A model generated the notes under the pieces. The model was not told the origin of the DNA, searched no databases, and saw only the letters and a program-made list of their open reading frames with translations. From Escherichia coli (GTDB lineage: Bacteria > Pseudomonadota > Gammaproteobacteria > Enterobacterales > Enterobacteriaceae): a stretch of DNA of 22,187 bases. Of this stretch, positions 1 through 22,187 are shown piece after piece. Positions within the stretch are counted from its first letter, which is position 1. The number at the start of each line of letters is the position of its first letter. The DNA is taken from the NCBI RefSeq assembly GCF_003334255.1, contig NZ_QOWU01000067.1; one strand, given 5' to 3'. The translations under genes were made by a program, and so were the position numbers.

Positions 1-488
1 AGCTGATAGAAACAGAAGCCACTGGAGCACCTCAAAAACACCATCATACACTAAATCAGTAAGTTGGCAGCATCACCAGTTACGTAGATGAAAATACTTG
101 TCACCACCGCTACTTAATTCCGGTGTGAAATTATTTATTTCCGCATAATCAGCCATGTATTATTTGAAACAATTAGTTTGTAAATAATATAAATTGATAA
201 CATATCAAATACATCAAAAATACCATTCACAGGCATTATTAATATAGACATCAATATAGCAACATCAAATTCCAATTAGTAATAAGATATGCTTTTAAAT
301 TGCATGCAAATAATTTTAAATGATCGTTTTTTGATACTTTATAGTGTTTCCCACCCTTTAATATCACTGTGTAGAGTTGATATCACTACAACAGAAACAT
401 GCATGTCATTTGTTTACTTCTCTTTTTACTACAGAAAAATTTATCTATTTTTCTAAACATCAGTGAAATACTCATAAAGGTAACTATT

Positions 489-1319
489 ATGTCTATGCCA
501 TTAAGCAATGCCCTTCAGAGTCAAATTATTACAGATGATCACTTCCTTCATCATCCAAAAGTCGACAATGAGTTAACACGTAAATATGAACGTGCACGCC
601 TGGATACGGAAAATATCTATCTTCTGCCTCTTACTCGTGGCAATAATCATAATTACGATGGAAAAAGCGTTGTCGAAATTAGAAAACTTGATATTAGTAA
701 AGAGTCCTGGCCATTTAATTATGTGACAGAAACATGCAGAGAATCCGATGGTATTACAACAACAGGACGTATGCTCTATCGAAACTTGCGAATCACCTCA
801 GCTTTAGACGAAATATATGGTGGTATATGTAAAAAGGCGCATGCTGCCACAGAGTTAGCAGAAGGATTACGGCTAAATTTATTTATGAAGAGCCCTTCCT
901 ATCCTGTTGAGGACTATACAGTTCATGAAATAACATTAGGCCCTGGTTGCAATGTTCCAGGTTACGCCGGAACCACGATAGGATATATTTCAACACTTCC
1001 AGTTTCTCAGGCAAAAAGATGGACAAATGAGCAGCCAAGGATTGATATCTATATTGATCAGATAATAACTGTCTCAGGGGTGGCAAATTCTTCCGGATTC
1101 GCCCTTGCCGCATTACTTAATGCTAATATTGGAATGGGAAATGACCCAATAATTGGTATAGAAGCCTATCCAGGTACCGCGGAGATCCATGCAAAAATGG
1201 GATATAAAGTTATCCCCGGTGATGAAGATGCAAAACTCAAACGTATGACTTTGCAACCGTCATCTCTTCCAGAGCTGTTTGAATTAAAAAATGGTGAATG
1301 GAATTATATTGGTAAATAA
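489..1319 (+). CDS. yjiC: Uncharacterized protein (YjiC-like), 276 aa
   Basis: ORF 399..1319 trimmed to the ATG at 489 (MSMPLSNALQ...). Sits convergent to uxuR, as expected for yjiC. No recognisable catalytic motif or signal peptide; function unknown. Start choice is from synteny and remembered length, not a computed RBS score. Confidence 0.7.
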   Translation: MSMPLSNALQSQIITDDHFLHHPKVDNELTRKYERARLDTENIYLLPLTRGNNHNYDGKSVVEIRKLDISKESWPFNYVTETCRESDGITTTGRMLYRNLRITSALDEIYGGICKKAHAATELAEGLRLNLFMKSPSYPVEDYTVHEITLGPGCNVPGYAGTTIGYISTLPVSQAKRWTNEQPRIDIYIDQIITVSGVANSSGFALAALLNANIGMGNDPIIGIEAYPGTAEIHAKMGYKVIPGDEDAKLKRMTLQPSSLPELFELKNGEWNYIGK

Positions 1320-1419
1320 CCACTGAGAAGAATGAGTACTCACGTTCAGGTTATACAGATAGTTAAACAATACCCTGCAATTTAGAAAGTAATACTCATT
1401 GCGACTTCTTAATTTAAGA

Positions 1420-1448
1420 AAGCGCAAGGAATGTTTACCCTTGCGCTT
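1420..1448. terminator. Hairpin between convergent yjiC and uxuR (probable bidirectional terminator)
   Basis: Perfect 10-bp inverted repeat AAGCGCAAGG (1420-1429) / CCTTGCGCTT (1439-1448) with a 9-nt loop, located between the stop codons at 1319 and 1460. Confidence 0.5.
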
Positions 1449-1459
1449 ATCATAATAAG

Positions 1460-2233
1460 TCAGGCGTCGACTTTATCCAGCGGCCATGAATCAAACAGAT
1501 AGCCGTCAAAATAAATATCGTCAACGTTCGAGAATTCCAGCAGACGTTGCTTAACGTTTTCCAGATGCTGCCACATTGCCAGCTTCGCCGCTCGGGCATC
1601 TTTTTTGATTAACGCGGCGAGGATCTGTTTGTGATCGCCCAACCACTCTTTGCGATACAGGCTGTCATCCAGATGGCTGTGCAACTGGATCCACATTGGA
1701 TTGTTTTCCCGCCACTGCCAGGACTGACGGAATAACTCCACCAGCATGCTGTTATGCGTTGCTTCGGCAATAGCGAGATGGAACTGCATATCACCGCTTT
1801 CGCTGCTGCCCGGCGCGCTGGAAGCCAGTTCACGCTCTTCCAGTTGCAATGCCTGACGCATTTTGACGATATCTTCGCGGGTAGCCTGCAAAGCGGCAAA
1901 TTCCGCGATGTTACTTTCCAGTAACTGACGCGCCTGTAACAGCTCAAAAGGACCCGCATCATTACAGACGTTGGCATCCGAACTGTCTGTGTTGTGGCTG
2001 CCTGAGCTATCAAGAACATAGATACCGGCACCCCGGCGCACTTCCACCAGCCCTTTGATCTCCAGCATGATCAGCGCTTCACGTACCACCGTCCGCGTGA
2101 CATCAAGCATTTCTGCAATTTCACGCTCCGGCGGCAGCCGTTCGCCAGGATTGTACGGCGTCTTTATGATCAGATCGCGGATCATCGCCCCGACTTCCTG
2201 GTAAGGTCTTTGCGCAGAGGTGGCAGATTTCAT
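1460..2233 (-). CDS. uxuR: GntR/FadR-family transcriptional repressor of hexuronate utilisation, UxuR (257 aa)
   Basis: Full-length ORF MKSATSAQRPYQEVGAMIRDLI...; N-terminal winged-HTH and C-terminal FCD domain pattern; ATG confirmed at 2233-2231; position downstream of uxuAB. Confidence 0.95.
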   Translation of the reverse strand: MKSATSAQRPYQEVGAMIRDLIIKTPYNPGERLPPEREIAEMLDVTRTVVREALIMLEIKGLVEVRRGAGIYVLDSSGSHNTDSSDANVCNDAGPFELLQARQLLESNIAEFAALQATREDIVKMRQALQLEERELASSAPGSSESGDMQFHLAIAEATHNSMLVELFRQSWQWRENNPMWIQLHSHLDDSLYRKEWLGDHKQILAALIKKDARAAKLAMWQHLENVKQRLLEFSNVDDIYFDGYLFDSWPLDKVDA

Positions 2234-2270
2234 GGTGTTGTGTCCGTTAGGTGCGGTTAATCAAATTTTT

Positions 2271-2304
2271 GCCGGATGCGGCGTGAACGCCTTATCCGGC
2301 CTAC
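2271..2304. repeat. REP (repetitive extragenic palindromic) element
   Basis: GCCGGATGCGGCGTGAACGCCTTATCCGGCCTAC matches the classic E. coli REP/PU consensus; intergenic between uxuB and uxuR. Confidence 0.7.
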
Positions 2305-2379
2305 AACGGGCAATTTTACGGCCCCTGTTAATCTCAAACTATACCATTAGCACTGGAAGTTGGCACGTACAGGTGGGCA

Positions 2380-2424
2380 AAAAAACGAAAACTGGTCAAC
2401 CAAATATCAGTTTGATTGACCAGT
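2380..2424 (-). terminator. Rho-independent terminator downstream of uxuB
   Basis: Stem ACTGGTCAA (2391-2399) / TTGACCAGT (2416-2424) with an inner CAAA/TTTG pairing; on the minus strand it is followed by TTTCGTTTTTTT (complement of 2380-2390). Lies 24 bp after the uxuB stop. Confidence 0.6.
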
Positions 2425-2447
2425 AAGTCTGTAGGGTAATCAGTTAG

Positions 2448-3908
2448 TTACAGCGCAGCCACACACTCGCGCGCACCGCGTTCGCACAGCTGCTGATATG
2501 CCGCCGTCACCGCGCCAACAAAGTCGGCATTCTGCGGCAGATCATCGGCAAAAATACCGCTCAGGCCTAGCAGCGCTTTCACGCGGTCTGCGCCCTGATA
2601 CTGCGCGTTAATCTTCTGGAACTCGGCCAGCATCGGGTCGACCACGTCAATGGCATTACCCTGCTCATCCACGCCCTGGGTGTAACGCATCCAGCCAGCC
2701 ACGCCCAGCGCCAGGTGACGCCAGCTGCCGCCGTTTTGCAGGTGCAGACGCACCGGGTCCAGCAGACGCTGCGGTAACTTCTGGCTGCCGTCCATCGCAA
2801 TCTGCCAGGTACGGTGACGCAGAGACGGGTTGCTGAAACGCTCGATCAGCAGCGTCGCATAGGCGTTCAGGTCCGTACCTTCCGGCATCGACAGCGTTGG
2901 CGCTTGTTCCTGCATCATCAGGGCAAAGGCCGCTTTGCGATAATCCGGGTTAGTCATGGTGTCGGCAATAGTTTCATAGCCGCCGAGGTAACCGAGGTAC
3001 GCCAGGAAAGAGTGGCTACCGTTCAGCATACGCAGCTTCATCATTTCGAACGGCACAACGTCTGCAACGAACTGTGCGCCCACTTTATCCCAGTCCGGGC
3101 GACCATTAACGAAATTATCTTCAATCACCCACTGACGGAACGGTTCGCAGGCAATGGCGCACGGGTCGTAAACGCCCAGCTGGTCAGCAATTTCCTGTAA
3201 GGTTTCTGGCGTCGCCGCCGGAACGATGCGGTCAACCATGGTGCACGGGAAGGTGACGTTCTCTCCAATCCATGCCGCTAGCTGCGGGTCACGCGCCTGA
3301 GCCAGCCCCAGTACCGCGACCTTCGCCACATGACCGTTTTCACGCACGTTATCGCAGGACATCACCGTAAATGCTTTCAGCCCTTTTTCACGACGCAGAC
3401 GCAAGGCTTCGACGATGTAACCAATCGCGGACTTCGGCGCAGTCGGGTTTTCCAGATCGTGCTTGATCAGCGGGTTATTGAGATCCAGTTGACCGCTTGC
3501 CGCATCAGCGCAGTAGCCTTTTTCCGTGACCGTCAGAGAGACAATCGCCGTTTGCGGACGCGCCATCGCGTTGAGAATACCTTCGCAGCCGTCGATTTCC
3601 GGGTGCAGCGCTTCTTTCATCGAACCGATAATTTTCAGCTCGGTGCTTTCCGCGCCTTTTTCCGCCACGGTGTACAGCAGTTGCTGTTTTTTCAGGTTTT
3701 CGATCAGCACGCGGTCGTTGCCTGGCATCAGGTTAACTTCGCAGATACCCCAGTCGCTGTCGGTGCTTTCCAGCAGATGATGGGTGTACAGCGCCTGGTG
3801 CGCACGGTGAAACGCCCCGCAACCGAGATGCACAATGCGTGATTCCAGACGAGAATGATCCCATGACGGGCGGGCAACCGGCAGATTGCTGTCAACAATA
3901 GTAGTCAT
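2448..3908 (-). CDS. uxuB: D-mannonate oxidoreductase (fructuronate reductase), UxuB (486 aa)
   Basis: Full-length ORF MTTIVDSNLPVARPSWDHSRL...; N-terminal Rossmann-type GCGAFHRAH region typical of the mannitol dehydrogenase family; ATG at 3908-3906; directly downstream of uxuA. Confidence 0.95.
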   Translation of the reverse strand: MTTIVDSNLPVARPSWDHSRLESRIVHLGCGAFHRAHQALYTHHLLESTDSDWGICEVNLMPGNDRVLIENLKKQQLLYTVAEKGAESTELKIIGSMKEALHPEIDGCEGILNAMARPQTAIVSLTVTEKGYCADAASGQLDLNNPLIKHDLENPTAPKSAIGYIVEALRLRREKGLKAFTVMSCDNVRENGHVAKVAVLGLAQARDPQLAAWIGENVTFPCTMVDRIVPAATPETLQEIADQLGVYDPCAIACEPFRQWVIEDNFVNGRPDWDKVGAQFVADVVPFEMMKLRMLNGSHSFLAYLGYLGGYETIADTMTNPDYRKAAFALMMQEQAPTLSMPEGTDLNAYATLLIERFSNPSLRHRTWQIAMDGSQKLPQRLLDPVRLHLQNGGSWRHLALGVAGWMRYTQGVDEQGNAIDVVDPMLAEFQKINAQYQGADRVKALLGLSGIFADDLPQNADFVGAVTAAYQQLCERGARECVAAL

Positions 3909-3988
3909 CGTAAACTCCAGAATCCGTCTTCAGAGAGTGACGGCAAGGAAGAAGGAACCGGCACGGCGCGCAGCCATGCCGGTGGATA

Positions 3989-5173
3989 TTAACGGCTAAA
4001 GAAAGCGCGCTGGATCGCCAGTTCGACACCGCGAACTTCGGCCAGGCCTTTCAGACGACCAATTGCGGAGTAACCTGGGTTGGTTTTCTTCTTCAGGTCG
4101 TCCAGCATCTGATGACCGTGGTCCGGACGCATCGGGATCAGGTCTTCTTTGCCTTCCGCTTTACGACGGTGTTCTTCTTCAACAATCGCTTTCACCACTT
4201 CGTACATATCAACGTCACCATTCAGGTGCGCCGCTTCGTGGAAGGTTTTCGGGTTATCTTCACGCATGGTGGAGCGCAGATGGGTGAAGTAAATACGCGG
4301 ACCGAACTGCTTGATCATATCAACCAGATCGTTGTCAGCACGCACGCCGTAGGAACCGGTGCACATGGTGAAACCGTTCGCCATGCTATTTACGGTATCA
4401 ACCATCCACTGCATATCTTCAATGGTAGAAACAATGCGCGGCAGGCCGAGGATTGGGCGCGGCGGATCGTCCGGGTGAACAGCCATACGCACGCCAACTT
4501 CTTCGGCAACCGGAATAATCGCCTTCAGGAAGACGGCAAAGTTTTCGCGCAGTTTGGCTTTGTCGATATCTTTGTACAGCTCCAGGTGCTTACGGAACTG
4601 GTCGAGGGTGTACCCTTCTTCCGCGCCCGGCAGACCGGCAATGATGTTACGGGTCAGACGCGCTTTGTCTTCGTCGCTCATAGTGGCGAAGCGTTCAGCT
4701 GCCTGAGCAATTTCTTCTTCGGTGTAATCCGCTTCCGCACCTGGGCGTTTCAGGATATGCATTTCGAATGCAGCGAATTCGATCTGGTCGAAGCGCAGAG
4801 CTTTGGAGCCGTCTGGCAGCACGTATTCGAGGTCAGTACGGGTCCAGTCGAGCACCGGCATGAAGTTGTAGCACACGGTGCGAATACCGCACTGCGCCAG
4901 GTTGCGCAGAGTCTGCTGATAGTTAGCGATCCACTGCTCATAGTTGCCAGTGTGGGTTTTGATATCTTCGTGAATTGGCACGCTTTCTACGACAGACCAC
5001 ACCAGGCCTGCATCTTCAACGATAGCCTTGCGTTTGAGGATCTCTTCTACGGACCATACTTCACCGTTCGGGATATGGTGCAAAGCGGTAACCACGCCAG
5101 TCGCGCCCGCCTGACGGACATCAGCTAAAGAAACCGGATCGTTTGGGCCGTACCAGCGCCAGGTCTGTTCCAT
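3989..5173 (-). CDS. uxuA: D-mannonate dehydratase, UxuA (394 aa)
   Basis: ORF 3989..5209 trimmed to the internal ATG at 5173 ([14 protein letters not shown]...), which is preceded by an AGAGGA Shine-Dalgarno on the minus strand; the longer N-terminal extension has no RBS. Confidence 0.93.
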
Positions 5174-5339
5174 GATTTTTCCTCTTTCACATAGTGGGTT
5201 CCACAGCAAAGAGACGCGGAACCCTGGAGTTGTTTAGGTATCCGGATGAACAACCAGACCGCAGCCGTGGCGTTGCATCGGATGAGATGGCGTATAAGTT
5301 CTACCTTTTGGTAAGACATGTCAACCCGAATTCTGAAAT

Positions 5340-5349
5340 TGGTTAACCA
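5340..5349. promoter_or_regulatory. Candidate UxuR/ExuR operator (TGGT-N2-ACCA palindrome) in the uxuA-gntP divergent region
   Basis: Perfect palindrome TGGTTAACCA embedded in AAATTGGTTAACCAC; FadR-subfamily GntR regulators bind TGGT..ACCA-type palindromes, and uxuAB and gntP are UxuR-regulated. Motif assignment is from memory, not a PWM scan. Confidence 0.45.
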
Positions 5350-5425
5350 CATCACAAGAATTTCACTCTCCTGGTTGTTGCTGCAAATTGCAGCAAAAGG
5401 TAATCGATGGTTATTGATCAGAGGA

Positions 5426-5441
5426 TGTGACATTCATCGCA
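5426..5441. promoter_or_regulatory. Candidate CRP binding site
   Basis: TGTGAcattcaTCGCA matches the CRP consensus TGTGA-N6-TCACA in 9 of 10 core positions; sits in the divergent uxuA/gntP promoter region, both of which are catabolite-controlled. Confidence 0.4.
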
Positions 5442-5444
5442 ACA

Positions 5445-5456
5445 ATGGTTGACCAA
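5445..5456. promoter_or_regulatory. Second candidate UxuR/ExuR operator (ATGGTTGACCAA)
   Basis: TGGTTGACCA has the same TGGT-N2-ACCA geometry as the site at 5340-5349; lies about 60 bp upstream of the gntP ATG. Confidence 0.4.
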
Positions 5457-5512
5457 TTTACATAACATGTCGCCCAAAATAACAACGGTTCAACCAGGTA
5501 AGGTAAAACGTT

Positions 5513-6856
5513 ATGCATGTGCTTAACATTCTCTGGGTGGTATTCGGCATTGGTCTGATGCTGGTACTGAATTTGAAGTTCAAAATCAATTCAATGGTGG
5601 CCTTGTTGGTGGCGGCGCTGTCCGTCGGGATGCTGGCGGGCATGGATTTGATGTCGCTGCTGCACACCATGAAAGCGGGCTTCGGCAACACGCTGGGGGA
5701 ACTGGCTATCATCGTGGTGTTCGGTGCGGTCATCGGTAAATTGATGGTCGACTCCGGCGCGGCTCACCAGATAGCGCATACGCTGCTGGCACGTCTCGGT
5801 CTGCGTTATGTACAGCTGTCGGTGATTATCATCGGCCTGATTTTCGGTCTGGCGATGTTCTATGAAGTGGCCTTTATCATGTTAGCACCGCTGGTTATTG
5901 TTATTGCCGCCGAAGCTAAAATTCCGTTCCTGAAACTGGCGATCCCGGCAGTAGCAGCTGCCACTACCGCACATTCACTGTTCCCACCGCAGCCGGGTCC
6001 GGTGGCGCTGGTGAATGCTTATGGCGCGGATATGGGGATGGTTTATATCTATGGCGTACTGGTGACGATCCCAAGTGTCATCTGCGCAGGTCTGATCCTG
6101 CCGAAGTTCCTCGGCAATCTTGAGCGCCCAACGCCATCATTCCTGAAAGCAGATCAACCGGTAGATATGAATAATCTGCCCTCTTTCGGCGTTTCGATTC
6201 TGGTGCCGTTGATCCCGGCGATCATTATGATCTCTACCACCATCGCCAATATCTGGCTGGTAAAAGATACCCCTGCGTGGGAAGTGGTTAACTTTATCGG
6301 TTCCTCGCCGATTGCAATGTTTATTGCGATGGTGGTTGCATTCGTACTCTTTGGCACCGCGCGCGGGCACGATATGCAGTGGGTAATGAACGCTTTTGAA
6401 AGCGCGGTGAAAAGCATTGCAATGGTGATTCTGATCATCGGTGCAGGTGGCGTGCTGAAGCAGACCATCATCGACACCGGCATCGGCGACACCATCGGCA
6501 TGCTGATGTCCCACGGCAATATCTCGCCCTACATCATGGCATGGCTGATCACCGTACTGATTCGTCTGGCGACGGGTCAGGGTGTGGTTTCAGCGATGAC
6601 CGCCGCCGGGATTATCAGTGCAGCAATCCTTGATCCAGCAACTGGTCAGCTGGTTGGCGTGAATCCGGCGCTGCTGGTACTGGCGACGGCTGCGGGTTCC
6701 AACACCCTCACCCACATTAACGATGCCTCATTCTGGTTGTTCAAAGGTTACTTTGACCTGTCAGTAAAAGACACGTTGAAAACCTGGGGTCTGCTGGAGC
6801 TGGTCAACTCCGTGGTTGGGCTGATTATTGTGCTGATTATTAGCATGGTAGCGTAA
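5513..6856 (+). CDS. gntP: GntP-family gluconate/fructuronate:H+ permease (447 aa)
   Basis: Full-length, highly hydrophobic multi-helix [26 protein letters not shown]...; ATG at 5513; divergent from uxuA and adjacent to fimH as in E. coli. Confidence 0.93.
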
Positions 6857-6866
6857 AAGAGCACCT

Positions 6867-6900
6867 GAGCCTGCCATTGGCAGGCTCTGTTCGGATTGTC
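6867..6900 (+). terminator. Probable gntP terminator hairpin
   Basis: GAGCCTGCC (6867-6875) / GGCAGGCTC (6879-6887) inverted repeat beginning 11 bp after the gntP stop, followed by a T-containing tract (tgttcggattgt). Confidence 0.5.
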
Positions 6901-6920
6901 GGTAAAGTGCGCTTTGTTTA

Positions 6921-6957
6921 TGCCAGATGCGACGCTGACGCGTCTTATCTGGCCTAC
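6921..6957. repeat. REP-like element
   Basis: TGCCAGATGCGACGCTGACGCGTCTTATCTGGCCTAC resembles the REP consensus (GCC.GATGCG.CG ... CTTATC.GGCCTAC); lies between the convergent gntP and fimH. Confidence 0.6.
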
Positions 6958-7028
6958 AAAGGGCTAACGTGCAGGTTTTAGCTTCAGGTAATATTGCGTA
7001 CCTGCATTAGCAATGCCCTGTGATTTCT

Positions 7029-7931
7029 TTATTGATAAACAAAAGTCACGCCAATAATCGATTGCACATTCCCTGCAGTCACCTGCCCTCCGGTACGTGC
7101 GTAATTTGCCGTTAATCCCAGACTTACCGCCGAAGTCCCTACTGCTCCTAACGATACCGTGTTATTCGCTGGAATAATCGTACCGTTGCGCGTCAACTGT
7201 ACGCCGACGCCCTGTGCAGGTGAAAACGACGCGGTATTGGTGAAAATCGAGTTGCCCGCATCTGCGGTTGTGCCGGAGAGGTAATACCCCAGGTTTTGGC
7301 TTTTCGCACAATAAACGGTAAGAGGAATCGGCACTGAACCAGGGTAGTCCGGCAGAGTAACGGTGACATCACGAGCAGAAACATCGCAGCCGCCAGTGGG
7401 CACCACCACATCATTATTGGCGTAAATATTCCACACAAACTGGAAATCATCGCTGTTATAGTTGTTGGTCTGTCGCAAAATAAGCACGGCAATTAATGAG
7501 CCAGCTTTAATCACCACCCCGCCCGCACTGCTCACAGGCGTCAAATAAAGCGCCACCGGCCACGGCTTATCCGTTCTCGAATTATAAACAACCCGCGGCG
7601 TTTCACTGGTGGTCGGAAATGGATAGCTACTGCCACTATATTTTACGGTCCCGGAAAAATTAGATAACACGCCGCCATAAGCCGAGCCTCGTTGCAGTGT
7701 GACATAATCTGTAATGGTTTCCGGGTAATCGTTATGGCAAAAGATTTGCGTCGAAAGATCCACGACCAGGTTTTGCCCCACATTCACGGCGGGCGCAAGG
7801 TTTACATAAACATTGGCGCTGCCACCGCCAATAGGGATAGCGGTGCCATTGGCGGTTTTACAGGCGAATGACCAGGCATTTACCGACCAGCCCATCAGCA
7901 GTATAGCAAACAGGTTAATAACTCGTTTCAT
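7029..7931 (-). CDS. fimH: Type 1 fimbrial tip adhesin FimH, mannose-specific (300 aa)
   Basis: ORF trimmed to the ATG at 7931 (MKRVINLFAILLMGWSVNAWSFACKTANGTAIPIGGG...); signal peptide followed by lectin and pilin domains; last gene of the fim operon. Confidence 0.95.
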   Translation of the reverse strand: MKRVINLFAILLMGWSVNAWSFACKTANGTAIPIGGGSANVYVNLAPAVNVGQNLVVDLSTQIFCHNDYPETITDYVTLQRGSAYGGVLSNFSGTVKYSGSSYPFPTTSETPRVVYNSRTDKPWPVALYLTPVSSAGGVVIKAGSLIAVLILRQTNNYNSDDFQFVWNIYANNDVVVPTGGCDVSARDVTVTLPDYPGSVPIPLTVYCAKSQNLGYYLSGTTADAGNSIFTNTASFSPAQGVGVQLTRNGTIIPANNTVSLGAVGTSAVSLGLTANYARTGGQVTAGNVQSIIGVTFVYQ

Positions 7932-7950
7932 TACAATCATCTCTTCGGCT

Positions 7951-8454
7951 TCAGCTGTAGGTATAGGTGATGCTAATCACTGCCTGAATGGTTCCCTGAG
8001 TGGCTCCGCCATTTACCGTCAATGCTCTGACCTGTAACGGGAAGTGCGCTGATTGTGAGGAATCATCCACCTGAACTGTTTTGGTTGCGCCACTATTCAA
8101 TGTGTTGCCACTGTCATCCTGTAGCTCTAACTGGATGTTTTGCGCGGTCCCCTGGTTTTTATAATATCCGGTACTGTCGGCTGCCCCGCTGAAGCTGGCA
8201 GTGACCCTCGACGTTCCCACCGGACAATTAGTCAACTCAAGCGCAACATCATGCCAGGCCGATGCCGCCCCGGCAGACATCAGACTGAAAGAATAAAGAT
8301 CGCCGAGATCTACCGTGGCATTGGTGGTGGAAACCGTGCACGGTTTGGCGACGACCTTACCGTTCACCGTGATGGTGACATCGGCTGCCTGTATCGTCGC
8401 ACTTGCGAGCGCCAATATTGCCGCCAATACATACCCACGTTTGCACCATTTCAT
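7951..8454 (-). CDS. fimG: Type 1 fimbrial minor subunit FimG (167 aa)
   Basis: ORF trimmed to the ATG at 8454 (MKWCKRGYVLAAILALASATIQAADVTITV...); pilin fold with signal peptide; between fimF and fimH. Confidence 0.93.
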   Translation of the reverse strand: MKWCKRGYVLAAILALASATIQAADVTITVNGKVVAKPCTVSTTNATVDLGDLYSFSLMSAGAASAWHDVALELTNCPVGTSRVTASFSGAADSTGYYKNQGTAQNIQLELQDDSGNTLNSGATKTVQVDDSSQSAHFPLQVRALTVNGGATQGTIQAVISITYTYS

Positions 8455-8466
8455 GAGCATCTCCAG

Positions 8467-8997
8467 TTACTGATATTCAAGAGTGAAGGTAGCCGTGGCA
8501 TTGATATGCCCCGCAGTGACAGGCACCTGTGTCGCCATTAGCCGGGCGTAAAAATTCAGCGTATTTGGTTTACCCGGCGTCAGGGTCGTCCACGAAATCG
8601 CGGACGATGGGGCATTAAGGGGTATCTGATTTTGTTGCTCATTCAGAAGCTGTATTCCCAGTCCCGCAGCCGCTGACACCGTATTTTCAAGTGCAAGCAG
8701 GTTGGCATTGTGGCTATCTGCAACACCGGTAAACCCAACTTTTACGGCAGAAACGGCATTACCACAGGGTGACAGCAAAATACGAAATGGAACGACAGGA
8801 GTCGTCGCGCCAATGTTGTTAAATTGCTTCGCCGCGTTTTCCATCAGATCAACAGTAAAATTGGTTGATTCAGCGGCCACACTACAGCCGTTATCTCTGA
8901 CATAGCCGCGGATAGTAATCGTGCTATCCGCAGCCAAAGCGTGACTTACCGCCAGCCACAAAAAAGCGCACAGAAGATAAAAAGGTTTGTTTCTCAT
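8467..8997 (-). CDS. fimF: Type 1 fimbrial minor subunit FimF (176 aa)
   Basis: [22 protein letters not shown]...; ATG at 8997 (the ORF track's first residue is a GTG at 9000); stop 6 bp before fimG. Confidence 0.93.
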
Positions 8998-9006
8998 CAC
9001 GCCCCC

Positions 9007-17974: not shown

Positions 17975-19081
17975 ATGAATAAAACAATAACGGCGCTTGC
18001 TATCATGATGGCTTCATTTGCCGCAAACGCGTCTGTATTACCGGAAACTCCTGTGCCATTTAAAAGTGGTACCGGAGCAATTGATAACGACACTGTCTAC
18101 ATTGGTTTAGGTAGCGCAGGTACGGCATGGTACAAGCTGGATACACAGGCCAAAGATAAAAAATGGACAGCGTTAGCTGCATTCCCTGGCGGACCAAGAG
18201 ATCAAGCAACCTCTGCATTTATTGATGGCAATCTGTATGTGTTTGGCGGCATTGGCAAAAACAGCGAGGGCTTGACTCAGGTATTTAATGATGTACACAA
18301 ATACAACCCCAAAACCAATAGCTGGGTTAAATTGATGTCGCACGCGCCGATGGGCATGGCGGGCCATGTGACTTTTGTACACAACGGCAAGGCTTATGTT
18401 ACTGGCGGTGTTAACCAGAATATCTTCAATGGCTATTTTGAAGATCTCAACGAGGCTGGAAAAGATTCAACCGCTATAGATAAAATCAACGCCCACTATT
18501 TTGACAAAAAAGCAGAAGATTATTTCTTCAATAAGTTTCTGTTGTCTTTTGATCCCTCAACACAGCAATGGAGTTACGCTGGCGAATCGCCCTGGTACGG
18601 AACGGCTGGTGCGGCGGTTGTGAATAAAGGTGATAAAACCTGGCTTATTAATGGCGAAGCCAAACCAGGATTGCGAACGGATGCCGTATTTGAACTTGAT
18701 TTCACCGGTAATAATTTAAAATGGAATAAGCTTGATCCCGTCTCATCACCAGATGGCGTCGCTGGCGGTTTTGCGGGGATAAGCAATGATTCTCTTATAT
18801 TTGCCGGAGGGGCCGGATTCAAAGGTTCACGAGAAAATTACCAGAACGGTAAGAACTATGCGCATGAAGGCCTGAAAAAATCATATAGCACTGATATTCA
18901 TCTTTGGCATAACGGGAAATGGGATAAATCGGGTGAATTATCGCAAGGTCGGGCCTACGGAGTATCATTGCCCTGGAATAATAGTTTATTAATTATTGGC
19001 GGTGAAACTGCAGGCGGCAAAGCGGTGACGGATTCAGTTTTAATTTCTGTGAAGGATAATAAAGTCACAGTACAAAACTAA
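17975..19081 (+). CDS. nanM: N-acetylneuraminate epimerase (mutarotase) NanM, periplasmic Kelch-repeat protein (368 aa)
   Basis: ORF 17867..19081 trimmed to the ATG at 17975 (MNKTITALAIMMASFAANASVLPE...), preceded by AGGAGA at 17961-17966; repeated Gly-Gly-containing Kelch-like blades (e.g. LYVFGGIG, AYVTGGVN, LLIIGGET). Confidence 0.9.
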   Translation: MNKTITALAIMMASFAANASVLPETPVPFKSGTGAIDNDTVYIGLGSAGTAWYKLDTQAKDKKWTALAAFPGGPRDQATSAFIDGNLYVFGGIGKNSEGLTQVFNDVHKYNPKTNSWVKLMSHAPMGMAGHVTFVHNGKAYVTGGVNQNIFNGYFEDLNEAGKDSTAIDKINAHYFDKKAEDYFFNKFLLSFDPSTQQWSYAGESPWYGTAGAAVVNKGDKTWLINGEAKPGLRTDAVFELDFTGNNLKWNKLDPVSSPDGVAGGFAGISNDSLIFAGGAGFKGSRENYQNGKNYAHEGLKKSYSTDIHLWHNGKWDKSGELSQGRAYGVSLPWNNSLLIIGGETAGGKAVTDSVLISVKDNKVTVQN

Positions 19082-19088
19082 CGCTTCA

Positions 19089-19108
19089 GGGCCCCGGTAA
19101 AGGGGCCC
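19089..19108 (+). other. GC-rich intercistronic hairpin between nanM and nanS
   Basis: GGGCCCC (19089-19095) / GGGGCCC (19102-19108) with a 6-nt loop, beginning 7 bp after the nanM stop; no clean U-tract follows, so it is more likely an attenuating or stabilising structure than a full terminator. Confidence 0.4.
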
Positions 19109-19145
19109 TGCTATCAATTTGTCATTTGTATTACGCGAAAATTAT

Positions 19146-20126
19146 ATGAACGCAATAATATCGCCCGATTATTACTATGTTCTTACCGTTGCTGGTCAGT
19201 CTAATGCCATGGCGTATGGCGAAGGACTGCCATTACCGGACAGGGAAGATGCGCCTCATTCCAGAATTAAACAATTAGCGAGATTTGCGCATACGCATCC
19301 CGGAGGCCCGCCATGTCACTTTAACGACATTATTCCACTGACTCACTGCCCACACGATGTTCAGGATATGCAGGGTTATCACCATCCTCTGGCAACGAAT
19401 CATCAAACACAGTACGGCACCGTTGGCCAGGCACTGCATATTGCACGGAAATTACTGCCCTTCATTCCTGATAATGCAGGGATTCTTATCGTTCCGTGTT
19501 GCCGTGGCGGATCGGCTTTTACCGCGGGCAGCGAAGGGACATATTCAGAACGGCACGGAGCCAGCCATGATGCTTGTCGTTGGGGAACGGATACTCCGCT
19601 GTACCAGGATTTAGTCAGCAGAACGCGAGCCGCACTGGCAAAAAATCCGCAGAACAAATTCCTCGGCGTATGCTGGATGCAAGGCGAATTTGACTTAATG
19701 ACCAGTGACTACGCGTCACACCCTCAACACTTTAATCATATGGTTGAAGCCTTTCGTAGGGATCTAAAACAATACCATTCTCAGCTTAATAATATTACTG
19801 ACGCGCCGTGGTTTTGCGGCGATACCACCTGGTACTGGAAAGAAAATTTCCCGCATTCGTATGAAGCTATTTATGGCAATTATCAAAATAATGTTTTAGC
19901 CAATATTATTTTCGTCGACTTCCAGCAACAAGGTGAAAGAGGACTGACGAACGCGCCTGATGAAGACCCGGACGATTTAAGCACGGGATATTACGGTTCA
20001 GCGTACCGGTCACCGGAGAACTGGACGACGGCACTGCGAAGCAGTCATTTCAGCACTGCAGCCCGTCGGGGGATTATTTCTGACAGATTTGTAGAAGCAA
20101 TTTTGCAGTTTTGGCGCGAAAGGTGA
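19146..20126 (+). CDS. nanS: 9-O-acetyl-N-acetylneuraminate esterase NanS (SGNH-hydrolase-like, 326 aa)
   Basis: ORF 19119..20126 trimmed to the ATG at 19146 (MNAIISPDYYYVLTVAGQSNAMAYGE...); the GQSNA motif is the SGNH-family catalytic serine block; third gene of the nanCMS operon. Confidence 0.88.
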   Translation: MNAIISPDYYYVLTVAGQSNAMAYGEGLPLPDREDAPHSRIKQLARFAHTHPGGPPCHFNDIIPLTHCPHDVQDMQGYHHPLATNHQTQYGTVGQALHIARKLLPFIPDNAGILIVPCCRGGSAFTAGSEGTYSERHGASHDACRWGTDTPLYQDLVSRTRAALAKNPQNKFLGVCWMQGEFDLMTSDYASHPQHFNHMVEAFRRDLKQYHSQLNNITDAPWFCGDTTWYWKENFPHSYEAIYGNYQNNVLANIIFVDFQQQGERGLTNAPDEDPDDLSTGYYGSAYRSPENWTTALRSSHFSTAARRGIISDRFVEAILQFWRER

Positions 20127-20620
20127 GCGGGGAGTTTATTCATGGGGGATGTCCTTGTTCGTTCTCAGAGTAGACAACAAAAAACAAATGAGATCAAGGT
20201 AATATCTCTTCACTTGCGGGCTCGAACAGCAGGCAATTGCCAATATAATAATCTGGCACAAGGGTGAAAAACGCGCACCGCATAAACCGTTGTTATTGCT
20301 TACAGATTAGCCGGATGCCTTAATAGACATCCGCGCCTTTTCGATTATGGCTCGGAAATCTACGAACATCTACACAGTTTACTGGAACGTTTTGGGCCAC
20401 AGCGTTCGCAGCACCGTCCTGATATGCCGTTCTGGCGATTATAAGTCGACGGATTCTGGCAAATAGACGATGATGATATGCTTAATGATGTTCAAAGAAA
20501 TTAGGCCATTATTATATTATTGCTTGCATTTTCTTTCATTCCTAAAAGCACCCGCCATTAATCCCAGGCGCATTATGCAAAGGAAAATGATTAGGTAAAC
20601 AATAAGATTTATAATAAGGA

Positions 20621-20653
20621 AAGGCGACTCGCAATAAAACGGAAAGTCGCCTT
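20621..20653 (-). terminator. Candidate terminator hairpin downstream of the yjhR-like ORF
   Basis: AAGGCGACT (20621-20629) / AGTCGCCTT (20645-20653) 9-bp stem with a 15-nt loop, about 55 bp past the ORF stop; on the minus strand it is followed by TCCTTATTAT. Confidence 0.4.
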
Positions 20654-20708
20654 AACATTGGTAAAATATGCCCTTTACTACTCCTGTATCATGAACGGCT
20701 CATCACAT

Positions 20709-21901
20709 TTAAAGCTGACGTTGATCCAGACTACCATATATTGCCTTTATTTCATTTTTTACGCCTTCACCACGGTACACCAAAGACGTATCGTATCGTT
20801 GATACTTATCTTCCCGTGTAGCACTGAACCAGTTAAAAGATCCGACACACAGCAGTTCTTCATCCTCAATCACAATTTTGCTGTGAACACGATTAACCAA
20901 TTTCGTAGCGATACCCATCTTATTGAGCTTTTCAACAGCATCATTCAGCAGATGTTGTTTCTCCTGACGCTTATCATCATCGACATGCGCTATATTGCAG
21001 TTTTTATCCGTCACCACGGTAATATCAATGCCCCGGGAACGGGCCAAAGCCATTGATGCCAGAAATCCCGTTTGCTCCACTTTTTGCCAGGATAACCAAG
21101 GGGAAATAATCGTTATTTTCTTTTGAGCTCCGGCAAGAGTCTTGTTCAAAAATTCATCATGCTGCTCCACACCATGCAGCGTTGAAATTTGTGTATGTGC
21201 GGAAATTAAATCCTGTCGTTTCTGAAACTCAAATTGCAACGCATTATTATCTGAAGAAAAGAGATATTTTGCCAATAACCCTCGCGGCGAAAATGCGGGC
21301 TGCATCTCGATAAGGTCCATATCGCCAAATACCAGAAAACTATCTTTAGCGCGTGAGACAGCAACATTGAGGATAGTGCTGTTGCTATCAAGAAACCTGC
21401 CATCTTCATGTTTTGAGTAGACAGGAGAAAAGAGAACAATCGCCCTTTCCGCCCCCTGCAAGGAGTGCACAGTCCCCACTGTCAGTAAACCCTGCTCGTC
21501 TTTGCCATTAATTTCCAGCTTACGCAATGACATTTTGATAGCATTAACCTGCGCCGAAAATGGCGTCACAACACCAACAACTTTGTACAGTGGTTCCCCG
21601 TAATGGCGCTCTATATCATCCTTATGTGCCACCAGCCATGCTGCTATTGTTTCAGCTTCAAGAGGGTTATGACGGCTCCCTCCATTTGGCTTCATGCCTC
21701 TACCATCAATATGTAAATATCCCATTGCGGGGAAAATCGTCCTTTTTCCATCCCTCTTTTAGGCTGCAACTTACCGTGATAGCAAAGTGAGTTACAGTAG
21801 TCGATGATGTTATTGAAACAGCGACGATGCTCATACAGATACATTCCGCGCTCGAACTTGGGATCATACTGGTAGTGAGAGTTGAACTGGGCTACCTGCA
21901 T
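20709..21901 (-). pseudogene. yjhR: yjhR-like remnant: C-terminal half of an Upf1-like SF1 helicase fused to a single-HKD PLD nuclease; 5' part frameshifted and truncated
   Basis: The 338-aa ORF (20709..21725) carries helicase RecA2 motifs ([49 protein letters not shown]) and a perfect PLD motif [18 protein letters not shown] (HxKx4Dx6GSxN, about 20832-20885). An upstream 69-aa ORF (21692..21901) in another frame looks like further helicase sequence. No Walker A / RecA1 core ORF is present up to the window end. Confidence 0.7.
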
Positions 21902-22187
21902 TACGCTGCCAGATGCTGCACTTTTTCCAGACCCATTTATTATCGAATACGGTGACCGCCTGAGCGGCCACCTTTAATCGTGGGCAGTTACACAGAATTA
22001 TTTACAGGGTCTTGCTGGGAGTTCTTACACTTGCTCGCGATATTCAATTGGCCATTGTCAACAAATGACGCAGGTTTTGATTGGTGATATCTATTTACGT
22101 CAGCAATGCGGGTAATGACTCCAACTTATTGATAGTGTTTTATGTTCAGATAATGCCCGATGACTTTGTCATGCAGCTCCACCGATT

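Follow-up and report, generated by a model that had tools for sequence, protein, structure and literature searches.

The window analysed here, a stretch of the Escherichia coli chromosome of 22,187 bp, carries yjiC, uxuR, uxuB, uxuA, gntP, fimH to fimB, and then nan genes, as judged from the list of open reading frames and the annotation, and 4.2 kb of it are 100% identical to several complete genomes. The uxuA, uxuB, and uxuR genes are located on the minus strand, which is referred to as the sense strand throughout. The start codon of uxuA is at 5173; uxuB, encoding fructuronate reductase, occupies positions 2448–3908 (open reading frame and annotation of identical E. coli genomes); and uxuR, encoding a repressor of the GntR/FadR family, occupies positions 1460–2233 (open reading frame and genome annotation). 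The spacer between uxuB and uxuR is 217 nt long in the window, with the uxuB stop codon counted in. The 80-nt intercistronic gap between uxuA and uxuB holds a GC-rich hairpin of its own (3957–3983, minus strand; 11 bp, −22 kcal/mol, z = −4.5), which is followed by the pyrimidine-rich TCCTTCTTCC instead of a T-tract and may be an mRNA-stabilizing or attenuating structure within the uxuAB operon. An Rfam match to the DnaX frameshift element at 3929–3987 was discarded as spurious.

Downstream of uxuB there is a stem-loop at 2391–2424 (minus strand), which begins 23 nt past the stop codon of uxuB and was recognized by a scan for terminator-like structures, by folding, and by genome comparison as the predicted terminator of uxuAB. 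Its arms, ACUGGUCAAUCAAA and UUUGGUUGACCAGU on the sense strand, form 14 pairs without interruption, including one G·U pair, around a loop of 6 nt. The original prediction had given the arms as ACTGGTCAA (2391–2399) and TTGACCAGT (2416–2424) on the plus strand; both are present at these positions, and only the extent of the stem was understated. The stem is A/U-rich, with G-C in 5 of the 14 pairs. It is followed by the T-tract TTTCGTTTTTTT (2379–2390, minus strand), evident in the sequence and in the terminator-like scan, which is interrupted and reads UUUCGUUUUUUU after the stem on the sense strand. The hairpin folds with an energy of −18.3 kcal/mol (z = −5.5 relative to shuffled sequences), whereas the antisense strand folds worse (−15.8 kcal/mol) and contains a C·A mismatch. 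No Rfam family was found on the hairpin. A stable stem-loop joined to a U-rich tract, situated just past the last gene and with its pairing kept in evolution, is what characterizes an intrinsic terminator.

The 3′ arm of this hairpin contains a UxuR/ExuR-type box at 2393–2402, TGGTCAACCA on the plus strand and TGGTTGACCA in the direction of uxuR, which was identified by its core, by matrix score, and by comparison, and is a candidate operator of uxuR. The predicted distance of about 160 bp from uxuR is correct, since 160 bp separate the end of the box from the uxuR start codon (2233). Sites of the UxuR group conform to TKGT-N2-ACMA, with GT and AC two bases apart (PMC4494728). The core of the box and its A/T-rich flanks (TATT and GTTT) have the sequence characteristic of UxuR and ExuR operators. 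Exact TGGTNNACCA (TGGT-N2-ACCA) occurs three times in the window versus 0.28 times expected, and none of 100 shuffled sequences reached three. The other two exact sites, TGGTTAACCA at 5340–5349, used here as the reference UxuR box, and TGGTTGACCA at 5446–5455, are both located in the gntP-uxuA spacer, so that the geometry is indeed the one seen upstream of uxuA.

The scan with a position weight matrix, which had been suggested along with the prediction, was carried out with the UxuR matrix of RegulonDB v7 (four sites, width 15; supplementary file 25 of PMC4344238). The terminator-arm box (2390–2404) scored 18.9 bits out of the possible 22.3 and ranked third among 44,346 positions, although the matrix has only four training sites, which may include the box at 2393–2402 itself (the column frequencies are compatible with that). 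It was preceded by the two boxes of the gntP-uxuA spacer, with 22.3 bits (5337–5351, approximately the maximum possible) and 20.1 bits (5444–5458), and followed by a match of 16.1 bits. Chance alone would give 0.004 matches of at least 18.9 bits per window, or 4e-5 in the 217-bp spacer. The occurrence of TGGT-N2-ACCA in the terminator arm is more than chance. The 5′ arm of the hairpin carries an imperfect copy of the box at 2413–2422, TGGTCAATCA in the direction of uxuR and TGATTGACCA on the plus strand, with one mismatch and a distance of 20 bp from centre to centre. Its score is 13.3 bits; chance alone would yield 0.48 such matches per window. A near-copy in this arm is necessary because the box is itself palindromic.

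The fourth-best match of the window is located in the fimB-fimE intergenic region, about 60 bp past the fimB stop codon, where AATGATTAACCATTT at 15110–15124 (core TGATTAACCA, one mismatch) forms a UxuR-like candidate box with 16.1 bits and a chance expectation of 0.07. Motility and biofilm phenotypes have been associated with UxuR and ExuR in the literature, but no sign of UxuR binding was found for the fimB-fimE site.

The uxuR promoter was placed by a promoter scan at 2338–2366 (minus strand) and consists of the −35 element GTGCCA, a 17-nt spacer, and the extended −10 element TGgTATAGT. The same GTGCCA-17-TATAGT was assigned to the uxuB-uxuR spacer by genomic SELEX with the RNA polymerase holoenzyme (PMC3946193), and the extended −10 element (TGnTATAGT) is conserved across the Enterobacteriaceae examined. 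We infer a transcription start near 2331. Relative to this start, the box would cover about −71 to −62, with its center at about −66.5, the T-tract about −59 to −48, and the copy in the 5′ arm would be centered at −86.5; the box ends 49 bp before the −10 element. The box is therefore in the control region of a regulon gene, at a position unusual for a repressor. Its TTGACC was ruled out as a −35 element in E. coli, with no −10 element 16–18 nt away. A search by eye for a CRP site between the box and the −10 element gave no convincing candidate.

The inferred 5′ untranslated region of uxuR is about 98 nt long and includes a REP element (2256–2301), seen as a sub-threshold Rfam match to naRNA4 (40 bits). 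In other E. coli strains and E. albertii (L001–L003, with the REP region at 2830–2990 of these loci) it is about 55 bp longer, and the spacer measures 271–272 nt versus 217 nt in the window; the length of the uxuR leader is polymorphic because the insert in the REP region differs between strains. Just past the REP element, 19–33 nt before the uxuR start codon, there is a further UxuR-like site, ATTTGATTAACCGCA at 2252–2266 (10.6 bits). It was rejected as a secondary operator, since it is kept only in Escherichia, its spacing shifts with the REP insert, and about three such matches are expected per window.

The comparison of motif conservation with stem conservation that the prediction had called for was made across 80 uxuR loci, one genome per species, and both proved to be kept, for separable reasons. 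The uxuA-uxuB-uxuR gene order is present in 20 loci, belonging to Escherichia, Citrobacter, the Klebsiella oxytoca group, Klebsiella sp. BIGb0407 with a related MAG, and Atlantibacter, and the spacers fall into three designs. The first, found in Escherichia, Citrobacter, and Klebsiella, has the box as the 3′ arm of the hairpin. In Klebsiella sp. BIGb0407 (L017) and the MAG (L016), uxuB is followed by an unrelated GC-rich hairpin and then by TTTGGTTAACC(A/T). In Atlantibacter, there is a different hairpin and no box.

Pairing within the first design is nearly complete. Among the 210 pair cells of 15 sequences, 99% are paired, compared with 16–50% when the partners are slid by 1–3 columns. Two pairs have changed on both sides, one being U-A in Escherichia versus G-C elsewhere and the other having turned from A-U to C-G in K. 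michiganensis. The covariation score is 0.182 (versus 0.118 in shuffles, with 0 of 500 shuffles as high); independent compensatory events number only about two. In each of the five pairs with variation on one side only, the changes that preserve pairing are on the 5′ arm (C/U facing a constant G, A/G facing a constant U), and the sole 3′-arm substitution in these pairs, from G to A in L005, disrupts pairing. None of the 20 wobble cells was resolved by a substitution in the 3′ arm, though the RNA would tolerate G-to-A or U-to-C as neutral changes; pair counting showed that the TGG of the box is paired via wobble in Klebsiella. Since G·U pairs are valid only in the sense RNA, the compensatory and wobble changes point to selection on the uxuAB transcript and support a real terminator. 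In Escherichia and Citrobacter, the stem is succeeded by a T-tract. The 8 Escherichia sequences do not differ in either arm, and their hairpins vary at three loop positions only; an identity of at least 99% over 131 bp was found for 4,765 of 5,401 E. coli genomes.

The two arms differ in their rate of change. The 3′ arm evolves far slower than the 5′ arm, which fits a second, DNA-level constraint, although such asymmetry is partly expected without any protein constraint, because G/U-rich 3′ arms tolerate partner changes by wobble. The copy of the box in the 5′ arm reads GGGTCAATCA in Citrobacter and GGGTCAACTG in Klebsiella, i.e., it has drifted from the motif with its pairing kept, and is probably constrained by RNA pairing rather than by protein binding. 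The pattern named in advance as evidence against an operator was a stem kept while the motif is broken. The compensatory change observed in Citrobacter and Klebsiella (T-A to G-C) alters just the outermost base of the box, from ACCA to ACCC, and TGGTTGACC is invariant, so the motif has not been broken.

The box is also conserved apart from the stem. An orthologous box was found upstream of uxuR in most of the 80 loci, and the 400-nt upstream regions of these loci (32 kb in total) contain 25 exact boxes, nearly all of them oriented TGGT-TG-ACCA. The oriented box extends over Enterobacterales and Vibrionaceae, including Edwardsiella, Morganella, Providencia, Photorhabdus, and Vibrio (AGGTTGACCA). 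Three loci (L009, L016, and L017) have the box with no complementary arm, the conservation to be expected of a UxuR/ExuR operator. Salmonella enterica subsp. arizonae (L009) has a divergent gene upstream, and TTTTTGGTTAACCAGTTT is located 48 bp before TGCTATAGT; a homologous T-rich stretch follows the box despite the lack of a co-directional upstream gene. In Klebsiella sp. BIGb0407 (L017), the box is outside any stem and ends 49 bp before a conserved −10 element of the TGC-TA.. type, whereas the −10 element is degenerate in the MAG (L016); the boxes of both loci are at −103 from the uxuR start codon. The occurrence of the same box with or without a stem, out to Vibrio, argues for an old autoregulatory operator of uxuR.

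The position of the box relative to the promoter varies between lineages. In Photorhabdus (L051), Vibrio (L071), and Klebsiella sp. BIGb0407 (L017), the best sigma-70-like uxuR promoter takes TTGACC or TTAACC of the box as its −35 element, 16–17 nt away from TATTAT or TATGAT. A −35 element embedded in the box in this way is the arrangement classically associated with autorepression through promoter occlusion. Unlike these three loci, Citrobacter and Klebsiella have no −10 element 16–18 nt past TTGACC. The distance between the box and the −10 element is 48–50 bp in Escherichia, Salmonella, Klebsiella, and BIGb0407, 29 bp in Citrobacter, and 7 bp in Cedecea (window positions 2338–2402; loci L004–L011, listed as Citrobacter; and L038, L040, and L042, representing Cedecea and Enterobacter sp. 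Ag1). With steps of about 20–22 bp between the gaps, the box would face roughly the same side of the helix throughout, which is suggestive only, because there are just three independent gap classes.

No box was found in the Atlantibacter spacers (L018, L019, L021, and L022, including the record named Citrobacter freundii M-21) with up to one mismatch allowed. These four loci keep the uxuB-uxuR synteny and the −10 element TGCTATAGT, and their terminator is an unrelated GC-rich hairpin. Autoregulation of uxuR may have been lost or moved in the Atlantibacter lineage. Inverted repeats of the box, TGGTTGACCA-N12-TGGTCAGCCA, are located upstream of uxuR in Pantoea sp. (L036, positions 2858–2889 of the locus) and Erwinia psidii (L039, positions 2859–2890). 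The perfect copy is the 5′ arm there, and no clear T-tract follows. In E. psidii, the only one of the two in which the gene was identified, the repeat lies 16 nt past the stop codon of uxaC, encoding glucuronate isomerase (NCBIfam NF002794). The two loci may represent an independent second case of boxes at the junction between an operon and its regulator gene.

Genomic SELEX with purified UxuR identified the gntP/uxuA spacer as a target (PMC5934670); the text of that study mentions "only a single-specific site" for UxuR, the figure legend gives two sites in the operon, which makes the count ambiguous, and uxuR is listed there as a member of the RegulonDB UxuR regulon. Both UxuR and ExuR are autorepressors (PMC9369180). 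The supplements of PMC4494728 and PMC11806353 contain no list of UxuR sites. A search of the literature texts for the box sequence or the uxuR promoter gave no relevant match. Autoregulation of uxuR has been known since the 1980s, and Rodionov et al. reportedly predicted a UxuR/ExuR box upstream of uxuR in 2000. The box at 2393–2402 is presumably the site that RegulonDB and RegPrecise carry for uxuR. To our knowledge, the overlap of this box with the uxuB terminator has not been described explicitly.

The known autorepression, the conserved promoter, and the presence of only one strong box in the spacer argue that a single element probably acts both as the terminator of uxuAB at the RNA level and as an operator of uxuR at the DNA level. 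This agrees with the dual role put forward in the original prediction, which is now supported by covariation in the RNA and by the fact that the box is conserved whether or not it belongs to a stem. Some of the data do not favor it: the center of the box at about −66.5 is outside the core promoter, and the −10 partner of a box-embedded −35 element is absent in E. coli; in the lineage that has the box in a stem, the pairing of the RNA might suffice to account for its conservation; Citrobacter and Klebsiella carry ACCC in place of ACCA; and Atlantibacter keeps the gene pair and the −10 element without the box.

The same observations give some weight to the view, which we regard as rather unlikely, that the hairpin is nowadays only a terminator, its 3′ arm descending from an old operator and being kept solely for the stem, with autorepression exerted elsewhere or indirectly. 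The remote location of the box from the GTGCCA-17-TATAGT promoter, the lack of a suitably spaced −10 element in E. coli, Citrobacter, and Klebsiella, the change to ACCC, and the viability of the arrangement without a box in Atlantibacter are all compatible with a relic, as is the single UxuR site in the gntP/uxuA spacer named in the SELEX text (PMC5934670). However, autorepression of uxuR has been reported in E. coli K-12 itself (PMC9369180), and the terminator-arm box is by far the best in the spacer, the mirror copy and the site at 2252–2266 being the next. An arm kept solely for the stem would also be free to resolve wobble pairs, yet none of the 20 wobble cells contains such a 3′-arm substitution. 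Furthermore, the gaps of 7, 29, and 48–50 bp keep roughly one helical face, and the boxes of S. arizonae and Klebsiella sp. BIGb0407 are found at an equal distance of 48–49 bp with no role in a stem.

A very unlikely explanation is that the two boxes, 20 bp apart, are mainly a double operator, with a dimer on each box and both dimers on one helical face, so that the hairpin would be an unavoidable by-product and termination incidental. The one-mismatch copy in the 5′ arm would serve as the second box, and the box pairs of Pantoea sp. and E. psidii, located after an upstream stop codon and followed by a poor T-tract, would be parallels. Nevertheless, the 5′-arm copy leaves the motif in Citrobacter and Klebsiella, and all changes keep the RNA pairing; the stems of Escherichia and Citrobacter are followed by a T-tract; and the score of the copy is one that is expected by chance in about every second window and is here forced by complementarity. 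That an ordinary terminator stem merely happens to contain TGGT-N2-ACCA, with no link to UxuR, as the original prediction had allowed, is hardly credible: short palindromes can arise inside stems, which are inverted repeats, but the motif is in excess, a match of this strength is expected only about 4e-5 times in the 217-bp spacer, and the same oriented box occurs upstream of uxuR in dozens of genera, including relatives with no hairpin around it.

Under the dual terminator and operator reading, the 45 bp at 2379–2424 would be read in two ways, as RNA and as double-stranded DNA. As RNA, the 14-bp hairpin and the U-tract at the 3′ end of the uxuAB transcript would stop transcription before uxuR. 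As DNA, the 3′ arm TATTTGGTTGACCAGTTT would be the ancestral UxuR/ExuR operator of uxuR, which a repressor dimer would occupy when neither fructuronate nor glucuronate is present, thereby lowering the activity of the uxuR promoter 49 bp downstream; occupancy of the box would then correspond to the known autorepression of uxuR. A dimer at −66.5 would leave the core promoter uncovered and may act by blocking contacts of alpha-CTD with the adjacent T-rich DNA, as the T-tract could double as an UP-like element of the uxuR promoter. Alternatively, the dimer may function jointly with the weaker mirror box at −86.5. It is also conceivable, albeit distinctly unlikely, that an interplay between UxuR and the T-tract couples termination of uxuAB to the activity of the uxuR promoter, by the alpha-CTD block or by roadblock and read-through. 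In evolutionary terms, the terminator appears to have been assembled around an older operator: a lone box of the kind seen in Photorhabdus, Vibrio, and BIGb0407 would have acquired a 5′ arm and a T-tract around it in the lineage of Escherichia, Citrobacter, and Klebsiella.

The element resembles several known systems, each with certain differences. It shares with the other operators of the UxuR/ExuR hexuronate regulon the TGGT-N2-ACCA core and the A/T-rich flanks (TATTTGGTTGACCAGTTT versus ACAATGGTTGACCAATTT and GATGTGGTTAACCAATTT), as well as the location upstream of a regulon gene and conservation across genera, and differs from them in being placed inside the hairpin of the preceding operon, about 66 bp upstream of the inferred start, whereas the orthologous uxuR boxes of other genera overlap the −35 element. 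With the intrinsic terminators of E. coli it has in common a stem-loop joined to a U-tract, the short distance of 23 nt to the stop codon, and compensatory changes between genera; in contrast, its stem is A/U-rich (5 of 14 pairs are G-C), its U-tract is interrupted (UUUCGUUUUUUU), and one arm is slow-evolving. In the lac system, the auxiliary operator O3 is found at the end of lacI, the transcripts of which are terminated by bound LacI acting as a roadblock. The lacI-lacZYA arrangement is thus alike in having the operator of a local repressor where transcription of the upstream gene ends, with one site serving two units, but the gene order is reversed, the catabolic operon being upstream of the regulator in uxu, and termination of uxuAB would proceed via an RNA hairpin and not via a bound protein. 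The box pairs of Pantoea sp. and E. psidii are also two-box inverted repeats after the stop codon of a co-directional gene and upstream of uxuR, and differ by having the perfect box as the 5′ arm, a 12-nt loop, and no clear T-tract.

The finding is already known in substance, because autorepression of uxuR is long established, and the overlap with the terminator is an incremental addition, a neat if ordinary example of how signals can overlap in a well-studied regulon. It is of relevance for annotation pipelines in which terminators and operators exclude each other, and for deletions or replacements of uxuB (e.g., of the Keio type), which keep or remove the element and may thereby change the expression of uxuR. 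If the coupling of termination to promoter activity were true, induction would set the synthesis of the repressor via both promoter release and read-through, and the phase-preserving gaps of 7, 29, and 48–50 bp would reflect a face-specific contact with RNA polymerase. The added value of the overlap is that one arm would be held by protein recognition, whereas the other tracks it via wobble and compensatory changes to keep the terminator. The uxuR upstream regions can be arranged into an evolutionary series, which would lead from a lone box overlapping the −35 element (Vibrio and Photorhabdus), through a box abutting a separate terminator (BIGb0407), to a box that has become an arm of the terminator (Escherichia, Citrobacter, and Klebsiella).

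Follow-up and report, generated by a model that had tools for sequence, protein, structure and literature searches.

The stretch of DNA analysed here (the window, 22,187 nt, NZ_QOWU01000067.1) is part of an Escherichia coli chromosome and contains the hexuronate genes in the order uxuR-uxuB-uxuA / gntP-fimH, which is identical to that of K-12. The start codons of uxuA (ATG at 5173, minus strand) and of the divergently read gntP (ATG at 5513) leave a spacer of 339 bp between them, and both the RefSeq annotation and the K-12 gene order bear out the gene identities and the divergent spacer proposed in a preliminary description of this DNA. The spacer is 100% identical to that of strain 300709, occurs in all but 21 of the 5426 complete E. 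coli genomes (5405), and differs from that of K-12 at three positions, all of them outside the motifs described below. The features of the region are collected in Table 1.

Table 1. Genes, promoters, protein-binding sites and conservation segments in and around the uxuA/gntP control region. Invariant columns are counted in the Escherichia/Citrobacter alignment; tiles are 30 bases long.
Feature	Position	Strand	Sequence or remark	Basis	Invariant columns
uxuR, GntR/FadR-family repressor acting on UxuR/ExuR operators	1460-2233	-		RefSeq annotation of matching region	
Third UxuR/ExuR operator, uxuB/uxuR spacer	2389-2406		AAACTGGTCAACCAAATA	Matrix score 17.8, rank 2	
uxuB	2448-3908	-		RefSeq annotation of matching region	
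uxuA, D-mannonate dehydratase	3989-5173	-		RefSeq annotation of matching region	
Divergent control region, 339 bp	5174-5512		uxuA (minus)/gntP (plus) spacer		
uxuA core promoter	5291-5324	-	TSS 5291	TSS from Table S4 CRP positions	23/29
Putative conserved half-site, uxuA promoter spacer	5305-5322		TTTTGGTA	31 bp from operator 1 centre	
Tile, operator 1 and CRP site 2	5331-5360		Identical in 3787 genomes		
UxuR/ExuR operator 1	5336-5353		AAATTGGTTAACCACATC; core TGGTTAACCA, 5340-5349	Matrix and conservation	10/10 (core)
CRP site 2	5341-5356		GGTTAACCACATCACA; minus strand TGTGATGTGGTTAACC	Matrix and RegulonDB-derived Table S4	13/16
DNA between modules	5358-5424				4/67
Tile, between modules	5361-5390		Identical in 2329 genomes		
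Tile, between modules	5391-5420		Identical in 580 genomes		
CRP site 1	5426-5441		TGTGACATTCATCGCA; TGTGA-N6-TCGCA	Matrix and published CRP tables	12/16 (changes within central N6; both pentamers unchanged in 7/7 sequences)
Tile, CRP site 1 and operator 2 core	5426-5455		Identical in 5277/5405 genomes		
UxuR/ExuR operator 2	5442-5459		ACAATGGTTGACCAATTT; core TGGTTGACCA, 5446-5455	Matrix and conservation	9/10 (core)
gntP -10-like hexamer and TSS	5463-5475	+	TAACAT (5463-5468); TSS 5475	Hexamer inferred from sequence	
Putative weak operator-like half-site	5483-5500		GGTTCAACCA, 5487-5496	About +12 to +22 of gntP	
gntP, fructuronate transporter	5513-6856	+		RefSeq annotation of matching region	

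The spacer contains two palindromes. The first, TGGTTAACCA, is a perfect 10-bp palindrome at exactly the place where it had been described, and the second, TGGTTGACCA, had been placed at 5445-5456 and needs its coordinates corrected to those of Table 1. In the second, the TGGT and ACCA arms are perfect and the central TG is not self-complementary, so that it is palindromic in the arms only. The pattern that they share, TGGTNNACCA, occurs three times in the 22-kb window against an expectation of 0.28, and none of 100 shuffled sequences reaches three; two copies lie in the uxuA/gntP spacer and the third (2393-2402) lies in the spacer between uxuB and uxuR.

To score these sites we used a matrix obtained by a palindromic expectation-maximisation search of eight other spacers of the K-12 hexuronate regulon (uxaC/exuT, exuT/exuR, uxaB, uidA, uidR, lgoT/lgoR, lgoR/lgoD and uxuB/uxuR), with the uxuA/gntP spacer left out. 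The search converged from many seeds on AAATTGGTTAACCAATTT, which agrees with the UxuR site of a published biosensor, AAATTGGTATACCAATTT (PMC8092373). With this matrix, operator 1 scores 19.9 and is the best match in the window (95th percentile of the null maximum, 15.7). Operator 2, with a score of 10.9, is the fourth-best match in the window and the second-best within the spacer; taken alone, this score is not significant window-wide, where 2.6 hits of at least 10 are expected in 22 kb, and the site combines a perfect TGGT-N2-ACCA core with a perfect right flank, ACCAATTT. The matrix scan thus returns the same two palindromes that had been picked out from the letters. Both have the 18-bp form AAATTGGTnnACCAATTT with its TGGT-N2-ACCA core, both lie in a control region of the pathway (uxuA/gntP, with uxuB and uxuR downstream), and related genomes keep both at the orthologous position. 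The score of the third operator is not independent because the matrix was trained on a set that included its K-12 copy; a site for uxuR autoregulation would be expected at this position. The same uxuB/uxuR spacer also holds a weaker operator-like sequence, AGTTTGATTGACCAGTAA (2409-2426, score 7.8), 20 bp from the third operator, and a REP-like element, GCCGGATGCGGCGTGAACGCCTTATCCGGCCTAC (2271-2304).

Two weaker sites accompany the full operators. The putative half-site on the gntP side is 41 bp from the centre of operator 2 and scores 5.1, but the homologous place in Citrobacter scores 10.5-13.5, and the block from 5473 to 5496 has 15 of 24 columns invariant in the Escherichia/Citrobacter alignment. 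Within it, the sequence CGGTTCAACCA (5486-5496) resembles TGGT-N3-ACCA, unlike the N2 spacing of UxuR sites, and one of its arms, TCAACCA, complements the left half of operator 2. Its homologue is a perfect TGGTTCAACCA in Citrobacter werkmanii and Citrobacter sp. FP75. An N3 spacing recalls the boxes of PdhR and FadR. The putative half-site in the uxuA promoter is kept in Citrobacter, and Cedecea, Enterobacter sp. Ag1 and Shimwellia have AATTGG half-sites at this position. As a third full operator of the spacer this site was rejected (score 1.7, window rank 105), and we consider it a conserved half-site only.

The preliminary description had also named a CRP-like box, here CRP site 1. Specifically, the pattern TGTGA-N6-TCRCA has one match in the window against 0.12 expected; as a pattern alone this is weak, since 10 of 100 shuffles contain at least one match, and the site gains weight from its matrix rank, its conservation and published binding data. 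In a matrix built from 106 sites under ChIP-seq peaks of ETEC H10407, with the gntP/uxuA entry left out (PMC4287617), it scores 14.2 and ranks first in the window (median of real sites 12.75, n=106). The ETEC H10407 peak between gntP and uxuA is assigned the site TGCGATGAATGTCACA (PMC4287617), the exact reverse complement of 5426-5441, and a K-12 CRP SELEX-chip table gives the sequence of CRP site 1 for gntP/uxuAB, in a paper whose text speaks of multiple CRP sites in the spacer (PMC3105977); the box is supported both by its rank and by identical sequences in the ChIP-seq and SELEX tables, which report binding in vivo and in vitro. CRP site 2, absent from the preliminary description, overlaps operator 1 and scores 10.6, which is fourth in the window and near the 25th percentile for real sites, so that both boxes score within the range of real cAMP-CRP sites. 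The second-best match to the CRP matrix in the window is GGTGATGCTAATCACT (7966-7981, score 12.4), which lies just inside the 5' end of a fimbrial-subunit open reading frame (7951-8460, minus strand; fimG by position), next to the start of fimH.

The positions of the two promoters can be derived from the same literature. A Table S4 with RegulonDB identifiers lists CRP sites at -41.5 and -126.5 of gntP and at -57.5 and -142.5 of uxuAB (PMC3105977), and these four positions are mutually consistent and place the transcription start sites (TSSs) of gntP and uxuA at 5475 and 5291, respectively. On these coordinates, which come from a RegulonDB-derived table, CRP site 1 would be at -41.5 of gntP, a class II position, and at -142.5 of uxuAB, and CRP site 2 at -57.5 of uxuAB, off the usual class I register, and at -126.5 of gntP. 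With CRP site 1 at -41.5, operator 2 is centred (5450.5) at -24.5, which puts it within the core promoter of gntP, in the gap from -35 to -10. Operator 1 is centred (5344.5) at -53.5 from the uxuA TSS and at -130.5 from that of gntP. The earlier suggestion of one operator nearer each promoter therefore holds for operator 2, which lies in the gntP core, and has to be modified for operator 1, which lies upstream of the uxuA core. Likewise, CRP site 1 and operator 2 do stand together at the gntP promoter as suggested, but they do not overlap; the 16-mer and the 18-mer abut at 5441/5442.

The core elements themselves are poor. The gntP -10-like hexamer is kept in Citrobacter and reads TAACGT in L007 (E. 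coli SCPM-O-B-8794) only. The uxuA promoter has a perfect -35 hexamer, TTGACA (5324 to 5319 on the minus strand), and a poor -10 region, for which either TAGAAC (5303 to 5298) or GAACTT (5301 to 5296) may be read. A simple sigma-70 and terminator scan of 5100-5600 found no promoter and no terminator; with no sigma-70 match the core elements must be regarded as poor, and their placement rests on the TSSs of a secondary table. The empty scan fits weak, activator-dependent promoters and lends them no positive support.

Other parts of the spacer carry structure of a different kind. The 121-nt uxuA leader is predicted to form two hairpins, one of which, GGGUUCC-N15-GGAACCC, lies just 5' of the ribosome-binding site; the fold has -38.1 kcal/mol (z = -2.3), a stability reached by 3 of 200 shuffled sequences. 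A stretch of about 80-85 bp of the leader (5178-5262, minus strand) is present in Escherichia and absent in Citrobacter. The idea that it is a mobile repeat was rejected on finding a single copy per genome, and an Rfam scan of 5000-5700 gave no match at E <= 1. Midway between the divergent promoters, at about -88 of gntP and -96 of uxuA, lies TTGCTGCAA-A-TTGCAGCAA (5378-5396), an inverted repeat whose two 9-nt arms match perfectly around a single central nucleotide. E. coli has the repeat, E. albertii has a copy with one mismatch, L007 and E. coli 6EVA have decayed versions, and Citrobacter lacks it.

It is informative to examine the motifs in light of their conservation. A UxuA-based scan with one genome per species yielded 80 loci, among which a divergent gntP stands beside uxuA only in E. 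albertii and four Citrobacter genomes, and hence the footprint on the gntP side rests on two genera. In an alignment of seven Escherichia and Citrobacter spacers, the operators and CRP sites are conserved islands in otherwise diverged DNA (Table 1). On the uxuA side the comparison extends further. A site like operator 1 precedes uxuA in Enterobacter sp. R1, Cedecea, Enterobacter sp. Ag1, Shimwellia, Erwinia psidii and a locus labelled Klebsiella sp. BIGb0407, and about 15 bp past it stands TTGACA, replaced by TTGATA in Erwinia psidii. TGTGAT lies directly against the operator in Citrobacter, Cedecea, Enterobacter sp. R1, Enterobacter sp. Ag1, Erwinia psidii and Providencia, with Shimwellia and the BIGb0407 locus as exceptions. 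Within E. coli, 30-base tiles were compared among the 5405 genomes with the spacer by counting those that have an identical copy (Table 1), and in three variant genomes that were checked the changes near operator 1 all lie outside the 18-mer.

Two further observations concern the genes that flank such control regions. In E. coli SCPM-O-B-8794 and 6EVA (L089), the control region is kept in full, CRP box, operator 2 and gntP promoter included, divergence begins just before the gntP start (window position 5497 onward), and gntP was neither found nor annotated there; the gntP promoter therefore appears orphaned in some lineages. In addition, a uxuA locus of a second type, whose protein identity is about 76-79%, is found in many Enterobacteriaceae, and in some Citrobacter it is a second copy. 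The layout is another one here. Loci of this type (including L025, L027-L029, L032-L033, L035, L037, L042, L045, L047 and L058-L063) have an operator AATTTGGTATAACAACTT about 22-27 bp and a CRP-like TGTGAGCTGGATCAAT about 104-108 bp before the start codon.

Published work on the repressor agrees with this picture. In genomic SELEX with purified UxuR, the main peak lies in the gntP/uxuA spacer and is weakened by glucuronate; the resolution is that of the spacer and not of the individual palindromes, and a figure legend in the same paper speaks of two UxuR sites within the operon (PMC5934670). Deletion of uxuR derepresses gntP and uxuAB in RNA-seq and proteomic data (PMC10016265; PMC9369180), and in a synthetic promoter a consensus operator placed between -35 and -10 confers repression by UxuR that is relieved by fructuronate (PMC8092373). 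One of these papers cites Blanco, Ritzenthaler and Kolb 1986 for the uxuAB regulatory region (PMC9369180). Taken together, independent matrices, conservation and published binding data support the shared UxuR/ExuR and cAMP-CRP module that the preliminary description had proposed. The region is almost certainly the known uxuAB-gntP switch of E. coli and in that sense ordinary: it has been studied since the 1980s, both CRP sites are already in RegulonDB, and gntP was reportedly assigned to the UxuR regulon in 2004.

How might such a switch work? Without fructuronate or glucuronate, UxuR would occupy the two 18-bp operators, to which its paralogue ExuR, with the same motif, could also bind. At gntP, operator 2 lies between the -35 and -10 elements and repressor bound there should block RNA polymerase directly. 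At uxuA, operator 1 lies outside the core promoter and overlaps CRP site 2, and repression most likely works by excluding the activator or its contact with the polymerase; exclusion of CRP would be the most economical mechanism. The assignment of operators to promoters and the mode of repression at each are inferred. Activation by cAMP-CRP would be of class II at gntP, from CRP site 1, and class I-like at uxuAB, from CRP site 2. With poor core elements, dependence on cAMP-CRP and a repressor, both promoters would be expressed only when inducer is present and glucose is absent.

It is also worth considering whether the two operators act together. Their centres stand 106 bp apart in three lineages of Escherichia and 104-105 bp apart in four of Citrobacter, or about 10 helical turns, and UxuR, or UxuR with ExuR, might bridge the pair through a loop of about 105 bp, repressing both promoters and trapping CRP site 1. 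This would extend the explanation given above and not replace it. The spacing is kept even though the intervening DNA is almost unalignable. Two strong sites separated by 102-105 bp are also found before uxuA in Enterobacter sp. R1, Cedecea, Enterobacter sp. Ag1 and Erwinia psidii; here the partner lies downstream near the start codon, a different layout with the same spacing. Auxiliary sites of lower strength are seen repeatedly at distances of 31-32 and 41 bp, about three and four helical turns, and the distances as a whole are compatible with helical phasing. However, UxuR is described as a homodimer (PMC8092373), and tetramers are not reported in the literature examined; the comparison covers a small number of lineages that are not independent; Providencia and the BIGb0407 locus have spacings of 111-112 bp; and a constant length may merely reflect the rarity of insertions and deletions or the needs of two promoters. 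We therefore hold the loop itself to be a tentative idea that is probably not correct. Because the spacing is kept despite divergence and recurs in another layout, a loop or some other cooperative two-operator complex of UxuR, with or without ExuR, is possible as a coupling of the uxuA and gntP promoters, speculative as this is, perhaps with help from the conserved half-sites that lie 31 and 41 bp away from the full operators.

A separate question is which protein sits on the palindromes. ExuR and UxuR have a binding motif in common, cross-regulate and possibly form heterodimers (PMC11806353; PMC9369180), and sequence does not distinguish them here because spacers of both regulons (exuT, uxaB, exuR, uidA and uxuR) went into the motif. 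ExuR, or an ExuR-UxuR heterodimer, could accordingly be the main occupant of one or both sites in place of a UxuR homodimer. Yet purified UxuR alone selects the spacer in SELEX (PMC5934670), and in a proteomic study deletion of uxuR strongly raises UxuA, whereas deletion of exuR does not significantly change the detected proteome (PMC9369180). We judge a dominant role for ExuR to be improbable, and the UxuR homodimer remains our preferred occupant.

Even less can be said for reading operator 2 as DNA for an activator. A third gntP CRP site, GGTTGACCAATTTACA (5447-5462), is entered in Table S4 as an activator site at -20.5 (PMC3105977), but its CRP matrix score is -2.3, a value equalled or exceeded at about 2.5% of window positions, an activator centred there would sit on the core promoter, and the perfect core and right flank mark the sequence as a good repressor operator. 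We rejected this RegulonDB-derived CRP site, and regard its being the true function of the DNA as very improbable. That the palindromes are functionless chance matches can be dismissed with near certainty, common as short palindromes are and insignificant as operator 2 is by itself across the window, given that all three copies of the pattern (0.28 expected) lie in uxu control spacers, that the cores are invariant across genera amid diverged DNA, and that protein binding has been published (PMC5934670; PMC4287617; PMC3105977).

As a discovery these results carry little weight, since the region has long been known; they are of use as a positive control, in which a reading of the raw sequence recovered a real repressor-plus-activator module. 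If looping were true, it would add mechanistic detail on how a GntR/FadR-family repressor co-regulates divergent promoters and would bear on the design of UxuR-based fructuronate biosensors.

A precedent for a loop is the gal operon, in which the operators OE and OI lie about 10-11 helical turns apart around CRP-dependent promoters, looping is proven, and the repressor, GalR, belongs to the LacI family. Cedecea, Erwinia and Enterobacter sp. R1, whose operators lie at about -53 and +50, have a layout that resembles OE and OI. In contrast to gal, looping by UxuR is hypothetical, and in E. coli the partner operator is upstream, in the gntP promoter. The gntP promoter also appears to follow the plan of class II CRP promoters, with a 16-bp TGTGA-N6-TCGCA at the tabulated position -41.5 in place of a good -35 element, and -41.5 was the commonest CRP position in the ETEC ChIP-seq study (PMC4287617). 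Unlike such promoters, it has a repressor operator immediately downstream, and its CRP site stands also at -142.5 of uxuAB. The geometry of operator 2 is the same as that of the synthetic promoter Upro, in which the operator likewise lies between -35 and -10, although Upro has a consensus operator and strong core hexamers and does not depend on CRP (PMC8092373). The other hexuronate (Ashwell pathway) operators of E. coli, at uidR, uidA, uxuR, exuR, uxaB and uxaC/exuT, have the same 18-bp AAATTGGTnnACCAATTT with the TGGT-N2-ACCA core; the regulators, inducers and pathway are identical, and the uxuA/gntP locus is listed among the members of that regulon. Nothing essential differs from these; the locus stands out in having two full operators for two divergent promoters, and in that a CRP site, and not the core promoter, is what operator 1 overlaps.

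Follow-up and report, generated by a model that had tools for sequence, protein, structure and literature searches.

The window analyzed here, a 22,187-nt stretch of Escherichia coli DNA, is identical to the corresponding region of E. coli ATCC 11775 and carries yjiC, uxuR, uxuB, uxuA, gntP, fimH to fimB, nanC, nanM, nanS, and yjhR. RefSeq annotation of the ATCC 11775 region places nanC first in the nan operon, followed by nanM and by nanS as the distal gene (Table 1), in agreement with the nanM, nanS, and nanCMS operon calls made in an earlier sequence-only reading of the window. The nanM stop codon ends at 19081 and the nanS ATG begins at 19146; therefore, positions 19082 to 19145 make up the entire 64-nt nanM-nanS spacer. 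The gap between nanC and nanM is only 19 nt and contains no hairpin. A strong Shine-Dalgarno sequence (AGGAGA) lies 8 nt 5′ of the nanM ATG (17950-17977 inspected), while no recognizable Shine-Dalgarno sequence for nanS was present at 19121-19148 (gtattacgcgaaaattatATG). This difference, together with the high A+T content of the spacer 3′ of the hairpin, suggests that the distal segment of the message is probably less protected by ribosomes and less translated.

Table 1. Positions of the nan operon features and of other structures in the window
Feature	Position	Strand	Description	Source
nanC	17239..17955	+	First operon gene, outer-membrane channel	RefSeq annotation of the identical ATCC 11775 region
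nanM (N-acetylneuraminate epimerase)	17975..19081	+	Stop TAA 19079-19081	RefSeq annotation of the identical ATCC 11775 region
Hairpin 5′ arm	19087..19095	+	CAGGGCCCC; pair probabilities 0.93-1.0	
Hairpin hexaloop	19096..19101	+	GGTAAA; first base G/A polymorphic in E. coli	
Hairpin 3′ arm	19102..19110	+	GGGGCCCTG; perfect pairing with 5′ arm	
Spacer 3′ of hairpin	19111..19145	+	74% A+T, no U-run, no Shine-Dalgarno sequence for nanS	
nanS (sialate O-acetylesterase)	19146..20126	+	Distal gene, ATG at 19146	RefSeq annotation of ATCC 11775
ythB (K-12 small protein gene)	~20045-20143	−	Antisense to nanS 3′ end; MG1655 4536597-4536695	
Terminator-like structure	20310-20341	+	GCCGGAUG...CAUCCGCGC, then CUUUUCG	
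REP-like palindrome	2271-2300		GCCGGATGCGGCGTGAACGCCTTATCCGGC; between uxuR and uxuB	
REP-like palindrome	6923-6952		CCAGATGCGACGCTGACGCGTCTTATCTGG; between gntP and fimH	
Perfect 10-bp palindrome	6867-6887		Just past gntP stop, between convergent gntP and fimH	
uxuA-uxuB hairpin	3957-3983	−	ACCGGCATGGCTGCGCGCCGTGCCGGT; −22 kcal/mol	

According to the Vimr review (PMC3658417), loss of nanR or the presence of Neu5Ac raises the nanS message along with those of nanC and nanM, and cells require nanS to grow on Neu5,9Ac2. Transcription must therefore read through the hairpin that lies in the spacer. An internal promoter for nanS was considered and rejected: there was no promoter-like site on the + strand between 19082 and 19145, and for the only near-match, TTGTCA at 19119, the −10 element would fall on the nanS start codon itself. 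On the far side of the operon, the terminator scan of the window found no canonical terminator directly 3′ of nanS. The first terminator-like structure past the gene lies ~185 nt beyond its stop codon, within an annotated restriction-endonuclease pseudogene fragment. In K-12, ythB overlaps the 3′ end of nanS in antisense. A region of Rho-dependent termination listed by Adams et al. lies close by, at MG1655 4536716 (+), equivalent to about position 20024 of the window on the − strand; antisense transcription therefore enters nanS from downstream. This region was the only nearby feature in the Adams 2021 supplements.

Structure and stability of the spacer hairpin

The nanM-nanS stem consists of 9 perfect pairs, 8 of which are G-C. 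It begins 5 nt past the nanM stop codon and ends 35 nt ahead of the nanS ATG. The sequence-only reading had described a 7-bp stem, GGGCCCC/GGGGCCC; this core was found at 19089-19095 and 19102-19108, separated by 7 nt from the stop codon and by 37 nt from the ATG in line with that reading, but the stem itself is 9 bp long, not 7. A folding free-energy calculation, which that reading had proposed as a check, gave −21.0 kcal/mol for the hairpin alone and bore out the claimed stability. The best 30-nt frame at the hairpin (−21.5 kcal/mol; window mean, −3.5; standard deviation, 2.75) ranked first on the + strand of the 22-kb window, and the hairpin is more stable than either of the REP-like elements in Table 1. 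The probabilities of all nine stem pairs held when the hairpin was folded in a 341-nt context, and the z-score for its 91-nt context was −3.0. In dinucleotide shuffles of the window, stems of 9 perfect pairs, 7 or more of them G/C, around a loop of 3 to 8 nt were expected 0.043 times per shuffle, and 3.9% of 1,000 shuffles contained any. The hairpin is thus real and stronger than first noted.

Identity with REP/BIME or another dispersed repeat was rejected, as the sequence has one match in the window and is single copy per genome, always at nanM. The hairpin resembles REP elements, known as stabilizers in malEFG, in being a GC-rich palindrome in an intercistronic spacer, but its sequence is unlike the REP consensus and each genome has a single copy. 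A search of the whole window against Rfam at the gathering threshold gave no match at the hairpin, and a search of the local region at E values up to 10 gave only chance-level matches (E ≥ 2). An RNase III site was likewise set aside on background knowledge of the enzyme's substrates, for which a 9-bp stem would be too short. The literature search found no description of a nanM-nanS hairpin. Term-seq and decay tables (Adams et al. 2021; Dar and Sorek, as searched) listed no 3′ end or half-life for nanM, nanS, or their junction, probably because the growth conditions left the operon silent.

Elsewhere in the window, two REP-like palindromes and a perfect 10-bp palindrome occupy other intergenic positions (Table 1). 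A second strong hairpin, the top 30-nt fold of the − strand, lies directly after the uxuA stop codon and is followed by a pyrimidine-rich tail with no U-run (UCCUUCUUCC). This hairpin, within the uxuAB operon, looks like the nanM-nanS element in kind.

Conservation and variation at the nanM 3′ end

Of 5,426 complete E. coli genomes, 5,036 contained the hairpin 37-mer, at 5,040 sites in total that all lay at the nanM end, with a median of one per genome. Haplotypes were counted as exact matches of five 37-mers on the basis of the 5,036 genomes. The reference form was present in 3,253 genomes and a loop variant, G19096>A, in 448. Loss of one G from the G-run, leaving an 8-bp stem and a 7-nt loop, was found in 660 genomes, and the same loss combined with the loop G>A change in 184. 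A C>T change in the 3′ arm (GGGGCCTTG), which produces a G·U pair, accounted for 330. These five commonest haplotypes cover 96.8% of the 5,036 genomes, and each of the five retains a sense stem of at least 8 bp. Strain CUVET21-37 carries a different C>T change with the same effect on the sense RNA, G·U in place of G-C. In the reference sequence, the mirror (antisense) hairpin is as stable as the sense hairpin; the G·U variants cost the sense hairpin ~3 to 4 kcal/mol and the antisense hairpin, in which they create an A·C mismatch, 4 to 7 kcal/mol. Changes that are tolerated as G·U in the sense RNA but mismatched in the antisense RNA suggest that it is the sense transcript on which selection acts.

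Several E. coli strains, including C600, TW10722, Ecol_743, Z1323HEC0010, E5, and CEA106S (loci L002, L004, L005, L006, L009, and L011), carry a nanS that RefSeq annotates as a truncated pseudogene (“missing C-terminus,” 345 to 615 nt). The distal gene of the operon is therefore often decaying while nanM and the hairpin persist.

A GTDB scan with a single NanM protein returned only 4 close Escherichia loci, and farther loci were reached by protein search and contig look-ups. Two lineages with intact nanS carry compensatory double changes in the stem: L013 (CAGGGCTCC/GGAGCCCTG) has a C-G to U-A replacement at position 7, and L015 (CAGGGCCTC/GAGGCCCTG) has the same replacement at position 8. L019, a nanC-nanM locus without nanS, shows the L013-type change at position 7 with another loop. 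In Escherichia albertii L017, where nanS is down to 5 codons, a 7-bp stem (GGCUCCU/AGGAGCC) is kept. In a model-based alignment of eight related Escherichia sequences, 98.6% of cells were paired, compared with 16 to 61% in slid-partner controls, and two pairs had changed on both sides. The covariation score was reached by 0 of 500 shuffles, and the number of covarying pairs by 48 of 500, in what is a small, related sample. The covariation evidence for the hairpin is therefore supportive rather than conclusive, and C-G to U-A changes would equally keep a DNA palindrome. Taken together, however, the covariation and the G·U polymorphisms argue that a sense-strand RNA structure is under selection, which would fit an RNA-level role such as differential stability.

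Hairpins also follow nanM at more distant loci. L024, whose NanM is 71% identical and whose gene order is nanE-nanK-nanC-nanM-nanS with intact nanS, has AGCCCGGAG-AUAU-CUCCGGGCU located 5 nt past the stop codon and without a U-tract; L027 has the same hairpin with a U·G pair. In L021 and L022, GACUCUC-GUGCA-GAGAGUC follows nanM and an MFS gene comes next. Stems of 13 bp follow nanM in L037 (Salmonella diarizonae), where the stem is interrupted and lies ahead of an MFS gene, and in L035, where it lies ahead of a sialidase gene. All of these are U-less hairpins of unrelated sequence that lie 5 to 30 nt behind nanM. In Klebsiella oxytoca, in which nanM is terminal, a hairpin and a T5 run lie ~60 nt downstream. 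Salmonella Eastbourne had no hairpin after nanM, which there overlaps the next gene. A covariance model of the Escherichia hairpins (R1) did not recover the L021, L024, or L027 hairpins, so that these structures are treated as positional analogues rather than as homologues; they may be ordinary operon-internal or terminal structures. The hairpin is tied to the nanM 3′ end rather than to nanS, and equivalents follow nanM where nanS is not next; like the full length of the stem, neither point was made in the sequence-only reading.

Several rearrangements lie at or near the hairpin (L014 and L016, 3617-3713; L012; L007). In Escherichia whittamii and Escherichia sp. E1V33, most of nanS is lost and homology to the window stops within the 5′ arm (CAGGG|), between 19091 and 19092; a new weak hairpin, UUUUCAGG...CCUGAAAA, is formed at the deletion junction. 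In strain fS149a, IS1 is inserted flush with the 3′ arm, and in strain PK8217, IS903B replaces the nanM 3′ end and the hairpin. In E. whittamii (L014, 1-2268) and SCPM-O-B-8794 (L015, 1-2365), the uxuA flank joins nearly directly to nanM, and the block containing gntP, the fim cluster, and nanC (~12.4 kb; window 5514-17934) is absent. As a result, nanM, and in L015 also nanS, stands there without the NanR-regulated nanC promoter region. Of the insertions that survived a transposition and competition study with DARS2, 2.2% were in the nanS-nanM intergenic region (PMC5010248), indicating that the spacer tolerates insertion under laboratory growth.

Termination and other readings of the hairpin

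A canonical intrinsic terminator would share several features with the nan hairpin: a GC-rich stem of suitable size (9 bp with a 6-nt loop) located right behind a stop codon. It would differ in having a U-tract of 7 to 9 nt. The + strand tail of the nan hairpin, CUAUCAAUUUGUCAUUUG (also given as CUAUCAAUUUGU), contains 3 U among its first 8 nt and never four or more in a row, and the terminator scan of the window did not call the site. The GC-rich stem-loop of an intrinsic terminator is thus present, the U-rich tract directly 3′ of it is absent, and the hairpin does not end the transcription unit, because nanS follows 35 nt on, is co-induced with the proximal genes (PMC3658417), and has no promoter-like site of its own in between. 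The position of the stem, 5 nt from the stop codon, is also one where ribosomes suppress termination (PMC4824070); the tR2 terminator, when placed a few base pairs behind a gene, was repressed almost completely in vivo (PMC4824070). These observations uphold the earlier view that the hairpin has no U-tract and is unlikely to be a full intrinsic terminator. A terminator acting on the antisense strand was rejected as well: the tail on that strand (AAGCGUUAGUUUUGU) lacks a U-run next to the stem, nothing converges on the site, and the G·U variants favor the sense strand.

The main rival to a protective hairpin is partial termination, and the two are not mutually exclusive. Both roles had been suggested in the sequence-only reading, whose interpretation is reasonable and partly supported. 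A hairpin this stable might just as well make polymerase pause or terminate weakly. Some RNA polymerases would then stop after nanM, either intrinsically on an imperfect tail of scattered U residues or through a transfer to Rho on the untranslated spacer, such that less nanS than nanCM mRNA would be synthesized. We regard this as possible, though unlikely. The 9-bp GC-rich stem of −21 kcal/mol would suit such an attenuator, and 6 U fall within the first 12 nt of the tail (AUUUGU at +7 to +12); only 3 of these lie in the first 8 nt, however, and as no four or more are consecutive, the site does not pass the terminator scan. Tails are U-richer in relatives that lack nanS downstream (L019, UUAUCAAUGUUUU; L021, CUACAUUUUAUUUU; L023, with a T8 run), but the nanS-bearing L013 and L024 have tails that are even U-poorer, with 2 or 3 U in 8 nt and 3 or 4 in 12. 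A role for Rho would be consistent with the lack of a Shine-Dalgarno sequence for nanS, with the untranslated 35-nt spacer, and with a C/G ratio that climbs to 1.4 to 1.6 over 19260 to 19460 (mild rut-likeness), and trimming of Rho-dependent 3′ ends as far as U-less hairpins is documented (PMC6061677). Against this, no significant Rho termination was detected at comparable E. coli hairpins (Dar and Sorek, PMC5927463), and at 5 nt from the stop codon the 5′ arm would be masked by a terminating or coupled ribosome, much as for the repressed tR2 terminator (PMC4824070).

Two further readings are less likely. The hairpin could be the former terminator of an ancestral nanC-nanM operon whose U-tract decayed once nanS (in other lineages, a gene for a transporter or a sialidase) had joined the operon behind it; its present role would then be confined to nanM 3′-end stability when the distal gene is lost, with no regulatory meaning for nanS. 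Persistence of a hairpin after nanM whatever follows, including the loci with a remnant or no nanS (E. albertii L017, L019, and L027), fits this account, as do the hairpin and T5 run downstream of the terminal nanM of K. oxytoca, the frequent truncation or loss of nanS in E. coli and relatives, and the existence of close E. coli relatives without nanS (Vimr, PMC3658417). The compensatory changes, however, arose in lineages with intact nanS (L013 and L015), and the distant L024 has an independent U-less hairpin between nanM and an intact nanS, which argues that the structure is maintained, not decaying, in the nanS-containing arrangement. Salmonella Eastbourne, in which nanM overlaps the next gene and has no hairpin, further indicates that the hairpin is not an obligate appendage of nanM. 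On balance, we consider a decayed terminator improbable. Still less probable, and in our judgment very much so, is a function of the 9-6-9 inverted repeat as DNA, be it as the site of a dimeric protein, a cruciform, or a slippage-prone rearrangement site at the nanM/nanS boundary. The repeat is perfect, rearrangement endpoints cluster at the hairpin (E. whittamii, E1V33, and fS149a), and a DARS2 transposon insertion in the spacer was recovered in an evolution experiment (PMC5010248). The rearrangements are nevertheless few and are also explained by frequent decay of nanS, and the site lies inside the operon, far from the NanR-regulated promoter. Moreover, it is pairing and not stem sequence that is conserved between lineages, and three independent sense G·U variants (those in the 330 E. 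coli genomes, CUVET21-37, and L027) are mismatches in DNA and in antisense RNA.

Comparison with protective intercistronic hairpins

The reading that we favor, at roughly even confidence, is that the hairpin is a 3′-protective intercistronic stem-loop that would block 3′-exonucleolytic decay of the nanC-nanM segment and would not mark the end of the transcript. In the sequence of events that we infer, RNA polymerase would read through the hairpin because there is no U-tract and because the ribosome terminating at the nanM stop codon would cover the 5′ arm. Subsequent cleavage within the poorly translated, A/U-rich spacer or the nanS leader, or a Rho-mediated end further downstream, would then provide a 3′ end; the spacer 3′ of the hairpin would be the putative entry region for RNase E or Rho. 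PNPase and RNase II would trim back in the 3′-to-5′ direction and stall at the 9-bp GC stem, so that nanC-nanM would persist as a stable message while the nanS segment would decay sooner. In combination with the lack of a Shine-Dalgarno sequence for nanS, the hairpin would let a single NanR-controlled promoter supply NanC and NanM in excess of NanS. The predicted parts of this model are the cleavage, the stalling of the exonucleases, and the stoichiometry that would follow. What the analysis shows is the structure, its exceptional stability, the missing U-tract, selection acting on it as sense-strand RNA, and the recurrence of hairpins after nanM in other lineages.

Hairpins of this class are known in E. 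coli. Among operon pairs with a stabilized 5′ gene, 26 of 34 had a stable 3′ end just after a strong U-less hairpin; these hairpins are conserved in Salmonella and Enterobacter, and no significant Rho termination was detected there (Dar and Sorek 2018, PMC5927463). U-less hairpins guard RNA against PNPase and RNase II (PMC6061677). The nan hairpin shows the sequence and structural features of the class: stability far above the local background, no U-tract, a position inside an operon 3′ of the proximal genes, and a conserved structure. As in the set of Dar and Sorek and at malE-malF, a stable stem-loop without a U-tract lies within an operon 3′ of proximal, presumably more abundant genes; its structure is conserved among relatives, and the distal gene, here nanS, is likely less well translated. 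It differs from malE-malF in being a single-copy sequence and not a REP/BIME repeat. Whereas 17 of the 26 hairpins of Dar and Sorek lie inside the downstream open reading frame (PMC5927463), the nan hairpin is intergenic, and while theirs are backed by Term-seq 3′ ends and half-lives, the nan hairpin is a candidate member by sequence and structure. It is also similar to the trimmed ends of Rho-dependent transcripts at U-less hairpins, in that a stable hairpin precedes an unstructured, mildly C-over-G, poorly translated region. Those ends mark the ends of transcripts, however, whereas transcription of the nan operon must continue into nanS in at least some events; no Rho region was reported at the nan site, in a data set where the operon was probably not expressed. 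On the reading favored here, the hairpin would represent an ordinary, known kind of operon fine-tuning and not a new kind of mechanism.

The recurrence behind nanM allows a broader and more speculative proposal, which we put forward as unlikely but worth stating. A U-less hairpin directly after nanM might be a “module boundary” of the nanC-nanM core that has evolved repeatedly and independently and would fix the 3′ end of a stable core transcript. Accessory genes (the nanS esterase, an MFS transporter, or a sialidase) would be appended behind it at lower, tunable expression, and the palindrome may also bias where deletions and insertions occur through which the accessory gene is exchanged or lost.

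If the nanM-nanS hairpin does act as a protective stem-loop, it would explain how unequal amounts of porin and mutarotase on the one hand and O-acetyl esterase on the other arise from one NanR-controlled promoter. It would also add a clean intergenic, single-copy case with covariation support to the E. coli hairpins that shape mRNA decay. With its short stem, natural G·U and compensatory variants, and a simple growth read-out for nanS on Neu5,9Ac2, it would make a convenient test case.

What the first reader, a model, noticed from the sequence alone, without database searches (positions are those of the whole stretch)
20127..20708. About 580 bp of ORF-free DNA between convergent nanS and the yjhR-like remnant
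No reading frame of 60 codons or more, and no recognisable RNA gene or repeat, occupies this spacer, which is long for a convergent E. coli gene pair. It contains a 9-bp-stem hairpin (20621-20653). Given that the neighbouring yjhR-like gene is decaying, this may be remnant DNA of the same acquired element, or it may hide a small RNA.
Basis: seen in the sequence. Interest (0 to 1): 0.3.

Follow-up and report, generated by a model that had tools for sequence, protein, structure and literature searches.

The report
Collapsed remains of two restriction-enzyme genes
The 582-bp "empty" spacer after nanS is the shrunken wreck of two anti-foreign-DNA restriction genes that are intact at this spot in other E. 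coli, and the leftover start of one still drives the small K-12 protein YthB; it is ordinary gene decay and already annotated in RefSeq.

Summary
The spacer is 20127-20708, contains no ORF of 60 aa or more, has no Rfam match, and carries a real 9-bp hairpin at 20621-20653. The ORF-free state is not unusual: 46% of random sequences of the same composition also lack such an ORF.

The spacer is not anonymous DNA. It is colinear with a 1,974-bp segment in E. coli strain Ch1, laid out as nanS> <HNH endonuclease, phosphorothioate-DNA restriction endonuclease> <intact yjhR. Three deletions separate the two: about 641 bp, 73 bp and 667 bp.

What remains:
- **HNH gene start (20129-20225, minus strand):** the start codon, ribosome-binding site and upstream region. 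The start now reads into antisense nanS and yields the validated 32-aa protein YthB.
- **PT-restriction gene (20227-20471):** codons 8-89 only, with no start codon, a 1-bp frameshift, a TAA stop and no nuclease domain.
- **Native 3' flank of yjhR (20473-20708):** includes the hairpin and a 118-bp relic of a DUF4942 gene's upstream region.

About 32% of complete E. coli genomes, including K-12, BL21 and ST131, carry this collapsed form. About 31% carry at least 80% of the restriction gene; it is annotated intact in every example opened, including E. coli W, where it is probably EcoWI. NCBI's PGAP annotation pipeline already annotates both the pseudogene and ythB. The only new point is where YthB came from.

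The parts
19146..20126 (+). nanS (sialate O-acetylesterase), intact. Left boundary of the spacer; context only.
   Evidence: The ORF is listed. It is 98.2-98.4% identical to nanS in strains that carry the intact restriction genes. It is annotated full-length in L002.
20045..20143 (-). ythB, a 32-aa validated small protein (MNKLPAHLSRQNCKIASTNLSEIIPRRAAVLK). Codons 1-5 come from the start of the lost HNH endonuclease gene. Codons 6-32 are antisense to the last codons of nanS.
   Evidence: The translation is identical to K-12 b4802. It is annotated on identical DNA in L001. The intact HNH protein starts MNKLPDHLPRRY. In intact strains a 29-aa ORF, MNAHLSRQNRKIAST..., occupies the same antisense-nanS frame. 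Expression is reported in 10.1101/511675, PMC12529367 and PMC12288877.
20127..20130 (.). Junction of deletion 1, about 641 bp, which removed the HNH endonuclease gene from codon 6 to its stop. It is flanked in intact strains by an imperfect 17-bp direct repeat, GGCGCGAAAGGTGAGCG / GCCGCGGAAGATGGTCG (12 of 17 identical, shared CG at the crossover).
   Evidence: Window 20093-20127 matches L008 4990-5024, and window 20128 onward matches L008 5666 onward.
20144..20225 (-). Relic of the divergent promoter and 5'-UTR region between the HNH gene and the PT-restriction gene. It carries the Shine-Dalgarno sequence AAGGA, 7 nt before the ythB ATG, and presumably the ythB promoter.
   Evidence: It is 82-94% identical to L008 5682-5764, with pairwise E of 1e-33. 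The Shine-Dalgarno sequence is read directly. The promoter position is inferred; candidates are and the full report.
20226..20232 (.). Junction of deletion 2, 73 bp, between perfect 7-bp direct repeats ACAGCAG. It removed the ribosome-binding site, the ATG and the first 7 codons of the PT-restriction gene.
20227..20471 (+). Pseudogene remnant of a phosphorothioated-DNA-binding (SBD-HNH) restriction endonuclease, codons 8-89 of 290. There is a 1-bp deletion between 20300 and 20301 (codon 32), a CAA>TAA nonsense codon at 20442-20444 (codon 80), and no start codon.
   Evidence: NCBIfam NF045808 matches at E 1.6e-31, profile positions 4-89. It is about 90% identical at DNA level to intact genes in L003, L005, L008 and L010. 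PGAP annotates 20236-20441 as this pseudogene on identical DNA.
20469..20475 (.). Junction of deletion 3, 667 bp, with ATG microhomology. It removed codons 90-291 (including the whole HNH nuclease domain) plus 62 bp downstream of the stop.
   Evidence: Window 20472 matches L008 6085, and window 20473 matches L008 6753.
20473..20708 (-). Native 3' flank of yjhR, non-coding and 36-40% GC.
   Evidence: It is colinear with L008 6753-7000, directly downstream of an intact yjhR, in blocks of 79-88% identity with a 14-bp indel. It is at least 99% identical in 1,706 genomes, with one place per genome. IS1 and IS5 insertions here are tolerated in other strains.
20521..20638 (-). Relic of the start codon (ATGCAA at 20529-20524) and upstream region of a DUF4942-family gene.
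   Evidence: It is 74% identical over 121 bp to L005 6001-6120, where it lies at the start of an intact DUF4942 gene. E is 4e-10 in the database search and 2e-16 pairwise. 227 genomes give 60-80% hits.
20621..20653 (-). Hairpin with a 9-bp stem and 15-nt loop, 56 nt downstream of the yjhR stop. It may be a vestigial, non-canonical terminator of yjhR.
   Evidence: Fold z = -4.1. It is not terminator-like by the consensus scan. In L008 one arm has a C>T change, which gives A·C in the minus-strand RNA and G·U in the plus-strand RNA, and z drops to -2.0.
20709..21949 (-). yjhR pseudogene: the C-terminal third of a Mokosh type II (MkoC-like) helicase plus PLD nuclease. Right boundary of the spacer; context only.
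   Evidence: PADLOC MkoC matches at E 3.8e-139, profile positions 812-1135 of 1136. PGAP annotates it as 'helicase YjhR, frameshifted, missing N-terminus'. An intact 1171-aa allele exists in L008.

Best explanation
The spacer is the collapsed remnant of a small defence-gene cassette sitting directly after nanS, at the edge of a variable region.

**Ancestral layout.** Still present in strain Ch1, it reads: nanS>, then 4 bp (read from the coordinates), then <HNH endonuclease (216 aa), a 136-bp divergent control region, the phosphorothioate-DNA-dependent SBD-HNH restriction endonuclease> (290 aa, EcoWI-like), about 310 bp, then <yjhR (Mokosh-type helicase-nuclease).

**What happened in this lineage (shared with K-12, BL21 and ST131).** Three short-homology deletions of about 641, 73 and 667 bp, one 1-bp frameshift and one nonsense mutation destroyed both endonuclease genes. 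1,974 bp shrank to 582 bp.

**What the DNA does now.**
- It encodes no restriction activity. The PT-restriction remnant has no start codon, is out of frame, and lacks the entire HNH nuclease domain.
- The translation start of the lost HNH gene survived. It is now fused in frame to 27 open codons on the antisense strand of nanS.
- This fusion is the 32-aa protein YthB. Its transcript runs convergently into nanS.
- The right-hand 236 bp are the old 3' flank of yjhR, with a hairpin and a scrap of another lost gene's upstream region. They are most likely inert.

**Shown:** the homology, colinearity, lesions and junctions; YthB's identity with K-12 b4802; published evidence of YthB expression.

**Inferred:** the direction of change (loss here rather than gain elsewhere); that the surviving promoter is the old HNH-gene promoter; that YthB is a by-product with no selected function.
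For: **Annotation on identical or near-identical DNA.**
- PGAP annotates ythB and a frameshifted, C-terminally truncated 'phosphorothioated DNA-binding restriction endonuclease' pseudogene on DNA identical to the window.

**Intact versions at the same locus.**
- Intact 873-bp genes lie after nanS in L003, L005, L008 and E. coli W.
- In L008 the endonuclease pair sits directly beside an intact 3,516-bp yjhR.

**Colinearity and junctions.**
- The window is colinear with L008 in four blocks: 19000-20129, 20115-20232, 20226-20472 and 20473-21933. The gaps between blocks are about 641, 73 and 667 bp.
- The junctions show an imperfect 17-bp repeat, a perfect 7-bp ACAGCAG repeat and ATG microhomology.

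**Family assignment.**
- The intact protein scores 436 bits on NF045808, against a cutoff of 180.
- The remnant scores 109.5 bits (E 1.6e-31) on profile positions 4-89 only.
- The N-terminal domain matches the ScoMcrA sulfur-binding domain, PDB 5zmo. The C-terminal domain matches Pfam HNH_2.

**Lesions.** Codon 32 has a 1-bp deletion and codon 80 is TAA. Across the 82 retained codons there are 12 nonsynonymous and 8 synonymous changes.

**YthB.**
- Its ATG aligns with the annotated ATG of the HNH gene (MNKLP|AHLSR... against MNKLPDHLPRRY...).
- The upstream 82 bp are homologous to the divergent control region.
- YthB was detected by SPA tag (10.1101/511675) and by mass spectrometry (PMC12529367). 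ythB-nanS is listed as a convergent excludon from RNA-seq (PMC12288877).

**Population frequencies.**
- 1,729 of 5,426 genomes carry the collapsed form.
- 1,707 hold at least 80% of the PT-restriction gene.
- 1,239 hold at least 80% of the HNH gene.
- Only 13 hold at least 80% of this yjhR allele.

**Tolerance of disruption.** IS1 and IS5 insertions occur inside the spacer in other strains.
Against: - The remnant blocks are only 84-90% identical to the intact alleles, while nanS is 98% identical. No sampled genome is therefore the direct ancestor, and the exact order and size of the deletion events is a reconstruction.
- The 17-bp repeat at junction 1 is imperfect (12 of 17) and could be coincidence.
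- No transcription start site was mapped here. That the HNH gene's promoter survives is inferred from YthB being expressed.
- The collapsed haplotype is very well conserved: at least 99% identity for the right-hand 236 bp in 1,706 genomes. This could reflect purifying selection rather than recent common descent or recombination.
- That YthB has no function is not shown.
Confidence: 0.9

Rival explanations
1. The spacer is a functional regulatory unit. Either an unannotated small RNA or the YthB/antisense transcript is selected to control nanS (nanCMS) expression through convergent transcription, as an excludon. Conservation of the spacer would then reflect that function.
For: ythB-nanS is listed among convergent excludons from RNA-seq coverage (PMC12288877). 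YthB is translated at detectable levels. The collapsed haplotype is at least 99% identical across many genomes. A stable hairpin is present.
Against: There is no Rfam family at E<=1. About two thirds of E. coli genomes lack this form. IS1 and IS5 insertions and larger deletions of the spacer occur in natural strains. The ythB start region is explained by descent from the HNH gene start. YthB residues 6-32 are dictated by nanS coding sequence on the other strand. No phenotype is reported in the papers found.
Confidence: 0.07
2. The direction of change is the reverse. The short form is ancestral, and the HNH and PT-restriction genes were inserted into it in other strains.
For: Defence genes are commonly gained by horizontal transfer. 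The remnant blocks differ by 10-16% from the intact alleles, so no direct ancestor has been sampled.
Against: The window holds 82 in-frame-alignable codons of a 290-codon family protein (NF045808 positions 4-89). They carry a frameshift and a nonsense codon, and lack both a start codon and the nuclease domain. It also holds the first 5 codons, the ribosome-binding site and the upstream region of the HNH gene. Insertions cannot create such fragments; only truncation of complete genes can. E. coli W shows an independent, different truncation of the HNH gene, so decay recurs at this locus.
Confidence: 0.02
3. The right-hand third (20473-20708) is a working 3' UTR, and the hairpin at 20621-20653 is a functional transcription terminator for yjhR, or a bidirectional one protecting yjhR and nanS from read-through.
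For: The hairpin lies 56 nt after the yjhR stop, is much more stable than shuffled sequence (z -4.1), and is followed on the minus strand by a U-rich stretch (UUCCUUAUUAU). The segment is the native flank of intact yjhR in L008.
Against: It fails the terminator consensus: 15-nt loop and no T-run. In the one strain examined with intact yjhR, the stem has an A·C mismatch in the minus-strand RNA and z is only -2.0. In the window yjhR is a 5'-truncated, frameshifted pseudogene, so any terminator would be vestigial. Homology with the L005 variant of the island stops inside the hairpin loop, and no partner arm follows there.
Confidence: 0.25

Closest known systems
EcoWI and other SBD-HNH phosphorothioate-dependent restriction endonucleases (NCBIfam NF045808; ScoMcrA and SprMcrA sulfur-binding domain, PDB 5zmo and 7cc9)
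   Same: The remnant aligns to positions 4-89 of the family profile (E 1.6e-31). It is about 90% identical at DNA level to intact 290-aa genes at the same locus. The intact E. coli W gene at this locus encodes a 33.3-kDa protein; EcoWI is reported as 33.4 kDa (PMC7461809). The N-terminal domain matches the ScoMcrA sulfur-binding domain.
   Different: Only codons 8-89 survive. There is no start codon, a frameshift, a stop codon and no HNH nuclease domain, so it cannot act as an enzyme. That the E. coli W gene is EcoWI rests on the enzyme-naming convention and the mass match; no sequence was available in the paper or its supplement.
YthB (b4802), an E. coli K-12 small protein found by initiation-site ribosome profiling (Weaver et al., 10.1101/511675)
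   Same: The 32-aa sequence and the position antisense to the nanS 3' end are identical.
   Different: Nothing differs; it is the same gene. What is added here is its origin. Its first 5 codons, ribosome-binding site and upstream DNA descend from a deleted HNH endonuclease gene. None of the three E. coli papers opened for ythB touches on its origin where it is named; one search listed eight papers holding the term.
Decayed defence genes in variable E. coli regions, such as the neighbouring yjhR (Mokosh type II MkoC remnant)
   Same: It lies in the same variable region beside nanS and shows the same mode of decay: truncation, frameshift and IS traffic. Other strains carry McrBC, type I R-M or a JetD-domain (Wadjet-associated) gene in the same slot.
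   Different: The decay here is more advanced. Two genes are reduced to 14 and 245 bp of coding sequence, so the region looks intergenic.
Rho-independent terminators and 3'-UTR-derived sRNAs
   Same: A stable GC-rich stem lies shortly after a stop codon.
   Different: The loop is 15 nt, there is no U-tract, there is no Rfam match, and the upstream gene is dead.

Membership tests
NF045808 phosphorothioated DNA-binding restriction endonuclease (SBD-HNH, EcoWI-like) | N-terminal sulfur-binding domain homologous to the family profile | tested here: met
   The repaired remnant translation matches profile positions 4-89 at E 1.6e-31, 109.5 bits. The intact ortholog matches the ScoMcrA SBD, PDB 5zmo. 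The HK (codons 26-27) and MP (codons 74-75) positions are retained but separated by the frameshift.
NF045808 phosphorothioated DNA-binding restriction endonuclease (SBD-HNH, EcoWI-like) | Whole-protein score above the curated cutoff of 180 bits | tested here: not met
   The remnant scores 109.5 bits. The intact gene from L003 scores 436.3 bits.
NF045808 phosphorothioated DNA-binding restriction endonuclease (SBD-HNH, EcoWI-like) | C-terminal HNH nuclease domain | tested here: not met
   In the intact protein HNH_2 spans residues 182-236. The window's homology stops at codon 89 or 90.
NF045808 phosphorothioated DNA-binding restriction endonuclease (SBD-HNH, EcoWI-like) | Uninterrupted ORF with a start codon | tested here: not met
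   The 73-bp deletion removes the ribosome-binding site, the ATG and codons 1-7. There is a 1-bp deletion in codon 32 and TAA at codon 80. No ORF is listed in this frame.
NF045808 phosphorothioated DNA-binding restriction endonuclease (SBD-HNH, EcoWI-like) | Cleavage of phosphorothioate-modified DNA | not testable with these tools
   This is a biochemical property, shown for EcoWI in PMC7461809. It is not expected of the remnant.
YthB small protein (K-12 b4802) | Identical amino-acid sequence and genomic position antisense to the nanS 3' end | tested here: met
   Window 20045-20143 (-) and K-12 L004 6598-6696 both translate to MNKLPAHLSRQNCKIASTNLSEIIPRRAAVLK.
Intrinsic (Rho-independent) terminator | GC-rich stem, loop of 3-8 nt, followed by a U-tract | tested here: not met
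   The stem qualifies: 9 bp with 5 GC pairs, z -4.1. The loop is 15 nt and no T-run follows. The scan found 0 terminator-like sites in 19950-20850.
Known RNA families (Rfam 15) | Covariance-model match | tested here: not met
   There are no matches at E<=1 in 19900-20900 and none at gathering score in the whole window.
Mokosh type II MkoC (the neighbouring yjhR, context) | Helicase plus PLD nuclease protein matching the MkoC profile over its full length | tested here: inconclusive
   The 338-aa ORF matches MkoC profile positions 812-1135 of 1136 at E 3.8e-139. Only the C-terminal third is present in the window. A full 1171-aa allele exists in L008.

The most novel reading that the evidence does not exclude
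YthB, an experimentally validated E. coli K-12 small protein, arose recently by deletion. A 641-bp deletion fused the promoter, ribosome-binding site and first five codons of a now-lost HNH restriction endonuclease gene to 27 stop-free codons on the antisense strand of nanS. If so, it would be a dated, mechanistically explicit case of a small protein created as a by-product of defence-gene decay. It would caution against assuming that antisense-encoded small proteins are functionally related to the gene they overlap.
Probability: 0.8. Interest if true: 0.35.

Novelty: already known. Interest (0 to 1): 0.18.

Why it matters
The practical value is clean-up.
- The curated MG1655 record shows this interval as empty apart from ythB. 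PGAP already marks the restriction-endonuclease pseudogene.
- The reconstruction accounts for every part of the 582 bp and shows there is no hidden sRNA or new element to pursue.

Two modest points go beyond the annotation:
- The slot after nanS is a defence-gene site in E. coli. It holds an EcoWI-like PT-dependent restriction enzyme, an HNH endonuclease and Mokosh/yjhR, with McrBC, type I R-M or a JetD-domain (Wadjet-associated) gene in other strains. Laboratory strains K-12 and BL21 carry only the wreck. This is consistent with their acceptance of dnd-modified DNA, which EcoWI-expressing cells restrict (PMC7461809).
- YthB has a concrete evolutionary origin, and it suggests YthB is an accident of decay rather than a designed partner of nanS.

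Tried and rejected
- **Known RNA families.** Rfam at a permissive E-value on the spacer and at gathering score on the whole window found nothing. The sRNA reading was dropped.
- **Terminator.** The consensus scan found none, so the hairpin cannot be called a canonical terminator.
- **Covariation for the hairpin.** L008 has a single one-sided change. In L005 the homology ends inside the loop and no partner arm follows. No support was obtained.
- **Dispersed repeat (REP-, ERIC- or IS-like).** The spacer occurs once per genome, and internal repeats are short chance matches.
- **Plasmid relatives of the yjhR flank.** Distant yjhR homologues at about 69% identity align only from the stop codon inward. 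They say nothing about the flank.
- **Confirming that the E. coli W gene is EcoWI.** Neither the main text nor the held supplement gives a sequence or accession. Only the locus, the name and the predicted mass agree.
- **Locating the ythB promoter by consensus.** The only minus-strand hit upstream of ythB is TTTTCA-17-TATATT at 20270-20242, inside the PT-restriction remnant. By eye there is also TTGATC-17-TCTACT at 20197-20169 inside the retained divergent region. Neither can be confirmed without transcription-start data.
- **ORF-free status as a signal.** Rejected, because 46% of random sequences of the same composition are equally ORF-free.

Full report
**Observation.** The nanS ORF ends with TGA at 20124-20126. 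The yjhR-remnant ORF on the minus strand ends with its stop at 20709-20711. The spacer is therefore 20127-20708, 582 bp, 41.8% GC.

No ORF of 60 aa or more lies within it; the largest are 41-42 aa. A 132-aa TTG ORF begins at 20658, but it is the antisense frame of yjhR. The ORF-free state is not informative, because 46% of 2,000 random sequences of the same first-order composition also lack such an ORF.

Rfam gives nothing at E<=1 for 19900-20900, and nothing at gathering score for the whole window.

The hairpin AAGGCGACT-15 nt-AGTCGCCTT at 20621-20653 is real and much more stable than shuffles (z -4.1 on the minus strand, -3.45 on the plus strand). It does not fit an intrinsic terminator, since it has a 15-nt loop and no T-run.

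**What is annotated elsewhere.** A megablast of the spacer against 5,426 complete E. coli genomes finds it in 3,409. In 1,729 of these it covers at least 80% of the length at about 99-100% identity, including K-12, BL21 and ST131 strains. The rest match only query 100-346, at about 90% identity.

On DNA identical to the window (strain G1/2, L001), PGAP annotates two features inside the "empty" interval:
- ythB, at window 20045-20143 on the minus strand.
- A frameshifted, C-terminally truncated "phosphorothioated DNA-binding restriction endonuclease" pseudogene, at window 20236-20441 on the plus strand.

The curated MG1655 record lists only ythB, b4802. The window's ythB translation is identical to K-12's.

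**Intact versions of the locus.** In O169:H41 strain Res13 (L003), strain 144 (L005), strain Ch1 (L008) and E. coli W (L010), an intact 873-bp gene for a 290-aa PT-DNA restriction endonuclease lies after nanS. In L003, L005 and L008 an intact 651-bp HNH endonuclease gene is transcribed divergently from it and converges on nanS.

Strain Ch1 is the most informative. Its layout is nanS>, <HNH (5031-5681), PT-restriction gene> (5818-6690), 310 bp, then <yjhR intact (7001-10516, 1171 aa).

Family evidence for the intact protein:
- It scores 436 bits on NCBIfam NF045808, against a cutoff of 180.
- Its N-terminus matches the ScoMcrA sulfur-binding domain, PDB 5zmo.
- Its C-terminus matches Pfam HNH_2.

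The E. coli W protein has a calculated mass of 33.3 kDa. EcoWI, the characterised E. coli PT-dependent SBD-HNH enzyme, is reported as 33.4 kDa and restricts dnd-modified plasmids in vivo (PMC7461809). Equating the two rests on the name and the mass. No sequence was available to test it.

**Reconstruction.** Pairwise blastn and a global alignment show the window is colinear with L008 in four blocks.

| Window | L008 | Identity |
|---|---|---|
| 19000-20129 | 3897-5026 | 98.2% |
| 20115-20232 | 5653-5771 | 85.7% |
| 20226-20472 | 5838-6085 | 90.3% |
| 20473-21933 | 6753-8226 | 90.2% |

The three gaps between blocks are deletions relative to L008:
- **Deletion 1, about 641 bp.** It removes the HNH gene from codon 6 to its stop. 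The flanks in L008 carry an imperfect 17-bp direct repeat, GGCGCGAAAGGTGAGCG and GCCGCGGAAGATGGTCG, sharing CG at the crossover.
- **Deletion 2, 73 bp.** It lies between perfect ACAGCAG repeats. It removes the ribosome-binding site, the ATG and 7 codons of the PT-restriction gene.
- **Deletion 3, 667 bp.** It has ATG microhomology. It removes codons 90-291 and 62 bp beyond the stop.

A codon-level alignment of the surviving 82 codons shows a 1-bp deletion in codon 32 (between 20300 and 20301) and CAA>TAA at codon 80 (20442-20444). There are 12 nonsynonymous and 8 synonymous substitutions. The repaired translation still matches NF045808 positions 4-89 at E 1.6e-31.

Loss here, rather than gain elsewhere, is the only reading that produces internal fragments of complete family genes. 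E. coli W shows an independent, different truncation of the HNH gene.

**Origin of YthB.** The ythB ATG (20143-20141, minus strand) aligns exactly with the annotated ATG of the HNH gene, L008 5681. The HNH protein begins MNKLPDHLPRRY, and YthB begins MNKLPAHLSRQN.

The 82 bp upstream (20144-20225) are 82-94% identical to the divergent control region of the intact cassette. An AAGGA Shine-Dalgarno sequence lies 7 nt before the ATG (read).

YthB residues 6-32 are the antisense of the last nanS codons. In intact strains the same frame is an open 29-aa ORF, MNAHLSRQNRKIAST..., whose ATG overlaps the HNH stop as TAATG.

YthB is therefore a fusion created by deletion 1. Evidence that it is made:
- It was detected as a chromosomally SPA-tagged protein (10.1101/511675).
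- It was detected by mass spectrometry (PMC12529367).
- ythB-nanS appears in a list of convergent excludons from RNA-seq (PMC12288877).

Something in 20144 and upstream must therefore act as a promoter, but which sequence does so is not established. The scan offers TTTTCA-17-TATATT at 20270-20242. By eye, TTGATC-17-TCTACT lies at 20197-20169.

**The right-hand 236 bp.** Window 20473-20708 aligns with the DNA directly downstream of intact yjhR in L008, in blocks of 79-88% identity with a 14-bp indel. It is the native yjhR 3' flank.

Within it, 20521-20638 is 74% identical to the start codon and upstream region of an intact DUF4942 gene in strain 144. The database E-value is 4e-10, and 227 genomes give such hits. 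The ATGCAA start is retained at 20529-20524 on the minus strand and is followed by a stop after 5 codons. This looks like a fourth, older relic, and it is also truncated in L008.

In L005 the homology ends inside the hairpin loop and no partner arm follows. In L008 one arm carries a C>T change, and the fold z-score falls to -2.0. The hairpin may be a vestigial yjhR terminator, but support is weak.

IS1 (at 20527, with loss of everything up to the window's own IS1 end) and IS5 (near 20595) are inserted in this segment in other strains. That is consistent with dispensable DNA.

**Population picture.** Counts are out of 5,426 complete E. coli genomes.

| Form | Genomes |
|---|---|
| Collapsed spacer | 1,729 |
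| At least 80% of the PT-restriction gene | 1,707 |
| At least 80% of the HNH gene | 1,239 |
| At least 80% of this yjhR allele | 13 |

In other strains the slot after the PT-restriction gene holds McrBC plus a type I R-M system, or a JetD-domain (Wadjet-associated) gene. The site after nanS is thus a variable defence-gene region.

The neighbouring yjhR remnant matches PADLOC MkoC (Mokosh type II) at E 3.8e-139. This assignment is already in the literature (10.1101/2022.12.12.520048).

**Verdict.** The content is ordinary gene decay and is already captured by RefSeq/PGAP annotation.

The spacer contains no new kind of element. The one point not found in the papers searched is that YthB is a deletion-born fusion using the start of a lost HNH endonuclease gene. 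I put that at about 0.8 probability and modest interest.

Noticed in passing
window 20709-21949 (-): The yjhR pseudogene is the C-terminal third of a Mokosh type II (MkoC-like) helicase plus PLD-nuclease defence protein (PADLOC E 3.8e-139). An intact 1171-aa allele was found in only 13 of 5,426 genomes, for example strain Ch1. The Mokosh assignment is already published (10.1101/2022.12.12.520048).
   Followed up: partly
window 22111-22187: The last 77 bp of the window are the terminal inverted-repeat end of an IS1 element (100% match to L006 5823-5747). K-12 and strain G1/2 match the window only up to 22110.
   Followed up: partly
window 19146-20126 (nanS); L001, L003, L007, L008, L010: PGAP labels nanS 'incomplete, missing C-terminus' in every record opened where ythB or the 29-aa antisense ORF is annotated. 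Yet the ORF is intact in the window, whose DNA is identical to L001. nanS is called full-length in records without that small ORF (L002, L006). This looks like an annotation artefact of overlap handling.
   Followed up: partly
L003 3105-3194 (-); equivalent to window 20045-20129: In strains with the intact HNH gene, a 29-aa ORF (MNAHLSRQNRKIASTNLSEIIPRRAAALK) antisense to the nanS 3' end starts in a TAATG overlap with the HNH stop codon. That arrangement is typical of translational coupling. Whether it is translated is unknown.
   Followed up: no
window 20521-20638; L005 6001-6120: A 118-bp stretch of the yjhR 3' flank is 74% identical to the start codon and upstream region of a DUF4942 gene that lies next to McrBC and a type I R-M system in strain 144. 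This suggests an older, now lost, DUF4942 gene beside yjhR, or a shared junction module between island variants.
   Followed up: partly
L010 (E. coli W) 27974-29139: E. coli W keeps an intact PT-DNA restriction gene (33.3 kDa, probably EcoWI) at this locus. It has independently lost the 5' part of the neighbouring HNH gene, of which only a 105-bp C-terminal remnant is left.
   Followed up: partly
L006 5056-5823 (IS1 at window position 20527); L007 about 4127-5317 (IS5 at window about 20595): Other strains carry IS1 or IS5 insertions inside the spacer. The IS1 case is accompanied by deletion of yjhR and much of the adjacent island.
   Followed up: partly
L009 7000-12542: A 70%-identical yjhR/MkoC paralogue, intact at 3,516 bp, sits in a different defence island next to tRNA-Leu in strain B1S11. 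It lies beside DUF1156, PLD-like and DUF3780 anti-phage genes.
   Followed up: no

Follow-up and report, generated by a model that had tools for sequence, protein, structure and literature searches.

Next to the nan genes of this Escherichia coli contig lies an open reading frame (ORF) that joins helicase sequence to nuclease sequence, which raises the question of whether the locus encodes a working anti-phage protein or only what is left of one. The window, by which we mean the whole 22,187-nucleotide stretch of DNA analysed here, corresponds to the E. coli fim-nan-yjhR chromosomal region, with yjhR on the minus strand and convergent with nanS (19119–20126, plus strand). Bases 20600–22110 share 99.9–100% identity with many E. 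coli chromosomes, K-12 MG1655 among them. From the evidence set out below, we conclude that the yjhR region is very probably all that is left of a type II Mokosh anti-phage gene (mkoC) and no longer functional.

The larger ORF in the window, of 338 amino acids (20709–21725, minus strand), was examined by means of the ORF list, Pfam, PADLOC and alignment to an intact allele. It represents residues 834–1171 of the intact 1171-residue YjhR/MkoC protein, with the internal Met834 as its first residue, and comprises most of RecA2 followed by a phospholipase D (PLD) domain. Pfam AAA_12, here the C-terminal portion of RecA2, which is the second half of an Upf1-like SF1 helicase core, matches ORF residues 15–136 (model positions 81–194 of 195, E = 4e-18), which convert to window coordinates 21318–21683 on the minus strand. 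The PLD-like nuclease domain, Pfam PLDc_2, spans ORF residues 195–300 (E = 4.4e-11; 20826–21143, minus strand) and is accompanied by one match to the PLDc motif (residues 277–300, E = 1.7e-6). A motif search on the translation found a single HKD catalytic motif, HSKIVIED (HxKxxxxD), intact at 20862–20885 (minus strand) and corresponding to residue 1114 of the full-length protein. The ORF thus has the feature of a single-HKD PLD nuclease of the Nuc/Zucchini type, one HxKxxxxD inside a PLDc_2 fold. The initial annotation of this DNA, which was made from the letters alone, had predicted this combination of an Upf1-like SF1 RecA2 part with a single-HKD PLD domain, and the AAA_12, PLDc_2 and PLDc matches bear it out.

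Upstream, a 69-aa ORF (21692–21901, minus strand) continues the helicase sequence in the original reading frame, which differs from that of the 338-aa ORF. The continuation in another frame had likewise been predicted, and it is supported here by a match to positions 752–809 of the PADLOC MkoC profile (E = 3e-26). The 69-aa ORF encodes residues 775 to approximately 827 of intact YjhR, and then an out-of-frame tail past a 1-bp deletion. The 338-aa ORF matches profile positions 812–1135 of 1136 (E = 3.8e-139, 464 bits), and both ORFs together cover ~34% of the profile. The match of the window ORFs to helicase and PLD sequence is far beyond chance. What remains in the window is codons 763–1171 of 1171, ~35% of the gene; the initial annotation was right that this is a C-terminal remnant, and "half" was an overestimate.

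MkoC (Mokosh type II; PADLOC model PDLC03924) is by far the best match among the PADLOC defence-family profiles, in agreement with the earlier proposal of a Mokosh-like gene of the fused type II. There are weaker PADLOC and NCBIfam matches to MkoA, MkoB, DrmC, PDC-S37, PLuB_AAA, ProA and Hhe, which could be taken to mean that the fragment derives from another defence family: Mokosh type I MkoA/MkoB, DISARM DrmC, or a Nhi-, Hhe- or PLuB-type helicase. However, the next best models for the 338-aa ORF (MkoA, MkoB and DrmC), like every other non-MkoC PADLOC model, reach 64 bits at most against 464 for MkoC, and the intact allele matches the whole MkoC profile with 1464 bits. The NCBIfam matches all lie far below their curated cut-offs; since none of the models reaches its cut-off, no member of the NCBIfam set searched can be the source of the name "helicase YjhR" in RefSeq. 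Finally, the helicase and PLD domains lie in one chain and Pfam detects no kinase domain, whereas type I consists of two genes and includes a kinase. An origin from one of these other families is very improbable.

The intact allele was reached indirectly. A large protein search, whose matches were all proteins of 588 aa or less, gave no full-length homologue directly. The way to the complete gene led through a protein fragment at a contig end of a metagenome-assembled E. coli genome (P0003; 523 aa, 97% identical, un-shifted and longer, in the same nanS-nanM-nanC-fimB locus), followed by DNA searches with the extra 5′ DNA of this fragment. Of 5426 complete E. coli genomes, 13 carry an intact 1171-aa allele at this locus, adjacent to nanS, so the full-length homologue that the initial annotation suggested looking for in other E. 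coli does exist. Strains 2013C-4282 (L007) and 2017.09.02CC (L008) have it as an open gene of 3516 bp and 1171 codons, annotated as "helicase YjhR", and the two proteins match MkoC over profile positions 1–1135 of 1136 with 1464 and 1472 bits, respectively. The L007 protein contains Pfam AAA_11 (273–458 and 691–729), AAA_12 (795–969) and PLDc_2 (1028–1153), together with a Walker A motif, GPPGTGKT, at 294–301, a DEAG Walker B motif at 697–700 and the HKD motif at 1114. Intact YjhR has a predicted mass of 132.3 kDa and carries the residue pair A995/L996. The 5′ 2288 nucleotides are found in all 13 of these genomes with no change in length, and no part of them in any other E. coli genome of the collection.

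Colinear full-length homologues with 39–63% identity are found on plasmids of Salmonella, Arsenophonus, Pseudomonas, Vibrio and Agrobacterium. Given the full-length alleles in E. coli and the colinear homologues in other genera, the conserved form is a fused protein of ~1170 aa. The phage collection and a 9.6-kb Salmonella "plasmid" record were uninformative, offering only fragments or unannotated linear contigs. Many E. coli proteins annotated as "DNA helicase, partial" (P0017–P0026) are only 65–67% identical to YjhR over the same domains, which suggests that E. coli has another, separate lineage of MkoC.

To place the lesions, we aligned the window to the intact allele L007. The two share a single 1537-nt block of 97.9% identity with one gap, and the block starts at window position 21935, equivalent to gene position 2289 in codon 763. 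Homology to L007, L003 and L008 begins at 21935 or 21933 and the sequence upstream is unrelated, which puts the 5′ deletion junction between 21935 and 21936 (minus strand). Approximately 2.29 kb of 5′ coding sequence (codons 1–762) has been lost, Walker A and Walker B included. The last codons kept, 763–774 (GSGKSAASGSV; 21902–21935, minus strand), lie 5′ of the first ATG (M775). Upstream of 21935 all three minus-strand frames are interrupted by stops to the end of the window. The initial annotation had described these interruptions correctly for the DNA beyond 21935. They do not reflect helicase sequence in gradual decay: homology to yjhR ends sharply at 21935/21936, a deletion junction.

The sequence fused to yjhR by the deletion (21936–22110) is identical to that upstream of yjhR in K-12. 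On its plus strand (22012–22109) lies the beginning, with a frameshift, of a small ORF of the GNAT family, detected by tblastn with a 99-aa GNAT ORF of strain AGR6128. This remnant is cut by the end of an IS1 element, 175 bp upstream of the yjhR deletion junction. The terminal 77 bases of the IS (22111–22187) recur across E. coli genomes in IS1 copies that carry the annotation IS1A/IS1B transposase. The exact IS1 junction of the window was found in none of the 5426 complete E. coli genomes searched, and in K-12 the site is free of IS1. In two dog isolates an IS1 lies 80 bp upstream of the position it has in the window.

The sole gap against L007 is the frameshift: at 21741–21742 (minus strand) the window has GG in place of the GGG (Gly828) of intact and un-shifted alleles. 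The site adjoins an A5 run at 21743–21747 and falls inside the interval of candidate runs, ~21726–21750, where the frameshift had been expected. Its position beside this run (GAAAAAGG), where a −1 slip would correct the frame, raises the idea that programmed −1 ribosomal frameshifting joins the 69-aa and 338-aa ORFs into a product like the 397-aa protein of un-shifted alleles. However, the zero-frame codons, GAA AAA GGA, do not form an X XXY YYZ slippery heptamer, and the existence of 786 genomes with the un-shifted GGG marks GG as a simple derived deletion. Moreover, RecA1 and the N-terminal region would be missing from a corrected product as well. Given the codon context and the distribution of alleles, we rejected programmed frameshifting at yjhR, which has a negligible probability.

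The frequencies of the two alleles were determined with a 61-nt probe across the frameshift in the 5426 complete E. coli genomes. The probed region is present in 1708 (~31%), as an exact match (GG) in 922 and spanning 62 nt (GGG) in 786. The GGG allele encodes a 397-aa ORF (P0002) that aligns gaplessly with residues 775–1171. Strain AGR6128 carries this GGG allele, yet has the same 5′ junction as K-12. Since shifted and un-shifted alleles share that junction, the deletion of the 5′ end came first and the loss of the G second. Other strains show additional damage: ISEc52 has shortened the yjhR fragment in JJ2434, and in AGR6128 an IS66-family insertion with an 8-bp duplication has split it. These are independent further lesions, and the IS1 of the window is one more such event.

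Taken together, these lesions point to the following course of events. The ancestral gene encoded one protein of 1171 aa (132 kDa), with an N-terminal region of ~270 residues, an Upf1-like SF1 helicase core made up of RecA1 (Walker A at 294–301, DEAG Walker B at 697–700) and RecA2, and a C-terminal single-HKD PLD nuclease. A deletion took away codons 1–762 along with the promoter region and joined codon 763 to unrelated DNA; subsequent loss of one G in Gly828 divided the remainder into the 69-aa and 338-aa ORFs; IS1 inserted 175 bp upstream of the junction; and two adjacent genes for restriction-type nucleases were reduced by deletions. A scan for promoters and terminators detected nothing promoter-like ahead of the remnant ORFs, and overall it gave no more sites than shuffled sequence does. 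By eye, no Shine-Dalgarno-like sequence is visible before either remnant ATG. Beyond the 3′ end, ~55 nt past the yjhR stop codon, an inverted repeat, AAGGCGACT ... AGTCGCCTT, is followed by a T-rich stretch (window ~20621–20653, minus strand). It may be the old terminator of yjhR; our terminator scan omitted it, as its loop is longer than the scan permits.

Because the remnant has lost the ATPase half, the native start and any recognisable promoter, it cannot act as a Mokosh system, and it is most likely silent, slowly decaying DNA. ATP-dependent sensing or translocation is impossible for the window fragment, since the ATPase half and the N-terminal region are missing. As a counterpoint, the PLD domain and its HKD motif are intact, and the 338- or 397-aa frame is open in many genomes. 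Moreover, an NTPase mutant of EcMokosh II still cleaved M13 DNA in vitro (bioRxiv 10.1101/2025.07.10.664194), so loss of the ATPase alone is no proof that the nuclease is dead.

These points bear on a different reading, in which the RecA2-PLD ORF (338 aa, or 397 aa when un-shifted) is retained and expressed as a stand-alone protein, either a PLD nuclease that is constitutive or differently regulated, or a modulator of intact Mokosh. Besides the open frame and the intact HKD motif, it can draw on the persistence of the remnant in ~31% of complete E. coli genomes and on the independence of the EcMokosh II nuclease from the NTPase active site in vitro (bioRxiv 10.1101/2025.07.10.664194). Against this, the first residue of the ORF is a Met from the interior of the ancestral protein, with neither a promoter-like site nor a visible Shine-Dalgarno sequence; the frameshift has cost the fragment 59 residues in 922 genomes; and in other strains independent IS insertions split or shorten it. 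Substitution patterns do not decide the matter. There are seven non-synonymous and three synonymous substitutions on the window lineage, and the pN/pS ratio is ~0.5–0.6 among truncated alleles, compared with ~0.11–0.14 between divergent intact alleles and 0.56 between two near-identical intact alleles. The ratio below 1 among truncated alleles speaks for a retained protein, but it is indistinguishable from the value for closely related intact alleles; the counts fit relaxed constraint and are too few to separate relaxed from purifying selection or to prove neutrality.

Comparison with other genera also argues against a stand-alone protein, as the conserved form there is the full-length colinear one and the short homologues examined are pieces of broken full-length genes, not members of a conserved short family. 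The Kosakonia homologue is cut by an IS3-family element, that of Brucella belongs to a row of three ORFs, of which the second and third overlap, and which together span the full-length gene, and that of Bosea is truncated. Escherichia sp. KTE31 and other assemblies (L004, L005 and L006; 10001–11101) have a truncated 366-aa MkoC fragment, 84% identical. This fragment lies elsewhere in the chromosome, in the vicinity of argG, and its neighbours are a restriction-modification pair of the Eco47II type, an AbiEii gene and a HerA-like ATPase.

The initial annotation had named, as the outcome that would overturn it, a 338-aa protein that proved to be a complete gene in its own right; what we found instead, in E. 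coli and in the other genera examined, is fragments. A retained stand-alone protein is accordingly quite improbable. There is a similarly slim chance that the RecA2-PLD fragment, which is open in most of its ~1700 carriers, is expressed from a fortuitous or IS-borne promoter and acts as an ATP-independent ssDNA nuclease or interferes with an incoming intact Mokosh. If an expressed fragment were active or interfering in this way, yjhR would be a domesticated fragment and not dead DNA. The dead remnant of a Mokosh type II gene remains the preferred reading, and the comparison with the intact allele (deletion, frameshift and IS1), along with the erosion of the adjacent restriction-type genes, upholds the original description of a decaying defence gene.

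These adjacent genes lie between nanS and yjhR. A frameshifted remnant of a phosphorothioated-DNA-binding HNH restriction endonuclease (residues 8–96 of 290) was located at 20227–20492 (plus strand) by tblastn with the intact protein of L008. It is convergent with yjhR, and its equivalents in K-12 and L007 are annotated in RefSeq. In a blastn comparison of L008 with the window, another HNH endonuclease gene was recognised at 20115–20143 (minus strand; ORF 20045–20143) by its first codons (MNKLP...) and the bases preceding them. The remainder of this gene has been deleted, so that what is left directly adjoins the stop codon of nanS. In L008 both genes are intact after the intact yjhR, as a 290-aa phosphorothioated-DNA-binding HNH protein (10883–11755) and a 216-aa HNH protein (11892–12542). 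The haplotype closest to that of the window is L007, in which the HNH neighbours are already eroded although yjhR is intact; erosion of the neighbours therefore preceded, in this haplotype, the truncation of yjhR.

The wider context of the intact gene is the leuX integration hotspot. Strain 2017.09.02CC has a complete P4-like satellite after the leuX tRNA, with int, gop/beta, psu, delta, an Icd-like gene and the alpha primase. The satellite is 11.7 kb long (L011 6976–6995 and 18594–18678) and is closed by a copy of the leuX 3′ end (20 of 21 nt) just upstream of intact yjhR (L011 6976–6995). Homology between L007 and L008 begins exactly at this leuX 3′ copy, and the elements upstream differ; the one that ends at this point in L007 carries CbtA/YeeU and RelE/ParE toxin-antitoxin genes. 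Since the leuX 3′ copy lies just upstream of yjhR and the two loci are homologous from there, the yjhR-HNH-HNH module sits just outside attR of the current satellite, at the distal edge of the hotspot. It probably represents what remains of one end of an earlier element. A second leuX-derived repeat, which would mark the outer boundary of that element, was sought between the HNH gene and nanS and none was found. The locus thus presents three defence-type genes beside the leuX hotspot worn down by deletion, frameshift and IS insertion, a case of cluster erosion, yet kept in about one third of the species.

Part of this picture was known. RefSeq describes K-12 yjhR as "helicase YjhR; frameshifted; incomplete; missing N-terminus", and K-12 YjhR has already been named a fused Mokosh (bioRxiv 10.1101/2022.12.12.520048), so that neither the pseudogene status nor the Mokosh assignment of yjhR is new. 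What we add is the exact position of the junction and the frameshift, the order of events, the allele frequencies and a caution on K-12 YjhR: the 338-aa protein is the last 29% of the full-length one and lacks RecA1, and K-12-type strains have no working Mokosh. The preprint cited above used the 338-aa YjhR as its model of a fused Mokosh, and its results should be read accordingly. The practical value lies chiefly in correct annotation. In addition, the full-length allele in the 13 genomes, for example those of 2013C-4282 and 2017.09.02CC, offers a natural version at the native locus that can be used for experiments.

We compared the locus with known systems. A PDB sequence search with the intact protein found no solved Mokosh structure and returned only weak matches (E ~1e-4), to the Upf1-like SF1B helicases DNA2 and IGHMBP2. 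A model of K-12 YjhR was reported to have domain-level structural similarity to MOV10L1 and PLD6/Zucchini (Cury et al., bioRxiv 10.1101/2022.12.12.520048). These eukaryotic proteins of the piRNA pathway are separate polypeptides that act on RNA, and their relationship to YjhR is distant (E ~1e-4 by sequence). Mokosh type I comprises two genes, encoding the helicase-kinase MkoA, with a Ser/Thr kinase domain, and the PLD nuclease MkoB (Millman et al. 2022). It shares the same two catalytic domain families with YjhR, as reflected in the weak MkoA and MkoB profile matches, whereas intact YjhR has both in a single chain, and its Pfam matches include no kinase domain.

In Mokosh type II, a single polypeptide combines an N-terminal Upf1-like (COG1112-type) SF1 helicase with a C-terminal PLD nuclease (Millman et al. 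2022), and mutation of either the ATP-binding site or the PLD site abolishes defence (Millman et al. preprint). The published phage-protection assays concern full-length proteins (Millman et al. 2022; bioRxiv 10.1101/2025.07.10.664194). The intact allele shares the whole profile and the fused helicase-PLD layout, with L007 and L008 both showing the complete type II architecture. By contrast, the window copy retains the last third of the profile; positions 1–751, encompassing the N-terminal region and RecA1 with Walker A and B, are missing, and the rest is frameshifted. Its ORFs fall well short of a near full-length MkoC match. They include RecA2 (AAA_12) and PLD only, so that just one of the two RecA-like halves of an Upf1-like SF1 core is represented, AAA_11 being confined to the intact allele. 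The Walker A motif needed for defence is absent, as GPPGTGKT and DEAG both lie in the deleted part, and the PLD HKD motif, also needed for defence, is present. With three defining features lost and one, the HKD motif, kept, the window copy is a remnant of the Mokosh type II family and not a member of it.

The biochemically studied EcMokosh II is a 132-kDa monomer that cleaves only ssDNA and nicks plasmids, needs its PLD active site in vitro, protected against an ssDNA phage only, and was split experimentally at A995/L996 (bioRxiv 10.1101/2025.07.10.664194). Intact YjhR has the same mass (132.3 kDa against 132 kDa) and the same A995/L996 pair; judged from size and this one residue pair only, it is probably EcMokosh II itself or a closely related, colinear protein. 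Of EcMokosh II, only residues 763–1171 would have their equivalent in the window. Among the closest known counterparts of the window copy is the K-12 pseudogene yjhR of the KpLE2/leuX island, which is 99.9–100% identical at the nucleotide level and has the same junction and the same frameshift; the two differ in the IS1 end 175 bp upstream of the junction, which is present in the window only.
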